A DNA stretch of 64,000 bases, taken from assembly GCA_964342815.1 (NCBI GenBank), contig CAYFHS010000005.1, positions 64,001 to 128,000 of the forward strand, in the 5' to 3' direction. Positions 1 through 64,000 of the stretch are shown here, piece by piece. This stretch comes from an uncultured archaeon. GTDB lineage: Archaea; Thermoplasmatota; Penumbrarchaeia; JASLWR01. The position numbers and the translations under genes are program-made. The notes under the pieces are model-generated. The model was not told the origin of the DNA. It did no database searches and saw only the letters and a list, made by a program, of their open reading frames with translations. How positions within the stretch are numbered: the first letter of the stretch is position 1; each line of letters opens with the position of its first letter.

Positions 1-2
1 TC

Positions 3-257
3 GAGGATGCGGATGATTATTATAAAAAAGCAAGTTCAAAGCAATTTATTTCCGGGATACGCAAAAAGACACTTCTTATAAATGCAAAAGATGATCCCTT
101 CCTGCATGTGAATTGTTATCCGGTTGTTGAAGCCAGGAAAAGTAAATTTTTATATCTGGAGATGCCGAATCACGGCGGGCACATGGGTTTTGTTACCAGA
201 AGTTCGGATGGACTTTATTGGTACGAAAATAGGACCCTGGATTTTTTCGAATCTTAA
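3..257 (+). CDS. C-terminal end of an alpha/beta hydrolase (YheT-like), truncated by the window start
   Basis: Not in the ORF track. Manual translation of frame 3 gives EDADDYYKKASS...LLINAKDDPF...NHGGHMGFV...YWYENRTLDFFES*. The NAxDDPF and GGHxGF motifs are typical of YheT/ABHD-like hydrolases. Confidence 0.8.
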   Translation, partial: EDADDYYKKASSKQFISGIRKKTLLINAKDDPFLHVNCYPVVEARKSKFLYLEMPNHGGHMGFVTRSSDGLYWYENRTLDFFES

Positions 258-346
258 GCTGGATTCGCCGAATTCAAAGATATTATTTAAGTACTAGAAA
301 TAATAAAAATAGGGTTCGGGGTAGTTCCCCGAACCTACTATAAAAA

Positions 347-2068
347 TTAAAACAATCCCAATGTCTTTCCGTTCTCGTCTATATCCACTCGTTCCGAGGC
401 CGGGTGCGAAGGCATTCCGGGCATGGTTCTCATCTCTCCGCAAAGCGGATAAAGATATCCCGCACCGGCAGCAGGCCTTATATCCACAACAGGCAGCGTG
501 TATCCCGAGGGGGCTCCCGTCAATTTCGGATCATGGGATATGGAAAGATGGGTTTTCGCTATGCAGATGGGGAGTTTACCAAGACCCCATTCGGTATAGA
601 GCTTTATTTTCTCCTCTGCGAGATCGCTGTACTCAACGTTCTCGGCTCTGTATATTTCTCTGGCAATTGTTTCGATCTTCTCTTTGATGGATGCCTCGTC
701 CGGGTAAAGAAGTCTGAAGTTGTTGGGCTTCTCGCAAGCCTCGACCACAGCCTTGGCAAGCTCGGTGCCGCCAGCGCCTCCGTCCGCATGCACCGTCACC
801 GGTATGCAGCTTTCGGCACCTGCCCTTTTGGCTTCTTCGATAACCGTTGCGACCTCGGCGTCGGTATCTGCCGCGAACCTGTTGACGCAGACCACTACGG
901 GTACACCGAATTTCTTCATGTTCTCAATGTGCACTGTAAGGTTGCAGCAACCCTTCCGAACTGCTTCCACGTTCTCTCCCCAGAGTAGCTCCGGGGAGGG
1001 CGCCTTGCCGGGTGGGAATTCGTAACCTCCGCCGTGTAGCTTGAGAGCCCTCACAGTAGAGTTCAACACCACGCAGTCGGGTTTCAGGCCTGAATTCCTG
1101 CACTTGATATCGAACAGTTTCTCAGCGCCGCAATCGGCTGCGAATCCGCTTTCTGTGACAACGTAATCAGCCAGTTTGAGAGCGATCCTGTCCTCGATAA
1201 CCGAGTTGTTGCCGATAGCAATGTTTGCAAAGGGGCCCGAGTGCATGAGACAGGGTCCGCCTTCTAGAGTCTGGATCAGGTTCGGCTTGATAGCCTCCTT
1301 CATCACCACGGTCATTGCCCCTGCAGCCTTCACATCCTCGGCTGTTACCGGAATCCCGTCTCTGCTCATTGCAACGATGATCCTGCCCATCCTCTTTCTC
1401 ATATCCTGCAGGTCGTTTGAGAGTGCCAAAATGGCCATTACTTCCGATGCCACTGTGATATCGACACCGGTTTCTCGTGGGTATCCCTCTATATCGTGCC
1501 TGGATTTAGTACCGATGGTCACGGTGGTCTGAGCGGAGTCGTTCAGGTCCACAACACGTCTCCAGGAGATAGTATCCGGATTGATTTTAAACTCGTTCTT
1601 CCTCCTGAAAGTCGGGTGGAAAACCTGGTTGTCGATGGCGGCAGCCAGCAGATTGTTGGCCACACCAACAGCGTGAATATCTCCAGTGAAGTGCAGGTTT
1701 ATGTCTTCCATTGGGAGAACCTGCGAATAACCTCCTCCGGCTGCACCGCCCTTGATGCCGAAGACCGGTCCCATGGACGGCTCCCGGAGAGCGCATATTA
1801 CGTTCTTCCCGATCAATCTTAGAGCCTGGCTCAGACCTACATTGATGACGGTCTTTCCTTCACCCAGGGGTGTGGGTGTAACTGCGGTGACATCAATGTA
1901 CTTTCCATCGGGCCTATGCTTCAGCTTTTCGAGGACCTCGAGGTTGATCTTGGCCTTGTACTTGCCGTAAAGCTCTATATCGTCCTCCGAAAGCCCCAGT
2001 TCCTTGGCCACGTCGATTATGGGCTTCATCGTAGCTTCCTGTGCTATCTCTAGATCTGATTTCATCAT
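347..2068 (-). CDS. fhs: Formate--tetrahydrofolate ligase
   Basis: Motifs KSDLEIAQ, TPTPLGEGKT, FGIKGGAAGGGYSQV, HSGPFANIA and MRTMPG. The start is moved from 2086 to the ATG at 2068 (or 2065) because an AGGAGGG ribosome-binding site lies at 2071-2077. Confidence 0.97.
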   Translation of the reverse strand: MMKSDLEIAQEATMKPIIDVAKELGLSEDDIELYGKYKAKINLEVLEKLKHRPDGKYIDVTAVTPTPLGEGKTVINVGLSQALRLIGKNVICALREPSMGPVFGIKGGAAGGGYSQVLPMEDINLHFTGDIHAVGVANNLLAAAIDNQVFHPTFRRKNEFKINPDTISWRRVVDLNDSAQTTVTIGTKSRHDIEGYPRETGVDITVASEVMAILALSNDLQDMRKRMGRIIVAMSRDGIPVTAEDVKAAGAMTVVMKEAIKPNLIQTLEGGPCLMHSGPFANIAIGNNSVIEDRIALKLADYVVTESGFAADCGAEKLFDIKCRNSGLKPDCVVLNSTVRALKLHGGGYEFPPGKAPSPELLWGENVEAVRKGCCNLTVHIENMKKFGVPVVVCVNRFAADTDAEVATVIEEAKRAGAESCIPVTVHADGGAGGTELAKAVVEACEKPNNFRLLYPDEASIKEKIETIAREIYRAENVEYSDLAEEKIKLYTEWGLGKLPICIAKTHLSISHDPKLTGAPSGYTLPVVDIRPAAGAGYLYPLCGEMRTMPGMPSHPASERVDIDENGKTLGLF

Positions 2069-2445
2069 TTCCCTCCTTTTATGCATAAATGCATTTTTAT
2101 TAATTATTTTCGTTTTTATGGTAATAATATAGAAGAATTTTGAGTGTTAGAGGGCCAATAATATTTAACATTTTATGCAATATGATAGCAATTCCGCATT
2201 ATTGTCGTTTTAAAAGAGACATTTCTCGAAAATGAGTACCGTCGATATTGTTATGATGCGAAGTTCGAAATGTGAATCGTGAATTAGTAAATTCACTTCA
2301 CCCGCGTAAATCCAAGGATTTCCTGCGGGAATCGAAGTTCGCACCTTGACAATGTTAGCGGTAAAGCGTGATAACGCAGATACCGCAAAATATATATCAA
2401 TAAGAATTATATATAAAAATGGGATTTAGGTGCCTCGAATCTTAT

Positions 2446-2518
2446 AGTCCTGTAGTGTAGTGGCCTAGCATGCTGGCCTTTGGAGCCAGCGACGGAGGTT
2501 CGAATCCTCCCAGGACTG
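2446..2518 (+). tRNA. tRNA-Gln(TTG)
   Basis: Acceptor stem AGTCCTG/CAGGACT (A1-U72, typical of archaeal tRNA-Gln); anticodon arm CTGGC-CTTTGGA-GCCAG; T arm GGAGG-TTCGAAT-CCTCC; AT-rich TATA-like element at about 2407-2419. Confidence 0.97.
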
Positions 2519-2601
2519 TTTAACCGCCAACATGGTATCATTATTGGTATCAGCATTAATGAAATTAACCAATATTATATACAGGAATCCCGAGGGAGAG
2601 C

Positions 2602-2880
2602 ATGCCAAAAAAATCAAAAACCGGACGGAAGGAATTACCAGTTGAGTTACCCACGTTTCGTAAGCCATTTTTGATAGGTCTGTTCATTGCCTCAATAGTT
2701 CTTGTCCCACTGTCCGTGACCGGAACCCTGATATTACCTCTAAATGATTGGTTTTCAATCACCACCCCTTTAAAACCCGGTTTGTGGACCATCTTTGGTG
2801 TGATGACGGGATTATTATTGTCAGCGATTTTTGCATTTTTCTTTGCAAGGAGCATAACTCCTTCTGGTAAAGCGAATTGA
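2602..2880 (+). CDS. Small hypothetical membrane protein (2 predicted TM helices)
   Basis: 92 aa with a basic N-terminus and two hydrophobic stretches; GGAG ribosome-binding-like sequence just upstream of the ATG. Confidence 0.7.
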   Translation: MPKKSKTGRKELPVELPTFRKPFLIGLFIASIVLVPLSVTGTLILPLNDWFSITTPLKPGLWTIFGVMTGLLLSAIFAFFFARSITPSGKAN

Positions 2881-3114
2881 TTTTAATAATTGGTGTATAA
2901 CGAGCATTTTTCTTATCCCCAATGGTGTACGGGGTATTGTTTCATGTTTCTATTAGCCGATAATCCTGTTTTTTTACCTCCTCAGAGGCTTTTCATCAAG
3001 GGCCAAAATATGATAAACAACATTTTAAATACTACAAATTTATTAATGTCGAAATCAGGTTTTGTATCTGACAGAAAACTGTTGATTGACAGATTAAACT
3101 AAAAAGGTGATCCA

Positions 3115-5964
3115 ATGGCATATTTAGCAATAACGAAAAGAATATTGATCGTGATGTTTACTGGGATGTTGATGTTTTCCGGGTTGACACTTGTCAACGA
3201 CTTGATTGTGGAAAACGTATCGGGGAATTTACTTGTTTTTGGCGATACTTGGAACAGCGTTGCCACTACGGGAGGCGGAGGCGTATTTATCTCTGTAAAT
3301 ATTACTACCGATGGTGTTTCGGGCGCTCCCAACAATGCGGAGGTTTTTTTTAACTTTACCATCAATGGTCCCTCTGGCCTGATAAGAGGAGGTCAAAACA
3401 TTAGCGTAACCACAAGGAACGATACAAGTTGGACCGTAGTAATTAAAGGGCCGATGCCAACAAATGCCAACCAGATAGGATACGACTTTTCCGCATGGAA
3501 CATGTCTGACCAGGCTTCAGGGGTAGTCCGATTATCGAGTCAAACAATCAATATTATAGATAATATCAAGCCAACCGTTGTAAACCTTCAAAATGTAGAG
3601 ATAGGGACTGGTGAAGAAGTTAAGTTCAATGCCACGGGATGTACCGACAATGTTGATACACCCGACAATCTTCTTTATCACTGGAACTTCAATTATGGAG
3701 GGGTCCGGAATTTATCGGGAAAACTACAGACGTTCACCTTCGACAATCCCGGAGTTTATACGGTTACGTTGAGCATTAAGGATATGTCTAACAACTGGAA
3801 TTCGGGTTCAATGACCGTTACCGTATTGGCCGATGCGATATCGATAAACGCAACCACGCTTGCCAATCTTACGTTCAAGAATGTAGTACTGGTAGAGGAC
3901 GGCACCCCGTTCAATACAACCTTGTACAACAAAATATTCATCAATGAGACAGTGGGATTATTATCTTACAAGACCGGCGACACTTCAGAGGTGAATTGGA
4001 CCAATGTCAGCTGGGGGAGCGAGTACAGCACGGAGAACCTTAACGTCAAGATCGATAACATGGGTACTCCCGCCGACGGTACGGATGATCTGTTGATCAT
4101 AACCCCGAATCCTAACAAATTTTCGGCGATAAAGGAAAATGTGACCGTTAAGGCCAGTCTTAGCGGTTTCGAGGCATTGTTCAACTTTACTGCGACCATA
4201 ACCAGCGTTAACGATGCACCAGAATTCGTAACCTATAAACTCAACAACGATACCGAGGGCACTCCCGAGGGTGAAAATATCAGCTTCAGTCAGGTAAATG
4301 AGGACGGTACCGTTAATATAACTATCACCGCTGATGACGCAGATCTCCCTTACGGAGATGGTTTGAGTTTCGGTGTGTTCTATCAAGAGAATACCTCGAC
4401 TGCCACGATTCTCAAGCTGGATAATACCACTGCAAACCTCACCTTCACACCGAAGAAGAATTTCGTTGGCACTTCTCTGGTTATAATAACCGTTACCGAT
4501 GACGAGGGTAACGTGACCAAACAGAACCTGACGTTCATCCTTAAACCGGTGAACGATGCGCCCTCCATGATATCTTTCGTCCTGAACGGCGTGGAAGGGA
4601 CCGTGGAAGGAGACGGTAATGTCAGTTTTACCATAAAAGAGGATGAAACATGGAATATTACAATAACCGGGGCCGACGCGGACCTTCCTTACGGTGAGGT
4701 ACTAACGTATACTGTGGTTTCAAAACAGAAAGACTCCGTTGCGGTCTTTGGGCCTGTAGTTGGTTCAATGGCCAACCTTACCTTCACTCCAAAAGCGAAT
4801 TACAATAAAAATGAGATTGGAAATGAGGCGGTATTAAATATCAGTCTGGAGGATAAAGCAGGCGCTGTATCCTTCCAGATTATAACCTTCACCGTAACAC
4901 CGGAGAACGATGCTCCAAGCATTGCCGGTTTGGGAATAAAGGGAAATTGCTCGGTTCCTACTGCGGTTGAGAACGAACCGGTTTCCCTGACCGTCCGTTA
5001 TCTAAATAATACGTTGATAAATGGGACCGATGTTCTCGATATTGATAAGGACGTTCTCACCTATACGTGGTATATAAAATTGAAACCAACTGATCCAAAC
5101 GCTTCCGAAGAACCCGTCTGGACTCTTGCGGGGAATGCAACAGGTGTCAATACGACCTATACATTTACCACCACGGGGACCTATCTGGTATGGCTCAAGG
5201 TATCCGACGCATCCGGCGGTTATGATTATCAAAAAGTAATGACGATTGCTGTCAATCCCTACGTCCCACCCGCCAAACCTGACGATGGCGATGCAAGCAG
5301 TATGCCCCTAATAATGATCATCGTGATAGTCGTTTTATTGATTGGTGGCATAGTTGTAGCTCTTATAATGATAAGCAAGAAGAAGACTGAAACGAAGGCA
5401 GGGGATGAGTTCTCGGAATTCGACATGCCATCCGAATCACAACCAGGAATGGATCAGTTCGGCCAGCCACAGCAACCACAACCCGGCATGGACCAATTCG
5501 GCCAGCCAATGCAGCCGCAGCCGGGTATGGATCAGTTCGGTCAACCAATGCAGCCGCAGCCTGGTCTTGATCAGTTCGGTCAACCAATGCAGCCACAACC
5601 AGGTATGGATCAGTTCGGCCAACCCCAGCAACCCCCGCAGGCCCAGCCTGGTCTTGATCAGTTCGGTCAACCTCAGCAGCCGCAGCCTGGATTTGATCAG
5701 TTCGGCCAGCCACAGCAGCCTCAACAGGCCCAGCCTGGATTTGACCAATTTGGTCAGCCTCAGCCCGGGATGGGTCAATTTGGTCAGCCACAGCAGCCGC
5801 AACAACCTGCCATGGGTCAATATGGTGGTGCGCCAATGCAACAATCTCAACAATCTCTCCCCCAGGCAGGGGCCCCAATGGGTGGTGGGAACCTCTGTCC
5901 GCACTGCAGGGCACCTATTGAGCCCGGTTGGTTCCTCTGTCCCAACTGCAAGAACCAGATATAG
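3115..5964 (+). CDS. Surface protein: signal peptide, PKD and cadherin-like/Ig repeats, TM anchor, cytoplasmic Q/P/FG repeats, C-terminal double zinc ribbon
   Basis: PKD-like segments (YHWNF...FTFDNPGVYTVTL); repeated VNDAP cadherin-like linkers; hydrophobic helix LIMIIVIVVLLIGGIVVALIMI; C-terminal CPHC...CPNC. Confidence 0.9.
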   Translation: MAYLAITKRILIVMFTGMLMFSGLTLVNDLIVENVSGNLLVFGDTWNSVATTGGGGVFISVNITTDGVSGAPNNAEVFFNFTINGPSGLIRGGQNISVTTRNDTSWTVVIKGPMPTNANQIGYDFSAWNMSDQASGVVRLSSQTINIIDNIKPTVVNLQNVEIGTGEEVKFNATGCTDNVDTPDNLLYHWNFNYGGVRNLSGKLQTFTFDNPGVYTVTLSIKDMSNNWNSGSMTVTVLADAISINATTLANLTFKNVVLVEDGTPFNTTLYNKIFINETVGLLSYKTGDTSEVNWTNVSWGSEYSTENLNVKIDNMGTPADGTDDLLIITPNPNKFSAIKENVTVKASLSGFEALFNFTATITSVNDAPEFVTYKLNNDTEGTPEGENISFSQVNEDGTVNITITADDADLPYGDGLSFGVFYQENTSTATILKLDNTTANLTFTPKKNFVGTSLVIITVTDDEGNVTKQNLTFILKPVNDAPSMISFVLNGVEGTVEGDGNVSFTIKEDETWNITITGADADLPYGEVLTYTVVSKQKDSVAVFGPVVGSMANLTFTPKANYNKNEIGNEAVLNISLEDKAGAVSFQIITFTVTPENDAPSIAGLGIKGNCSVPTAVENEPVSLTVRYLNNTLINGTDVLDIDKDVLTYTWYIKLKPTDPNASEEPVWTLAGNATGVNTTYTFTTTGTYLVWLKVSDASGGYDYQKVMTIAVNPYVPPAKPDDGDASSMPLIMIIVIVVLLIGGIVVALIMISKKKTETKAGDEFSEFDMPSESQPGMDQFGQPQQPQPGMDQFGQPMQPQPGMDQFGQPMQPQPGLDQFGQPMQPQPGMDQFGQPQQPPQAQPGLDQFGQPQQPQPGFDQFGQPQQPQQAQPGFDQFGQPQPGMGQFGQPQQPQQPAMGQYGGAPMQQSQQSLPQAGAPMGGGNLCPHCRAPIEPGWFLCPNCKNQI
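5446..5829 (+). repeat. Coding tandem repeat, about 39 bp unit, encoding G(M/L/F)(D/G)QFGQP(Q/M)QPQP
   Basis: Nine QFGQP units plus one QYGG unit, visible in both the DNA and the protein. Confidence 0.95.
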
Positions 5965-5992
5965 TTCCGGTGCTATTTTCAGCTCAAAGAGT

Positions 5993-6031
5993 GGGCGGTT
6001 CCTTGCTGAGGGCTCGCCCTTCTTTTTTTTT
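5993..6031 (+). terminator. Putative hairpin plus oligo-T terminator
   Basis: GGGCG...CGCCC stem followed by TTCTTTTTTTTT, about 30 nt after the stop of the 949-aa gene. Confidence 0.5.
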
Positions 6032-6050
6032 ATTTTAGGAATATACGGCG

Positions 6051-7517
6051 GTGTTCTGCATCTACATTGCATTGGATGATACGGATTCCATGGAGGGCGG
6101 TTGTACAACGTATCTTCTCACCCGGGCCCTTGAGATTTGCCGTGATTCAGGTTATACCTGCCTTTTTTTGCCGGGGCTGGTCCGATTGAATCCGAACATT
6201 CCTTACAAAACCCGTGGCAATGGAGCAGTAGTATTTTACGTATCTCGCCGGATGGGCGATGACAATAATACCTTTTGCTCAGGTGCCATAGGCAATGAGC
6301 CGATGATGTCGATATGGTCGGATGACGAACACCGTGCGCCGGACCATGAGCCGCAAACAGAATTATTTCAGAAATTGAAACGACTTATAGATGAAGAATC
6401 ATCTTATGGGCATGAAAACACGAATCCGGGCCTGGTTGTCAGCAGCGATACTTTTGGATTATCCAATTATGAACGCGCAGTTCGAGCAGTATATCCGCTG
6501 GAAATGGTGCTGGGTATACTGGATCGAAAAATGAATACCTTGTACCATGGTCTGGGCTCTATGCGAGGTCTCGTGGGATGTTTAGGTGCTTTATCGTGGT
6601 ACCAGAACTACCGATCAAAGGGATTGGACCACACTTACGAAATGATATGCTACAGAAAACCTGAATTTTGGGGTACAAAAAGAGATGTCAAGCCAGATTT
6701 TGTAAGGTCCCTGGACCTGGAACTGCCCGGATCATTTAACAATTACGATCTGAAGAATGATAAACCGTTGATATATCCCAACACTCCCTGCCCGGTATTG
6801 TTTGGGGTCAGAGGCAATGATTATCACGTATTACCTCGTGCTTTGGAGATATTGGAGACCTTTGAGATGGAGCGGTGGCAGTTATTCGTCACCAATCAGG
6901 GGACTGATGATCATTTGGTACCGACCAGCCTTGGAAAGATTGAAAACTACGCTTCGGTCATCACTGAAGGGACCGTTCTCGAGAGTTCATTCACTATAAA
7001 GGGGGGTCATGTATTCATAAGGATAGGGGAGGGGGATAATAGCATATATGCCGCGGCCTTTGAGCCAACGAAGAGCTTTCGGAAAATAGTTCGAGGACTT
7101 TTGCCGGGTGATCGGGTGCGTGTGTTCGGAGGGGTGAAAGGTGACGAAAAGGCGGCTGATGATGGATGGGGGAAAATGAGACCGGCGTTGTTAGACGGGT
7201 TTGCGAGGGTGATCAATCTGGAGAAACTGGAGCTAATTGATAAAACCCATAGGCTGACAAAGATCTCCAATCCCATCTGTCCAAGCTGCAAAACAAAGAT
7301 GAAATCCCTGGGAAAGGGTGTGGGTTACAGGTGCAGAAAATGCCGCTTCAAGGCTGCTGAGAAGGATGCGGATTACGGTGAGCTTCCCCGCACCTTGGTG
7401 GAGGGTAAAACGTACGAGGTTGACGGAGTTGCCATGAGGCATTTGTCAAAACCGCTTGTTAGAATTGGCCGTGAAAAAGGGAGATCGCTTACGGAAATTG
7501 ATCAAATAAATTATTAA
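6051..7517 (+). CDS. tiaS: tRNA(Ile2) 2-agmatinylcytidine synthetase
   Basis: N-terminal DDTDS-x2-GGCTT; LVRLNPNIPYKTRGNGAV; P-x-P-C-P-VLFGVRG; TNQGTDDH; OB-fold AAFEPTK; zinc ribbon CPSC...CRKC. Confidence 0.95.
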   Translation: MFCIYIALDDTDSMEGGCTTYLLTRALEICRDSGYTCLFLPGLVRLNPNIPYKTRGNGAVVFYVSRRMGDDNNTFCSGAIGNEPMMSIWSDDEHRAPDHEPQTELFQKLKRLIDEESSYGHENTNPGLVVSSDTFGLSNYERAVRAVYPLEMVLGILDRKMNTLYHGLGSMRGLVGCLGALSWYQNYRSKGLDHTYEMICYRKPEFWGTKRDVKPDFVRSLDLELPGSFNNYDLKNDKPLIYPNTPCPVLFGVRGNDYHVLPRALEILETFEMERWQLFVTNQGTDDHLVPTSLGKIENYASVITEGTVLESSFTIKGGHVFIRIGEGDNSIYAAAFEPTKSFRKIVRGLLPGDRVRVFGGVKGDEKAADDGWGKMRPALLDGFARVINLEKLELIDKTHRLTKISNPICPSCKTKMKSLGKGVGYRCRKCRFKAAEKDADYGELPRTLVEGKTYEVDGVAMRHLSKPLVRIGREKGRSLTEIDQINY

Positions 7518-7525
7518 AAAAAAAG

Positions 7526-7631
7526 AGCCACCGGCGGGGATTGAACCCGCGATCTATGCCTTTTCGGGTTCGGCGCCGGGAGACCGGCACACGCTTACCA
7601 AGGCATCGCTATACCACTAAGCCACGGTGGC
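7526..7631 (-). tRNA. tRNA-Thr(GGT) with a 34-nt intron at position 37/38 (intron 7562-7595)
   Basis: Acceptor GCCACCG/CGGTGGC; anticodon stem ATGCC/GGCAT with loop TT-GGT-A|intron|A; T arm GCGGG-TTCAATC-CCCGC; exon TTGG pairs with intron CCGA to give the central BHB helix. Confidence 0.93.
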
Positions 7632-7775
7632 CCGCAGATTCGTACATCGCGTTCGAACGGTGCGGCAAATATATTCCTGATTTTAATAATTTTTCTTCAA
7701 AATAGGTCGAGGAAATTCGTTTCACCAGTGGGAACCTAACGTAAAAAAATTAATAATCTATTCGCATTAGACCGG

Positions 7776-8756
7776 GTGATGATCACAATCAGGGATCTTA
7801 CAAAGCGCTATCCTCCGGGCATTCCAAGATGGAAGAAGTGGTTCCATCGTGGCAGCAAGGAAACTTTCCTCGGTGAACTTGCTGTGGACAGGCTGAACAT
7901 GGAGGTGGGGAAAGGGCAGGTATACGGTTTCATCGGTCCCAACGGCGCGGGAAAAACCACTACTATCAAGATGTTGGTCGGCCTTATGCCCCCTAGTTCC
8001 GGGACGGCGCTGGTATGTGGTCTTGATGTGGTTGAGGAGGGTGAAATGGTCCGGGGCAGGATCGGTTATATGCCTGAAGCCCCGTCATTCTATCCCCGAG
8101 TTTCTGTTTTGGATGTCCTGCGATATTACTCCAAGCTTTATTCCATCCCTGGCGGGTCTATCGACAGGAAAATTGCGAAGGTTTTGCGCACTGTGGGAAT
8201 CGCCGGTGAACGGGCCAAATTGTGCGGAAAATTATCTTTTGGGATGAAAAAGAGACTTTCTCTTGCCCAAGCATTGTTGAACGATCCCGAGCTGCTTATA
8301 CTGGACGAACCCACTGGTGGTCTGGATCCTGGGGGGAAGAGGGATTTCCGTAAACTTTTAACGAAACTGTCCGACCGTGGAATTACCATATTTATGTCAT
8401 CGCATCTTCTCGAAGAGGTACAGAAGATAAGTACCCATGTGGGCATTATCCATCACGGACGATTGATAACCAGCGGATCTCTCGGGGAACTTCAGGAGAA
8501 GATGGGTAAAGAGGCGAAGGTGAAGATAAAGGTAAGAGTCGCATCGACCTCAAAGATTCCCCTTTCATCTATCGAAAAAATAGAAGGAATAATTGACCTG
8601 AGGATTTCCGAAGATACAATGACCATAGTAGCTGAGACAGATAATATATCGTCGGAGGTCAACCGACTATTGGTGGAGAATGATTGTCAGGTTCGTTCCA
8701 TAGTGATAGAAGAACCGGAGCTTGAGGATATCTTTTTTGATCAGACTTCAAAATGA
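7776..8756 (+). CDS. ABC transporter ATP-binding protein (ABC-2/DrrA-like)
   Basis: Walker A GPNGAGKTT, signature LSFGMKKR, Walker B LLILDEPT, SSH switch. Confidence 0.95.
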   Translation: MMITIRDLTKRYPPGIPRWKKWFHRGSKETFLGELAVDRLNMEVGKGQVYGFIGPNGAGKTTTIKMLVGLMPPSSGTALVCGLDVVEEGEMVRGRIGYMPEAPSFYPRVSVLDVLRYYSKLYSIPGGSIDRKIAKVLRTVGIAGERAKLCGKLSFGMKKRLSLAQALLNDPELLILDEPTGGLDPGGKRDFRKLLTKLSDRGITIFMSSHLLEEVQKISTHVGIIHHGRLITSGSLGELQEKMGKEAKVKIKVRVASTSKIPLSSIEKIEGIIDLRISEDTMTIVAETDNISSEVNRLLVENDCQVRSIVIEEPELEDIFFDQTSK

Positions 8757-9235
8757 ATTCCATTTGTCCATGCCTGCTTTATGTCGTTTAGAGAATAACC
8801 CTTCGTATTGTATAGCTCGATCATATCATTTTCAGACCAGTAAGGGGATTCCCAGGGAGGGCGTCCGAGCCTTTTTCTGAATCTGGTAAGAATATCGTTC
8901 ACCACTGAAATGGAAGCCTGAGTTTCTTTGAAATCGGATGTTATTTCGATAAGTGACTGCCAGGTAGATGTGCCGATGGTTTCCGCTATGAGTTTGAAAG
9001 AAATATCCCCCAATTCAATGGATATGCTCCAGGGAAAATAATCCCTTTCCCACGTCAACCGTATATTTGGTTGGCTTCCCTTTCTCCGAACCGTCTTCAG
9101 GAAATTATCCCCCACATCGGTTAGCATCAGGCGGTCTTTGAAATTCCGAGGAGATAATATTTTACCCTTGCGAAGTCCCTTTTTCGAACAGCTGGGTCTA
9201 AGATGATTGGGGAACACAATATAGTGTTGGATCAT
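8741..9235 (-). CDS. Hypothetical protein
   Basis: 164-aa ORF with plausible composition and a GGGGTGA ribosome-binding-like site upstream; no recognised motif. Confidence 0.6.
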   Translation of the reverse strand: MIQHYIVFPNHLRPSCSKKGLRKGKILSPRNFKDRLMLTDVGDNFLKTVRRKGSQPNIRLTWERDYFPWSISIELGDISFKLIAETIGTSTWQSLIEITSDFKETQASISVVNDILTRFRKRLGRPPWESPYWSENDMIELYNTKGYSLNDIKQAWTNGIHFEV

Positions 9236-9352
9236 TCACACCCCTTTTGGATTATCGTAATATATCAGCTGGGATATTTCCAAGATAATAATAACTGATA
9301 CAGTGATCGATCTTGTAAATAATTTTTTCGGTGGATATAAAAGAATCGGAAA

Positions 9353-9756
9353 GTGCGAGTCCCCGCTTCGCTCTGGTCAATTAAAAATTGTCCTAACACG
9401 CATTTTTTCTACGAAAAAAAGTGCGAGGGCACGTTTCACTACGGTCAATCTGAGATTGCCCTGCCCTCTCCCTTTTCTCCCTTTGGTCGAAAAAGTGCGA
9501 GTCCCCACTACGTTCCGGTCAATTAAAATTGCCCTGACACGCATTTTTTCTCCGAAAAAAGTGCGAGTTTCCGCTTCGCTCTGGTCAATTGGAAATACTC
9601 GATGAATCGGAGATTCATCTGCACCCTCGGCTGGTAAGCCTACGGGTTGCCCTGACACGCATTTTTTTCTCCGAAAAAAAGTGCGAGTCCCCACTACGTT
9701 ACGGTCAATAAATAATTGCCCTGTCCCCGCCCTTTTTTTCCTTTTAGTCAAAAAAG
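9353..9756. repeat. Array of five imperfect direct repeats 3' of tRNA-Leu; plus-strand core A(n)GTGCGAG-N15-GGTCAAT-Nx-(A)TTG(C/T)CCT
   Basis: GTGCGAG starts at 9353, 9421, 9495, 9561 and 9681, then at 9756 (the tRNA 3' end). Spacings are 68, 74, 66, 120 and 75 bp. All five have exactly 15 nt between GCGAG and GGTCAA. Confidence 0.9.
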
Positions 9757-9840
9757 TGCGAGGGCCGAGATTCGAACTCGGGAACCACTAAGGACTAGAC
9801 CCTGAATCTAGCGCCGTTGACCTGGCTTGGCTACCCTCGC
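9757..9840 (-). tRNA. tRNA-Leu(CAG)
   Basis: Acceptor GCGAGGG/CCCTCGC plus discriminator A; D stem GCC/GGC; anticodon arm CTAGA-TTCAGGG-TCTAG; long variable arm; T arm CCGAG-TTCGAAT-CTCGG. Confidence 0.97.
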
Positions 9841-10286
9841 ACCTATGCATCCATTTATCGTGATTTCAATGATTTTCCTGTTCTATGCATCCAACTCATG
9901 GTCAACGGGGACCGGTTTGCAATACCCTTGTTGCCAACTAAGTTCAGCCCAAAGGGGTGAACGGAATTGACCTGGCTTGGCTACCCTCGCACCTATGCAT
10001 CCATTTATCGTGATTTCAATGATTTTCCTGTTCTATGCATCCAACTCATGGTCAACGGGGACCGGTTTGCAATACCCTTGTTGCCAACTAAGTTCAGCCC
10101 AAAGGGGTGAACGGAATTGACCTGGCTTGGCTACCCTTGCACCTATGCATCCGTTGATCGTGATGTTGTTGTTTCCGCTATATGCATCCGTTTCCTGGTC
10201 AACGGGTGCCGGTTGGCAACACACTTGTTGCCAACTAAGTTCAGCCAAAAGGGTGAACGAAATTGACCTGGCTTGGCTACCCTCGC
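9817..10286 (-). repeat. Tandem array of three 146-150 bp units, each bounded by the first 24 nt of tRNA-Leu
   Basis: TTGACCTGGCTTGGCTACCCT(C/T)GC starts at 9817 (within the tRNA), 9967, 10117 and 10263. Units 9817-9966 and 9967-10116 are identical; the third is diverged. Confidence 0.95.
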
Positions 10287-10295
10287 TATACAAAT

Positions 10296-10325
10296 CTTCT
10301 TATTATTGAATAATTATATGAATCA
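10296..10325 (-). promoter_or_regulatory. Putative archaeal TATA-type promoter for the tRNA-Leu array transcript
   Basis: Minus strand CATATAATTATTCAATAATAAG lies 15-35 nt upstream of the outermost GCGAGGG at 10286. Confidence 0.5.
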
Positions 10326-10387
10326 ATTCGAAAAATAATTTGTCAGGGTTCACCTAACTTTCTCTCCAACAATTTTGACTTGGTTGT

Positions 10388-10741
10388 TCAATCTTCCTTC
10401 TTGATCTCTTCCAGTATGTCCCATGTCTTGTCGTATATTCGATCATCCAGTTGAGTGAGTTCCAGTCGGACCCTAAGCCTGCCGTTGTCGAAAAATATGT
10501 ACGCTGACTTGACCTGCGACCTGAAGCATCTTACACTCTTACCCTTGTTGGATAGTTTAGTATCCACGCATTTGATAAGACCCATGGATACTAGTTTCTT
10601 TATTTTTTTGTAACATACTGCCACGGGGATGGCCAGTTGTTTACTGAGTTCCTGGGCTGTCTTGGGATATTTGAAGGATGCCGCCAGGATACGGAGGACC
10701 ACCTCGTCTGCAAAAAGTTTCGCTGTTTTTAAAGCTTCCAT
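10388..10741 (-). CDS. Winged helix-turn-helix protein (ArsR/HTH_20-like)
   Basis: RILAASFKYPKTAQELSKQLAIPVAVCYKKIKKLVSMGLI helix-turn-helix followed by a beta wing. Confidence 0.85.
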   Translation of the reverse strand: MEALKTAKLFADEVVLRILAASFKYPKTAQELSKQLAIPVAVCYKKIKKLVSMGLIKCVDTKLSNKGKSVRCFRSQVKSAYIFFDNGRLRVRLELTQLDDRIYDKTWDILEEIKKED

Positions 10742-11033
10742 CCGGATACACCTCTTTCAGGTCCGACCGATGATATTTTTGTCGTCATTGCCGCTTATGA
10801 CAAAATGAACACAATTCATCAAATCCAATAAATATCAGTGATACCAGCGTGTATCAATATTATTTCGTACTTCGCCATCGGTCCCCACGGGATATTTTGC
10901 CACAGTAATATAAAATACATATAAATAGATTTCGCCGGTCACCAAATGACCGACTGGTCCGTTCAAAATAGGGTCGGACAAACTCCAAAAATAGGAGTGT
11001 AAAAGACTAATATTGTTTCATTTTATAATATTG

Positions 11034-12437
11034 CTATATCGATCTGAGCCGTTTTCTATGATAGAGGATCACACCCAGAGTGAAGAGGACTACTGTAAGT
11101 ATTATCATTATCACGATTTCAACAATAACATCGCCGAAAGATGCGCCGTATGTCATGGTCTTCGACAATGCCTTACTGCATTGTGTCCAGGGAAGCCAAT
11201 CGAACAGCTCGAAGGCTTTTCCGGTACCAAGAAAATTTTCGGTGAAGGTAACGGTTGGCAGCGAAAAAAATGCTCCCGTGAGAAATGACAGAGGAACTGC
11301 CACCATTGGTCCAAGGTAGCCCGCTTGATCCTCATTCTTTGCTATTGCAGCCAGTATCAAACCCAGGGCCACAGTGGCCAGACATCCCCAAATGGCTATG
11401 AACAGAGCCAGGAATATATTCGCATCCGGGTTGAACTGATAACCCATCAACAAGGCGATACCGAGTAGTACAAATAATTGGGCCACTGCGATAACGGTAT
11501 AGGGAATCGTGTTGCCGAAAAGCATGTCAAAAGAACTCATTTTTGTCAATTTCAGACGGGTGAGAGTTCCCTTGCTTTCCTCTCTTGACAGCGATATGCA
11601 GACGCCGGTGGCGCTCATCAGAAGGGCGAAGACAATGAGTCCGGGTACCTGATAATCGAATCCGGAGAGATCGGAAACATCAAGAGCCCTGTCTTCCACA
11701 ATTACGTAAGGTTCCTGGGAGCCGGGGTCTATCTTAACAGGAAGAGACTTGGCCGATATCGCAAGGGCGATCTTGCCTGAATTGTCCACGTATGCCTCCA
11801 TGGACCCTTGGATTATCCCGCTGACGGTGAAATAGGATGAACTGGCCGGATCACCCTTTATGATGACGCTGGCAGTTACATTGATGTTCTTTGTGAGTGT
11901 GGTGCCGCCAGTTCCGTTTTCCATCATATCACTTATTAACTGCTCCATCATTTTCGATGCGTTTGTCCCGTTTTCGTTATATTGATCGTAATATCTTTCT
12001 CCGATAGAATCCGATATGGCATGCTGGACAAACCTCATGCTCTCTGCCGCTACGGCCTGTGAGAAATTTCGGGGTATTATGATATAGGCGATGAGATCCT
12101 TATCTTCCACCAGTTCCTGGGCCTCTTTTTCAGTAAGATCCTCACGTATATCGAATATATGCTGGCTGGTGTTTTTACCATTTCCGTCGAGATAAGACAT
12201 TTCTGTTAAAATATTGACGTAATTATTGCCGTGATGGATCGTTGTATTGTTAAGGATGATCCCCTCGTCCATATTGATGACCGCAATATTGTATGTAGTG
12301 TTGCCACCGGTGAATGACCCGAATGCGAATCCGAATATCAGAATGAATATCGCCGGAAAAAGAAGACTGAAAAAGAGGGCTCCCTTATCCCTCATTATCT
12401 CTTTTCCGCTCTTTTTTGTAATAGCCAGCCATCTCAT
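11034..12437 (-). CDS. ABC-2 type transporter permease
   Basis: N-terminal TM, large extracellular loop, FDYQVPGL, REESKGTLTRL (EAA-like) and five further TM helices; overlaps the ATPase gene by 4 nt. Confidence 0.92.
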   Translation of the reverse strand: MRWLAITKKSGKEIMRDKGALFFSLLFPAIFILIFGFAFGSFTGGNTTYNIAVINMDEGIILNNTTIHHGNNYVNILTEMSYLDGNGKNTSQHIFDIREDLTEKEAQELVEDKDLIAYIIIPRNFSQAVAAESMRFVQHAISDSIGERYYDQYNENGTNASKMMEQLISDMMENGTGGTTLTKNINVTASVIIKGDPASSSYFTVSGIIQGSMEAYVDNSGKIALAISAKSLPVKIDPGSQEPYVIVEDRALDVSDLSGFDYQVPGLIVFALLMSATGVCISLSREESKGTLTRLKLTKMSSFDMLFGNTIPYTVIAVAQLFVLLGIALLMGYQFNPDANIFLALFIAIWGCLATVALGLILAAIAKNEDQAGYLGPMVAVPLSFLTGAFFSLPTVTFTENFLGTGKAFELFDWLPWTQCSKALSKTMTYGASFGDVIVEIVIMIILTVVLFTLGVILYHRKRLRSI

Positions 12438-13468
12438 TCTCTCAACCCCCTTCCAGTGAGCGAAATGAATACGTCTTCGAGAGTATTCTTGCGAAGCTTG
12501 ACATCCACGATATTTTTGTTACCAATCTCCACCTGGTGGAATATTTCGGGCAAGTGTTTTACTGCGTTTAGCGAATTAAGCCATATTTTATTTCCCACCA
12601 CGTGAACCTTGGTCACCGTCTCCATTTTTTCCAGGTCTTTTGCTATTTTTTCGCTGCCTTCCATTTCCTCCAGCGTCAACTCTACAACGTCCCCTTCGCC
12701 AAGATTGTTCTTGAGCTTTTCGGGGCTGTCATCCACCAGGAGTTTTCCATGGTCGATTATGGCAACTCTCTTGCATAGCCGATCCGCCTCTTCCATAAAA
12801 TGGGTTGTCAGGATCACGGTTTTATCTCCCATCTTCGGAATGGTATTGATGTAATCCCATAATACAAGACGGGACTGCGGATCGAGACCGGGGGACGGCT
12901 CATCGAGAACAACAATTTCCGGATCATGCACCAGTGCCATGGCAAGGTTCAAACGCCTTTTCATTCCACCAGAGAGAGACGTTGCCCGTGTTTTCCTTTT
13001 ATCCTCGAGTTTAAGGTCGTAAAGTAGTGAATCGATCTGTCTATTCAATTTCTCTTGTGGAGTTTCATAAAGGTCCCCTATCAGTTTGAGGTTCTCATAC
13101 ACGGTCAAGCGGTCCCATAGAGTTATTTCCTGGGGGCAGACCCCGATCTTCTCCTTCACTACCTCGCTCCCCGCCTCGATGGTCTCCCCGTCAATAATGG
13201 TTTTCCCGCTAGTGGGTTTCAGAAGACCCACCATCATCTTGATGGAAGTGGTCTTGCCAGCTCCGTTAGGGCCTAGGAATCCAAATACCTCTCCACGTTT
13301 TATCTTTATGGTAAGGCCATCCACAGCTCTGACGCCATCGGGGAATTCCTTTACGAGATCATGAGTACTGATGAGAAAATCGCTGGACATTGGAAAACAC
13401 CTCTTTTTCATATAATGACCTCCACGATAAATGCTTTTCCAGTTTATTTCCTTATGAAATCCATACAA
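12434..13468 (-). CDS. ABC transporter ATP-binding protein (DrrA-like, C-terminal DUF4162-like); true start probably near 13390-13411
   Basis: GPNGAGKTT, LSGGMKRR, VVLDEPS, TTHFMEEA, TLEDVF. Confidence 0.95.
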   Translation of the reverse strand: MYGFHKEINWKSIYRGGHYMKKRCFPMSSDFLISTHDLVKEFPDGVRAVDGLTIKIKRGEVFGFLGPNGAGKTTSIKMMVGLLKPTSGKTIIDGETIEAGSEVVKEKIGVCPQEITLWDRLTVYENLKLIGDLYETPQEKLNRQIDSLLYDLKLEDKRKTRATSLSGGMKRRLNLAMALVHDPEIVVLDEPSPGLDPQSRLVLWDYINTIPKMGDKTVILTTHFMEEADRLCKRVAIIDHGKLLVDDSPEKLKNNLGEGDVVELTLEEMEGSEKIAKDLEKMETVTKVHVVGNKIWLNSLNAVKHLPEIFHQVEIGNKNIVDVKLRKNTLEDVFISLTGRGLRE

Positions 13469-13503
13469 AAAAGATATAATCCGTTATAATTCTTCTGTGG
13501 GGG

Positions 13504-15543
13504 ATGCAGGAACTGTTTCCATATATTCCCAGAAAGACTCAGAAGAAAATCGTCGAAGATATCTACTCTTCAGCACTGGAACAGCGAAACTTAATAATTC
13601 AATCAAAGACCGGTTCGGGAAAGACAGTCTGTTCTTTATCGGCGCTTTTACACTTCTGCATTGATGAAAAAAAGAGATTGGTCTATACCACGAGAACCAA
13701 TTCTCAGCAGAAACAGGTGATCAGAGAGGCAAGAGCCATCAGGGAGAATGCGCCAGATGGGACCTTTGCACCTGAAGAGCTATTGGCCCTGCCGCTTCAG
13801 GGCCGGAGGAACATGTGCCTTCTGATGGATAAACTTTCGGAGTTCAGAGAGGCAATGCCCGAAGAAATGTCTCTGATGTGCAGTACCAGGAAAAAGCGGA
13901 CAGGTGAAATACTCGAAGGTACGGATAAGGAAGTTTCGGTGGACTTTAACCGCGCCGTATTCGATATGATGCTCCATGACCGCATGTGTCCTTACTACTA
14001 TCGTCTGCTCACGACTAAGCAAAACTCGTTAAAACAATGGGTTGCAGAGCGGATACCCGATGCGCAGGAGATTGTATCGAGGTGCCGTGATGAGGAAATA
14101 TGCCCTTACGAGTTCATTAAGATTTTGCTGGAACGAGCGCTGCTGGTTGTGATGCCCTATATCTTTGTATTCAACGACGCAATACGCGGGCATTTGCTGG
14201 ACTGGTTGAACGAGGGAACCGAAGAGTTTGTCCTCGTTGTAGATGAAGCCCACAACCTGCCGGATTTCCTGCGCGACCTGTATTCATTCACCCTTTCTCG
14301 AAGCACCATAGGGACTGCAAAGAAGGAGGCGGAGCGGTACGGGATCGATTTTTTCTATGACGATATACCGCTAAAGCGTTTTCTTGACCTTCTTGAGAGC
14401 ACAATGGTGGAGCTTGCAGAAGAATACATTGATGACGGAAATACGGGTGATACAGTTCGGGATAATAGGTCCGTAATTATCTCTGTGGAGGAGGACGCCG
14501 TGATACCTCAGGACGCTCTTATGACCGGCCTTATGTCGGGGCTCGTGATCACTTCCACGACCCTCATGAAGGGAATACAAAAATTGGCATACGAGGGTTA
14601 TGTTATCAAGGAAAAGAAAAAGACTGACGGGAAGCTGCCCCGGTCATATCTTCTTATTATAGCAACATTTCTGCAGCAATGGGAGGACCTTACGGAGGAA
14701 TACTACATCAAGCTTATTTACGACCGGGAAAATCCGCATCTGGAAGCATACTGTCTCGATCCGCAGAAGGGGGGGGTGATTTGCCAGACATTTTATTCGT
14801 CAGTTCACATGTCAGGCACTCTCGAGCCCCTGCACGAGTACCGGGACTGTATTTCCCTTGAGAACTCCGAGCTTCGCAGCTATCCCTCACCTTTCGATCC
14901 GGATAATCTCCTGAGCCTTTTCACGCCAAACCTAACCACGAGATATGCGCAGTTTCACGAAAATGAGAATATGCAGGAAGCTTACGAAAGGTCAATCTGC
15001 AATATCCTCCGGGAGCACAAACGAAATACTATTATCTTTTTCCCGTCATACCGGATAATGAAGCTCATCAGCTCAAGCGATATGATGAAAAATATAACAC
15101 ATGACCGTCCCATTTTCCATGAGAGAACGAAGGACTCGCAGGAGGAACTGTTGGACGAGATCGGTTCGTTCAGGAGGTCTTCGGGAGGAATATATTTCTC
15201 GGTCATCGGCGGACGGGTCTCCGAAGGGATGGACTTTCCGGGGAATACGCTCGAGATGGCGCTCCTGGTGGGGATCCCTTACCCGAAACCAACAGCAAGA
15301 CAGAAGGGCCTGAGAAGATATTACGATATAAAGACAGGGAATGGCTGGTTATTCGCGGTGTTGGCCCCAACCGTGCGAAAGATACTACAGGCCATGGGAA
15401 GGGTGATCCGCTCGGAGGAGGACCGGGGAGTGGCCGTTATCATGGACGTGCGGGCTAAGCGTTTTCAGGAGTATATCGAGGGATTGGAAGAGGAAGAAGA
15501 TGTGGCGGGGAGGGTGAGGAATTTTTTTATGACCTTGGAATAA
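13504..15543 (+). CDS. XPD/Rad3/DinG-family Fe-S DNA helicase
   Basis: Q motif, TGSGKT, four Fe-S cysteines, VVDEAHN, HMSGTL, SEGMDF, QAMGRVIR. Confidence 0.95.
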   Translation: MQELFPYIPRKTQKKIVEDIYSSALEQRNLIIQSKTGSGKTVCSLSALLHFCIDEKKRLVYTTRTNSQQKQVIREARAIRENAPDGTFAPEELLALPLQGRRNMCLLMDKLSEFREAMPEEMSLMCSTRKKRTGEILEGTDKEVSVDFNRAVFDMMLHDRMCPYYYRLLTTKQNSLKQWVAERIPDAQEIVSRCRDEEICPYEFIKILLERALLVVMPYIFVFNDAIRGHLLDWLNEGTEEFVLVVDEAHNLPDFLRDLYSFTLSRSTIGTAKKEAERYGIDFFYDDIPLKRFLDLLESTMVELAEEYIDDGNTGDTVRDNRSVIISVEEDAVIPQDALMTGLMSGLVITSTTLMKGIQKLAYEGYVIKEKKKTDGKLPRSYLLIIATFLQQWEDLTEEYYIKLIYDRENPHLEAYCLDPQKGGVICQTFYSSVHMSGTLEPLHEYRDCISLENSELRSYPSPFDPDNLLSLFTPNLTTRYAQFHENENMQEAYERSICNILREHKRNTIIFFPSYRIMKLISSSDMMKNITHDRPIFHERTKDSQEELLDEIGSFRRSSGGIYFSVIGGRVSEGMDFPGNTLEMALLVGIPYPKPTARQKGLRRYYDIKTGNGWLFAVLAPTVRKILQAMGRVIRSEEDRGVAVIMDVRAKRFQEYIEGLEEEEDVAGRVRNFFMTLE

Positions 15544-15698
15544 TTGTTGGATTTTATATTATAGTAAAGCTTACAATTAGCCATGTAAAATTAGTATGAA
15601 CCCCCCGACATTCAATATGAGCCGTACCCATCTGTGATCGGTTAAGATTTAATCAACCATTTTACCTTGTACTCGAGGAATACAAGTGATATGATTTC

Positions 15699-16196
15699 TC
15701 AGGTTCCGATCCTGTTTTTACCTACAATATTGATTGAGAGTACTACAGAATAATACCGACTCAGTCTTTCGATGATGGCGAGGGAGACCCGTGCTATTCG
15801 ATCCTTGCATTCATTCAGAAAACCCTTGACCAGAAAAAAGAGTGTCCAGTTGTCCGATTCGGACCTGTAGCGTTCGATCACACCGATTTCAGCAAGCTTC
15901 TTGAGTACCCGGGCTGTGCGCCGGTTTCCCCAATGGAATCTGGTTGACATATATGCATTTATCAACTGTTGCTGGCTCCCAAAACAGTCGAAATGGAAAA
16001 TCAGGGTTTGGAGCAATAATTTTGCTTCGGCTTTGGCTGTCCGGTCACCCAGTTTACTTTCGATGTCTTTTATTCCTTTTCTATATTTGGTCAATTTTTT
16101 CGTGTACATTCGTTTCTTCATCGTATCAATCCCGTTTATCTTTTTCTGGAGGTCATAGGCAACGGATATCCCATAACAAAATGGACAAATGTTCAA
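15699..16196 (-). CDS. Hypothetical protein with a probable winged-helix DNA-binding segment; start may be at 16121
   Basis: SQQQLINAY...GNRRTARVLKKLAEIGVIERY resembles a wHTH recognition helix and wing. Confidence 0.55.
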   Translation of the reverse strand: MNICPFCYGISVAYDLQKKINGIDTMKKRMYTKKLTKYRKGIKDIESKLGDRTAKAEAKLLLQTLIFHFDCFGSQQQLINAYMSTRFHWGNRRTARVLKKLAEIGVIERYRSESDNWTLFFLVKGFLNECKDRIARVSLAIIERLSRYYSVVLSINIVGKNRIGT

Positions 16197-16295
16197 GTTA
16201 TTTATAAAGATAAGTCGGGGATGAGTGAATGTAAAATTGGCATTGGAAAAGAGCGCGTAATGGAAGGAATCGAGTAATGGCTGAAGGTGAAAGGG

Positions 16296-16384
16296 GACAT
16301 TTGTCGATAGTCATCGCGGACATTTGTCGGTGGCAACAGGCAGCATTTGACAGTAAGTCGAATATTACCAGGAGACATTTGTCG
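16296..16384. promoter_or_regulatory. Three copies of the near-palindrome GACATTTGTCG (candidate operator)
   Basis: Exact copies at 16296, 16319 and 16374; inverted variant GACAAATGTT at 16184. Confidence 0.5.
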
Positions 16385-16717
16385 AGGAAGTACATGAATT
16401 TTTCCGGCAGTGAGATTTTAAATTCACTTGACCCATCACAGTCCGATCATGAATTCTGTTCTTTCCGGTCCGCGTGAAAACGTAGGTCGGGCGTTTCGCG
16501 AGCGGCGACACCGCGCCCAACGCACCGATTACTTTCATTGATTTCGTTTCGGATTACCGGTCTCCTAAAAAATCAAACATTTCACTACCCTTTGATGTGT
16601 TTAACTATGGCATCTGAATGAATGCAGCGGTCAATTATATTTATTTGAGATATCACGAGGTAAAATCTATATCTAAAGAAATTCTTACCATTTTGGATTG
16701 AAGGTTTTGAATTAATA

Positions 16718-18715
16718 ATGAGCGGAACAAATGGGGCATGTCCTATTGAAAGACTTGGCAGGAAGTTAGCAACGATTCTGGTGTTGGCGATCTTGCTTGG
16801 AGCCTATTTTTCGTACCGTTCTCCGCAAGAAAAGGAGAATAATTCGATCTTGCCCCCTTCATATTCTGTGAACCTCGATAAAGATACCTTGTTCCAATGC
16901 CTTTATGTGAAAGAGATAATGGCAAATTTTGAAGAGGATAACATTACTTCCCTTGATGTGAAAATCGGGTTATTACCGGGTTCCCTTCCTTTAGATATAA
17001 ACGAATTATCTATAAAATTAACTTATACAGATAATGAAGGTGAAAAACACTGGGTTCACTATTTATTCGACCCACTCAAAACAGATTTTAAAACCGAAGA
17101 AATGAAAGTGATCGAGTTTCACGATCCTGACAATAGATGGGATTCAAACATTATCACACAAAATTCAACAGTCAAGATGAGGTTTGAGGGAAATTTTAAC
17201 CGTTCCACACGAGGAACCTTGAATTTTATTGGATATTTAATATATCTCAATATTGACATTATAATGCCTCCCTTTATCACATCCCCTCCGCTATACACAA
17301 AATATAATGGAATGATCCTTTTAAATAACACAGGTGAGATAAATTATTCGAGGCCAGGAAATGATGACTGGCTCATTGAGGAATCGATCAATATGAAAGA
17401 CCGTGAGATATTATTGGATAATAATATAATTGTTTTAAAGGATAGTAAATTATCCTTTGAAAACGTTACACTGAGGATTGAAGCCACGAATAAGACGAAA
17501 TATGGAATCTATATTGGAGAAAACGCTGAATTCATCGTTACTAATTCCACCATCACTTCCACCAACGTTTCAGGTTTAGAAAATTTGCAGTATGACATCA
17601 ATGTATTCGGAAATATTTCTCTTGAAAATAGTTATCTCAGTCATTCTCAAGGATTGAATATATATGGCAGTAGTGCTACAATAAAAAATTGCAGTTTCTA
17701 TCAAAATAAATTAAACTTTTCCTACACTTGTGCGAACATTACATCCAATAAATTCACATCATGCAATGGAATCAATTTTATGTATGGCTCATGCATGATA
17801 AGAGACAATGCATTTGTAAATCTGCCTCGTGCCATATTTGGTCATGGAGATATTTTTTATTTTCAAGACAATCTAATGGATTACTGCAGAACTACAATCT
17901 TTATTGCATACAGGGAATCAACAATAATTGGGAATAGATTTTCAAACTGTGAAAACGGAATCTCTTTGGATTCGGGTTTAATTCAAGTCAGGGATAATGA
18001 AATGATACGAGTCGATGGTGTGGGAATATCTCTTGATAACGGCGTAAGTGTTGTGAAAAACAATACTCTGACCGATTCAGGAGGTATTACTATAACTGGT
18101 TCTAACAAACAAAGGGATAATAACTCTTACCAGGCAATAATTGAAGATAATCTGATACAAGATAGCAGTGAATGGGGTTTTTTGTTGGCGTTAATTGATG
18201 CATATAGCGGGAACAATACAATAATCAATAGCTCCCGAGCGGATATTTGTTCACAGAGCGCTACGCTGGTGGTTTTCAACAACACTTTAAGGTCCGAGGT
18301 TCCATTGAGTATAGTATCCCGCAACTGCACCGTATCAATTATTAATACGAGCATCGACAAATGCCATGTCGCGGTATGCATGATCGAATCTACAGCGGTG
18401 ATCATCAACAGTATCATTTTAAACGACGCCTCAGGGAAATTTAAAGTAATGGGAGAGATGCAAGAGAAATGTCACCTTCAAATTCAAGATGGTTCCACAG
18501 TGCAAATGAAAGATACTGTTTTCGACGAGGACGAAGTGATCTTCACCGATTACAAATCCAGACTTATATTACCTGACAAGACGATTAAAAAAGAAAAACC
18601 GCCACTCGGTTGGAGATTCTATGCAAATATCGCTTTGCTCGTCACCACAATAACATTAATCGGGATTTTGATTTGGATATACAAACGTGGAAAGAGGAAA
18701 AAACAATCGCTATAA
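16718..18715 (+). CDS. Membrane-anchored surface protein with an archaellin-like domain and a right-handed parallel beta-helix (NosD/CASH-like)
   Basis: N-terminal TM; PbH1-like Asn/Gly/Ile repeats (e.g. IIGNRFSNCENGISL); C-terminal TM followed by KRGKRKK. Confidence 0.85.
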   Translation: MSGTNGACPIERLGRKLATILVLAILLGAYFSYRSPQEKENNSILPPSYSVNLDKDTLFQCLYVKEIMANFEEDNITSLDVKIGLLPGSLPLDINELSIKLTYTDNEGEKHWVHYLFDPLKTDFKTEEMKVIEFHDPDNRWDSNIITQNSTVKMRFEGNFNRSTRGTLNFIGYLIYLNIDIIMPPFITSPPLYTKYNGMILLNNTGEINYSRPGNDDWLIEESINMKDREILLDNNIIVLKDSKLSFENVTLRIEATNKTKYGIYIGENAEFIVTNSTITSTNVSGLENLQYDINVFGNISLENSYLSHSQGLNIYGSSATIKNCSFYQNKLNFSYTCANITSNKFTSCNGINFMYGSCMIRDNAFVNLPRAIFGHGDIFYFQDNLMDYCRTTIFIAYRESTIIGNRFSNCENGISLDSGLIQVRDNEMIRVDGVGISLDNGVSVVKNNTLTDSGGITITGSNKQRDNNSYQAIIEDNLIQDSSEWGFLLALIDAYSGNNTIINSSRADICSQSATLVVFNNTLRSEVPLSIVSRNCTVSIINTSIDKCHVAVCMIESTAVIINSIILNDASGKFKVMGEMQEKCHLQIQDGSTVQMKDTVFDEDEVIFTDYKSRLILPDKTIKKEKPPLGWRFYANIALLVTTITLIGILIWIYKRGKRKKQSL

Positions 18716-20080
18716 ATTAACATTATCGATCTCAACAACCTCCTCGTTCCCCTTCCTGAACTTATCCATCTCTTTCTTGCTCCCCAGCACCCGAAATTTT
18801 TTCCCTTCAACATCCTCCACTTTGGTCTCTTCGACCAATAAAACCTCGAAGTTAGAATAAAAAAAACTCTCAAGGGACTTATTGAATGCGATATTTTTTA
18901 TCAATATCTCGAATTCATGGTAGTCAGGGAGATTATTCCTTATCATTTCTATCAAATGATCCAGGTTCTCCCTGGTACGCGCGGAAACACATACCAGATC
19001 ATTAGCAAGTACACCCGCCTCTCCCAGACCTTCTATTATACTCTCCGCCTTCGCTTCGTATTCATCATCAGGGAGAATATCTATCTTGTTGAAGACCGTA
19101 AGTATCCTGACGTTCATCCCCTCGTGGTTCATTATCCTGTAAGCCGTGGCCATCTTCCGTATGATCTCGTGCACCTCATCCGAGATGTCAACGACAAGGA
19201 CGATGAGGTCCGCATCGAAGATCTCTTCCAGAGTTGAGCGGAAGGCCTTGACGAGATATGGTGGAAGGAACTGTATGAAACCTATGGTATCCGTCATCAG
19301 AACCGGTAGGTTCTTTGCGTCTATTCTCCGGGTCCGGGTGGAAAGGGTCGTGAAAAATTTATTTTCGACAACACAGTTTTCACCGGCAAGGGCGTTCAGA
19401 AGCGAGGTCTTTCCGGCGTTGGTGTAACCTGCAAGGCTGGCAAAGAAACGGCCGTCGCTTCTCTTGTTCTTCCTCCGATTTCGTCGGGTTTTCTTTATCT
19501 TATCGAGAATTCTCTCTATCTTCACACAGCGGTTATTGATACTGTCCAGGTACTGCGATACCTGGTACTCTCCTCCCGCTAATAATCCCGCATGCTCGCC
19601 GGTCTTCGATTGATGTATCCATTCGCGTACCAGCGGAATTTCATACTTCAGGGTGGCAAGCTCCACCTGCAGCTTAGCTTCCTGTGAACGGGCGTTTCTG
19701 ACGAATATCTCCAGGATCACCCTGACGCGATCGAAGACGTCCATCTCGAGCATGTCCTGTATCTTGAAAATTTGGATGGGATCTAGGTTATGATCCACCA
19801 CTACTAAGTTCACAGGATTCTTATGAATGAATTCCTTTATTTCGAGAATCTTGCCCTTGCCCATGAAAAGCTGCGGATTCCGCTTGGATGAATTCTGGTA
19901 AAAGGTATTGACAATAGTGTAGCCGAGAGTGTCCAGAAGATCCATGAGCTCGCGGTATAGCACCGATCCCGCGCGGTTCTGTGTGGCAACCACAACACTC
20001 AGTTTTTCCTGTACCTCGAACGGTTTTACCGGTGTGTATAACCTGATACAAATCCCCGCCGGTTCATTTTTTCCTGGCAC
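18710..20080 (-). CDS. hflX: GTPase HflX
   Basis: N-terminal HflX domain (DRVRVILEIF, EAKLQVELA), G1 GYTNAGKTS, FTTL, DTIGFI, NKID. Confidence 0.97.
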   Translation of the reverse strand: MPGKNEPAGICIRLYTPVKPFEVQEKLSVVVATQNRAGSVLYRELMDLLDTLGYTIVNTFYQNSSKRNPQLFMGKGKILEIKEFIHKNPVNLVVVDHNLDPIQIFKIQDMLEMDVFDRVRVILEIFVRNARSQEAKLQVELATLKYEIPLVREWIHQSKTGEHAGLLAGGEYQVSQYLDSINNRCVKIERILDKIKKTRRNRRKNKRSDGRFFASLAGYTNAGKTSLLNALAGENCVVENKFFTTLSTRTRRIDAKNLPVLMTDTIGFIQFLPPYLVKAFRSTLEEIFDADLIVLVVDISDEVHEIIRKMATAYRIMNHEGMNVRILTVFNKIDILPDDEYEAKAESIIEGLGEAGVLANDLVCVSARTRENLDHLIEMIRNNLPDYHEFEILIKNIAFNKSLESFFYSNFEVLLVEETKVEDVEGKKFRVLGSKKEMDKFRKGNEEVVEIDNVNL

Positions 20081-20783
20081 GTTTCTCTTCTTCGCGCTGG
20101 TATTTCGGTTTTCTCGCTAAACCCAGTCTCTTTTTAAATAGAAAAATCTCATTTTTTACCCCGTCGCCCCAGGTGTTCAGTTTGATGTCCCCGATCCGAA
20201 TTCTGTATTCAACCGGGATCTCTTTGCTTTTTATCTTCTTGTTCCTGAAAGCCTCTATCTTTATCTCTTCCGAAAGAGGCATTCCGTCAGAGGTCAGATT
20301 TAGTTTTTTGAGAATTTCCTTACGGAAACACCACATGCCGGATTGTGAATCCTTCAAACGCTTCAGAAAGAGGACGTTGGTGGTAAATTTCAGCATCCAA
20401 TTGCCCATGCGGTGGGTGAAGTTCATTGCCTTCTTGTCCAGCTTGGACAATCGGTCGCAGGTGATGAAATCAAGTTTTTCCTCTTCAAGCATCTTGACGA
20501 GGTCCGGGATGATCTCAGCCGGATAGGTTGTATCCCCGTCGAGAGTTACGATGATATCCCCCTTGGCTTTCGCAAAACCCGTTTTGTAGGCCCGCCCGTA
20601 TCCCCTCCTTTTTTCCATAATCACCCGCGCCCCTTTGTTCTTTGCGATCTCCACCGTTTTATCCTTTGATAATCCGTCAATGATTACTATCTCCAGGTCC
20701 GCAAAGTCCTTTGGGATCTGGTCCATCGTCTCCCCAATTGATTTTTCCTCATTGAGAGTCGGAATTAATACTGAAACCTTCAT
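20064..20783 (-). CDS. Glycosyltransferase family 2 (polyprenol-phosphate glycosyltransferase-like)
   Basis: VLIPTLNEE, IDGLSKD, GYGRA, DxD motif LDGD, DSQSG. Confidence 0.93.
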   Translation of the reverse strand: MKVSVLIPTLNEEKSIGETMDQIPKDFADLEIVIIDGLSKDKTVEIAKNKGARVIMEKRRGYGRAYKTGFAKAKGDIIVTLDGDTTYPAEIIPDLVKMLEEEKLDFITCDRLSKLDKKAMNFTHRMGNWMLKFTTNVLFLKRLKDSQSGMWCFRKEILKKLNLTSDGMPLSEEIKIEAFRNKKIKSKEIPVEYRIRIGDIKLNTWGDGVKNEIFLFKKRLGLARKPKYQREEEKRARKK

Positions 20784-20891
20784 TCAAACACCCGTTTTAC
20801 AAGAATTGAGATTTTATATTTATAGCTGTCTGTTATTTATCCCCAGCCAACCGCAGATACCTTGCATTGGCTCGGGAAAATCCGTAAGATG

Positions 20892-21275
20892 TCACGATTG
20901 AACGAACTTGACATACTCCAGTTTATCGTCTCGTTGAAATCTGCTCAGAAGTTCTTTTACCTCTTCCCCTTTGCCCTGAACGATAAATACCTCGAGGCAT
21001 TTATTATTGCTGAGATGAGAGTGGATCTGGGTGGAGATGAGTTCTTGATATGAGTGTCTTGTATCATCAAGGCTGGGGGCATTGTGGGAATCGTGAACCA
21101 CAATGAGAACTCCTTCTACTTTTCCCGCAAGTGATTTACGGCCCCTGGCCTCCGTCTCTGCTGAACGCAGGCAGACACGGACTGCTTCACTTCGTCCGGC
21201 AAGCCCAAGAGAACTCTGAATGTTGTCCAGTACTTTTATGTTCTTATCAGTTAGGGAAATGCTGATGATAGGCAT
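20892..21275 (-). CDS. nikR: NikR-like CopG/ribbon-helix-helix metal-responsive regulator
   Basis: RHH N-terminus (ISISL...GRSEAVR); C-terminal ACT-like domain with H-x-H (QIHSHL) and CLEV nickel ligands. Confidence 0.88.
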   Translation of the reverse strand: MPIISISLTDKNIKVLDNIQSSLGLAGRSEAVRVCLRSAETEARGRKSLAGKVEGVLIVVHDSHNAPSLDDTRHSYQELISTQIHSHLSNNKCLEVFIVQGKGEEVKELLSRFQRDDKLEYVKFVQS

Positions 21276-21417
21276 GCCCGGGAGAACACTTCACATGATA
21301 TTTATTTTTATTTATTTTATGAATTTTCCTAGCTCAACCTATGGCGAACTTATTATAAAACTAACTCATAATTATGATATATTTATTAAGAAATCAATAA
21401 ATAGTTAATAAGCCATA

Positions 21418-22458
21418 ATGTTTTCCGGAGTTGATTTTATAGAGAACAGTGCTCGTCCGCCAGAGGGGGAAAAAATTGGGCGGTCCCGGCGCATCATGCA
21501 TGAGCTGAAACATCACATCCCATATACGGTTTTCAGTGTTGCATTGGGGATCATCATAGTTTCCCTAATCACGGTATTTCTCATGAATATCGTCACGGAT
21601 CTACCCTCTCATGACTACGATCTGGAAAATGATATTCACCGCGTTATAGAACGGATGGAAAATGGCGATATAAATTCCAGCAGAGCTCTCCGTGAGATCC
21701 GGATATTTGTCAATAACCGATTTACTGCTGATGAGCAGGAAGAAACTGATACGCTTGTTGAAAAGATCCAAAGTGTTTTAAAGCAATATGAGAACGGAAA
21801 TAAAAATAATACTGCTTCCACAAAAGCTGTGGATGAGATCGAGAAACTGCTTGCCCACCGTTCATCAGCTCTAAAGGAACATGACAATAATGATGATCAT
21901 GAAGGGATTCCAGGGGTCTTCAGTGACATCTTCCACGTTTTCCATCCAATCCACGTTCTTTTCTCGGCCACCGCCACCACGGCAATGTTCCGCCGATATG
22001 ACAAGAATATCTACAAAGCGGCCATAGTTGGTGCCGCGGGAGCACTTGGAGTATGTGCAATTAGTGATATATTTTTCCCCTATATTGGGGGTCTGGTCTC
22101 AGGTGTAGAAATGGAACTTCATGTTTGTCTCGTCGAAAACCCCATGTCAATAATTCCTTTCACCGTTTTTGGTATCATCGTCGGCCTCTTTGCAGCAGAT
22201 GTATTTTCGGAGAGAAAATCCACGATTTTCTCCCATTCCGGACATATTTTCATAAGCACAATGGCGTCCTTGTTGTACCTGACGGCGTATGGATTCAGTG
22301 ATTGGATGCAAAATATGTTTGCCGTCTTTCTCATCCTGATCCTGGCGGTATTCATCCCCTGCTGCATATCCGATATCATTTTTCCGTTACTGTTTGTGAA
22401 CCCGGAAAACGCCCCCGGCTGCGCGTGTTCTCCGAAAAAAGTACATCCGCATAGATAA
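21418..22458 (+). CDS. His/Cys-rich multi-pass membrane protein, probable metal permease or exporter
   Basis: About 7 TM helices with HHIPYT, HVFHPIHVLFS, CAISD, ELHVC, HSGHIF and CCISD; divergent from nikR. Confidence 0.8.
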   Translation: MFSGVDFIENSARPPEGEKIGRSRRIMHELKHHIPYTVFSVALGIIIVSLITVFLMNIVTDLPSHDYDLENDIHRVIERMENGDINSSRALREIRIFVNNRFTADEQEETDTLVEKIQSVLKQYENGNKNNTASTKAVDEIEKLLAHRSSALKEHDNNDDHEGIPGVFSDIFHVFHPIHVLFSATATTAMFRRYDKNIYKAAIVGAAGALGVCAISDIFFPYIGGLVSGVEMELHVCLVENPMSIIPFTVFGIIVGLFAADVFSERKSTIFSHSGHIFISTMASLLYLTAYGFSDWMQNMFAVFLILILAVFIPCCISDIIFPLLFVNPENAPGCACSPKKVHPHR

Positions 22459-22635
22459 TAACGACACCTAATAGACCAAAGATACCCCGTGTATTCCGGG
22501 CCTTGTGACACTTGTTTCCAGGTACCAGTGACATGTATGATTATTGATCTGTACAGGCTGAACGATAGCAGAAATAATGAGAAATTCGGGTAAATCTATT
22601 AATATAGAAAAATAATACGCCATACTCCAATCGAT

Positions 22636-22708
22636 GCCGTTGTAGCTCAGTTGGGAGAGCGTCGGACTGAAGATCCGAAGGCCGCGTGTTCAAGTCACGC
22701 CAACGGCA
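22636..22708 (+). tRNA. tRNA-Phe(GAA)
   Basis: Acceptor GCCGTTG/CAACGGC; D arm GCTC/GAGC; anticodon arm TCGGA-CTGAAGA-TCCGA; T arm GCGTG-TTCAAGT-CACGC. Confidence 0.97.
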
Positions 22709-22822
22709 CTTTTCTTCTACTATTACACTGGGATTTTGGGAATCTTTATTTATAATTTGGCGATATTATCCGCTGAAAAGTAGTTTAATTATTTGTAAAA
22801 TAATTCTCGGACAGGTGATCAA

Positions 22823-24268
22823 ATGGATGATAAGGGGGATATTTCAGACAGAATGGAGATCGAATTAAATAAAGAAAATTTCAGCGAATGGTATAATGAC
22901 GTTATTAAATTTGCAGGACTTTGCGATAAAAGATATCCAATTAAAGGAATGAACGTGTGGACTCCCTACGGGTGGAAGATAATGCGCCTCATAGATTCTC
23001 ACATACGCGACGAGCTGGACGGCACCGGACACGGCGAAGTGAATTTCCCCCTTCTTATACCTAACAGCGAATTCCAGAAGGAAGCGGATCACATCAAGGG
23101 ATTCGATTCACAGGTTTATTGGGTTACCCGGGGCGGTCTAAATGAGCTGGACGTACCCATGGTCCTTCGTCCCACCTCCGAAACGGCTATGTATCCCATG
23201 TTCTCGCTCTGGGTCCGATCACATACCGACCTTCCCCTCAAGACATATCAGATAGTGAATACTTTCCGGTATGAAACAAAACAGACACGAGCCTTCATAA
23301 GAGTAAGAGAAATACATTTCTTCGAGGCACATACCTGCCACGCTGATTTCGAGGACGCCGAGCGCCAGATAAAGGAGGACCTGGAGATAATGGATCGCTT
23401 GGCTGAAAGGTTGTGTATACCGTACCTGAGGCGGAAACGGCCCGAGTGGGACAAGTTCGCAGGCGCGGATTACACCATCGGAATAGACTGTTTCATGCCG
23501 GAATCCAAAACACTCCAGCTGGGCTCCATTCACCAGTACCGTACGAATTTCTCCGTCCCGTATGATATCAAATATGAGACTCCGGAAGGCGACCACAAGA
23601 ACGTTTACCAGACAACGTATGGGATGAGCGAGAGATTGGTAGGGGCTATAGTAGGGATACACGGTGACAACAAGGGTCTCATTATCCCCCCCGATGTTGC
23701 ACCTTTCCAGGTGGTCATAGTACCGATCCTGATGAAGAAACGAAAGGATGACATTTTGGAAAAGGCGGAGTGGATACGGGACGTATTGATAAAGGCTGGC
23801 TTTAGGGTTCAAATGGACGACAGAGACATCCGACCCGGTAACAAATTTTATCACTGGGAACTGAAGGGCGTTCCGCTCCGTATAGAGGTGGGTCCCAGGG
23901 ATGTGGATTCAGGCCATGCGGTAGTGGTCAGGCGTACCGATCGTGCAAAACGAACGGTAAAATTCGAAGACCTTGTTAATGGCGTGGGGCAAGAACTCGA
24001 TGAAGTGAAAAAGCAGCTTTATTCAAGGGCAAAGGAACTTATGGATTCCAATACTCATAATGTTACCTTCGCAGACGAAGCATATAACGTTGGTCGGGGT
24101 CTCATAAACGTCGGTTGGTGCGGGAACGAAGACTGTTCAACGGAGATGGAGACCACTCTCGATATGAGTATGCTGGGGATCGATACAACTGCAGAAAACT
24201 ATGAGGGAAAATGCGGACAGTGCGGAGCGCCCACCAAAGTTCTTGTAACCTACGCAAAAACTTATTGA
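22823..24268 (+). CDS. proS: Proline--tRNA ligase, archaeal/eukaryotic type; start may be at 22853
   Basis: FSEWY, LRPTSET, FRYE, RVREIHFFEAH, QTTYGMSER, anticodon domain KGVPLRIEVGP, C-terminal zinc domain. Confidence 0.98.
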   Translation: MDDKGDISDRMEIELNKENFSEWYNDVIKFAGLCDKRYPIKGMNVWTPYGWKIMRLIDSHIRDELDGTGHGEVNFPLLIPNSEFQKEADHIKGFDSQVYWVTRGGLNELDVPMVLRPTSETAMYPMFSLWVRSHTDLPLKTYQIVNTFRYETKQTRAFIRVREIHFFEAHTCHADFEDAERQIKEDLEIMDRLAERLCIPYLRRKRPEWDKFAGADYTIGIDCFMPESKTLQLGSIHQYRTNFSVPYDIKYETPEGDHKNVYQTTYGMSERLVGAIVGIHGDNKGLIIPPDVAPFQVVIVPILMKKRKDDILEKAEWIRDVLIKAGFRVQMDDRDIRPGNKFYHWELKGVPLRIEVGPRDVDSGHAVVVRRTDRAKRTVKFEDLVNGVGQELDEVKKQLYSRAKELMDSNTHNVTFADEAYNVGRGLINVGWCGNEDCSTEMETTLDMSMLGIDTTAENYEGKCGQCGAPTKVLVTYAKTY

Positions 24269-24292
24269 TCCTATTCAGCGATAATTTAAAAG

Positions 24293-27200
24293 GTGTGGAA
24301 AATGCTTTTCCATGGAACGAATCGTTCAGGAATTTCATTGGTAGTTATACTTTTACTTTCTATTATTGTAGTATGTCTTCCGCTGACGAGCGGAGGGTAT
24401 GTGTGGGAAGAAGAGGAACTGGGCGCTCTCAAATACGATCACAAATATCCCTTTGTGGTGTTGAGGGAAAATGCGATTATCTATTCCTCCAAAGAGGACG
24501 GGGGAGATCATTTCGATATATGGAGAATGGCGCTGGACGGAAGCGATCACCGCCAGCTAACCGATAATGACATTGACGAGATAAAACCCACCTCCGATGA
24601 TGACGGACGAAAAATAGTTTTCACGGGGGAAAACAATATTTACATTATGGATTTCGACGGAAGCGATCAGGAGAATATTGTCGATGACGTGCCGGAGGAA
24701 TTCACCTTGACGGATGCCAGTATATCTGCAGATCGAACTTGGGTGATCTTTTCCTCCAATATGGACAACGATACTGACAAGAACTGGGGGGACTATGGTT
24801 ATTTCACCAGCATCTCAATGGATATCTGGAAGTGCGAGATCGACGGTGACAATGCGGAACAGCTGACGGATCATAACTGGGATGAATACTCGCCGTCACT
24901 CTCCCCAGACGGGGAAAAAATTGTATTCGTCGCCGAGGAAAGTGCCGGGGACGAGGATATTCATATTATGGATAGTGAAGGCGATAATTGGGAACGCCTG
25001 GTCACGTGGCAGAACAAGGACGATTCTTATCCGTCTTTTTCATCAAGCGGCCGTTTTATTATCTACGGCGACGGCAACAACGACGACAAAAAAGCAGTAA
25101 TGTATGATCTGGACACGGGGAAGTCGAATTATATAAGTGCCGAGACCGTTGACGAGAGAGGCGAATATGTAGAGGAGAATGTCAAAGGAAGGTATATGCG
25201 TTTCTACCCTCCCACAGATAATATCAATGAAATGAAGGTAATTTATTCTGCCACTTCGGGTGCATTTTATCCGAAACTTAGCATATGGATATCGGAAAAG
25301 GTAAGGTTCTCCTATAACGTCAATATCGGGCCCATCGAGAGGGAATCGGGTAGCTACGATCACGATCCCATGGAAGGAGCCTCTGTGGCTTTTACTTTTG
25401 AACAGGTTTATTACGAGAACCTTACGGACGAAAACGGCTGGGCAAGTTTTACACTCCCCGTTGGAAAACTTCCCGGTGTCGAAATAAACGCCTCTGTGGG
25501 TGATGAGTGGATAACCTGGAATTCCAACTATAATCCCCCCGAATTTTCAAATGATCTCGTGGAAATCGGACCCGTAAAGCTCCATACCGAGGAGACGGAA
25601 TACTGGGGCCTTCCGCTTCAAGGAGTATTAGTGAGTTTCGCGTACAAGGAGATTACATACGAGGACACAACCGATGAAGAGGGTAAGGCACATTTCAGAC
25701 TCGTAATAAATGGGAAACGTGTGGATTGGCTTCCCTCCGGTACCATAATAAGTGCAACGTGGGATGGTGAAACACAGACGTGGGAGGACGGGGATGATGA
25801 AGCCGAATTTCATCGGTATATGATCGAGCTGGGCCCCATAGTGTTGAAAACGGATTCGTCCAGTTATTATGGTGACCGGGTACAGGGAGCTGCGATAAGT
25901 TTTTCGTTTGAAGGGGATGATTACGAAAATATCACCGATGAAGACGGATATGCCCATTTTGGGCCGTTTGGGATCGAAGAACTTCCGGCCGGAACCCTTA
26001 TTAACGTAAGCTACAAGGAGGAATGGATCAGCTGGGAGCAGGGCGATTATTCTATCCCGAATTTCGCGAGCTACACTGTAAGTATAGGGCCAATAAATCG
26101 CCTTACAGATGAATGGGACTACTCCGGTACCGCTGTGAAGGGTGCTGTTGTAAGTTTCGAATACAAAGGAAAGCGTTACAAGAACATCACAGATGACGAA
26201 GGTAAGGCTCATTTTACTCTGGATGTGAAAAAGCTTCCTGCAGGGATCGAAATAAAGGCCGAGAAAGGTGGAGATGAAATATCCTGGGAGCAGGATCAAT
26301 CGATACCAAAATTCCAGTACGAGCCCACGGCATCGGATTGGATCATGGACTACCTTGGTCTTTTGATCGTTGGCGGATTTTTCCTTCTTATAGTAATTAT
26401 TAGTATCATCCAGAGGTTGGTGGTGAAAAAGACCAGGAATCGCGGGAAACAGCAGTTCGGTATGCAAAAACCGCAGCCAATGTCGGAAGGCGCATTTGAT
26501 ATTGGAAAGAGCTCGGCGGCCAAGGGAAATGACCTGTTCAACCGAAAGAAGTTTCCGGAAGCTCTTGGACAGTACCAGATGGCATTGAGCAAGCTCGATC
26601 TGGCGCAGACCTGGGCGAAAAAGGAGAAGGATCAGGTATTGATCGGCACCATCGAAGATATGCTTTCCAGCGTGCGTAATAATATTGTTTCCTGTGAACT
26701 GGCCGTGGATAAGAGAACAGTGGAAGAGGGTTACCGGGATGCCGAAAGGAGATTCGACTCAGCATTGAAATCCATCAGGGACGATAAACTCTTCGAGGGA
26801 CGGAGGACCCTGATGGAATTATCCCGTAAACTGGAACACCTCATAACAATAGCAAAGAGCAGGAATTTCGTCCAGGCCATCAAGAACATCACAACCTTTC
26901 TGGTTAAGGTGCGGGAAAACATAAACATCGCAGATATGAAGATGAGCCAGGGGGTGGATGCAGTCAGTTTCGGCGGTGTCCCTGAAATCGGATCTGCAGG
27001 GGTCATGGCACTGGACGTTGCGATATCTGGAACAACCAAGCACCAGGGAGGTTACGTTGTTGAATCGCTCACCATGAAGAACAACACCATGTTCGACGTA
27101 AGCTCGGCAGAGCTTAAGATATCCTTCGATTCCAATATTCTGCGCCTGTCCCACACCTACCCGCCCCTGCCATTCTCGGAGAAGGAGGTATCCGTGGGCA

Positions 27201-28036
27201 TGCTTGCCAAGGGCGAGGAAAAAAAGATTGGCCTGTATTTCGATCCTCTGGTCTCCACCTCCACATATCTTGACCTGTCCCTCATTTACGCTGATTCCCG
27301 GGGAAGCTACAAGAGCGTATCAATGGGCCGAAAGAAGATTGATATCCAATCCCCCGATTTCGTTCGTGACGACAACATAAACATAGCGACTCTGCGGGAA
27401 ATTATGGTGTCCAATGCTAGATATCAGGACTCGAAAGTTTACGGTATCGATCCAAAGGTGCCTCTAAAGGACGTTCTGACCCTGGCCAAGGAGGGTATTT
27501 CAGAAGCCAACATTTCCAAGGTGAGGGATACTGCCAGCCATGACATGGAATCCTCGTGGTTCTATGCCACAGCCGGTAGCGGTGAAAGCATAGTGATCAG
27601 GGCCTCTGTGATCTCTAGCAGACGGGTTCTGGAGATATTTTGCGCTTGTACCAAGCGTGAGCATCTTACCACGGTTCTTGCCGACATCTCCCAGAGAGTA
27701 ATGGCTAAACTTAACGAAAGATGGCGTCAGCTGCAGCCGGTAACACAGGTGAACGTTGAGATAAAGGATTCCATCATCCAAAGATCTAACTTGGACTTTG
27801 GAGGGATGGGTGGGAAAGGAACGGGAGGAATAAAAATATCGGATTCGGTTGTCACGCGTTCTACCGTCGGGTCCGGCAGCGAGGGGAATATTAGCGTTTA
27901 TCGTAATCTTTTGATAATTGCACTGCAGGACGGGTATATCAACGAGAATGAAGAGAGAATGCTGGCGGACTCACGGAAAAAGCTTGGAATCTCGATTGAT
28001 CAGCATCAGAGCTTGCTAATGGCATTGAACAGGTGA
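24293..28036 (+). CDS. Large single-pass receptor-like protein: TolB/PD40 propeller, four ~85-aa Ig-like repeats, TM, cytoplasmic TPR-like helices, beta-sandwich plus alpha/beta domain, TerB-like tail
   Basis: PD40-type repeats (PSLSPDGEKIVF); four repeats of IGP(I/V)...GAxVSF...Y.NxTDExGxAHF...LP.G; TM LGLLIVGGFFLLIVIISII. Confidence 0.88.
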   Translation: MWKMLFHGTNRSGISLVVILLLSIIVVCLPLTSGGYVWEEEELGALKYDHKYPFVVLRENAIIYSSKEDGGDHFDIWRMALDGSDHRQLTDNDIDEIKPTSDDDGRKIVFTGENNIYIMDFDGSDQENIVDDVPEEFTLTDASISADRTWVIFSSNMDNDTDKNWGDYGYFTSISMDIWKCEIDGDNAEQLTDHNWDEYSPSLSPDGEKIVFVAEESAGDEDIHIMDSEGDNWERLVTWQNKDDSYPSFSSSGRFIIYGDGNNDDKKAVMYDLDTGKSNYISAETVDERGEYVEENVKGRYMRFYPPTDNINEMKVIYSATSGAFYPKLSIWISEKVRFSYNVNIGPIERESGSYDHDPMEGASVAFTFEQVYYENLTDENGWASFTLPVGKLPGVEINASVGDEWITWNSNYNPPEFSNDLVEIGPVKLHTEETEYWGLPLQGVLVSFAYKEITYEDTTDEEGKAHFRLVINGKRVDWLPSGTIISATWDGETQTWEDGDDEAEFHRYMIELGPIVLKTDSSSYYGDRVQGAAISFSFEGDDYENITDEDGYAHFGPFGIEELPAGTLINVSYKEEWISWEQGDYSIPNFASYTVSIGPINRLTDEWDYSGTAVKGAVVSFEYKGKRYKNITDDEGKAHFTLDVKKLPAGIEIKAEKGGDEISWEQDQSIPKFQYEPTASDWIMDYLGLLIVGGFFLLIVIISIIQRLVVKKTRNRGKQQFGMQKPQPMSEGAFDIGKSSAAKGNDLFNRKKFPEALGQYQMALSKLDLAQTWAKKEKDQVLIGTIEDMLSSVRNNIVSCELAVDKRTVEEGYRDAERRFDSALKSIRDDKLFEGRRTLMELSRKLEHLITIAKSRNFVQAIKNITTFLVKVRENINIADMKMSQGVDAVSFGGVPEIGSAGVMALDVAISGTTKHQGGYVVESLTMKNNTMFDVSSAELKISFDSNILRLSHTYPPLPFSEKEVSVGMLAKGEEKKIGLYFDPLVSTSTYLDLSLIYADSRGSYKSVSMGRKKIDIQSPDFVRDDNINIATLREIMVSNARYQDSKVYGIDPKVPLKDVLTLAKEGISEANISKVRDTASHDMESSWFYATAGSGESIVIRASVISSRRVLEIFCACTKREHLTTVLADISQRVMAKLNERWRQLQPVTQVNVEIKDSIIQRSNLDFGGMGGKGTGGIKISDSVVTRSTVGSGSEGNISVYRNLLIIALQDGYINENEERMLADSRKKLGISIDQHQSLLMALNR

Positions 28037-28053
28037 TCTTGCCTATCCGTTTT

Positions 28054-28190
28054 CACGTAATGTCAGGAACATTTAGACTGACTTCTTGGTAAAGTTGAGC
28101 CAGAATGGATCGGCTTTACACGTAAAGTCAGGAACATTTGGACTGACTTCTTGGTAAAGACGTGCCAGAATGGGACGGCTTTACACGTAA
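28054..28190. repeat. Tandem duplication of a 65-bp unit (58/65 identical)
   Basis: Units 28054-28118 and 28119-28183; a third CACGTAA begins at 28184. Confidence 0.9.
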
Positions 28191-29222
28191 ATGTTCCCAA
28201 CCCTTGTCACTTACCGGGACAATATCTTCTCCGCTTATCAATGAAATATCTTTTCCCGTTACCTTCCCTATTGGCGTTAAGACCGGCAGTTTCTCGTCTT
28301 TCTCGAACATTCTTTCCACCCGTTCCAAGTCCCTTTCGGCCACGGTAAACAAAAGACCGAAATCGCCCCCCCGGTATAAAGCTGACTCAACCGCTTCGTC
28401 TTCGCTTAATCCGGAAAGTTCCAGGTCGGGATCCAAGGGAAGTTGGTTTCGCTCTACTAGAAAACCAATCCCGTTCTGACGCGACAGCTCGTGCAGCGAC
28501 ATTGCCAGTCCGTCGGAGTTGTCCATTCCCGAACTGACGAGTTTGGATTTTGATAGGGAAAGTCCTGCTTCCACATGCGGTAATATCTTGAGCATCTTTT
28601 CGTAATATTCATACGCACCTTCGCTATTCTTGACATGCCAATATGGACTTCCCACCCCTTTTTCGAACGACTTCATTTGAATATAATCATTTACCATTCT
28701 CAGAGCCGCTATCCCGCGTCCAAGTGTGCCTGTGACGCAAACGATGTCCCCCTCACTGCATCCTTTTCGGGAGATGAACCGGTCTGACTTGCATCTACCG
28801 ATAGCAGTGGGAGCCATTATGAGCGAAGGGGCGAACTTTGTATCGCCTCCGATCACCGGCATGTCGTATCTTTTGGCGCAGTCGTTGAAACCCGACAGCA
28901 ATAATTCGAACCAGGATAATGGAAAATCAGAGGGAAGAGCAACGTCAAGTAATATACCTGAAGGTTTTCCCCCCTTGGCTGCCAGGTCCGAGAGGTTCAC
29001 TGCCGCCGCATACCATCCGCATAGACTCGGGGGTGATCCCGCCGGAAAATGAGTGGTCGAGCACGTAAGATCGCTGGTGACAAGAATAAGTCCGGTTCCC
29101 GAGGTCAAGGCCGCTGTGTCGTCCCCAATACCAACGGCGATCCCAAGTAAGGAGACGTTCCGGGAAAAAATATTACGGGCGATCTCGACGAGCTTCTTCT
29201 CTCCAACGTCAGACACACGCAT
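28128..29222 (-). CDS. thiL: Thiamine-monophosphate kinase
   Basis: GEKKLV, GIGDDTA, NLSDLAAKGG, IGGDT, GDIVCVTGTLG, MDNSDGL, GGDFGLLFT. Confidence 0.95.
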   Translation of the reverse strand: MRVSDVGEKKLVEIARNIFSRNVSLLGIAVGIGDDTAALTSGTGLILVTSDLTCSTTHFPAGSPPSLCGWYAAAVNLSDLAAKGGKPSGILLDVALPSDFPLSWFELLLSGFNDCAKRYDMPVIGGDTKFAPSLIMAPTAIGRCKSDRFISRKGCSEGDIVCVTGTLGRGIAALRMVNDYIQMKSFEKGVGSPYWHVKNSEGAYEYYEKMLKILPHVEAGLSLSKSKLVSSGMDNSDGLAMSLHELSRQNGIGFLVERNQLPLDPDLELSGLSEDEAVESALYRGGDFGLLFTVAERDLERVERMFEKDEKLPVLTPIGKVTGKDISLISGEDIVPVSDKGWEHLRVKPSHSGTSLPRSQSKCS

Positions 29223-29282
29223 GGAATCACGAAAAAGATGTCCGGGGCAGTTATACCCCTCTATGAAGAGTATTGTGAATGC

Positions 29283-29576
29283 TTAAGCCTTCATTATGCA
29301 GAACAGGAACAAAAGCAATCCAACAATGGCCCCAATCCCCGCTCCGAGGATGCCCAGAAGATGTTCCCGTATCCAGACCTCTGTAATACTGCCGAATTCA
29401 GCAAACTGCGTGACTACAACGAAAGCAACACAAAAAAGTCCTATCAGCATGAGTATTGTGCCTATCGATCTGCTCTTGCCAGCACCGAAATAAGCGGCAA
29501 AAACACCAGTGACCAGTGTGGTCACGCCAAACCAAAGTATCAAGCTTATTATGAAAATCGATAAAAGGGGTCCCAT
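29283..29576 (-). CDS. Small hypothetical membrane protein (3 TM)
   Basis: 97 aa, three hydrophobic helices; GGAGG upstream of the ATG. Confidence 0.8.
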   Translation of the reverse strand: MGPLLSIFIISLILWFGVTTLVTGVFAAYFGAGKSRSIGTILMLIGLFCVAFVVVTQFAEFGSITEVWIREHLLGILGAGIGAIVGLLLFLFCIMKA

Positions 29577-29709
29577 GGGATACCTCCAAATCTCTACATA
29601 CCCGGAAATGAGTGATACTATATATTAACTTTGTTTTCTCCTTGCTGGAAATATAACCTTGCCGATGCTGGATTGGAACAAGCCGCTAAAGCTCGAAGTT
29701 TGCGCTACT

Positions 29710-29943
29710 CTAGAATTTGATTCCAGTAAGTGTTTTCGTATCAATAACACCCTCGATTGATCGTATACCGTCAACCACTATCTTTCCCAATTCGTTAAAA
29801 TCTTCGGTCTCGAGTTTTGCTATAAGATCGTACTCACCGAAGAGCGGATGCAGCTCGATGATGTCCGGAAGTTCTTTAAGCTTGTTGAATACTTCATGTT
29901 CCTTAGCAGGTGCAGTGCTTATCAATACGTAACCTATTGCCAT
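29710..29943 (-). CDS. Stand-alone Lrp/AsnC ligand-binding (RAM) domain protein
   Basis: 77 aa; FGEYDLIAKL and IRSIEGVIDTKT; no HTH domain. Confidence 0.92.
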   Translation of the reverse strand: MAIGYVLISTAPAKEHEVFNKLKELPDIIELHPLFGEYDLIAKLETEDFNELGKIVVDGIRSIEGVIDTKTLTGIKF

Positions 29944-30282
29944 ATTACTCCCGTTTTAAATATCAGAATCGTCTCTATATAATGGTTTGTGTTGAATTGG
30001 TTTTTTTTATCATTTAGGAAATACAGACCATGCCCACTTTGTTCGGCAGAATCAAAGATTCTGCTGCACCTTCGATTTCCCCCGAAAATCTGCAGGTTCA
30101 GTCGATTTTTTTCGTCAATCGCGAGAACTGTACCCCCCTCTTTTTTTGGGCTGCTTTTTCCAAAAAAGTAGTTTTGGGCCGCTTTTTTTTCTAAAAAAAG
30201 TGATTTTTCATCATTTTGGGGAATACAATTCGTCAAAAAATGCAAACTGAGAGGTGGTGGCGGGTCTACATTTAAGAGGATA

Positions 30283-33200
30283 CTATTTCCTCACAGCCCA
30301 AAGGAAAGCCAGGGTCAACACAGTACCCAGAACTATAATACCGGCAACAGCCATGATCCAGTAGGCGACACCCCCCATTACCCCCGAAGAACCTTCGATT
30401 AACACGGGTTTCTCGATACTATTGTCCTGTTTGTCCTTTTCCACTATGAGGTTATCCGGATCCACTACCACTTTGAGCTTGCATTCCGAAATATCCGGGA
30501 CCTTCCACGTAAAGGCTACCATCTGAGTATTTCCAGCAAGGATCGTTCTGATCGGCATGGTGGCGACAGCCTGTCCGTCCACATAGAGACGGACCTGGAC
30601 ATCTTCCGCGCGAATATCTCCGGTGTTCTTAATGTTGACCATCACTGATACAAGCTCACCCGTTTCAATGCTGCCGGGGAGCTCGATGTCGCCTACAAAT
30701 GTGAGATCGGCATTCCTTACGCTTACCGTGGATTGTATCACAGGAAGTTCGAGACCAGGTGAGCTAATGCAAAATGAACTAACGTTGAAACTGACATCTC
30801 TCGCTGAGGCATACCGCGGTATCTCTACGGTCAGCGTAACCCAGGCAACACCTTTCCTAGGGATCCTGATAGTTATTTCATTAAGAATGATGAGTTCTTC
30901 TCTCATGTTGCTTGGTTCATACGCAGTGCTGCGGTCAAGGTTAGTTACGTCCACGGTCTGGGTGAAATCTACGAATTCCACATTATTGATGCCTGATATC
31001 TGTTCATCCAGGGAAACACTCGAAAAGAAAATCGTCCATGGTTTTCTTATACCAGTTGCCGGGTAGATATCCATGGGGAGATCCTCGATATTGAGCTGTA
31101 TCTCGTCCCAGGCATTTCCTTCATTACGCACGCAGATCCGGAAAAGGGTAAAAGCACCAGGTTCGGTGATCTCAATATCTCCGGATGAGAATATTTCAAC
31201 TGAAGACTTCCGGTTTACCTGTACGGAAAGGAAGAGATATTCGAAATTCTCCTCGCCGCTGATGTTGACAATTATAGAAAACGGGTCGAAGCTCGGGGTT
31301 TCCGGGATACCGTCTGCAAGAGCATTAAAGGGGACCGTTATATCCAACCTCAGGTTAACGGTTTGGAACGGTTCCAGTGTGACATAATCTACTGACAATC
31401 CTTCAAAAAGGAAATCGAATTCCCAGTCAATTTCAAGTTGGAACATGTAGAAGTTTGCTCCGGTCAAACCATTGCCGAGATTGCTCACTGATAGATTTAG
31501 GGAAATTTTATCACCAGGATTCAGGTTATAATAGTCGGTGTCCTCAAGAGAAGCGCTGATCAAACAGAAGCGGTTTACTATGGTTGTAAGGTATACCGAA
31601 TCCACAACCTTATCAACGGAGGGCATATTCACCTTCACCTCAAGAACACAGCGGGAACCTTCGAGAGCGCCTTTTGGTGCCGTCATGGTTATGGAAACGG
31701 TCTTTTTCTGCCTGGCTTGTAAAATGATCGTAGGCATGTCGGTAACGGCAGTCCATCCCGATATCATCGGGCCCAGCTGGATCTCAATATTCTCTCGGCT
31801 GTTTCCATTGTTTCTGACGCTTATCAAAAAGGTGACGGATTTTCCCGGATCAACGTATTTCACAGCCTCCTCGCATTCGATCTCCACTGCCCGGAACGCG
31901 CTGACCTCGAAGATGATCTCATCATCGTGCTTTCCCTTTGCGTCCTGCCCGCTCAGTTTGGAGAGATATGATTCGCCAACAGCAGTAACTATCGCCGTCT
32001 CCCCCTCCTTGGCATCAATTGGCGGTGTTATAAAAATGGTTATACCAGAGGTATTATCTTCGAAATGATATGAGGACAGCTTGATATTGCTCAGAGACAT
32101 TTCGCCCTCGTCGAAGACCCAATCGGGATTACGTTCCGTGTCAATGTTGATCTTCCAATCGCTTGGCACGCCCTGGAGATTTATCTTGTATGTATCGTTG
32201 ATATTGCCTATGTTGTTGATGCCGAGGGTAGCCACAGTGGTCTTTCCCGGGTCCACGATTATCTTTTTCTCATCGTTCACATCGGTCTTCACTGCCCAGT
32301 TCACATTGAAACCCAGGTCCACGATTATGACGTTGGTGGTCCATATAGTGTCAGTGGCATTCTCTGGGTCACCGGTGGACGTGGCTGTCACATTGATTAT
32401 AGCGTAATCTCCGTCCGTGACGTTGGTCAGGGGGGCTGTGACAGTAAGTGTGATTAGCTCCGATTCTCTGGTATCCAGTTCTGACGTCTCTTCAACGTTC
32501 AAAGAAGCGGTCCAGTTGCCGGGAACATTCGGAATTTCCAGTTTTATGGTGTCCGATCTGAGTCCAAGATTCCAGACCTCTATGTCGAATGTATGGGTCT
32601 CCCCGGGTTCATATATGTAAACAAGAGGTTTTGGAAGACCTGTATATGGGTCCTTTTCACCTGAGATCAGGGCCACCTCATAGGCCCGGGGCGCCAACCA
32701 ATTGATGATACCCAGACCGAATTCGGCATTGTGCTCGTCCCAGAAATCAACTTTCCCATCCTCGTCGCAATCATACGTATCCCCGAAAACATTGCAATCG
32801 GGTACGAACACAGCTCTACCCGCTCCGGTACAGTTGCCATTGGGAATGGCTAGGCATGCGGGTTCACCATTGAAGTTAGAGGAACCGTCAGTATCCGTTA
32901 TGATTATTTTTCGGGATTCGGCAGGATTTTCCATTGTATATGCGTTGGAACAGTAGTATTGTATCGATGGAGCGTTTTCAGTGATTATGTATATTTGATC
33001 GGGATCGTTCTCGTAGCCGGGGACGTCATTGGTGGGCATGTTGTCGTCACCGGGAACATTGTTATCCTCGTATATCACCCAGTAGTTATAGGGGCCAGTA
33101 TAATCGTTTACATCAGTAACCACATCGGACCCCCATCTTACGAAAAAACGCATTGCGATATCATTTACCTGAGCGGGGAAATTGGAATGGTCCGCTATCA

Positions 33201-33777
33201 GAAGCAATCCACCTCCGTTCTTCACGAAATCTTCGATCACATCGATCTCCGAATTTCTGTAATTCCCGTTGAATGTCATCGGAACTACGAGAACGTCGAT
33301 ATCCTCCAAGGCCTCCTTGGTGAATAACTCCCCTTCATTGAGCAGTACGACCTCATATTTATTTTCGGTTTCGAAGGTGTGGCCCGGGTGCGAGGCTTCC
33401 ATTCCTTCCGGGTCTCTTAGAACGTCGGCAAAACTGCTGTGGCCCCCCTCCCCCACGTTACCCCAGCCGTGTACGTCATCGGCCTCGTTTGCGGGATCAA
33501 CACTGAAAGCCGGCAAATGTGCATCGTCGAACATTACTTTGATCACATCGCTGTCTCTGGAACTGCGGCTATATTTATTTTCACCAGATAATCTCTCTTC
33601 GCCATCATTCCCTTTGGCAACTTCATCAATGGAGTCCACACCTTGAAACTTGGAACCGTTTTCGTCAATAATAATTTTATTTTCCGTATCATTCGTCCAA
33701 TCAATATTTGAGACAAATTGGGTAAAAAGTACACCTAACATAAGAATAATTATAGCGGGGATTAGCATCTTTTTCAT
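30283..33777 (-). CDS. Large surface protein: DUF4350/GATase-like domain, repeated NEW3-like Ig domains, CARDB domain, C-terminal TM anchor
   Basis: FDDAH...DVLVV...IEDFVKNGGGLLLIADH; repeated (V/I).N.GN..D...L modules; CARDB VVDPDNLIVEKDKQDN; terminal hydrophobic helix plus RK. Confidence 0.88.
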   Translation of the reverse strand: MKKMLIPAIIILMLGVLFTQFVSNIDWTNDTENKIIIDENGSKFQGVDSIDEVAKGNDGEERLSGENKYSRSSRDSDVIKVMFDDAHLPAFSVDPANEADDVHGWGNVGEGGHSSFADVLRDPEGMEASHPGHTFETENKYEVVLLNEGELFTKEALEDIDVLVVPMTFNGNYRNSEIDVIEDFVKNGGGLLLIADHSNFPAQVNDIAMRFFVRWGSDVVTDVNDYTGPYNYWVIYEDNNVPGDDNMPTNDVPGYENDPDQIYIITENAPSIQYYCSNAYTMENPAESRKIIITDTDGSSNFNGEPACLAIPNGNCTGAGRAVFVPDCNVFGDTYDCDEDGKVDFWDEHNAEFGLGIINWLAPRAYEVALISGEKDPYTGLPKPLVYIYEPGETHTFDIEVWNLGLRSDTIKLEIPNVPGNWTASLNVEETSELDTRESELITLTVTAPLTNVTDGDYAIINVTATSTGDPENATDTIWTTNVIIVDLGFNVNWAVKTDVNDEKKIIVDPGKTTVATLGINNIGNINDTYKINLQGVPSDWKINIDTERNPDWVFDEGEMSLSNIKLSSYHFEDNTSGITIFITPPIDAKEGETAIVTAVGESYLSKLSGQDAKGKHDDEIIFEVSAFRAVEIECEEAVKYVDPGKSVTFLISVRNNGNSRENIEIQLGPMISGWTAVTDMPTIILQARQKKTVSITMTAPKGALEGSRCVLEVKVNMPSVDKVVDSVYLTTIVNRFCLISASLEDTDYYNLNPGDKISLNLSVSNLGNGLTGANFYMFQLEIDWEFDFLFEGLSVDYVTLEPFQTVNLRLDITVPFNALADGIPETPSFDPFSIIVNISGEENFEYLFLSVQVNRKSSVEIFSSGDIEITEPGAFTLFRICVRNEGNAWDEIQLNIEDLPMDIYPATGIRKPWTIFFSSVSLDEQISGINNVEFVDFTQTVDVTNLDRSTAYEPSNMREELIILNEITIRIPRKGVAWVTLTVEIPRYASARDVSFNVSSFCISSPGLELPVIQSTVSVRNADLTFVGDIELPGSIETGELVSVMVNIKNTGDIRAEDVQVRLYVDGQAVATMPIRTILAGNTQMVAFTWKVPDISECKLKVVVDPDNLIVEKDKQDNSIEKPVLIEGSSGVMGGVAYWIMAVAGIIVLGTVLTLAFLWAVRK

Positions 33778-34024
33778 CTATTACACTTCCAAAGTATCAG
33801 CATCTCTTCTCTATTTGACTAAAGGGTAATGGCAATGATATTATTTTTACTCTTTTATATTATTGATAAAAAGAACGTTTGATCGTGTTTGAAATCGGGT
33901 TCAATTGATCCTTGAGACTTTTTTTAAATCATATATCACCATCATACTTTTCTCATTGATTCAATATGTGGAAAATGTTGAAATATCATTACAGTAATTC
34001 ACCGCCCCTTAGAAGGGATTGATA

Positions 34025-34303
34025 ATGGCAAGAAGGACCAAGAAAGCAGGGATCGTCGCAACATTCGGTGCCAGATACGGCACAAGTGTTCGAAAGAAAT
34101 ACAAAAAGGCGGCTGAGTCCTCCAGGAAAAAGTATCAATGTCCGAAATGTACATATTCTTCCGTAAAGAGGATATCCAGTGGTATCTGGCAGTGCAGGCA
34201 TTGCAAGTATAAATTTGCTGGTGGAGCCTATCAGCCCCTGTCCGACGCCATGAAGAACAGATTGTTGATATTCAAAAAGGTAAATGAACAGATGGACCGG
34301 TGA
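34025..34303 (+). CDS. rpl37ae: 50S ribosomal protein L37ae (eL43)
   Basis: RTKKAGIVATFGARYG, CPKC, GIWQCRHC, FAGGAY. Start taken at the MARR ATG. Confidence 0.98.
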   Translation: MARRTKKAGIVATFGARYGTSVRKKYKKAAESSRKKYQCPKCTYSSVKRISSGIWQCRHCKYKFAGGAYQPLSDAMKNRLLIFKKVNEQMDR

Positions 34304-34309
34304 GCTACA

Positions 34310-34450
34310 ATGGACTTTAAATGCGGATATTGCGGGGAGATAATAAGGGACGATGATAACATTCTCAAGGTCCAGTGCACCCGATGCGGTGGAAAGGTAC
34401 TTTATAAGAGAAGGATACGCACCACCATAAAAAAGGTTACAGCCATTTGA
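34310..34450 (+). CDS. rpo12: RNA polymerase subunit Rpo12 (RpoP)
   Basis: Not in the ORF track (46 aa). Manual translation MDFKCGYCGEIIRDDDNILKVQCTRCGGKVLYKRRIRTTIKKVTAI shows CxxC/CxxC; conserved position after rpl37ae. Confidence 0.95.
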   Translation: MDFKCGYCGEIIRDDDNILKVQCTRCGGKVLYKRRIRTTIKKVTAI

Positions 34451-34454
34451 TTTC

Positions 34455-34706
34455 ATGGTCGAGAGCAACGTAGAAGCAAGGTGCCTTATATCGCTGCCAC
34501 TGGGGGCGAGGGAAGGAGATGTGATTCGCCGGGCTCTTCTCGTGGAGAGGGAGTCCCGGGTTCCCAAAACTGAAATATCTCTAAGCCAGGAAGGAAACAC
34601 GCTTCTTTTGGAGATCACTGCCGAAGACAGCTCCTCCCTGAGAGCAAGTATCAATTCTTATATGAACTGGATTTCCTCGCTTGTGAACCTTATAGAAACT
34701 CTCTGA
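34455..34706 (+). CDS. pcc1: KEOPS complex subunit Pcc1
   Basis: AEDSSSLRASINSYMNWI motif and conserved operon position. Confidence 0.88.
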   Translation: MVESNVEARCLISLPLGAREGDVIRRALLVERESRVPKTEISLSQEGNTLLLEITAEDSSSLRASINSYMNWISSLVNLIETL

Positions 34707-34765
34707 TCCAACACAACCGATCCAATTATCTGACATTTTGCTTTGCACAGCAGGGGGACAATGCT

Positions 34766-35113
34766 TTGGATATAAACCCGGAAACTGAAAAACAACTAGC
34801 CGAATTCGAACATTTGAGAGCACAATACCAGTCCATTGTCACCCATCTGATGCAGTTCAAACAGGTGTTCAGGGAGACCGAGAGAGCCATTGAAGAGATG
34901 GAGACGCTTAAATCGGACGCCAAGGTGTTCAAGGAGGTGGGTTCGTTGTTGATTGAGGTGGATGATCGATCGAAATTGAAAGAGGAACTCAACGAGAAAA
35001 AGGAGACCATGGAGATCCGACTTAAATCGCTTCAATCACAGGAGACCGAGCTTAAAGAACACTTGACGAAAATGCAGGCCGACCTGGAAAGCGCCCTGAA
35101 AAAAGAGAATTGA
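34766..35113 (+). CDS. pfdB: Prefoldin beta subunit
   Basis: TTG start; coiled coil - VFKEVGSLLIEV hairpin - coiled coil. Confidence 0.95.
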   Translation: MDINPETEKQLAEFEHLRAQYQSIVTHLMQFKQVFRETERAIEEMETLKSDAKVFKEVGSLLIEVDDRSKLKEELNEKKETMEIRLKSLQSQETELKEHLTKMQADLESALKKEN

Positions 35114-35114
35114 T

Positions 35115-36092
35115 ATGATCTCACCGGACCATATAAAGAAATTCGACGGGATTCTGACGCATCTCGAAACCGACCGCAAGATCTTCATTCTGCACCCGCA
35201 AGCGGACGGAGATGCAATAGCCAGCGGATTTGTTTTTACAAAATCCTTTGGAGGCCGTTGTTTTATTCCGGATACGATATCCTCAACGGGTAAGATGGTG
35301 TGCCGATATCTGAGTTATGAGCCTGAAATCCTGAGTAAAGATTCTCTTAAGGAGGCCAACCAGGTCTTTCTTCTTGACTTCTCTAATCCCTCTAGGATCG
35401 GTCCTCTGGCAGAGCTCATCGAAAAACCCATCATAATCGACCATCACAGCCCGGAGTCAGGGATAAGGACGGCTCATTTATTTTCTTTTCCAGATCGAAG
35501 CTCCACGGCCGAGATAGCGTTTGAGATAGTTGAACATTCAGGGAAGACCTTGGACACTTTATCGCTTAAGGCGGTCCTGCTGGGTATCTTGACCGATTCT
35601 GGCCATTTTCGTTACGCAAATGTCCGGACAATGGAGAACACGGGAAAAATAATGAAACTCTTGGGGGGCAGCCTCGAAGAGGTCATGGACGCTCTTGAAA
35701 GCTCCGAGAATCCGGGAAAGAACATCGCTCGACTCAAGGCTTCTCAAAGGATGAGGTATCACAGGGTTGGGGATTTCATTGTCGCTGAGAGCCATATCTC
35801 CTGTTTCGAGAGCAGCTGCTGCCAGGCATTCCTCCACGCCGGAGCGGATGTCGCCATGGTCGCCTCCGGTGAAAAGGGAGAATTCAGGATAACCGGAAGG
35901 GCAAAGGAGAAGCTTGTAAGAGCGGGCCTGGACCTGGGGAAGTTCTTTTCAACACTGTCGGAAGTTCTGCCCGGAGAGGGCGGAGGTCACAGTGGAGCCG
36001 CCAGTTTTAACGGCAGAGGCAATTTCACAAAAGCTTTGAGGATCGCGGTGGGAAGATTGGAAGAGGAACTAGTGAAGCTCGGAGAAAAGTGA
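35115..36092 (+). CDS. DHH/DHHA1 family phosphoesterase
   Basis: HPQADGDA, IIIDHH, GILTDSG, GGGHSGAA. Confidence 0.93.
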   Translation: MISPDHIKKFDGILTHLETDRKIFILHPQADGDAIASGFVFTKSFGGRCFIPDTISSTGKMVCRYLSYEPEILSKDSLKEANQVFLLDFSNPSRIGPLAELIEKPIIIDHHSPESGIRTAHLFSFPDRSSTAEIAFEIVEHSGKTLDTLSLKAVLLGILTDSGHFRYANVRTMENTGKIMKLLGGSLEEVMDALESSENPGKNIARLKASQRMRYHRVGDFIVAESHISCFESSCCQAFLHAGADVAMVASGEKGEFRITGRAKEKLVRAGLDLGKFFSTLSEVLPGEGGGHSGAASFNGRGNFTKALRIAVGRLEEELVKLGEK

Positions 36093-36108
36093 ATTCCCAT
36101 TGTTTTTA

Positions 36109-37266
36109 TCATACTTTTCCATCATGTGATTTCAAAGGACCGCTCTTTTTTTCCTTTTTATTTGAAAGTACAAAGAAAAGCGTTATCAGTCCCACGAAAA
36201 ACACGAAAAGCGTAATCTGAACAGGCAAGCTGACATATTTTTTTATTGCGTCAACCATATATGCGATGGCCAGGCAGCCGACAAATGCACCGATGGCCAC
36301 GGACATCAATACCTTCCAGGGTTTCAGACCCATTAGTCGTCCCACTATGGAGGCGGTCAGACCTCCGCTGCCCTGGAAGGGTATCATCACCAGTAATATA
36401 ATGAAGATCACGGCGATACTCCTGAGCCTGGGATATTTTTCAAGCATAGCGCGGGATTTTAATTCTATCGCATTGATCAAACGGCCTGCCCTTTTCCACT
36501 TCTTCATCAGGTCGATATTGTTCACGATGAACCACGCGAGGAGGCTGTCCATGATTGCCAGGTTTACCGCTATCAGGTACTGCCCGTAGCCGTGAAATGA
36601 AGGTGCGGTGCTAATGAGTACGGTTTTGTCCCCGGTCACAAATGGGATCATGTACAGACCGCTGGACGCGAGCAGACGGTTTGCCATGGAATGGGGCAGA
36701 CTGGCATAATATATCATGAACACCGCAAAAGCGGCCAAAAAGGGTCCGAAGAAGTTAAGCAGTACCCAGAGATATTCCCATCGATCCGCCGCTCTATCCG
36801 CCACGATCTTTCGGTCCACCACCTTTTCCACGGCCTTGGGGGGTTCGATAATGATCTTTTTTCCGGTAACGGCGGTTTTTATCGCTGCTTCCTTACCAAT
36901 CTGAGCAGATGTTATTACAGCATCTTTCCCGATCACGGCGGTCTTAACCACGGCATCTTTCCCGATCACAGCGGTCTTGACCACGGCATCTTTCCCGATC
37001 TCGGCAGTCTTAACCACGGCATCTTTCCCGATCACAGCGGTCTTAACGACAGCATCTTTCCCGATCTCGGCAGTTTTAACGACGACATCCTTCCCGATCT
37101 CGGCAGTCTTTATTACCACTTCTTTCGATCTTTCCTTCACCGTTCCCAGTGCATACCCAGTGGAGATAGGGAAATCGATTATCTTTTCCGTGTCCGATCT
37201 TTCGGCATATCTCCCCTTCCTTTCCATACCACAGATATCGTTTTTCTCCTGGTTCATTTTCATCAT
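36109..37266 (-). CDS. Membrane protein with a small multidrug-export-like (COG2426-like) domain and N-terminal 11-aa repeats
   Basis: MIPFQGSGGLTASIVGRLMGL TM motif; eight 11-mer repeats near the N-terminus. Confidence 0.85.
   Translation of the reverse strand: MMKMNQEKNDICGMERKGRYAERSDTEKIIDFPISTGYALGTVKERSKEVVIKTAEIGKDVVVKTAEIGKDAVVKTAVIGKDAVVKTAEIGKDAVVKTAVIGKDAVVKTAVIGKDAVITSAQIGKEAAIKTAVTGKKIIIEPPKAVEKVVDRKIVADRAADRWEYLWVLLNFFGPFLAAFAVFMIYYASLPHSMANRLLASSGLYMIPFVTGDKTVLISTAPSFHGYGQYLIAVNLAIMDSLLAWFIVNNIDLMKKWKRAGRLINAIELKSRAMLEKYPRLRSIAVIFIILLVMIPFQGSGGLTASIVGRLMGLKPWKVLMSVAIGAFVGCLAIAYMVDAIKKYVSLPVQITLFVFFVGLITLFFVLSNKKEKKSGPLKSHDGKV
36862..37125 (-). repeat. Coding 33-bp tandem repeat, 8 units, consensus KDAVVKTA(E/V)IG
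   Basis: Visible in the DNA (GCATCTTTCCCGATCACAGCGGTCTT-like units) and in the protein, aa 48-135. Confidence 0.95.
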
Positions 37267-37298
37267 CCCGGAAAAAAAACAATCAATTTAGTAATAAA

Positions 37299-38549
37299 TC
37301 AGTTATTGACCCTGTAACGCAGTATCCCGGCCACTCCACCAAACGCCCTCATGAGCATATCCCCCTCTTCGCTGGCCGAAGATATGATCTCAACATCGGT
37401 TCCCATGCTTTCCGCCATGGCGGTCATCTCTTCCACCAGATCCCTCTTTTCGGAGATGATCATATCGTTTTTGCATTCGGGACAGGCTTTTTTCGCCTCC
37501 CTGTCCTTATCGTCGATGATCTCTAATGAGGTTCCGTCGCTCTCGCATTTGTAGACAATTATGTCCTTTCGAATCCCCTCGCTGATGAGAAGGGTATCAA
37601 GCGCTCCAACGGTAATTGCATTTCTTACGGGGTCTATGCCGTAAGTGGATAGTCCTCCGTGTTCCTTTCGAATCTCCTTGAAGAAGTTCTCCATCAAGCG
37701 TTTTTCCCGAAAGAGTTCGATCTTCTCTATTGTCTTAGCGGCATTCCCGGCAAGCTCCTTGAGACCAAAATCGTTGGTATAACCGGTATCGAAGGTATCG
37801 ATGACGATTTTCCGTAATTCGTGATGAATAAAATCCTTGCTGATGAAATAGTTTTTTGTTGAACCCGGCCCTCCCACGAGTATTCCTTTCAGACCATCCA
37901 GTTCCAGAAAAGCCTGGTTGACCCGCTCCCCCACCTTCTGGTAGAAATCGTGGGCGGCGATCTCGATCAACCGCTCGAACCTCTGGGCCGACTGTCCTCC
38001 CTTGCCGTGTTTGCTGGGCACTCTCGAGGGTAAGTTGTGGATGCATTCGATCTGTTTTCCGCTGATGAGTCCGATGGTAGCCTCGCTTCGGTCTATGACT
38101 ATGAGGCCGTAAAGGTCCTCGCTGCCCAGCATGTTCTCCAGCTGCTCAAGGTAGAAATCGCTGTCGCATCGGTAGAGAAATGTTGTAATGGGAATTGGAG
38201 GCTCGATACAGTTCTGGGTCATATGCGTCTGGTTAGCCCCAACGTCATGATGTCCAACGAAGAAGACCAGACCGTTCTCCGGAACCTCTTTCCACATCTT
38301 CAGCCTGGACAAGATAGATTCGATTGCTCCGGTGACGTTCTTTCGGGTGGACTTCGATTTGATATTCGAAGATTCCGAAAACTCATTACGGAGATACGAG
38401 CTGACGTCTTCCAGTCTCTTGGTTGGCGGTATATACAATGATATCAGCTGGGTACCTCGGCCCTTGAACTTCCTGATCTCTTCGAGAAACAGTTTCAGGC
38501 GGTACCGTTCCTTAGCATCCAGGCTCTTCAGTTTTGACATCACTTTCAC
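37299..38549 (-). CDS. prf1: Peptide chain release factor aRF1
   Basis: NIKS, YRCDS, GGQ (GKGGQSAQRF), C-terminal FGGVAGILRY. Confidence 0.98.
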   Translation of the reverse strand: MKVMSKLKSLDAKERYRLKLFLEEIRKFKGRGTQLISLYIPPTKRLEDVSSYLRNEFSESSNIKSKSTRKNVTGAIESILSRLKMWKEVPENGLVFFVGHHDVGANQTHMTQNCIEPPIPITTFLYRCDSDFYLEQLENMLGSEDLYGLIVIDRSEATIGLISGKQIECIHNLPSRVPSKHGKGGQSAQRFERLIEIAAHDFYQKVGERVNQAFLELDGLKGILVGGPGSTKNYFISKDFIHHELRKIVIDTFDTGYTNDFGLKELAGNAAKTIEKIELFREKRLMENFFKEIRKEHGGLSTYGIDPVRNAITVGALDTLLISEGIRKDIIVYKCESDGTSLEIIDDKDREAKKACPECKNDMIISEKRDLVEEMTAMAESMGTDVEIISSASEEGDMLMRAFGGVAGILRYRVNN

Positions 38550-38655
38550 CGTAACGGGAACAGTTCACTTAATCAGAGGAATGATATTAACATTTTATCG
38601 TTCTATAAATCAGATTGGGAGATTGAAAAACCGATGCGACTATAAATAATAAAGA

Positions 38656-38685
38656 GGGCTTGCGAGCTCCAGCAAACGCAAGCCC
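38656..38685. repeat. Dispersed palindrome GGGCTTGCG-N12-CGCAAGCCC (copy 1)
   Basis: Perfect 9-bp inverted repeat; related copy at 60185-60212. Confidence 0.7.
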
Positions 38686-38831
38686 GGGCTAAAAATATAT
38701 ATCAAACTATATGGAAACAGAAAGGAAGGCTTGCCTTCCAGGTCGGTAGGAGCCGACCGTTATTTATACGGTCCGTTTGCACATGGGCATCTATGAAGAA
38801 ACCGGTTATCATGTCAAAGATAGCTATAAAA

Positions 38832-41800
38832 TTAATCATCCTTTTTGTTTTTTCCTTCTTCTTCAGGCTCCCCACTAACATCCGTTGACGGTTTCACCCT
38901 CCCGATTTCGTCGACATCTTCTTCCGATTTCGAGATTATTTTCTCATCCCCAAGCTCTAGACCATTGGCTGATGCATTCCCTTTCCGTTTCTTTAAGATC
39001 AGAACGATAACAAACCCAACCATGAGAGAAAAAATGGAGGCGACAAGAACCTTTCCCCACGTGGGTAAACTATCTTCTTTACCCGAAGTCTCTTCGTCTA
39101 TTATGGGATTATTCCCTACGACAATATCAAAATTGGCATTCTCATTATATCCCACGTTCCCTTCTGCATCGTATACAGTCAGAGACACCTTGTAGGTACC
39201 CAATTCGTCGAAAAGATAATTTACTTCTTCGCCATACAGTTTAAAAGTTCCGTGTTCGGAGCTGATGGTCCAGGTCCAGTTTACTATGTCAGAATTATCG
39301 GTACTCTCGCTTCCGTCAAGATAGATCATTCCCCTTTTATATACTTTGTATCGATTAGCTGAGCTAACGGGAGTCGGTGATGTCGTATCTTTAATAGTGA
39401 CAGTTGTAAAGTCCGTTGCTGTTTTTCCCTCAATATCGGTAACGGTAAGTTCAACCTGATATATTCCGATCTTGTCGAATGTGAAATTTACTATCATTCC
39501 CGAAAGGGTTCTTAGTATATTGGAGTGTTCGAAGGTCCATTCATAGCCGGTTATACGAGAGACATCCGTTGAAAATGAGCCATTCAGTATGATTTTGGTT
39601 CCTGCCTCCGCGGTCTGGTTCTCCCCTGCATTGGCTATTAACTTTGGTATATAATTGACAGTTATCATTTGAACGTCCGTGTCCAAGTTACCGGCCGCAT
39701 CGAATGCGTTTAATGTAACATTGAATATTCCGTCCATATCGAAAGGGAATGATACAATCTTCCCGTAGAGTTTCACAATCCTATTCTCATAAGTGAACAT
39801 CCACGTATAGTTTACAATTCCTATATTGTCACTGCAAAGGGAACCGTTGAAGATGAAACTTTTGTACTGCTCAATGATTTCATCGGTTCCTGCATTGACA
39901 ACTGGAATCTCGTGATCGTAGACTTCCAAACTGATATTGTTTGTGCGATTTGTATTGTTGGAAATGTCTGTTGCCTCAAAATAGAATTCTATCGATATGG
40001 CATTTGATGGCAGAGGGATGATAATGCGCCATGAAGCTCCCGTATTGTTCAATACCGGCCAGTTATAATGAGTTCTGTTATTTATCGAGAAATCGAATCT
40101 TACAGAGTCCAAACCGGGTTTCTCGGTGATGTTTACGGAAAATAGAGCAGATCGCCCGGTTTTTAATATACTATTCCAGGGTGTTCCGAATATCGGATTG
40201 TCATTGTCCGTTACGGGTCTGTTCCTTATGGTGCTCGTAAAGGAAAGATTCGACGTGTCAAGGATATGTATCGAAAAGAATAGATCCGTCAAACAATGAT
40301 CGAGAATGATAGAGCCAACCCATAAACCTCTCGATCTATTAAGTGAAAGATTGTTTTTTAACTCTCCATGACTCCAATTTACGTGAACAGAGGCAACTTC
40401 AACGTTATCCGAAGCCTTGATTTTAAATTGGAAAATGTCACCCGTCGTACCCACTGGTGTGGTATCGACATCACCTAAAACGGGTTTATCGTTGTCGGAG
40501 ACGGGAACGACATAGGGGCCGGTGATATTGGAATTACCTGCAATATCGTCGATTTGCAGATAATAGGTAAGATCATCGAGACTGTCGTCCAACGTTATCG
40601 TGCGGTTCCACTTATTGTTTTCGTTATCGTTTAATTTTACATTTCCGTCTAAATCTCCATGAGTCCAGCTAATATTTATACTTGAAACAAAGATATTGTC
40701 GGATGCTTTTATATCAAAGTTGTATTCATCACCGGTCGTGCCTCTCTCGGGGCTAATATCCTCTAATAGAATCGGTTCTACATTATCAATAATCGCATAT
40801 TTTAAATCCTTTTCTGTTTCATCATAATAACTTACATGGGGATTATCATTTGCATCTAAGGCCATAGAGGGGAGTTCTAAATTATTCCTCAAGTCCACAA
40901 TATCACGTTGCCATTGAATGCCATCGTAATATGCATATTTAACGTTGCCCTCCATATATCCACCATCCCCATAACTAACATGGGGGTTATTGTTGGTGTC
41001 CAATGCAAAACATATATCCCCCCCATCAACACCCACGCTTTCCGTATGCCATCCACTATCGTTACGATATGCATATTTTAGGTTCCCCGCGGAGTAAATT
41101 ATATGTGGGTTATTGAAAGTATCGAGAACTAGAGAAGGGGATCCACCGCTATCATCCAGAATTTCGGTAATCCAATTAACTCCATCAAAAAAAGTATAAG
41201 TTAATCGGGCTATTGACCTATTATAATAAATAAGATGCGGATTGTCAAGAGAATCTAATGCTATCGATGAAATAGAATTATAATGTATAGGTGCTATTGT
41301 CTCATTATACCACTGGCCACCATCAAGAAATGCGTATTTGAGATTCCCATCAAAACCGTCCACATCTTCATAATAACAAGCATGAGGGTTGTTATCGGAA
41401 TCTAAAACCATTGAAGGATGATCAATTCCTACCTCAGAGTTGGATACGGTCTCTTTATACCATTGACCCATATTCAAATGTGCATATTTTAATACGCCAC
41501 TATCAGCATAAATTATATGTGGGTTATTATTTGAGCCAATTTCTAGGCATGACCATTGCTTAAAACCTCCCATAGAATCTACGGTTTCATTATTCCATTT
41601 TAATCCATCGTAATATGCATATTTTAGCTTAAAATTAGATCTTTCATAATAACTGATATGTGGAAAATTCATTGTATCAATAGCAATCGAACTGTAATCA
41701 CCTACTATCCCATCAGAATAAACTGTTTGAATATACCAGTTGTTGCTTCTTGTAAAACTAGAAACAGGATTATTCCCTTCTATCGAACTTATGCTGGCAG

Positions 41801-41912
41801 CATCTCCCTCAGAAACAAAGTCATTATTCCAAATAAGAATTGGTCCGTTGCAGATATTGAACAAGAAAAAGCCAACAGCGAGAATTCCTACAAGAAACTT
41901 GGCTCTGATCAT
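38832..41912 (-). CDS. Surface protein with an N-terminal beta-propeller (PHISY...LKYA repeats), Ig and PKD domains, C-terminal TM anchor
   Basis: About seven repeats of S.ALD..NNPH(I/V).Y...LKYA; several PKD modules (ANAGENQ, YEWTF); TM VLVASIFSLMVGFVIVLIL. Confidence 0.9.
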   Translation of the reverse strand: MIRAKFLVGILAVGFFLFNICNGPILIWNNDFVSEGDAASISSIEGNNPVSSFTRSNNWYIQTVYSDGIVGDYSSIAIDTMNFPHISYYERSNFKLKYAYYDGLKWNNETVDSMGGFKQWSCLEIGSNNNPHIIYADSGVLKYAHLNMGQWYKETVSNSEVGIDHPSMVLDSDNNPHACYYEDVDGFDGNLKYAFLDGGQWYNETIAPIHYNSISSIALDSLDNPHLIYYNRSIARLTYTFFDGVNWITEILDDSGGSPSLVLDTFNNPHIIYSAGNLKYAYRNDSGWHTESVGVDGGDICFALDTNNNPHVSYGDGGYMEGNVKYAYYDGIQWQRDIVDLRNNLELPSMALDANDNPHVSYYDETEKDLKYAIIDNVEPILLEDISPERGTTGDEYNFDIKASDNIFVSSINISWTHGDLDGNVKLNDNENNKWNRTITLDDSLDDLTYYLQIDDIAGNSNITGPYVVPVSDNDKPVLGDVDTTPVGTTGDIFQFKIKASDNVEVASVHVNWSHGELKNNLSLNRSRGLWVGSIILDHCLTDLFFSIHILDTSNLSFTSTIRNRPVTDNDNPIFGTPWNSILKTGRSALFSVNITEKPGLDSVRFDFSINNRTHYNWPVLNNTGASWRIIIPLPSNAISIEFYFEATDISNNTNRTNNISLEVYDHEIPVVNAGTDEIIEQYKSFIFNGSLCSDNIGIVNYTWMFTYENRIVKLYGKIVSFPFDMDGIFNVTLNAFDAAGNLDTDVQMITVNYIPKLIANAGENQTAEAGTKIILNGSFSTDVSRITGYEWTFEHSNILRTLSGMIVNFTFDKIGIYQVELTVTDIEGKTATDFTTVTIKDTTSPTPVSSANRYKVYKRGMIYLDGSESTDNSDIVNWTWTISSEHGTFKLYGEEVNYLFDELGTYKVSLTVYDAEGNVGYNENANFDIVVGNNPIIDEETSGKEDSLPTWGKVLVASIFSLMVGFVIVLILKKRKGNASANGLELGDEKIISKSEEDVDEIGRVKPSTDVSGEPEEEGKNKKDD

Positions 41913-42039
41913 CTGGTTCCCCCGATCATTAGATTATCACTTTACTATGGAATCTCCATTATTTAACGTTTGTCACTTTCTTCCCGTTACTGTGAGGATG
42001 CAATATCCAATAGATAATGGGGTGAATTTCCGGGGTCAC

Positions 42040-43266
42040 TCATTTCATCCATCGGTCAAGAGTCGAATCGCACCATCCATTAAGCTTTATAAAAGGGCGG
42101 GCCCGATTGACCACAGCTCCCAGGGAACGCAGTTGTTCCCGCTTTATGATTTTTTCCCGTTTTCTCATAATTACTATGCGGGATGCGCTCTTCGGGCCGA
42201 TTCCGGGTATGCGTACCAATTCCCGGTAACTAGCGTGATTTGGGTCTATGGGTGAATCAAAAGTCTCTCGGGCTATTGTGGTTTTTGGGTCGGTATTGGC
42301 GAGATAACCTTCGTCACCGAATGCATGGCCGATCTCCTTTTCATCAAGATTGTAAATTCTGTAAAGCCAGTCCATCTGGTACAGGCGGTGCTCCCGCCAC
42401 AGGGGCTGAGCTTCCCTCTTTTCATAAGCGGTCCCGCCTATGGGATGAAAAGACGAGTAGTATACCCTTCGCATGTCCAGTTTTTTATATTCATACCGAA
42501 TGCTGTCGAATATCTCACGGTCTGACTCATCTGTACCGCCCACGATCAGCTGGGTTGTCTGGCCGCCGGGCAGGTTTCGATATTTCAGGATATTTTTTAT
42601 GTAGCGCTGTCGTGATATAATATCGTTTTTGTAATCTTTGGTGGGACAAATCTCATCCATATATATGGGTGAAGTCGTCTCTATGTTTATCGATAAGCGG
42701 TCCGCCGGTTCCGCGGCTTGCTTTATATGATCAAGTGAAGTGCCGGGCAGGACCTTCAGATGAATATATCCCCTGAAATTATACTTATTCCGGAGCAAAT
42801 TCGCGCTCTCGATCATCTTCTCCATAATAACTTCCTGGTCACGGCCTGCCCCCGAGCTTAAAAACAGTCCCTCGATATATTTTTCCCGATAAAGCTTCAT
42901 GGTGGTCCGCGCCAGTTCCCCGGGTGTATATGATATTTTCTTTGATCTATTCGTGCAGTTGGAGGCATTTGTACAGTAGTTGCATTGGTGATGGCAGGAA
43001 TTGGTAAACAGAGTTTTGAAAAGCGATACACGTCGGCCGTTTTGGCCCCATGCATGATACACACATGCTTTGGATATCTCGTCTTTTTGGTCGATTGGAT
43101 CTTTACCCGAAAATGTGTATTTCGAGCTGAATCTATCGCGTTTGATACCATATCCCAGTCTCTTTGCCTTCCCGATATCCACTTGCGGCTCAAAGAACGA
43201 ATTTTCTCCGAGAGTATCGAATTTACTCTGTGACGCGAGATGGGTGATCTTTTCGAGGGATACCAT
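42040..43266 (-). CDS. Putative DNA modification/repair radical SAM protein with HhH (TIGR03916-like)
   Basis: CHHQCNYC motif, GLFLSSG, YIHLKVLPG, ADRLSINIE, REHRLYQMDWL, LVRIPGIGPKSA. Confidence 0.92.
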   Translation of the reverse strand: MVSLEKITHLASQSKFDTLGENSFFEPQVDIGKAKRLGYGIKRDRFSSKYTFSGKDPIDQKDEISKACVYHAWGQNGRRVSLFKTLFTNSCHHQCNYCTNASNCTNRSKKISYTPGELARTTMKLYREKYIEGLFLSSGAGRDQEVIMEKMIESANLLRNKYNFRGYIHLKVLPGTSLDHIKQAAEPADRLSINIETTSPIYMDEICPTKDYKNDIISRQRYIKNILKYRNLPGGQTTQLIVGGTDESDREIFDSIRYEYKKLDMRRVYYSSFHPIGGTAYEKREAQPLWREHRLYQMDWLYRIYNLDEKEIGHAFGDEGYLANTDPKTTIARETFDSPIDPNHASYRELVRIPGIGPKSASRIVIMRKREKIIKREQLRSLGAVVNRARPFIKLNGWCDSTLDRWMK

Positions 43267-43505
43267 GATTGGGTCAGAAGAATATCGTTATTTAATATTC
43301 CTTGGAGGGCGGGTGAATGTAAAGGTTTTTTTGTCGACTAGCAGGGTGATTTAAAGTATACTTTTAGTTAACTTAATACTTGAATAAATATTAACCGAAT
43401 AAATTGAGAATTTGCCTATTCGAAAAATGTCTATGGCAAATAACAATTAAGATGAAACGTAATAGCTGTGGAGGAGGTCCAAACATGTTCGGTCGATATT
43501 ATATA

Positions 43506-46151
43506 TTACAAATCCCATCCATCCAAAGAAGAATCCTTGGGAGATACTGTCGAGGGTGATTTCACCTTTTTCGAGACCACTTTTCGCACAATTCGTTCCG
43601 ATTTCTCCTCCATGGGTGTTTCAATACCAGGGGTAGTAACATCGGCATTCGTATTCTCAACGTTCCTTTTGATCGGCGCCGCTTTTTCATCAGAAATAAC
43701 CTCAGTTTTTGGACTAATGTGTTTATCTTGTATTATTTCCTCTTTAGTTTGTACTGGCTGGGTTTGTCGTTTTGTCATGTTTTCCTGCCCGGCTACCTCC
43801 GATCTTTCTGCACTCATCACCGGTTTTTCTGGAGGATAAACATAATTTTGACATGGTTCACACCAGTAGCAGTTATATTCGGGGTAATACTCAGAATCCA
43901 AACCGCAGCCTGGGCAGATCGGATTTTTCGCCTTCACTTCATCAATTCCGGGAGTCACTTTGTGTTGTTCGGTGACCATTCTCTTTTCATCTTTTACCGG
44001 AGCCACATTTTGTTGTTCAGCTACTGTTCTAGTTTCCTCTGTTACCGGAGCCACATTTTGCTGTTCGGGAATGATTCGGTCTTCATGTATTTTCAGGTCG
44101 ATTTCCTTTGATTCCTCTTGTTTCCGCTTTCTCCTTAAAATAATTATTATCACAATGACCGATATTACAATTACAAGAATAATTCCAAGTATGATAAAAA
44201 GAACAGCGTAGGATAATCCCGAGAAATTTCCGGAAGTATCCTGATCCTCCCTGGATTTGACAGTAACGATTTTGTCCATGGAATCTTGGTTATTTGCGGC
44301 GTCCCTGACAGTTAGAATAATTGTATATGATCCCTTTTTTTTAAAACTGTAATAAATTTCATCCTCGTCTAGGGTGACATAACCGGTGGGGCCGTCTATA
44401 TTCCAGATCCATTCCACTATCCCGACGTTATCGGTACTCCCCGTCCCATCGAACCCTATTCTCTGCCCCGCTTTGATATTATGGAATTTTCCGGTGAAAT
44501 TGGCGGTGGGTTTTATTGCATCTCTCACGGTTATGGAATAGGTCTTTTCCGCATTATTATCCCATAGATCCGTCACGGTTAGTATGATATTATATTCTCC
44601 GCAAAGATCGAAATTGAAAACCGATTTTTTTTCATATAACATGACGGTACTGCCGTTGTAGGCAAAGGACCAGGTATAATTCGTAATATCGGTATTATCC
44701 TTCGCCACGGATGCATCCAGTAATACCTCTTCTCCCTGGTTCACTGTTTTTGGGATCATTGCCGATGGAATTGGAGGAATATTATCTTTAATTTCGATAA
44801 TGAAGTAATGCCGATGCTTATTCATAGAATCGTCTTCAACGAATAAAGTGATATTATATTCTCCGGGTATGTCGAATATGAAGTAGGATTTTTCTTCATA
44901 CAACCATACAAAGGAATTGTTATAGGAAAAAGACCATGAATAATTTGTTATTTCAACATTGTCCCGGGAATCCGTAGCATCCAATTCCACTTCATCACCC
45001 TGGTACGCGTACTCGGGAACTCTCCCCATTGCCGTGGGAGGAATATCGTCCGATACGATTATCGTTTTCAAAGCCGTACCAACGTTTCCTTCAGCATCGG
45101 ATAGCTTTAAAGTAATTTCGTATTCACCGGGTAGCACGAATACAAAAGAGAAATCTTCATTTGTGAAAATTTTCAACTCCCCGTCATATATGAAAGTCCA
45201 TTCGTATTCGGTTATTTCAACATTCTCGGTACTGTTTGAAGCAGTAAAATTGACAATCTCTCCGGAAGGGATCGATGTTTTATCCGCGATAATAACCGGA
45301 ACGGGTGGGCTCGTATCCACGAAGGATTCATCATTGATTATGATTTCCCGGTATTCGAGGAATTCCGGTTTGCTCATATATTTCTCGGTCTCTTCAAATC
45401 TCATTTGAATCCTGTATTCCTGTGGTGCAATAAGCTTTGGAATTGATTTGCTAATTGAATATTGTCCAAAATCATCAGTCAGATCTTGATACAATAACTG
45501 GCTTCCATGGTCCCATTCTAAATATGCTGACACTTCGACTGCCTTGACATATCGAGGAGGCGAGGTTTTTGTATCATCGAACATCTCCACCACCTCACCT
45601 GAAACGGTGATAATATCCGTGGAATTATATTCTTCTCCATTTGGTATGGAAGGATCAATCAATACTGTAACATAGGCTGATATTGGAAAGAGCACATCCT
45701 CGCTTTCAGAATAATCATAGGTTTCATCCCCCTTAAATATGCCAACCACATAAGCCTCACCTACCCCTTGAGTTTTTGGTACTTGAAAATCTGAATAGGA
45801 AAAGTCTCCGTTCTCATCTGTTATCGGGGTGGCTATAGCTGTTCCCAAAGGTGCAAATTTTGTCTTTTTCCAATATATTTCGATGGATTTACCGGGAATT
45901 CCGATCCGTTCGTCGTCTCTAAGCCGTCCTTGAATGGGAACCGTCTCCCCCTTTACACCAGCACCATCATAGACCTCCGCATTGCATGGAGCCAGAGGGA
46001 CCTCCCTTGACAAATCACCCTTCATATATTTATTAATTGAGTGAACCTCTGCTTCTTCCTTTGTTTGATCCCTAATGACTGAAAAAAAACAAACGCTGAA
46101 TATTATGACCATAGCTAATATAAACACAAATCTTCTTGGAAACAACTTCAT
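43506..46151 (-). CDS. Surface protein with Ig and four PKD domains, TM anchor, cytoplasmic 16-aa repeats and zinc ribbon
   Basis: Repeated DASxSxDN...YxWSF...GEYNITL; TM VLFIILGIILVIVISVIVIIIIL; EQQNVAPV repeats; CPGC...CEPC. Confidence 0.9.
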   Translation of the reverse strand: MKLFPRRFVFILAMVIIFSVCFFSVIRDQTKEEAEVHSINKYMKGDLSREVPLAPCNAEVYDGAGVKGETVPIQGRLRDDERIGIPGKSIEIYWKKTKFAPLGTAIATPITDENGDFSYSDFQVPKTQGVGEAYVVGIFKGDETYDYSESEDVLFPISAYVTVLIDPSIPNGEEYNSTDIITVSGEVVEMFDDTKTSPPRYVKAVEVSAYLEWDHGSQLLYQDLTDDFGQYSISKSIPKLIAPQEYRIQMRFEETEKYMSKPEFLEYREIIINDESFVDTSPPVPVIIADKTSIPSGEIVNFTASNSTENVEITEYEWTFIYDGELKIFTNEDFSFVFVLPGEYEITLKLSDAEGNVGTALKTIIVSDDIPPTAMGRVPEYAYQGDEVELDATDSRDNVEITNYSWSFSYNNSFVWLYEEKSYFIFDIPGEYNITLFVEDDSMNKHRHYFIIEIKDNIPPIPSAMIPKTVNQGEEVLLDASVAKDNTDITNYTWSFAYNGSTVMLYEKKSVFNFDLCGEYNIILTVTDLWDNNAEKTYSITVRDAIKPTANFTGKFHNIKAGQRIGFDGTGSTDNVGIVEWIWNIDGPTGYVTLDEDEIYYSFKKKGSYTIILTVRDAANNQDSMDKIVTVKSREDQDTSGNFSGLSYAVLFIILGIILVIVISVIVIIIILRRKRKQEESKEIDLKIHEDRIIPEQQNVAPVTEETRTVAEQQNVAPVKDEKRMVTEQHKVTPGIDEVKAKNPICPGCGLDSEYYPEYNCYWCEPCQNYVYPPEKPVMSAERSEVAGQENMTKRQTQPVQTKEEIIQDKHISPKTEVISDEKAAPIKRNVENTNADVTTPGIETPMEEKSERIVRKVVSKKVKSPSTVSPKDSSLDGWDL

Positions 46152-46352
46152 TTTTCCATACTCCCTGATCGTATGAATATGTAAGAATATTAATCAGAAT
46201 CAAGATAATGGACATGATATATATATTCATTTGGATTAATTAAATATCAATAGAAATCCTCATCATTGGGGCTTTTCCCATTGGAAAATTCTTCTCACGG
46301 ATAACACCGTAGGTTCAGGAGTTAAACAAATGCCTCTTCAAATAAAACAAGC

Positions 46353-47306
46353 TCATCCGGATATATGCGTCCCGGTCTCTCCCCTGATGGCCTTTCCGAT
46401 ATTGTTGGCGGATGTGATTATGACCTTTTTCCCACCATTTTTTAGATAATTTATCGCCGACTTGACCTTGGGGCCCATGCTCCCGGGTGCGAATTCTCCC
46501 GCTTCCAGGTACTTTTCGGCTTCAGCAAGAGTTATATTTTCGAGAGCTGTCTGATCGGGTTTTCCGTAATTGATGTAGACATTGTCGATATCCGTTGAGA
46601 TCAGAAACAGGTCTACTGAAATATCTCCGGCAAGAAGGCTTGAGGCAAGGTCCTTGTCGATCACCGCAGCAGTACCTTTTAACATACCTTGCTCGTCCTG
46701 CACCACGGGAATGCCTCCCCCTCCTACGGCAATGACGATGAAACCGCTCTTTATTAGTTCCCGTATGCTCTCCATCTCGATAATTCGAAGCGGAAGGGGC
46801 GAGGCAACCACCCTTCTCCATCCTTTGTTTGCGATTTCCACAATATCCCAGTTCTCGCTCTCCTTTTTGTTCATGGCATCTTCTTTCGTGTAGACCGGTC
46901 CGATGGGTTTTGTGGGTTTTAAAAAACCTGGATCATCCTTGTCGACAACACATTGAGTAATAACGGTGCAGCATTTTTTATCGATTCCCCTTCGCAGGAA
47001 TTCATTGTACAGGTTTTGCTGCAGCATGTAACCAATAGCTCCCTGGGTATCGGCTCCCACGGAATCCAGTGGTACAGAGTGGATCTGTTCCGACGATATT
47101 TCGCTCCGTAACAGAATAAATCCCACCTGCGGGCCGTTCCCGTGTGTTATCACCACGTCCCAACCGTCCTCGATCATGTCCGCTATATGCTTGCATGTGA
47201 TATTACTGATCTTGAACTGCTCTTCCACAGATTTGTGTTCCTGATCCGCTATTAACGAATTTCCGCCTATTGCCACGATGGCCGTCCTTGCCATTTCATT
47301 ACACAT
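46353..47306 (-). CDS. arcC: Carbamate kinase
   Basis: AIGGNSL, ITHGNGPQVG, GWRRVVASP, AVIDKD, GSMGPKV. Confidence 0.96.
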   Translation of the reverse strand: MCNEMARTAIVAIGGNSLIADQEHKSVEEQFKISNITCKHIADMIEDGWDVVITHGNGPQVGFILLRSEISSEQIHSVPLDSVGADTQGAIGYMLQQNLYNEFLRRGIDKKCCTVITQCVVDKDDPGFLKPTKPIGPVYTKEDAMNKKESENWDIVEIANKGWRRVVASPLPLRIIEMESIRELIKSGFIVIAVGGGGIPVVQDEQGMLKGTAAVIDKDLASSLLAGDISVDLFLISTDIDNVYINYGKPDQTALENITLAEAEKYLEAGEFAPGSMGPKVKSAINYLKNGGKKVIITSANNIGKAIRGETGTHISG

Positions 47307-47583
47307 CCCATATTGAATATTCGTAATATACGTAACTGTTACCCTATGAATAATAAAACCATGACCGAAAGGGTGCAGGCGATGGCGATTCCGGCAAATA
47401 TTCTAGTTGCTTTCTTATCTCCCCAATCATATTTTGCTGTCCTTGCCAGGAATCCGAATAGCAGAGCTAACAGTAACAATATTATACCAACAAGGTTTAT
47501 CCATTCCATACCTGTCCACTACGTCCAATGGTACAACTTCGCTCCCAAAGTACAGCTTGATGGCGAGTACCGGGGAATTTGTC

Positions 47584-48618
47584 TCATTTGAGAAGCTTAC
47601 CCGAAGCACCGCATTTCTTGCATTTCACTATGACAGGTCGGCTCTTAGATGGAATTGTGACCATGGAGCGGCATTTCGGACATTTCATGGTATCGGGTTT
47701 TTCCTTTTCTTGCCTCTTTTCACGGGTTTTCCGCCGATCCTCCTCGGGTTCAGATTCCCGCCTTTTCCTTCTCTCCTCCCTTCGCCTGCGGGGTCTTTCC
47801 TCTTCTTCCTCCTCTTCTTCTTCCGGAGGTTCGGGTTCCCGCCTTCTCCTTCTCTCCCCCCTTCTCCTGCGAGGTCTTTCCTCTTCTTCCTCCTCATCCT
47901 CCTCTTCGACCTCTTCTATATTTTCAACTTCCTCTTCCTCGTCATCACCCCAATCGGGTTCACCCACCACCTCTTCCATCTCTACTTCAGCCTCTTCTGA
48001 GAACTCAAATTCCATAGGCGGGGGCGTCTCTTCCTCGATTACCTCGAATGAATCTTCCATCTCGATGTCCGGATCCTCGATAAGCTCCGGTATCTCTTCG
48101 ATTATTTCCACCACTCTTTTCTTTTTCTTTCCACGCCCCTTCTTTTTCTTCTTGCCCCGTTTCTTGACGGTCTCCTCGCGCTCAGCGGTCATCCTCTTGT
48201 AGAACTCCGCTTTCTTTTCCACCTTTTCGGCATATTTGAGGTCTTTTCTTGCTCTTTCCGATATCTGATGGGCTCTCTTCAACGTTCTGCCTGCAAGCTG
48301 GTATTCGTTCTCTTCCGTATGGATTATACCCATCTGTCTCCAGGCATACTCGTCGTCTTCATCGATATCGGTCAGCACCTTGAACCATTTCAATGCCTCT
48401 TCGTAGTCACTTTCGTTCTTGTGGAGTTCGGCAAGGTATATAAACACTTCAAGTTGAAGCTCTTCATGAAGTTCCTCATCTATCTCGTACCGGCTGGCGA
48501 GGCTCTTAAGCATGAGCTCTCCGTCGTCACTTAGGGAGCCATCGGAAAAGGCCACCTTCAGAGCGTCCTTGTATATTCTTATGTTCTGTTCCGGGATTTC
48601 GCTTTTTCTAGCCACCAT
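47584..48618 (-). CDS. Hypothetical protein: TerB-like N-terminus, TPR, charged low-complexity region, C-terminal zinc ribbon
   Basis: YKDALKVAFSDG; TPR-like YEEALKWF...AWRQMG; poly-E/poly-R blocks; CPKC...CKKC. Confidence 0.85.
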   Translation of the reverse strand: MVARKSEIPEQNIRIYKDALKVAFSDGSLSDDGELMLKSLASRYEIDEELHEELQLEVFIYLAELHKNESDYEEALKWFKVLTDIDEDDEYAWRQMGIIHTEENEYQLAGRTLKRAHQISERARKDLKYAEKVEKKAEFYKRMTAEREETVKKRGKKKKKGRGKKKKRVVEIIEEIPELIEDPDIEMEDSFEVIEEETPPPMEFEFSEEAEVEMEEVVGEPDWGDDEEEEVENIEEVEEEDEEEEEERPRRRRGERRRRREPEPPEEEEEEEEERPRRRREERRKRRESEPEEDRRKTREKRQEKEKPDTMKCPKCRSMVTIPSKSRPVIVKCKKCGASGKLLK

Positions 48619-48638
48619 AACACCCCTTTTGCAATTGT

Positions 48639-48935
48639 ATTGCCAAATGTGCGTACTTCGACGGCAAGTCGAGGCCTTTCGAGTAACTCCTCGGCAAAGC
48701 CAGGCGTGTCTTCAAGGTAACGTCCTTGAAGGCGCAGCAGAGCCGTAGGGTCTGCGTAGTGTAACGTGCGTCGTATGATACACCAGGACTCGAAAGGACT
48801 AGATGCATCTTGATGCATCAAAGGTTTGCACAGTTGACAATTTTCGCAGAATCGCAGGGGCCGATCCTGCTGAATCGAGAACAACCGTTTCCTAAGGAAG
48901 CACCTGGACCCCAAAGGGTCTCTCGGGATAGAGAT
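48639..48935. ncRNA. Candidate structured non-coding RNA of unknown family
   Basis: At least 8 nested helices within 48639-48841, including a 14-nt closing duplex and a perfect 10-bp long-range helix, plus four more hairpins to 48935. Strand unresolved. Confidence 0.6.
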
Positions 48936-49044
48936 AATATTGCCCTTTTGATTAAATAATTAACGATTATATATTATAAAAAGAGAAACATGGATGCAGA
49001 GTTCCGTGTATGATGGAAGGTGCGGACTTTATTATCTATGATTA

Positions 49045-50466
49045 TTACAAAATACGCTTTAATTCCGAATGTATCTTTCTGGCCATGGTGGGTGTGATAC
49101 CTTCGACCAAACGAAGGTCATGGGGGATGGCTTCCGCCAGCTCTTTCATGGACCAGTATCCTCCCAGATATAGTCTCATTGCAATGTCTTCATCCAAACC
49201 CAGATCTTTGATAAAGCCGTTGACCACCGTCTCCATGGAATGATCCGCTTCATCTCCCATCCTTTGATTCATATTTTCTTCATTATCTTCATTTCCTTTT
49301 TTTGCTGAGAACGGCTCAAAATCAATTTTTTCCAGAATATTCTCCACGGTTCCCATTTCTTTAGGGGGTTCTTCCACTTTTGAGCTTTTTCTATCTTTTA
49401 CCATCTGGTGGTTTTCATAGTCCTGTGAATCACTACTTGATTTGGTGGATTCCTCTTCCACTTCATCCTGATCGAACTCGTCATATATCTCTCCCACGAG
49501 TTCCTCGAGAATGTCCTCTAGTGTAATTATACCGAGGAACTTTTTGTTCTCATCGCCCACAATGGCCAGGTGAACCCGATTCGCTCTCATGGTATTGAAT
49601 ACTGATGTTATGTCCTCGTCAGGAGAGACGATCCAGGGTTCTCTCATGAATTTTTTAATACTTTTTTCCATCCTATTCAGAAGATCCTTGGTATATATCA
49701 CACCTACTACCTTCATTTTCTGACTGTTCACAACCGGTAAACGAGTGTATCCCCTGTATACCATCTGTTTCTTCGCCTCGATCACGGATAATTTCCAGTC
49801 CAGGTATTTTACATCGTTACTCGGTATCATGGCATCCTTGACCTTGAGGTCGCCGAATTTGAATACCCTGTATATTATATCCTTCTCGATATCCTTTATC
49901 TCTCCAGCATCCGCTCCCTTATCTGCGAGATGTTTTATACTCAATTCCTGAACATGAAAATCTTCCTTTGCTATTGAGCCTCTCCCAAGGCTCATCAGTC
50001 CCCGGGAAATTGCCTTTAACAGCGATATCAAGGGAGCTAAACTCCTTGTAAGAAAATAAACCTGTTTTGCGTTGCGTGAACTTATTTTTCGGTTCTTCTT
50101 TATCGCGTAGGCTTTTGGGGTGATCTCTCCAAAAACAAGCAGGAGAAGCGTCAAAGCACCCACCGAGATAGAGACTCCAATATTACCCCAAAGGCTATAG
50201 AAAAGAAGTGTGGCCAGTGAAGACGCCAGGATATTTACTAGGTTATTTCCGATGAGTATGGTAATTATGGTACGGTCCATATCCGCCATCAATTTCTCAA
50301 TGAAATGAACATTCTTCGTTCTTTTATGTTTCATCTGGAGAAGGTCTATCTCGTTCAGGGAAGTCAGAGCGGTCTCCGCACCCGAGAATCTCCCGGATAG
50401 ATAGATGAGAAAAAATAATGCGGAAACATACATGATTATGGTTAGCGGCTCCATCAATAACCTCAT
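49045..50466 (-). CDS. CNNM/CorB (HlyC/CorC) family metal transporter: DUF21 plus CBS pair, with a C-terminal HhH-like extension
   Basis: FSGAETALTSL, TILIGNNLVN, FGEITPK, YTRLPV, GIITLEDILEELVGEIYDEFD. Confidence 0.93.
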   Translation of the reverse strand: MRLLMEPLTIIMYVSALFFLIYLSGRFSGAETALTSLNEIDLLQMKHKRTKNVHFIEKLMADMDRTIITILIGNNLVNILASSLATLLFYSLWGNIGVSISVGALTLLLLVFGEITPKAYAIKKNRKISSRNAKQVYFLTRSLAPLISLLKAISRGLMSLGRGSIAKEDFHVQELSIKHLADKGADAGEIKDIEKDIIYRVFKFGDLKVKDAMIPSNDVKYLDWKLSVIEAKKQMVYRGYTRLPVVNSQKMKVVGVIYTKDLLNRMEKSIKKFMREPWIVSPDEDITSVFNTMRANRVHLAIVGDENKKFLGIITLEDILEELVGEIYDEFDQDEVEEESTKSSSDSQDYENHQMVKDRKSSKVEEPPKEMGTVENILEKIDFEPFSAKKGNEDNEENMNQRMGDEADHSMETVVNGFIKDLGLDEDIAMRLYLGGYWSMKELAEAIPHDLRLVEGITPTMARKIHSELKRIL

Positions 50467-50749
50467 TGCCCTTGCGGTTATTTGTCATAACCTTAAAACG
50501 ATTATTAAAGATTGTCGTTATTATTATATCATAGCGTCACAGGTATGAAAACGATTCCCATAAAAAGCTCCGTTTGAAAGATTCCCGGAAATGAACGGAG
50601 ATTAATTATAATTGCAGACGGTTATTATATTGTCAATGGTGAAAGGCTCGACAAAAAGTCGAGGTTTGCAGCTTGGCAATGTTCGCGGAATCGCGGATCG
50701 AAGGGCCGATTCCGCTGAATCCTTCCTAAACCTTTATCAGGTGAATGAT

Positions 50750-51757
50750 ATGGGAATTGTCTTTGACGAATCATACATCGAGCATCGGCAAAATTATATG
50801 CACCCCGAGCGGCCTGAACGCCTGGAAGCGATAATTGAAAAGATGAGTGCCCAATCGCTTTGGAAAAATATCGTAAAACCGGATCCCGCTGCCGTAGAGG
50901 ACGTCACACTCAACCATTCGGAAAGATATGTACGACGGATCCGGGATTCTCCTGAAGGGTACATCGATCCGGATACCTATCTACGGAAAAAGACATATGA
51001 CATAGCCATGAAAGCTGTGGGAGGGGCAATAAAGGCTGCAGAAATGGCATATGATAAGAAAGAGACCGCCTTGGCTTTACTGAGACCTCCCGGGCATCAT
51101 GCGGTTGAGAGCTCGTCCATGGGCTTTTGTTATTTCAACAACATAGCCATTGCAGCAAAGAAGATTGCGGACAAGGCACCACGTATAGTAATTATTGATC
51201 CCGACGTCCATCACGGGAACGGCACCCAGGATTCTTTCTATAACAGCAGCGACGTTCTGTACATCTCAACACACCAGAGATATATCTTCCCGGGAACCGG
51301 CCGTATCTCGGAGGTGGGAAGCGGAAAGGGGAAGGGATTTACAGTTAACATCCCCTTTGATGATGGTTGCGGTGATTCCAGCTACGAAATGGCACTGACG
51401 AAAGTTATTCTGCCAGTAATCGAGCAATTCAAACCTGATATGATAATGGTGTCGTTGGGGACCGATGCTCATTACGAAGATTTGTTAGCCGGATTGAATC
51501 TTTCCAGCAGGGGATACGTGGACATGATGAAAAGGTTGCATGGATTGGCGAACAAAATATGTAACGGGCGTTTTGCTGTCTTCCTCGAAGGTGGCTATGC
51601 TCTTTCGCCCTTGAGCGAGATCGTAACAGGTTTTTACGGCTCCACACGGGGAAGACATATCTCTCTTAAGCATACCGACATATCGGATAAAACAGGTTTG
51701 GGATCTGCTACGATCCAGTCCGTATTGGATACACAGAGAAAATATTGGGACCTGTAG
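50750..51757 (+). CDS. Histone deacetylase family (Zn-dependent amidohydrolase) protein
   Basis: HPERPERL, RPPGHHA, GFCYFNN, DVHHGNGT, EGGY. Start moved from 50612 to the ATG at 50750 after a GGTGA ribosome-binding site. Confidence 0.95.
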   Translation: MGIVFDESYIEHRQNYMHPERPERLEAIIEKMSAQSLWKNIVKPDPAAVEDVTLNHSERYVRRIRDSPEGYIDPDTYLRKKTYDIAMKAVGGAIKAAEMAYDKKETALALLRPPGHHAVESSSMGFCYFNNIAIAAKKIADKAPRIVIIDPDVHHGNGTQDSFYNSSDVLYISTHQRYIFPGTGRISEVGSGKGKGFTVNIPFDDGCGDSSYEMALTKVILPVIEQFKPDMIMVSLGTDAHYEDLLAGLNLSSRGYVDMMKRLHGLANKICNGRFAVFLEGGYALSPLSEIVTGFYGSTRGRHISLKHTDISDKTGLGSATIQSVLDTQRKYWDL

Positions 51758-51762
51758 AAAAT

Positions 51763-52428
51763 TCAGTGTATGTATGCATCGGTCTTATCCTTGTCTTCTT
51801 CCTTGCTTTTCTTCGTCCCGTTTGACGTGATTGGATTTGCCGCAACCTCGAAAACCACTTCTGTAGCAAGACTCTCGTTCATCCCCGCCAACACCAGATC
51901 CTGAATTATTTCGGCCTTTTCCCGTCCTCTGTTAAGATCGATTTGGATCCCTAATTTTAATATTTCCAGAGCCTCTTCCTCGCTCATATTCCCTATCCCG
52001 TATTCGGACATTCCGAACTTGGATAACCACCATCGGCCACCATGTATAAGGCTGCTCATGGCTGTGTTGAATTCGCTCTTGTTCAGGTATTGTGTATCAA
52101 GGTCCACCCGCAATACTATCTCATCGTTCCTGTTTGCAAGAACGAACTTTATAAATCGGCTCTCATCGTTGCGGATCAGCAGTTCTCTGAATATGTCTGC
52201 TTTCTGTTCTTTTTCCCAGCTATAAGTCTCTATAGTAGTATAGATCGAAACGTGGATCACTTCATCATTTATCTCTACCCCAATGGGGAATGGAACGTCC
52301 TTGTTCTCCACCAAGAGACCTTTTTCGAGACTGGGGTGTTCTCTGATATTCCAGTTCGAATCGATAATCATGTTAGATTTTTCGTTCCCTTCGGAGAACC
52401 ACTTTCTCACTTTCTTATACCAGTCCAT
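51763..52428 (-). CDS. YbjN/type III chaperone-like domain protein
   Basis: IFRELLIRNDESRFIKFVL...EIVLRVDL...EFNTAMSSL pattern resembles YbjN domains. Confidence 0.65.
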   Translation of the reverse strand: MDWYKKVRKWFSEGNEKSNMIIDSNWNIREHPSLEKGLLVENKDVPFPIGVEINDEVIHVSIYTTIETYSWEKEQKADIFRELLIRNDESRFIKFVLANRNDEIVLRVDLDTQYLNKSEFNTAMSSLIHGGRWWLSKFGMSEYGIGNMSEEEALEILKLGIQIDLNRGREKAEIIQDLVLAGMNESLATEVVFEVAANPITSNGTKKSKEEDKDKTDAYIH

Positions 52429-52864
52429 TCGACCCCACTTCCATTGAATATTACCTGTTGATTTCTTGTGGTTTTGAATATTAGACGTATGCCTCTTGGC
52501 GCTAATTATGATTAGCTAATTAAAGTTTTCTGTGTATTGCATTTACTCATAAAACATAGGTTTTTTGTTCTTTTTTTTCTTTCATGAATCATCCGAACCA
52601 ATTTACCATATCCATGGGCAAGAATTATCCAATGATCCTGATAAGGTTTTTGTAGGGTTCCTAATACCATGTATTATGTAAGAATTCCCGGCCCAATGAA
52701 CCGGATTCCAGTGGATGGCGGTGAAAATGAGTTTTATTAAAAATCGCAAGAAAATAGCAACACTTTTTTATAAGGATTTGTTATAGCGAGAAAGGAATTA
52801 TACCTACCCAAAATTACCTTGAACGGTTTTCGTGGAAGAAACATATTAAAAATCAGGTGGTACG

Positions 52865-54643
52865 ATGACGAATGTAAAAGAAGGGCAGATCATTTTCATT
52901 GCTGGACCAGTAGTAAAGGCAGACGGGATGAAAGGCGCTAAGATGTATGACGTGGTACAGGTGGGTGAGGAAGGGCTGATAGGGGAGATCATCGGTCTTC
53001 TCGGTGATCAGGCTACCATGCAGGTATATGAAGAGACCGCAGGGGTTGTACCAGGTGAGAAAGTGGTGCAGACCGAGCGTCCCTTGTCCGTAGCGCTGGC
53101 ACCCGGTCTCATAGGAATGATATATGACGGGATCCAGAGACCGTTGGCAAAGATAATGGAAAAAACCGGAATGTACATGGCCCGCGGTGTCAGGGTGGAT
53201 TCCCTGGATTTCCAAAAGAAATGGCATTTCGTTCCTAAAGTGAAACCAGGAATAGAGGTTTCCGGCGGTCAGGTTCTCGGTGTCGTGCAGGAGACTCCCG
53301 TAGTTTTGCACAAGATAATGGTGCCGCCTGATGTGAAAGGGAAATTGAACTTCATCGCTAGGGAAGGTGATTATTCAATAGAGGAGACCATTGCAAAGGT
53401 GAACGCCAATGGGAAGGAAAAGGGCCTGGCAATGCTTCAGTATTGGCCAGTTAGGATGGCCCGTCCCTTCGTGAAAAAGTTCGATCCCGAGATACCCCTT
53501 CTAACCGGTCAGAGAATCCTGGATGCTTTTTTCCCATTGACAAAGGGGGGGACGGCTGCAATACCTGGTGGTTTTGGAACCGGCAAGACAGTTACACAGC
53601 ACCAGCTTGCAAAATGGTGTGATGCGGATATTATCGTATATGTAGGCTGCGGAGAGAGAGGGAACGAGATGACCGAGGTTTTGATGGAATTTCCCGAACT
53701 GGAGGATCCCCGGACAGGCCAACCATTGATGAACCGTACAATCCTCATTGCTAACACGTCCAATATGCCCGTGGCCGCAAGAGAAGCCAGTGTTTATACG
53801 GGGATAACCATCGCTGAGTATTACCGTGATATGGGCTATACCGTAGGATTGATGGCAGATTCCACCTCAAGGTGGGCAGAAGCTTTAAGAGAGATTTCAG
53901 GAAGACTGGAAGAGATGCCTGGGGAAGAAGGATATCCGGCATACCTCGCTTCCAAGCTGGCCGATTTTTATGAACGGGCAGGGTACGTCCAGGTGATCGG
54001 ACCTGAAAAGAAAACCGGTTCAATTGCCATAATCGGGGCAGTTTCACCGCCGGGAGGTGATTTCTCCGAACCTGTGACACAGAACACGCTCCGGATCGTA
54101 AAAGTTTTCTGGGCTCTTGATTCCGATCTTGCGGATAAAAAACATTTCCCGGCCATCCATTGGCTCAAGAGTTATTCCCTTTATCTCGAAAAGGCGAGTG
54201 ATTGGTGGAAGAAAAACGTCAGGGAGGAATGGCCAGAACTGAGGGAAAAGGCTATGAAACTGCTGCAGAAGGAAAATGAGCTGCAGGAAATAATACAGCT
54301 GGTTGGCCCTGATGCCTTACCCCATCATGAGCAGATCGTTCTCGAGGGTTCCAGGATCATAAGAGAGGATTTCTTACAACAGCACGCCTATCACCGGGTT
54401 GATACATATTGTCCCACAACCAAGCAGTTCAAGATGATGGATATTATGCTGAATTATTTCGATCGTCTCAACGATGCTCTGGAGAAAGGGGTCCGAATCG
54501 ATGTTCTGAAGGCACAAAGGGATATGAAAGAGAGAATCTCCCGATTGAAATATATCGATAACAAGACTTTCGATCGCGATTCTAAACAGGTTACCAAATT
54601 GATTGAAAAAACCTTTACAAAACTTCTGGAGGGGTCCAAATGA
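52865..54643 (+). CDS. atpA: A/V-type ATP synthase subunit A
   Basis: Walker [47 protein letters not shown]. Confidence 0.98.
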
Positions 54644-56121
54644 GCGAGGAAATGGTATTCGATCTTATCGAGGATGATGATGTGGAGCTTTCCGGTTCCG
54701 GAAAGGCTGTGGAAGCTTCAAAAAGTTCCTTTAAAAAATTGAAGGACAAGGAATATTCCACTGTGAAAGAGATATCCGGACCGCTCCTGGTGGTAGAGAA
54801 GGTGGAGAAGGTTGCTTACGGGGAGGTTGTGAAAATCAGGGATCCTATGGGCGTAATGCGTCTCGGACAGGTGCTGGAGACCCATATGGAGAAGGCAGTT
54901 ATCCAGGTGTTCCAGGGTACTAAGGGACTGGATACCGAGCATACCAGCGTAAGGTTCCTGGGCGAGACCATGAAGATACCCTGCTCTCCTGAAATGCTGG
55001 GACGTGTTTTCGATGGTACCGGTCGACCAATCGACGACAGCCCCGACATCATACCGGAAACACTTTTGGATATAAACGGTGCTCCCATCAATCCGTCGGC
55101 GAGGGAATACCCCAAGGATTTCATTCAGACCGGTATTTCCACCATTGACGGTTTGAACACTCTGGTAAGGGGACAGAAATTACCCATTTTTTCCGCATCG
55201 GGTTTACCCCATAACGATCTCGCAGCACAGATCGCCCGACAGGCGAAGGTGAAGGGACAGGAAGAGGAGTTCGCAGTTATATTTTGTGCAATGGGTACAA
55301 CAGCCGAAGAGGCCAATTTCTTCGTGAGGGATTTCGAGAGGACCGGAGCCATAGAGAGAAGCGTTCTCTTCCTGAACCTTGCGGATGATCCGGCCATCGA
55401 GCGCATCATCATACCGAGGATGGCGCTTACCACCGCTGAATACCTGGCCTTTGAAAAGGACATGCATATTCTGGTCATACTTACTGATATGACGAATTAT
55501 TGTGAAGCTCTCCGTGAGATCGCGGCTGCCAGGGAAGAGGTTCCGGGCAGACGAGGATATCCGGGTTACATGTATACCGACCTAGCCTGCAACTACGAGA
55601 GAGCCGGGAGGATAAAAGGTAAGGAAGGTTCCATTACCATGATCCCCATACTTACCATGCCGGACGACGATATCACCCATCCCATACCCGATCTTACCGG
55701 GTACATTACGGAAGGCCAGATCGTGCTGTCGAGGGATATGTACCGTAAGGCAATAATCCCGCCGGTAAATGTCCTACCCTGTCTGTCCAGATTGATGAAA
55801 CAGGGCATAGGCGAAGGCAGGACCCGGGGCGATCACGACCAGGTATCGAACCAGCTATACGCCGCCTACGCCGAGGGCTGCGAACTTCGCGAGCTGGTGG
55901 CGGTGGTGGGTGAAGAAGCCCTTACCGAGCGCGACCGGCAGTATCTCGATTTCTCCGCAGTCTTCGAGGAACGGTTCATCACGCAGGGTAAGGACGAGGA
56001 CCGATCCATCGAGGGAACACTATCATTGAGCTGGGACCTTTTGACCGGTATTCCAAAGGATGAATTGAAGAAGATAGACGAGGAATACATCAAGAAATTT
56101 TATCCTAAAACCAAAAAGTAG
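54640..56121 (+). CDS. atpB: A/V-type ATP synthase subunit B
   Basis: [47 protein letters not shown]; ATGA overlap with atpA. Confidence 0.98.
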
Positions 56122-56255
56122 GTACGGATAATATTTCTTTGCTTTTCCTTAAGTTGGGCGTGAAAATCAATTCAGTGGTTTTGAAATGTTTTCAAATTCG
56201 TGAATTATTGTACCAAAAATCTTAAAACAGCGAAAGTTTTTACATAATTGATAAC

Positions 56256-58787
56256 GTGAGAAATACTAAGGAAAGTCGGATTCTACTTGTTGTCGTATTT
56301 TTTTTAGCTATTTTCGTTATATTGAACTTTCAAGAAATTTTGCTGTTTCGGGAATTTCGTCAAAAGGATTTTGATTCCGATGTATTTCGTTTGCAAAATG
56401 TTTCAAGCCATGATGATACCAATTTTCATAATTATATTGGTGGGGACGTGTCTTGCTGTTTAGAAAGAGCAGATGTGGATGAAGAACTCTCTGAATTCCT
56501 TAGCGATGAAACAATCCAAACACCGTCGACCGGGGAAAGTTATACAATCCTCCTTAACACAACGAATGATGTCGAAGCTGACAAAGTTTTCCTGACCTAT
56601 ACCTTTGACAGTTCCCCCCTGACCATAGTATCCATGAAGCTTGATGACGCTGGTCTGTGGAACAGGACGCTCACAGTTCCATTGGATGCTTGGAAAATCC
56701 GATATCGATTCCATGTCAAGAATATTACAGGAAACTGGACCAATACTACATTGACTCCTGAGATATCTATAAGTGATATCATCCCACCAGTAGCTGTTCC
56801 TGGCGCCAACGTCACCATAGACCAAGGTGGCAAAATCACTTTAAATGCTAGCGAAAGCTACGACAATAGGGGAATGGTTTATTACACATGGACCTCCAAT
56901 GTCGGGGAAAAGCTTGGAGAAGAAGTCATCTTTGTCTTTGACAATCCCGGAGTATATCAAATCGTTTTGATTGCTTACGATTCCGCTGGAAATACACATA
57001 AGAACGATTTGTATGTAACAGTTGTAGATACCGTTCCGCCAACAGCCGACGCTGGAGAGAATCAGACGGCTCCTCAAGGATCGCCCATCCATTTCAATGC
57101 TTCCCTTTCGTATGACAACGTTGCTATCGAAGATTATCGATGGTCTTTCAAAGATGGTTGGCAATACCAATACCTCTCAGGTTTGAATCCCAACTACACT
57201 TTCGTAAATCCTGGCAACTACTTTGTCACATTAAAATTAACGGATTCCGCAGATAATTCAGCAGAAGATAATGTGACCATTACCATTCTGGACACGACAG
57301 CTCCCCACTCCCTTGGAAAAGCGACAAAACACGGAGTTTTTATAGGTACCCCCGTAACGTTCGATGGACGAAATAGCTGGGACAATGTAGGAGTGACAAA
57401 CTGGACATGGACAATTGACTCTACAGAGTTATACGGCCAGGAAGTAAGTTACACTTTTGATAGGGCCGCAGAATACACAATTACACTAAAGGTAACAGAT
57501 GCCGCGGGCAACCACGATTCTCACTCGATTCCATATATAGTTTATGGAAAACAGAGTGAGAGTGTTGTCGATAATACATCTGCTACGGGAAATGACTTTC
57601 CGGTATGGCTAATTATTGTCATAACAACAGTTATAATCTTATGTATTGGGGTAGTCGTAATCTTACTCATCGTAAATAAACGCAAAAAAGAAAAGGGGGC
57701 AATTCAGACGCTTCCATCCGGAGAAATCGCTATGGTGAACACCTCGGTAAACCATTTGGGATTCGGAACTTCCGCAGTGGACACATCAGACTTTCAGATG
57801 AATCGGGAAACTGAAAATATACCTAGCTACGATGGTGGTGTTTTCGAAAAAGAAGAAAAAGAACCTATCGAGGTGCAAGGAATTAATGAGATATATGATA
57901 ATATTTATTTTGAAAATACAAACGAAAATGAAGTTCCATTGAATATTAGAAACGTGATTCCAAATTATATCTTAACCCATCTGATCGGAAATGGCGATTT
58001 TGCAGCAGTTTACAAAGGACGTGATCATACGGGTCTGGATGTGGCTATCAAGCTTCCAAAATTTTTAGACCGTACGTTGGATGCCTCTATTTATGACCGG
58101 TTCGAGTCCGAAACAAAGAATTGGAAGAACCTCAAACATAAAAATATCGTAAGCCTCTCCCGCAATAGCCTGGACCCGATACCTCACATTGTTATGGAGC
58201 TCATGCATGGAGGGAATCTTAAAGAGCTGATGGAATATCGGTGGCTTGGTCTCAAAGAGTCAATGGATATAATGCTGCAGATACTGGATGGAGTTTCCTA
58301 TGCTCATCGCATGGCTTCGGTTCACCGGCATATCAAACCTGAAAACATCCTTTTCAATTCCAATGGGGTGGCGAAGGTCACGGATTGGGGTATTGGAAAA
58401 TTCATGCTGTCAGAAGGTCTTTCAGATGCAAATGAAATTGAAGGAAGTCTCCATTACAGCGCCCCCGAACAGATAGACGGTAAAGAATTCGGTGGTGTGG
58501 ATTGGAGCACGGATATTTTTCAGATGGGAATTATTTTCTACGAAATGCTCACCGGCGAAAATCCGTTCTTTGATGATGATGCAAAAGCCATTATCGAAAA
58601 CATAATTCATTTGGATCCGAGACCTCCAATGACGCTGAATCCTGATATTCCAAAGGAATTGGACTCTATAATATTGAAGGCTCTTCAAAAGCGTAAAGAA
58701 GACAGATGGCGCAGCACCGATGTAATGTTCGATAGGGTTAGGAGAGTTTCTGTAAAAGGATTCGCCGAATCCCGCTTGAAACCATGA
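56256..58787 (+). CDS. Receptor-like protein: extracellular PKD domains, TM, cytoplasmic Hanks-type Ser/Thr kinase fold with HRD changed to HRH
   Basis: Three PKD modules; TM WLIIVITTVIILCIGVVVILLIV; VAIK, HRHIKPEN, DWG, YSAPEQ, DIFQMG. Confidence 0.92.
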   Translation: MRNTKESRILLVVVFFLAIFVILNFQEILLFREFRQKDFDSDVFRLQNVSSHDDTNFHNYIGGDVSCCLERADVDEELSEFLSDETIQTPSTGESYTILLNTTNDVEADKVFLTYTFDSSPLTIVSMKLDDAGLWNRTLTVPLDAWKIRYRFHVKNITGNWTNTTLTPEISISDIIPPVAVPGANVTIDQGGKITLNASESYDNRGMVYYTWTSNVGEKLGEEVIFVFDNPGVYQIVLIAYDSAGNTHKNDLYVTVVDTVPPTADAGENQTAPQGSPIHFNASLSYDNVAIEDYRWSFKDGWQYQYLSGLNPNYTFVNPGNYFVTLKLTDSADNSAEDNVTITILDTTAPHSLGKATKHGVFIGTPVTFDGRNSWDNVGVTNWTWTIDSTELYGQEVSYTFDRAAEYTITLKVTDAAGNHDSHSIPYIVYGKQSESVVDNTSATGNDFPVWLIIVITTVIILCIGVVVILLIVNKRKKEKGAIQTLPSGEIAMVNTSVNHLGFGTSAVDTSDFQMNRETENIPSYDGGVFEKEEKEPIEVQGINEIYDNIYFENTNENEVPLNIRNVIPNYILTHLIGNGDFAAVYKGRDHTGLDVAIKLPKFLDRTLDASIYDRFESETKNWKNLKHKNIVSLSRNSLDPIPHIVMELMHGGNLKELMEYRWLGLKESMDIMLQILDGVSYAHRMASVHRHIKPENILFNSNGVAKVTDWGIGKFMLSEGLSDANEIEGSLHYSAPEQIDGKEFGGVDWSTDIFQMGIIFYEMLTGENPFFDDDAKAIIENIIHLDPRPPMTLNPDIPKELDSIILKALQKRKEDRWRSTDVMFDRVRRVSVKGFAESRLKP

Positions 58788-59055
58788 TTTTGAATAATTC
58801 TAAGTTCAGTTTTCTACCAAGGTAGGGCATGTCCATTATAAGTTGTGTTCATCTGGGGGATCGGAGTCAAATACCCGGTGTATCAGAAAACAACGATTTT
58901 TTAGCAAATAGGATAATCTCAATCTTACTTTCACTTAGAAATTACTGTGGCCAGTACCGAAATAATTTTACTTTCACTCACCCCCCTCCCCCCCCGACTT
59001 TCACTTATATAATTCCACAGTCTTTTATGGATCAAAATAACGGGGACCGGAAAAT

Positions 59056-60135
59056 ATGTTGATCAAAGAAGTAACAGTGAATCCCTTTTCTTGCATTGAT
59101 GCTGGGAAGAAATTCATACCCGAAATGAACGTAATAACAGATGTACAAAGAGAACTTCTCGATGGTTTGCTGCATCACAGGGATCGATATGACTTACTCT
59201 GCCTGATCGGTGAGAGCGGCATGGGTCGTACCCATACCCAGAAAGTGATCATGGATGTGATCTCGAAGCGCGGCTTTAACTCGGACTCCACCGTAATGCT
59301 ATATACGAACGAGAGTTATCTTACACTGCGGAGTTTTCTTGATAGATTATATCCGGGCATCTCTGAAAATGTCTCCGGGAAAATGCTTGAAAATGATGAT
59401 AGATCATATCTTATCTTTGCCGATTATCCGCTGCGGACCGTAAATCAGGATTTGGAAGTTACCGCGAAAATTCTCGCAAAATTATCCGGTTATGAAAATA
59501 TTTCAGTAGTATTTTCACTGACGGATTCGCAGATGGTTTCTCTTGAAGAAAACAGTATTCCTCCCGAGCGGTATCAGAGTTTCGGTCTTATGCCGTTGAG
59601 AAAAGAAGAGGTTTCCATGATAATACGAAAGAGAATGATACCGGGTTCCGAAATTATAAATAAATCTGCTTTTGGGTCCAGCGTAGGCAACCGTATCGGA
59701 TCATTTCCTTCTATACGAGTTGCGCGAAATATTGAAATAACCCGTGAATCTTTGGAATATATACACGGAATATCCGGGGGCAATCCCAGACTGGCATTGA
59801 TAACGGCCCAGACTCTGTATGACAAGGCGCGTGAAAACAATTGCATAGTGATTGACGACGCATTGATCCGGCTGGTCTCGGCCCAGAACGGTTATTCGTT
59901 GGAAGGGAACGGCTGCGTTCTTCGGTCCGGTCTTTCGAAATTGATGGAAGTTATCCTGGATAAGTTTACGAATAAGGGTGTTCTGGAGCATAATATACTT
60001 TCATATATGGCCGAAAAGTTCGACTGGGATTTCAATATAACAAGACTGAGATTAAGGACATTGGTAAAGATGAAACTGCTTTTCGATGAGCTATGCCCCA
60101 GGGAAGGCTGGTTCAGACAATATTCGGTGAGGTAG
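59056..60135 (+). CDS. AAA+-like (ExeA/Cdc6-like) protein with degenerate Walker motifs and a C-terminal wHTH-like segment
   Basis: GESGMGRT (Walker A-like), LIFADY (Walker B-like), SGGNPRL. Confidence 0.7.
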   Translation: MLIKEVTVNPFSCIDAGKKFIPEMNVITDVQRELLDGLLHHRDRYDLLCLIGESGMGRTHTQKVIMDVISKRGFNSDSTVMLYTNESYLTLRSFLDRLYPGISENVSGKMLENDDRSYLIFADYPLRTVNQDLEVTAKILAKLSGYENISVVFSLTDSQMVSLEENSIPPERYQSFGLMPLRKEEVSMIIRKRMIPGSEIINKSAFGSSVGNRIGSFPSIRVARNIEITRESLEYIHGISGGNPRLALITAQTLYDKARENNCIVIDDALIRLVSAQNGYSLEGNGCVLRSGLSKLMEVILDKFTNKGVLEHNILSYMAEKFDWDFNITRLRLRTLVKMKLLFDELCPREGWFRQYSVR

Positions 60136-60184
60136 CTTGCATGTGTTATCACCTTATTATGTTGGGGGGAGGGTAAAAGATAGA

Positions 60185-60212
60185 GGGCCTGCGACGTAAG
60201 AAACGCAGGCCC
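60185..60212. repeat. Dispersed palindrome GGGCCTGCG-N10-CGCAGGCCC (copy 2), possible terminator
   Basis: Perfect 9-bp inverted repeat 50 nt after the stop of 59056-60135. Confidence 0.7.
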
Positions 60213-60254
60213 GAAATAAAAATAAAAGGGGGGTGATAATGCATAATGCGAAAG

Positions 60255-60381
60255 GGCCGTTTCGGCCATTGGTTGCTGCCCGGTTCCGCTACGTTGCATT
60301 AGGAAATGCAACTGCGCCCGCAGGGGCGTTATCCTGCGGACACAGGCGAGCCAAAATCCACTAGGAAACAGGGCGGTCCGG
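60255..60381. ncRNA. Candidate small structured RNA
   Basis: Hairpins GGCCG/CGGCC, GTTGCATT/AATGCAAC and CGCAGG/CCTGCG; closing helix 60280-60289 with 60373-60381. Confidence 0.4.
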
Positions 60382-60571
60382 TATCGATAAAGTTATATGA
60401 AATTGCGTACTCCCATTTGAAGATTGTGCATTATTACAAAACATCTGAGGGAGGTTAGAATGTATTAGTATTTGTTATATCGTTCTTCATATACCCCATC
60501 TAATTGTAACATTAAAAATTATCACAAAGAATATATCCATCCACATTATACTGAATCATTATGGTGTTAAA

Positions 60572-61084
60572 TTGAGAAGTGGGACAAGACTATATCAATA
60601 CCGATTGAAGTTCATACTTATACCGATACTATTGTTCTGTGCATTGGGACCCACTACTTTTTTCTTATTTCTTTTTATATATAACTATGAACACGTTCGT
60701 CTTGTCCATTGGATGTTAATTCTTGTTGTATTACCGCTGTTTTCATTTGCATATATTGGACAAATGTTCAAAATCATCAATTATCGTGTGCCATCGTACG
60801 TGGTGATCGAAAAAGAGCGTCTCTTTTTCCAGGATACCATATTGAGGTGCATATTCAGTAATAGAGGAAGATGGATTGAATTCGAGAAAATCGATGAGAT
60901 CGAATTTCTGGAGAACTATATTCAGGAAAATGTTATATTTTCAATAAGAGGCGAGAAATCATATCACTTGGTTATGAACAGAAGAGGTATGAATATTCTG
61001 AAGGATACGGTCGAAAAGAATCATATACCCATCATTAGCCGAAAGTACTGGGATCCACCGCCTATCAACTGGTTAAAACCTTGA
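60572..61084 (+). CDS. Hypothetical membrane protein (2 TM plus a PH-like C-terminal domain)
   Basis: Two hydrophobic helices followed by a beta-rich region (WIEFEKIDEIEF). Confidence 0.75.
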   Translation: MRSGTRLYQYRLKFILIPILLFCALGPTTFFLFLFIYNYEHVRLVHWMLILVVLPLFSFAYIGQMFKIINYRVPSYVVIEKERLFFQDTILRCIFSNRGRWIEFEKIDEIEFLENYIQENVIFSIRGEKSYHLVMNRRGMNILKDTVEKNHIPIISRKYWDPPPINWLKP

Positions 61085-61205
61085 GCATTATTAGTCTTTT
61101 TCTTATTATTAGTGAGATACATCAGACCATAAGTGCAGGCTGGAACACTAACCAAAACCGATATAAGTCATCGTCTCCTATTCGGGTAGTTATCGGAGAG
61201 GGAAC

Positions 61206-62486
61206 ATGTCATCGGGCAGGAAAAAAGTCGTCATCGTGGCAGGAATACGGACTCCGTTCGCCAGAGCCTGGAACGAGCTTGCTGGCCTTTCGGCCATCGA
61301 TCTGGGCAAACCCGTGGTCACGGGATTATGCGATTCCATCGATCCCGGTGACATCGACGGATTGATCTGGGGGAACGTCATTCAGTCCATTGACCAGGCC
61401 AACATGGCCCGAATTCTATCTATGAAAAGCGGTCTCGATCGTAAAATTCCTGCTTACACGGTTAGCATCAACTGCGCCTCGGGAATGTTAGCTGTCACCT
61501 CCGCCGCCGATTCCATAACCCTTGGACGAGCCCAGGTTATGGTGGCCGGGGGAAGCGAATCCATGAGCAATGCTAGTGTCAGATACCCCTCGACTTTTCT
61601 CCCGCTGGCGCGAAGTATACAGAGGTCCGGAAACGTATTTTCCAAACTCGCTTCCATTATGAGGCTGCGCTGGAGGGATGTCAGACCCGTGATCCCCTCC
61701 TTCAGGGATCCTATCTGCGGGTTAAGCATGGGGGAGACCGCCGAACTGCTGGCAAAGGAGTATTCCATCTCCCGCTCCGAACAGGATAGATTTGCACAGG
61801 GCAGCCAGGAAAAGGCCATATCGGCTCAGAGGAAGGGGCGGTTTAAAGGAGAGATAACACCCCTGGCGATCGGTAAGGGAAATAAACTGGAAAAGGACAT
61901 GGTGCCCCGGTCGAACTCAACAATTGAGAAACTGGCATCCCTGAAACCCATTTTCGACAAGAAGAAAGGCACCGTCACAGCCGGTAACTCCTCACCGGTG
62001 ACCGACGGAGCGGCCGGTATGCTGGTATTGGAATCCGAAAGGGCCCTGGACCTTGGGCTCAAGGACCTGGTGACGATAAAAGACTACCATTACTGCGGCC
62101 TTGACCCTAAACGTATGGGACTCGGGCCCGCCCATGCTGCAGGTGAGCTGCTGGAACGCAACAAACTGTCTCCGGACGATTTCGACATATTCGAGATCAA
62201 CGAGGCTTTCTCAGCGCAGGTGCTGGCCTCTTTGAAGGCATTGGATGATTCCCGCTTCTGCAGACAGGAACTGGGGCTTGCAAGGAAGGTAGGCGAGATC
62301 CCAATGGGGAAAATGAACTTCAACGGAGGGGCCATCGCCCTTGGTCATCCCTTGGGAGCCACGGGAGCCCGACTGATAATTTCCGCTGCTCGAGAACTAT
62401 GGAGAAGAAAGAAGGAGAGAGCCCTGATCGCAATGTGCGTGAGCGGTGGTCTTGGGGCGGGCATGATACTTGAGAGGGTGGATTGA
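61206..62486 (+). CDS. Acetyl-CoA C-acyltransferase (thiolase, bacterial FadA/FadI-like)
   Basis: Catalytic INCASG, NEAFSAQV, GHPLGATG and CVSGGLG; GNSSPVTDGAA. Confidence 0.95.
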   Translation: MSSGRKKVVIVAGIRTPFARAWNELAGLSAIDLGKPVVTGLCDSIDPGDIDGLIWGNVIQSIDQANMARILSMKSGLDRKIPAYTVSINCASGMLAVTSAADSITLGRAQVMVAGGSESMSNASVRYPSTFLPLARSIQRSGNVFSKLASIMRLRWRDVRPVIPSFRDPICGLSMGETAELLAKEYSISRSEQDRFAQGSQEKAISAQRKGRFKGEITPLAIGKGNKLEKDMVPRSNSTIEKLASLKPIFDKKKGTVTAGNSSPVTDGAAGMLVLESERALDLGLKDLVTIKDYHYCGLDPKRMGLGPAHAAGELLERNKLSPDDFDIFEINEAFSAQVLASLKALDDSRFCRQELGLARKVGEIPMGKMNFNGGAIALGHPLGATGARLIISAARELWRRKKERALIAMCVSGGLGAGMILERVD

Positions 62487-62590
62487 TTATTCTCAGCAGA
62501 AACTTGCTCGATAACATTATTTTCTGGACGAAAAGAATATTCTCCCTGTTGTCACCGGAATTTTTTCCAGTTTGGGGTGAATTGGGATAT

Positions 62591-62812
62591 CTAATACCAC
62601 AGTTCCTTGTCCTTTTTTTTCTTTTTTTCCTTCATCTTTTCCTCTTGCTCTTTCTTTTTTTCCTCTTCCAAAATCTTTTCTTCTCTTTTTATAATGTGTT
62701 TTAACTTGTGATGCTTGCAATTCAACCTATTCTGTGGGTGAATGGGACAGTATATGCCCTTTTTGCATACTCTGCAGTCCTCCGCTTTCGGATATGTGAC
62801 CTTTTTTCTCAA
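62591..62812 (-). CDS. Small Cys/His-rich basic protein
   Basis: CRVC-x5-CPIH...CKHH followed by a K/E coiled coil; TTG start with GGAG upstream. Confidence 0.5.
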   Translation of the reverse strand: MRKKVTYPKAEDCRVCKKGIYCPIHPQNRLNCKHHKLKHIIKREEKILEEEKKKEQEEKMKEKKKKKDKELWY

Positions 62813-62940
62813 TCTACCGTATTTTCTCCTTGGCAGCCAATCACCTATTTTATGGGGTTGCTTTTTCTTATACCGACGAGAAGATATTTAAATGTATGAA
62901 TATATTATCTGTCAAAATAGATTAAAGGAGAGAAACCGAA

Positions 62941-63420
62941 ATGACAAAACTGAAAAATTTAAGGTTCAGCATTGGAAATATCATACTTCTTCTCGGCCTT
63001 CTCCTCCTGATAGCGGATTTTGTTTTTCTCGTCTACGCCCGGACGGATATTAACTCGCGAGAGGTGGTTGCCGCCCTGGGGGGTGTCGGCGGTTCCATTG
63101 CCTTCATAGCCATTGGCATGATAGTTATGAACATAGATCGGAGGATGGGTGAGAAGGGCGTAATGATCGGCAGTAAGGAAAGGCATCAATTAAAAGCCAA
63201 GTCGAAGGGAAAAAAGGTCATCCTCTACGTAGATGACAAACCGGAATTGGAGTTCCACGGATCCTATAGAAGAACGGAAAAGGCCGGGACCATTATAGGC
63301 GACGTTGAGAAACACAGGGTGGACGTCAAGGTCAGGGTTTCTGCTCTCTCGGGGGACGCGGATAAATGGATCTACGTGGATGACGAACTTGTTTTGAAGG
63401 ATGAAAAACCACTCTGGTAG
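62941..63420 (+). CDS. Hypothetical membrane protein (2 TM plus a beta-rich domain)
   Basis: GGAG ribosome-binding site and ATG; two TM helices. Confidence 0.8.
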   Translation: MTKLKNLRFSIGNIILLLGLLLLIADFVFLVYARTDINSREVVAALGGVGGSIAFIAIGMIVMNIDRRMGEKGVMIGSKERHQLKAKSKGKKVILYVDDKPELEFHGSYRRTEKAGTIIGDVEKHRVDVKVRVSALSGDADKWIYVDDELVLKDEKPLW

Positions 63421-63480
63421 CATAGTTTCCATCCCCCCTGCCCTGTCCCCGACCTTATGTGCAAATGGTTGTTGAAGTAC

Positions 63481-64000
63481 ATGGTGAATCAGGAATTAAC
63501 ACCGCTCATCAAAGAAGTCGCGAATATCATTGCCAACTCGAGAAGCAGTGTTGCACTTACCGGGGCCGGGATATCCGTTGAAAGCGGCGTCCCGCCGTTC
63601 AGGGGGAAACACGGTCTCTGGGAACGATATGATCCGGTAGAATACGCTCACATCGCAAGTCTAAAAAGGGACCCGGGAAAGGTGTGGCGAATGTTAGGGG
63701 AGCTTGTAGTAATCTGTCAGGATGCGCAGCCAAACGAAGCTCATATTTCCCTCGCCCGCCTCGAAAAAATGGGGCTTCTGGACGGTATTATCACACAGAA
63801 CATCGATGGTCTCCATCAAAAAGCCGGTAGTAGAGAGGTGGTGGAGTTTCACGGCGGCAATACAACCATGTCCTGCATGGGCTGCCGTAAAAAATACCTT
63901 AGTAATGATATCTCTCTTAAAACCATCCCACCCCTGTGCAGCTGCGGGGGTGTGCTGAGACCTGATTTCGTGTTTTTCGGTGAACCCATTCCCCAGGCCT
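63481..64000 (+). CDS. cobB: NAD-dependent protein deacylase (Sir2/CobB family), truncated by the window end
   Basis: Not in the ORF track. Manual translation from 63481 gives LTGAGISVESG, PNEAH, ITQNIDGLHQKAG, EFHG, CMGC...CSC, LRPDFVFFGE. Confidence 0.95.
   Translation, partial: MVNQELTPLIKEVANIIANSRSSVALTGAGISVESGVPPFRGKHGLWERYDPVEYAHIASLKRDPGKVWRMLGELVVICQDAQPNEAHISLARLEKMGLLDGIITQNIDGLHQKAGSREVVEFHGGNTTMSCMGCRKKYLSNDISLKTIPPLCSCGGVLRPDFVFFGEPIPQA

Follow-up and report, generated by a model that had tools for sequence, protein, structure and literature searches.

Two kinds of hairpin-forming repeat carrying copied tRNA sequence flank a tRNA-Leu(CAG) gene of an uncultured Thermoplasmatota archaeon

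Locus organization

The window analyzed here, 64,000 nucleotides of a contig from an uncultured archaeon of oxygen-minimum-zone water, carries an intact class II tRNA-Leu(CAG) gene on the minus strand (9756-9840), recognized by ARAGORN and, when a 200-nt piece was scanned, by Rfam model RF00005 with 49.1 bits. T6 lies directly after it. Three repeat units precede the gene, and Tandem Repeats Finder reports them as 3.2 copies with a 150-nt period over 9817-10286. The most distal and most diverged copy, unit 1 (10141..10286, minus strand; 108.8 bits with covariance model R1), runs from tRNA nucleotides 1-24 through a four-way junction of helices P1, H1, H2 and H3 to a spacer, and is preceded by the native promoter region. 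Unit 2 (9991..10140) and unit 3 (9841..9990), also on the minus strand and found with the covariance model, are 100% identical over 150 nt, so the copy number is not certifiable from a short-read assembly; the final 52 nt of unit 3 are the spacer immediately preceding tRNA-Leu(CAG). The original prediction had all three units opening with the tRNA segment GCGAG-N13-GGTCAA. Two of them do so exactly (10263-10286 and 9967-9990), as does the tRNA itself, with 0.04 occurrences expected, but the middle unit (10117-10140) reads GCAAG in place of GCGAG, and its start, GCAAGGG, thereby differs from the tRNA start by one mismatch.

Behind the gene, on the same strand, five units of another construction lie within 410 nt. 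The pattern TTGACC-N15-CTCGC had been claimed for each of them and is indeed present at five minus-strand sites (9355, 9423, 9497, 9563 and 9683), compared with 0.02 expected from shuffles, and every site is followed directly by AC and then T3-7. Unit A (9675..9738, minus strand) is composed of an A-run with a G-rich strand, a hairpin GGGCAAT/ATTGACC, the mini-hairpin ACGTAGT, CTCGCAC and T7. Unit B (9555..9668, minus strand) is built like unit A and holds in its hairpin loop a nested module (approximately 9598-9646) belonging to a dispersed family that was found at many other sites in the same genome and in related genomes. Units C (9490..9551) and D (9415..9478) follow on the minus strand. 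The 3' strand of unit D, GCCCTCGCAC, is a 10-nt match to the tRNA end and pairs with the 5' strand, GAGAGGGCA, at 8 of 9 positions. Unit E (9350..9409, minus strand), the last of the series, adjoins native flank that is kept in the sister species.

The same architecture recurs in independent assemblies of related genomes, so the arrays are real and not an assembly artefact. The ORFs flanking the locus encode an HTH regulator, parts of an ABC transporter and one protein without a family match; as had been stated before, none of them is an integrase, reverse transcriptase or nuclease.

Structure and distribution of the upstream units

Each upstream unit repeats tRNA nucleotides 1-24 and then enters the four-way junction, whose closing helix pairs D-loop nucleotides 16-24 with an inverted copy. 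Inside one and the same unit GGTCAA is paired with its inverted copy TTGACC, helix H3 (CGG-NNN-CCG) repeats tRNA nucleotides 25-27 and their complement, and the sequence CGGTCCCCG is nearly invariant. Among 30 distinct upstream sequences the GGTCAA/TTGACC helix covaries, with P1 following the local D-loop as GGTCAA/TTGACC, GGCCAA/TTGGCC or GGCCCA/TGGGCC. Helices P1, H1, H2 and H3 are 92.8% paired compared with 73% in shuffles, and 27 of the 32 pairs have changes on both sides, a signal that collapses when the partner columns are slid. Watson-Crick pairs fill 770 of 843 stem cells, the remainder being G.T (10), A.C (22) and other mismatches (41), and as G.T does not outnumber A.C, the tRNA strand shows no excess of wobble pairs. 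Stems this close to pure Watson-Crick pairing point to DNA-level palindromes, but the upstream leader may still have a role as RNA.

All 29 covariance-model matches precede Leu or Ser tRNA genes in the same orientation, with 15-72 nt between a gene and the copy closest to it. The element stands in one to three tandem copies before class II (Leu, Ser) tRNA genes only, in three families (f1, 3/3; f7, 13/24; f34, two genomes), and was not found in any other Thermoplasmatota family among approximately 120 further genomes sampled. Its constancy at class II tRNA genes in three families, above that of the usual junk palindromes, could reflect a function. Orthologous tRNA genes may have or lack the element, which is therefore dispensable. 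In the sister species the upstream units at tRNA-Leu(GAG) and Leu(CAG) are nearly identical, while the Leu(GAG) orthologue in the study genome has no upstream unit, and this one filled/empty pair suggests a gain or a loss. Both 24-nt copies at the filled site have the local base at position 12, which is not predicted by a simple crossover. We found no description in the literature of a four-way-junction unit before Leu or Ser tRNA genes, and this kind of repeat appears to be undescribed.

Structure and distribution of the downstream units

The downstream units are ordered as an A-run with a G-rich strand, the hairpin GGGCAAT..ATTGACC, a mini-hairpin, and a copy of the tRNA end with oligo-T. 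The mini-hairpin is 7 nt long with a G-N-A loop (GCGAAGC, ACGTAGT, GTGAAAC), and given this order the N15 of the pattern contains the mini-hairpin with 3 nt before it and 5 nt after it. N15 had been described as invariant, which is correct for this locus but not for a sister unit behind tRNA-Leu(GAG), where it is N14. A CRISPR-like array was rejected, as the variable 15-mers are covarying mini-hairpins and not spacers.

The copied end comprises the last 7-10 nt of the tRNA (7 nt at this locus, 10 nt in unit D) and a T-run, and is specific to each tRNA. Copies of a gene's own 3' 7-mer with T-rich sequence are found downstream of 10 of 33 tRNA genes, so that about one third of the tRNA genes detected in the genome carry such repeats; among non-cognate pairings of tRNA and flank the count is 15 of 1030. 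The loci include tRNA-Leu(CAG) with five copies, Leu(GAG) with two, Leu(TAG) with three, Gly(TCC), Gly(GCC), Gly(CCC), Glu and others. At the Leu(CAG) locus the downstream copy number varies among three genomes, from five in the study genome to two in the sister species and none in another genus, in line with the variation that had been looked for among relatives; the spacing is less uniform, as noted above.

The 5' and 3' strands of the downstream units are complementary at 5.9 of 8 positions compared with 5.5 of 8 in non-cognate controls. This is barely above the controls, so the outer helix is mostly A-run against T-run, and the proposal that the units are true acceptor-stem mimics was set aside because their complementarity is not clearly better than that of the controls. 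The sense fold was the more stable one in 10 of 16 units, with a mean advantage of only 1.7 kcal/mol over the antisense fold.

A dispersed family of hairpin modules

The inner module is present in at least 68 copies on 28 contigs and in none when the reversed genome is searched as a control. In the search for the units, nhmmer replaced a permissive regular-expression scan that gave 310 mostly spurious matches. One intergenic copy without an adjacent tRNA gene, located after a 1164-aa ORF (30031..30079, minus strand), serves as a comparison member. Eleven copies of the family follow a tRNA gene at a distance of no more than 500 nt, and all 11 are on the tRNA strand. The dispersed modules have no orientation bias relative to flanking ORFs. 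Their stems are 89.6% Watson-Crick. On the tRNA-sense strand G.T (38) exceeds A.C (14), in copies that are not independent of one another, and the excess hints at an RNA-level or strand-specific constraint. A 17-base pattern searched against the genome contigs returned almost only chance matches, and a scan of metagenome contigs gave three loci, one of which was a chance match in a bacterial ruvB-like gene.

Relationship between the two arrays

The upstream and downstream arrays do not form one system; they are separate kinds of hairpin-forming repeat, each copying pieces of the tRNA. Another genus has two upstream units and no downstream units at this locus, and tRNA-Leu(GAG) of the study genome has no upstream units and two downstream units. 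The original prediction had taken the arrays for complementary halves of a single system, a claim that fails because either array is found without the other and because each conserved block has its partner within its own unit. Inside its unit, downstream TTGACC closes with GGGCAAT a hairpin that is also present after tRNA-Gly(CCC) and at sites without a tRNA; downstream CTCGC(AC) is the tRNA's own 3' acceptor strand. The tempting reading of a two-sided, CRISPR-like RNA is thereby removed, and two concrete, testable objects take its place.

In the 89%-complete genome there was no match to the Y1 transposase/RAYT family (PF01797), which did match in control genomes, none to TnpB (PF07282), and no reverse transcriptase was found. 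No integrase is near the locus; the nearest integrase matches are on other contigs of the genome, and one integrase lies beside tRNA-Thr. The covariance models of Rfam 15 gave no match at E<=1 for 9980-10300 or 9340-9756.

Several known arrangements were considered and rejected. Miniature elements related to IS200/IS605 or TnpB have subterminal hairpins and a TnpA or TnpB gene in the genome, and neither PF01797 nor PF07282 matched in the 89%-complete genome. A split or intron-containing tRNA was rejected because no bulge-helix-bulge motif is present, both junctions are by inspection direct repeats (...GGTCAA|) and not complementary, intron-side sequences form no 4-bp central helix, and the downstream tRNA copy is intact alone. 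Retro-duplication of a leader released by RNase P was likewise rejected, as the 89%-complete genome yielded no reverse transcriptase and a tandem repeat has no fixed phase.

Comparison with known repeats

With their tRNA-end copies the downstream units resemble, and are probably archaeal counterparts of, the tRNA-linked repeats (TLRs) of E. coli, tied here to a modular hairpin family. TLRs reportedly go back to Egan and Landy (1978) and Rudd (1999), and nearly 50 years after their discovery their function is largely unknown. They occur as one to five repeats per locus (rrA, rrB, rrF) with a 3' end identical to that of the upstream tRNA over 18-19 bp (PMC8144298). Like the downstream units, TLRs immediately follow tRNA or rRNA genes in the orientation of the gene, lie between terminators, and are found at several places in a genome in similar numbers (one to five per locus; five, two and three at Leu(CAG), Leu(GAG) and Leu(TAG)). 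Agreement in the copied 3' end is partial, since the copy is specific to each tRNA but spans 7-10 nt with oligo-T here and 18-21 nt in related families compared with 18-19 bp, and the archaeal body is a nested-hairpin module common to the dispersed family. Sequence homology between the two is not expected.

The dispersed family is reminiscent of bacterial REP/BIME/REPIN sequences in its short imperfect palindromes, many intergenic copies, and modular arrays with characteristic linkers. Paired stem substitutions and copy numbers that differ among close relatives are also shared with REP/BIME, and one module type has GTAG beside the hairpin. REP/BIME sequences are further characterized by an associated RAYT (Y1/HUH) transposase, whereas this 89%-complete genome has no RAYT/Y1 transposase. 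Additionally, the modules here are nested, with one hairpin in the loop of another and a conserved GNA mini-hairpin, and some of them, anchored to tRNA ends, contain copied tRNA sequence.

Origin and possible function

We consider it somewhat better than an even chance that the palindromic repeats on the two sides of tRNA-Leu(CAG) belong to two independent tRNA-anchored classes, both derived from a lineage-specific modular hairpin family of marine Thermoplasmatota. Recombination through the 5' sequence that paralogous class II tRNA genes have in common would spread the upstream element among these genes, and its stems would stay perfect by palindrome correction at the DNA level rather than by selection on RNA. 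Spacers of 15-20 nt leave no room for a promoter, so elements with such spacers must presumably be transcribed as the pre-tRNA leader, which RNase P would remove. The downstream array may expand and contract through unequal recombination or slippage between the repeated CTCGCAC-Tn, and its units, if functional, could act as additional two-way stop signals behind a strongly transcribed gene. The upstream element would be either a transposase-free, recombination-driven DNA parasite of class II tRNA genes or a leader RNA acting on tRNA maturation.

The second of these roles is the core of a rival that we regard as a tentative possibility, in which the upstream unit is a functional cis-acting RNA, the structured 5' leader of class II pre-tRNAs, and the downstream units are mini-helix-like RNAs handled by tRNA enzymes. 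The 3' strand CCGTTGACCNGG would pair with either the decoy 5' fragment (P1) or nucleotides 16-27 of the real tRNA, and this alternative pairing would gate folding or RNase P processing; in another form the leader would be released as a stable small RNA. The strict association with Leu and Ser tRNA genes (29/29), the strong covariation of all four helices and the short spacers of 15-20 nt, with which a unit is necessarily co-transcribed with the tRNA, are in its favor, as is the G.T excess of the dispersed module. The repeat unit also extends from the start of the 5' fragment to tRNA position -1, matching the product that RNase P would release, although the phase of a tandem repeat is arbitrary and the match is for that reason weak evidence for an RNA. 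Against this, upstream stems almost without wobble would be unusual for a selected RNA, and the element is absent at Leu(GAG) here, from half of f7 and from all sampled families besides f1, f7 and f34. The oligo-T terminator before each downstream unit and the lack of an Rfam family match also count against an RNA. The fullest version, in which the upstream unit is a new cis-RNA class, a four-way-junction leader of class II pre-tRNAs with a decoy of the first 24 nt that tunes folding, RNase P cleavage or tRNA level, and in which tRNA enzymes turn the downstream units into small RNAs, we judge unlikely.

It is similarly improbable that both arrays are scars of serial site-specific integration by tyrosine integrases, with subsequent deletion leaving att copies and arm sequences. 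The insert is bordered on either side by direct repeats of a tRNA segment, as is characteristic of att sites. The integrases would have used either the 5' part or the extreme 3' end of the tRNA gene, and there is precedent for both, since pTN3-like integrases use the 5' half of the gene and the SNJ2 integration site is as short as the acceptor end (PMC8371274). As in pTN3-like att duplications, the intact tRNA gene has a second copy of its 5' fragment in front of it and is served by sequence that arrives with the insert (PMC8371274). In related genomes the duplicated stretch is 18-21 nt long and runs from the T-loop to the 3' end, and an integrase lies beside tRNA-Thr elsewhere in the study genome. 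However, the inserts here are about 100-230 nt long, occur in tandem copies and have no ORF, integrase or element. With the nearest unit 15-72 nt from the tRNA in 29 of 29 cases and tandem copies approximately 110-200 nt apart, no unit encloses an element or integrase; the flanks of the locus lack an integrase as well, and these points do not fit a pTN3-like att remnant. Every case also includes the tRNA segment in inverted orientation, which is not a product of integration; this inverted D-loop segment closes the covarying four-way junction, a feature that sets the units apart from pTN3-like att duplications. The hairpins covary with no decay, and the f7 segment that is duplicated includes 24-43 nt of sequence preceding the tRNA, as tandem duplication would explain more readily than a fixed att core.

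An oligo-T run is an archaeal termination signal, and such runs behind the tRNA and all downstream units make it very improbable that, as the first of three models had proposed, a precursor of about 950 nt folds upstream GCGAG..GGTCAA onto downstream TTGACC..CTCGC into acceptor-like helices cut by RNase P and tRNase Z: although the blocks are literally complementary and a naive minimum-energy fold of 942 nt has 31 upstream-downstream pairs, that fold is mostly local (125 upstream-upstream and 105 downstream-downstream pairs), comparative data back local helices only, N13 and N15 are unlike in length and sequence, the arrays occur separately, and the TTGACC hairpin recurs behind tRNA-Gly(CCC) and at non-tRNA sites. 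The second model, control of tRNA maturation, could hold for the upstream leader only. Nearest to the results is the third, in which the arrays are sites at the DNA level that remain from a non-autonomous, tRNA-targeting element. Whatever their origin, 5' and 3' tRNA fragments of this kind can mislead tRNA annotation and break short-read assemblies.

Organization of the tRNA-Leu(CAG) locus

The tRNA-Leu(CAG) gene lies at 9756-9840 on the minus strand (ARAGORN). Ahead of it, in the sense of the tRNA, a 150-nt unit is repeated 3.2 times in tandem (9817-10286). Every upstream unit has tRNA nucleotides 1-24 at its start; the second and third units, counted from the distal end, are identical, at a copy number that short reads cannot certify, and the middle unit begins GCAAG instead of GCGAG. 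On the 3' side, all five units (A-E) carry TTGACC-N15-CTCGC followed by AC and a run of three to seven T residues. The original prediction correctly described repeats on both sides of the gene, as the downstream motif has five matches where 0.02 are expected and the upstream motif three exact matches, one being tRNA-Leu(CAG) itself, where 0.04 are expected. The same layout is found in independent assemblies of related genomes, so the arrays are real rather than assembly artefacts. The flanking ORFs encode an HTH regulator, parts of an ABC transporter and one protein with no family match, in agreement with the earlier statement that no integrase, reverse transcriptase or nuclease gene is nearby. 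An intron-containing tRNA-Thr(GGT) at 7526-7631 (minus strand, followed by T9; 57 bits with the Rfam tRNA model) was missed by ARAGORN in default mode and has no flanking repeats.

Independence of the two arrays

We lean toward reading the locus as two independent, DNA-level palindromic arrays anchored to tRNA genes, with a variant of tRNA-linked repeats (TLRs), possibly redundant terminators, downstream and a recombination-spread, class II-specific insertion, co-transcribed as leader, upstream. At tRNA-Leu(CAG) there are three upstream and five downstream units in this genome, two and two in the sister species, and two and none in another genus. In this genome Leu(GAG) has no upstream and two downstream units, and the Gly, Glu and Leu(TAG) genes have no upstream and two to four downstream units. 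Since the arrays occur separately and every conserved block is partnered within its own unit, the proposal that they are complementary halves of one two-sided RNA system is unsupported. When all 942 nt are folded together, 31 upstream-downstream pairs appear, as expected wherever both acceptor strands occur in multiple copies; comparison among genomes gave these pairs no support. Oligo-T runs, which signal termination in archaea, follow both tRNA-Leu(CAG) and every downstream unit, making the suggested precursor of about 950 nt, to be cut by RNase P and RNase Z, unlikely.

Upstream units

The first 98 nt can be aligned among the three units here, two from the sister species and two from another genus, and sequence beyond this point is poorly conserved. 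By consensus the units fold as a four-way junction in which helix P1 brings together D-loop nucleotides 16-24 of the 5' fragment and their inverted copy, TTGACCNGG. H1 and H2 form hairpins, and H3 is CGG-NNN-CCG, its 5' strand being tRNA nucleotides 25-27 and its 3' strand their complement. The composition of H3 means that the element reads as tRNA nucleotides 1-27 folded back on themselves, with H1 and H2 inserted after nucleotide 24. Among 30 distinct upstream sequences, pairing was found in 92.8% of cells as compared with 73% in shuffles, and two-sided changes occurred in 27 of 32 pairs, a signal lost when partners were slid; fitting the alignment to the model biases it toward structure, but the effect is large nonetheless. 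P1 also tracks the local tRNA (GGTCAA/TTGACC, GGCCAA/TTGGCC, GGCCCA/TGGGCC). No Rfam family matched either array in scans of short pieces (9980-10300 and 9340-9756, E<=1). Negatives from long stretches are weak here because Infernal speed filters lose tRNA-Leu(CAG) in its repeat-rich context: scans of 8500-11500 (3 kb) and 1-30500 (30 kb) missed this intact gene, which scored 49 bits in a 200-nt scan.

Using a covariance model, the element was detected in three of three genomes of Thermoplasmatota family f1, 13 of 24 of family f7 and two of family f34, and in no other family among about 120 further genomes sampled from the phylum. All 29 matches immediately precede, on the same strand, a gene for a class II tRNA (Leu CAG, GAG or TAA; Ser TGA or GCT), with 15-72 nt between the gene and the closest copy. 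Spacers of 15-20 nt are too short for an archaeal promoter, and from this spacing the unit is inferred to belong to the pre-tRNA leader in those genomes. The 29 include two copies in front of a tRNA-Leu(TAA) gene with an intron, which ARAGORN missed in this genome (contig C12, 12253-12683; L162); their 5' fragment is interrupted between nucleotides 8 and 9 by 55 nt of AT-rich sequence. A class I gene, tRNA-Val(GAC) (C20, 70340-70600; L026), is preceded at a distance of about 250 nt by a 23-nt fragment matching its own 5' end; the hairpin modules between fragment and gene include two with the CA(A/G)GTGTG loop of H2 in the Leu unit, and one module shares the CAAGTGTG-type loop of H2.

In the sister species, a metagenomic contig shows a single unit at tRNA-Leu(GAG) that is almost the same as the unit at Leu(CAG) there. 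The orthologous gene in this genome is empty, and the boundaries of the unit fall at tRNA +1 and 24/25, so the element appears to be gained or lost at single tRNA genes. Spread by recombination between paralogous tRNA genes would fit its restriction to class II tRNAs with shared 5' and D-loop sequence, as well as the near identity of Leu(CAG) and Leu(GAG) units in one species. Unlike the outcome of a simple crossover, the filled Leu(GAG) site has the local base at position 12 in both 24-nt copies.

Of 843 upstream stem cells, 770 are Watson-Crick, with 10 G.T, 22 A.C and 41 other mismatches. RNA under selection normally tolerates wobble pairs. Here wobbles are no commoner than any other mismatch, so the stems fit palindromes perfected as DNA. 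Template-switch correction of quasi-palindromes is one established mutational process that may have acted here in this way. The same scarcity of wobbles speaks against a regulatory RNA leader, an alternative we consider doubtful; in its favor, G.T exceeds A.C (38 to 14) in the dispersed module described below, whose copies are not independent. Sense folds were only slightly more stable than antisense folds, and dispersed modules showed no orientation bias to neighboring ORFs. On the preferred reading, the upstream array would be an insertion in class II tRNA genes, spread by recombination and co-transcribed as a leader.

Downstream units

Comparison of the 450 nt 3' of all 33 ARAGORN-detected tRNA genes of the genome revealed units of the same kind behind Leu(GAG), Leu(TAG), Gly(TCC), Gly(GCC), Gly(CCC), Glu(TTC) and others, and the downstream units are therefore not peculiar to tRNA-Leu. 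Each terminates in the 3' end of its own tRNA and then oligo-T. The terminal 7-mer is copied downstream of its own gene for 10 of 33 tRNAs, against 15 of 1030 non-cognate tRNA/flank pairs. Thus CTCGCAC comprises the discriminator region and 3' acceptor strand of tRNA-Leu, and it is complementary to GCGAG only because the two form the acceptor stem. Aligned units and folds identify TTGACC as the 3' arm of a hairpin with GGGCAAT as 5' arm, and divide N15 into three bases, a 7-nt mini-hairpin and about five bases. The mini-hairpin has a G-N-A loop and two covarying pairs (GCGAAGC, ACGTAGT, GTGAAAC, GCAAAGC). The claim that N15 is invariant holds for all five copies at tRNA-Leu(CAG) but not for a sister unit behind Leu(GAG), which has N14. 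Unit closure is mainly by an A-run paired with the terminal T-run. Unit B has one extra module nested within its hairpin loop, the source of many scattered BLAST matches in this and related genomes. The units were not retained as true acceptor-stem mimics because complementarity between their 5' strand and acceptor-like 3' strand was not clearly above non-cognate controls; unit D and the first unit behind Leu(GAG) came closest.

The native flank of tRNA-Leu(CAG) is conserved while the unit count varies (five here, two in the sister species, none in another genus of the family), and the sister species' two units have different nested inserts; the array is evolutionarily unstable. In other families of the class, 18-21 nt from the 3' end of tRNA-Leu recur in the 3' flank of the gene, first inverted and then in direct orientation. 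Where the gene encodes CCA, so does the copy, which shows that the source was the gene, not mature tRNA. Other unit types occur in this genome. Related inserts of about 100 nt lie downstream of tRNA-Ser(TGA) and tRNA-Val(TAC) (C25, 35400-35533, L028; C29, 22370-22505, L029), each followed by a copy of approximately the last 20 nt of its own tRNA, and differ in type from those of tRNA-Leu. The three to four units behind tRNA-Glu(TTC) (C7, 110793-111000; L025) are of yet another type, ending in TAGGAGCAT-like tRNA-end copies with AT-rich palindromes between.

Dispersed hairpin module

An HMM of the downstream units located the inner module at many sites unrelated to tRNAs, with at least 68 copies on 28 contigs after three rounds and none in the reversed genome. 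The GGGCAAT/ATTGACC hairpin is present away from tRNA genes as well as behind tRNA-Gly(CCC), a tRNA without GGTCAA in its D-loop; the match of TTGACC to the Leu D-loop is therefore coincidental. One non-tRNA copy, at 30031-30079 (minus strand), lies just past the stop of a 1164-aa ORF. It is part of an intergenic element, about 100 nt long, that carries the inner module and recurs at five other sites in the genome with identical flanks, starting AAATCGACTGG and ending TTCCTAAATGAT.

Relationship to known systems

E. coli TLRs occur at ten loci, with 1-5 per locus; their 3' ends are identical to those of the tRNA or rRNA genes that they follow, and their function is largely unknown (PMC8144298). 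The downstream array at tRNA-Leu(CAG) agrees with this definition in position, strand and copy number, but the copied segment is shorter (7 nt, or 10 nt in unit D, plus the T-run, against 18-19 bp in E. coli) and the body is common to a REP/BIME-like dispersed family; the array may be a TLR variant that possibly provides redundant terminators. Our analysis confirms the modular hairpin family and adds tRNA-end copying across many tRNA genes and a class II-specific upstream element. Archaeal REP-type repeats have been reported only through generic palindrome searches (PMC12306157). REPs that carry a GTAG tag are associated with RAYT transposases (PMC3733652), whereas no Y1 or RAYT transposase, TnpB or reverse transcriptase was found in this 89%-complete genome. 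Integrases of the pTN3 type are known to use the 5' half of tRNA genes as their target (PMC8371274). None of the 29 upstream units has an element or integrase beside it. The four integrase matches in this genome are all on other contigs and one adjoins tRNA-Thr: a tyrosine integrase gene (C26, 51794-52829; PF00589, 67 bits) that starts about 100 nt 3' of tRNA-Thr(TGT) and probably marks a conventional integrated element.

Follow-up and report, generated by a model that had tools for sequence, protein, structure and literature searches.

The closest described system is that of the tRNA-linked repeats (TLRs) of E. coli, of which 22 units are known, spread over ten loci that include rrA, rrB and rrF (Stenum et al. 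2021, PMC8144298). TLRs lie in one to five tandem units per locus within tRNA or rRNA transcription units and contain no open reading frame, and most of them have no known function (PMC8144298). The units described here resemble the TLRs in being arranged in tandem within what is probably a tRNA transcription unit and in carrying, each of them, a copy of one end of the neighbouring stable RNA gene. TLRs are however found downstream of that gene and copy its last 18–19 nt, whereas the present units are found upstream and copy the first 24 nt; the copied stretch here is one strand of a covarying three-way junction; and the present family is archaeal, confined to class II tRNAs and without sequence relation to TLRs. 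It can be regarded as a 5'-side archaeal counterpart of the E. coli TLRs. Full-text searches of the literature gave no description of such a tRNA leader, and we class the element as a hitherto undescribed one of the 5' leader that is tied to class II tRNAs, with the TLRs as the nearest system in print.

In the window, i.e. the whole stretch of 64,000 nucleotides from an uncultured member of the Thermoplasmatota that was analyzed, three tandem units of 146, 150 and 150 nt occupy positions 9841–10286 of the minus strand, upstream of tRNA-Leu(CAG) (9756–9840, minus). Tandem Repeats Finder reports a single array at 9817–10286 with a period of 150, 3.2 copies, 92% matches and a score of 772. The tRNA gene, identified with ARAGORN and from the sequence, ends the array as an intact working gene, and a complete cloverleaf is predicted for it when it is folded together with the leader. 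Every unit opens with nucleotides 1–24 of this tRNA, and the 24-nt repeat is present four times, at 10263–10286, 10117–10140, 9967–9990 and as the beginning of the tRNA itself. The copy at 10117–10140 carries one substitution, G to A at nucleotide 3 of the unit (10138), which is also the only difference between units 1 and 2, while the distal unit 3 is 82–85% identical to both. Without the 24-mer, the inserts measure 122–126 nt and contain no cargo.

In detail, unit 1 (proximal, 150 nt, 9841–9990) consists of the 24-mer (9967–9990) with the 5' strand of helix P1 (9967–9972), the hairpin P2 (9942–9962), the hairpin P3 with two mismatches (9915–9938), the joiner CGGTCCCCG (9906–9914), the 3' strand of P1, TTGACC (9900–9905), and a tail with two GGATGCATA repeats (9841–9899). 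Unit 2 (150 nt, 9991–10140) has its 24-mer at 10117–10140, P2 at 10092–10112, P3 at 10065–10088, the joiner at 10056–10064 and the 3' strand of P1 at 10050–10055. Unit 3 (distal, 146 nt, 10141–10286) has its 24-mer at 10263–10286, P2 at 10239–10258, a perfect P3 of 9 bp at 10212–10235, the joiner CGGCACCCG at 10203–10211 and a 3' strand of P1 at 10197–10202 that is lengthened by AGG (10194–10196). All parts lie on the minus strand, and a covariance model matches the units at 9892–9981 (85.5 bits), 10042–10131 (85.5 bits) and 10189–10277 (90.1 bits). Unit 3 is nearest to units of a sister species (G001), to one of which its interior is 96% identical. A preliminary description of this DNA had claimed the three units of 146–150 bp that each repeat the first 24 nt of tRNA-Leu, the positions of the 24-mers with their single substitution, the pairing of GGTCAA with TTGACC, the two hairpins and the two direct repeats of the tail, and all of these were found again in their places.

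Upstream of unit 3 the sequence turns AT-rich and contains the TATA-like box CATATAATTATT (10309–10320, minus), which, read from the sequence, covers –34 to –23 counted from the base with which the distal 24-mer begins and is likely to be the promoter of the whole leader and the tRNA. A well-placed box is thus found only ahead of the outermost copy, as had been stated, and the sister species shows a TATA-like box placed likewise ahead of its distal copy. In most relatives the stretch directly 5' of the tRNA is GC-rich and devoid of a TATA element. The proximal tails of the window contain GATAAATG at –19 to –12, which might conceivably act as a weak internal promoter.

The identical inner units are supported by reads. 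The contig over one inner unit (9817–9987) has, in the best-covering run, which is likely to be the source run, a depth of 28.5 compared with 10.6–12.6 in the flanks (2.3–2.7x), which fits at least two copies and disfavours a single one, the case that the preliminary description had proposed to check by read depth. In addition, the junction between units is bridged by contigs of two other studies (X5, 9924–10103; X9, 9875–10039), the latter being a single contig from a metatranscriptome library, which may contain DNA. Among the Logan contigs no joint at unit borders was found that would indicate circular or excised forms, a result that says nothing on rare forms. Contigs terminate inside such arrays in several genomes. 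The arrays break assemblies at tRNA genes, and they are open to being mis-read as disrupted or intron-bearing tRNA genes.

An interruption of the gene in the D-loop had indeed been proposed for this locus. Taken as a rival explanation, this would mean an intron or a split or permuted gene, with splicing of the distal 5' fragment onto the 3' part. Introns are known from D-loop positions in some archaea, and as in the non-canonical introns and split tRNAs of Thermoproteales and Nanoarchaeum the break is placed at the border of D-loop and D-stem and exon-like sequence pairs with the insert. Minimum-free-energy folds of unit and tRNA can, moreover, pair the distal acceptor strand with the 3' terminus of the tRNA, with the antisense strand clamping the proximal D-region. 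However, an intact tRNA copy ends every array, and in single-unit loci the acceptor strand of the distal 5' fragment has decayed, so that this fragment cannot serve as an exon. A search of seven leader-plus-tRNA loci for the archaeal bulge-helix-bulge (BHB) motif, defined as 3-nt bulge, 4-bp helix and 3-nt bulge, revealed none at the unit borders and none common to the genera; the sole recurrent match, found in the window and in the sister species of the same genus, consists mostly of G·U pairs, and splicing there would leave a tRNA without D-stem. A split tRNA system was likewise rejected: in this genome (89% complete) there are whole genes for all isoacceptors, five for Leu and four for Ser, and nothing needs joining. 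In contrast to the archaeal introns and split tRNAs, the arrays described here have an intact gene copy and no conserved BHB, and their distal fragment has decayed or can be dispensed with. We consider a disrupted tRNA gene hardly credible. The units do not derive from the tRNA body either, as local alignment of their interiors with the tRNA from nucleotide 25 to its end gave z = –1.2 to +1.2 compared with shuffled sequences.

The element is modeled as a three-way junction in which P1 encloses P2, P3 and a conserved joiner of 9 nt with the consensus CGGUCCCCG. P1 is formed by the copy of the D-loop region of the tRNA, i.e. the 3' part of the 24-mer, and an antisense strand about 61 nt downstream, which in the model from 13 aligned unit cores consists of TTGACC and up to six further nucleotides. 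In the alignment of these cores 90% of the cells are paired and 13 pairs have changed on both sides. Among 40 distinct units collected with the covariance model R1, 90.1% of the cells are paired, in an alignment fitted to that model, which favours pairing somewhat, and both sides have changed in 23 of the 28 pairs; the covariation score was reached by none of 500 shuffles, and when the 3' partner was slid by 1–3 columns only 25–49% of the cells were paired. Of the three helices P1 tells the most, since its 3' strand tracks the local tRNA D-loop, including the D-loops of tRNA-Ser, which are unlike those of tRNA-Leu. Thus CCAGG is matched by CCTGG, CCTGG by CCAGG and GCTTGG by CCAAGC, and the corresponding pairs are CCTGGTAC/GTACCAGG at Ser-GCT and CTGGCCCA/TGGGCCAG at Ser-TGA. 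Selection on the fold is strongly supported by this covariation among the aligned relatives.

The comparison of units within the window, which had originally suggested selection on structure, does not bear it out: the suggestion stands, and its basis has moved to the relatives. One correction to the preliminary description is needed, in that the diverged distal unit 3 is the best-formed of the three, with a perfect P3 and z = –1.7 to –2.5. The identical units 1 and 2 carry two P3 mismatches and a shortened P1 and have z = +1.0 to +1.2, no better than shuffled sequences, so that fold energies in the window give no support for structure in these two proximal units and both may be decaying.

Beyond the junction, the joiner is complementary to the GGGGACC loop of a tail hairpin in a species of the same family (G003) and in many units of another family (f7). 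The per-locus shuffle test of this pairing is weak (fraction 0.03–0.3), and support for the pairing comes from two variants that compensate each other's changes, GGUACCC/GGGUACC as well as GGUUCCC/GGGAACC. The GGGGACC partner is absent from the tails of the window itself. A cmscan of positions 9000–11000 against Rfam at E up to 10 gave three chance-level matches only, to models of eukaryotic lncRNAs and miRNAs, and known RNA families, including hammerhead, twister, pistol, hatchet, HDV-like, T-box and C/D sRNA, were ruled out in the absence of any true Rfam match.

When the 126 nt that do not come from the tRNA were used as a BLAST query, the element was recovered upstream of tRNA-Leu genes in three further genomes, with two units in the sister species (G001), two units of 140 nt in G003 and one unit, at Leu-GAG, in a genome of another family (G009). 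In a scan of 185,579 species genomes the exact pattern with a fixed spacing of 52 nt occurred in Thermoplasmatota MAGs only, apart from a few chance matches in bacteria; a neighbouring tRNA was present in the fetched stretch of seven of eight such loci, and in all seven the pattern was located upstream of a tRNA-Leu on the same strand. In every genome compared the 24-mer copies are identical to the 5' end of the cognate tRNA, although the tRNAs themselves differ. The R1 model matches 22 of 37 genomes of the class, namely all four of family f1, to which the genome of the window belongs, and 18 of 24 in family f7, whereas the seven other families gave no match. Outside the class, in a sample of 151 genomes of the phylum, there was one convincing match, at Ser-TGA in a genome of another class (G137). 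All full-length matches near an assembled tRNA lie directly upstream of it, on the tRNA strand, at Leu-CAG, Leu-GAG, Leu-TAA, Ser-GCT, Ser-TGA or Ser-CGA, and no tRNA type other than class II occurred among the full-length hits with an assembled neighbour. Judged from these matches the element is specific to the class II tRNAs (Leu, Ser) in a group of marine Thermoplasmatota, and it is old and for the most part vertically inherited.

Within a genome the distribution is patchy. In the genome of the window the element is found at two of nine Leu/Ser tRNA genes, and the other seven have ordinary promoters and no unit, so that class II tRNAs can function without the element. The second array of this genome (contig C12, 12258–12680; locus L030, 1380–1921) consists of two units of 184 nt upstream of an intron-containing tRNA-Leu(TAA). 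In these units a 55-nt AT-rich insert splits nucleotides 1–8 of the tRNA from nucleotides 9–24; as the insert is TATA-like, each of the two units may have its own promoter.

As the inserted DNA lies here between direct repeats of part of a tRNA, and tRNA genes are the usual integration targets in archaea, the units might be leftover att sites of integrated viruses or plasmids that have been tandemly duplicated and have no present function. The att duplications left by tyrosine recombinases in archaea and bacteria resemble the present case in the partial direct repeat around the insert and in the regeneration of an intact tRNA gene. In contrast to these, the part duplicated here is the 5' and not the 3' end, and the insert is short (about 125 nt), structured, without cargo and conserved at orthologous loci across families, where it shows covariation and is found at six different tRNA genes. 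No integrase is located nearby: the neighbours are genes for TiaS, an ABC transporter, an HTH protein and XPD, among which neither an integrase nor a transposase was found. A virus-borne copy was also sought, and the exact-pattern scan of viral contigs gave one match only, a chance one in coding-like DNA. Attachment-site remnants are accordingly a very unlikely explanation.

More can be said about how units are gained and lost. The tRNA-Leu(GAG) locus is orthologous in the genome of the window and in the sister species, which share the gene upstream of it as well as the flank. In the former the tRNA is uninterrupted and the site is empty, while in the sister species the native flank and the 24-mer are followed by the interior of a unit, the break lying exactly after nucleotide 24. 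This pair of filled and empty sites agrees with the earlier claim that the insert comes with a regenerated 5' part of 24 nt. The body of the Leu-GAG tRNA of the sister species, which was sought for a reading of the proximal 24-mer of that array, is absent from the assembly. The Leu-GAG unit of this species is 98% identical to its Leu-CAG unit, and in G009, G018 and G030 there are cases in which the nearest relative of a unit is one at another tRNA gene of the same genome (73–78%); at other loci it is the orthologue, which is 90–96% identical. Tandem amplification has taken place at independent loci, in the window, on C12, in G001, G003, G017 and G020 and at three loci of G030. Distal copies decay, the acceptor part having gone in L037 and L034, and L053 is reduced to P1, joiner and tail. 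In addition, L084 (G030, contig C468, 307–393, minus) is a chimera of a tRNA-Ser(GCT)-type 5' fragment, P2, P3 and joiner followed directly by the 3' acceptor strand of a tRNA-Ser and CCA; it lacks the antisense strand, the tail, the 3' strand of the D-stem, the anticodon arm and the T-arm, and it has the appearance of a deletion with its ends in the joiner (GGTTC) and the T-arm. By sequence, the pattern of gain, loss and copying is consistent with recombination, both between the direct repeats of 24 nt and among paralogous tRNA genes.

Such a pattern could also be produced by a selfish mobile element that carries no genes and has specialised in class II tRNA genes. Its internal antisense strand, or the homology of the 24-mer, would direct its entry after the D-loop, and it would regenerate the 5' part so that the tRNA survives, its fold serving its own propagation and not the host. 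The patchy occurrence among class II tRNA genes and genomes would be accounted for in this way, as would the exact break after nucleotide 24 at the filled site, the near identity of units found at separate tRNA genes within a genome, the recurrent amplification, the decayed and chimeric derivatives (L053, L084) and the presence of the P2–P3 module in the apex of an unrelated repeat family as well. A mobility enzyme is, however, neither encoded nor linked, the many clean orthologues with 90–96% identity indicate that movement is rare, ordinary recombination between 24-nt repeats explains gain, loss and copying without a dedicated mechanism, and the fold is under selection, which a pure DNA parasite would not obviously need. 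We regard the selfish element as possible and rather less than probable. As a specific form of this idea, we tentatively suggest that the units represent a new type of mobile element, structured and without genes, which would home in on class II tRNA genes by means of an internal guide strand pairing with the D-loop, a proposal we hold to be somewhat doubtful. The element would enter right behind the D-loop and carry or regenerate the 5' part of the tRNA, the living gene would then be transcribed through the element, and the fold of P2, P3, joiner and tail pseudoknot would be the target recognized by a factor of the host or of the element. The family could thereby reveal a minimal mobile element living on tRNA genes by host recombination and base pairing alone.

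The explanation we favour, with about an even chance of being right, is that the units constitute a structured leader module, transcribed along with class II tRNAs on their 5' side, and that recombination between the repeats of 24 nt multiplies and moves this module. For it speak the anatomy, the conservation in relatives, the covariation, the specificity for class II tRNAs and the filled and empty sites, which the sequences show, together with the absence of integrase and transposase genes from the neighbourhood. Against it count the numbers of G·U pairs and A·C mismatches given below, the damaged fold of the two proximal units, the patchy occurrence, an RNA evidence consisting of a single contig and the possible weak promoter within the proximal tails. 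The units would be transcribed together with the tRNA from the promoter ahead of the distal copy, and the leader would fold co-transcriptionally into the three-way junction, by which the antisense strand is held off the tRNA. Cleavage by RNase P at the 5' end of the tRNA would then remove the units and free the tRNA, and the folded leader might either modulate this step or persist as a small RNA. Since each element carries the 5' part of the tRNA, the locus holds 24-nt direct repeats, and unequal or ectopic homologous recombination between them could add units, as in the three of the window, delete them precisely, as at the empty Leu-GAG site of the same genome, and copy them between class II tRNA genes.

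Our best guess for the role of the leader is a cis-acting one in the folding or maturation of the pre-tRNA, in which the antisense strand clamps either the decoy, i.e. the upstream copy, or the real D-arm; a stable small RNA derived from the leader is the alternative. When unit and tRNA are folded together, the antisense strand pairs equally well with the decoy and with the real D-region. Cases in which decoy and tRNA differ are mixed, as the antisense strand fits the decoy better in L064 and the tRNA slightly better in L047, suggesting that the conserved requirement is at least a P1 formed with the decoy. An antisense strand with two identical partners recalls the antiterminator and anti-antiterminator of bacterial attenuators and T-boxes, but the present units are located upstream of a tRNA and not of an mRNA, and neither a terminator nor a ligand nor a tRNA-binding platform has been identified, so that the resemblance is one of logic only.

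Whether RNA or DNA is the selected molecule bears on all of these readings. For an RNA on the tRNA strand speak the co-orientation of element and tRNA, the position between promoter and tRNA, the GC-rich tails without TATA in most relatives, the contig from an RNA library and the scarcity of oligo-T. Runs of oligo-T are the archaeal terminator signal, and in 29 leaders, read on the tRNA strand, there are two runs of T5 or longer compared with 15 of A5 or longer. The paired columns, on the other hand, contain 22 G·U pairs and 26 A·C mismatches, and in this test nothing pointed to the tRNA-sense RNA as the strand under selection; in addition, one C·A mismatch in P3 recurs across several loci. 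For these reasons we keep as a rival the reading that the structure is selected in DNA, as REP-like hairpins or cruciforms of single-stranded or supercoiled DNA that would be read by a recombinase, a nuclease or a replication factor. The equal counts of G·U and A·C are as expected if both strands or the DNA matter, P2 and P3 are near-perfect palindromes and other modular hairpin repeats abound in the genome. A structure in DNA would, however, account neither for the strict co-orientation with the tRNA inside a likely transcript nor for an avoidance of oligo-T that is restricted to the sense strand, the conserved, asymmetric joiner has a long-range complementarity to the tail that includes sense-strand G·U pairs, and no RAYT- or TnpA-like gene is linked. 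We therefore judge selection in DNA to be improbable.

If the co-transcribed leader is the correct reading, a structured element with three helices and 23 covarying pairs is physically built from a part of the tRNA that follows it, and it is confined to the two tRNA classes with a long variable arm. It could reveal leader-based control or chaperoning in the maturation of class II pre-tRNAs, or a small RNA derived from the leader. A clear structural model and a natural pair of filled and empty sites make the proposal directly testable.

Other repeats were observed in this genome. An abundant modular hairpin repeat with about 28 copies, e.g. at 50627–50704 of the window (plus) and at 14871–14975 of contig C17, extends from ATTGTCAATGGTG as far as AGCTTGACAATG, with a hairpin of CGCGGAATC...GATTCCGC after it. 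The majority of the copies are located 60–350 nt upstream of an open reading frame on the same strand, that of the window just before the one starting at 50750, and the repeat has no match in Rfam. Some copies contain large apical inserts, including the P2–P3 module (family f1), with the same loops and compensated stems.

On the minus strand at 7526–7631 of the window there is an intron-containing tRNA that was missed by ARAGORN under default settings and scores 57.3 bits with the Rfam tRNA model. With introns allowed, ARAGORN calls it Phe(GAA) with an intron of 34 nt, which may be a mis-call; since it is located directly downstream of the gene for TiaS, the tRNA-Ile2 agmatidine synthetase (6051–7517), it could be tRNA-Ile(CAU).

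Downstream of tRNA-Leu(CAG), at 9350–9755 (minus), the window contains at least five repeat units made up of TTGACC, 15 nt, CTCGCAC and a T-run, which copy the last 7 nt of this tRNA together with the terminator; hairpins of T-run and A-run lie between the units. A processing stem between leader and trailer was considered and rejected, as this downstream array and the upstream units have only complementary words of 6–9 nt (GTGCGAG, GGTCAATT, GTCCCC) in common, which form no continuous stem. Similar trailer modules follow tRNA-Leu(GAG) on contig C59 and tRNA-Leu(TAG) on contig C27, the latter copying CCCGCAC in accordance with the end of that tRNA. In family f7, trailers of tRNA-Leu (e.g. L033, 1369–1330, and L039) contain a stretch complementary to the 3' end of their own tRNA, GCACCAUUUC pairing with GAAAUGGUGC in a hairpin that includes the encoded CCA.
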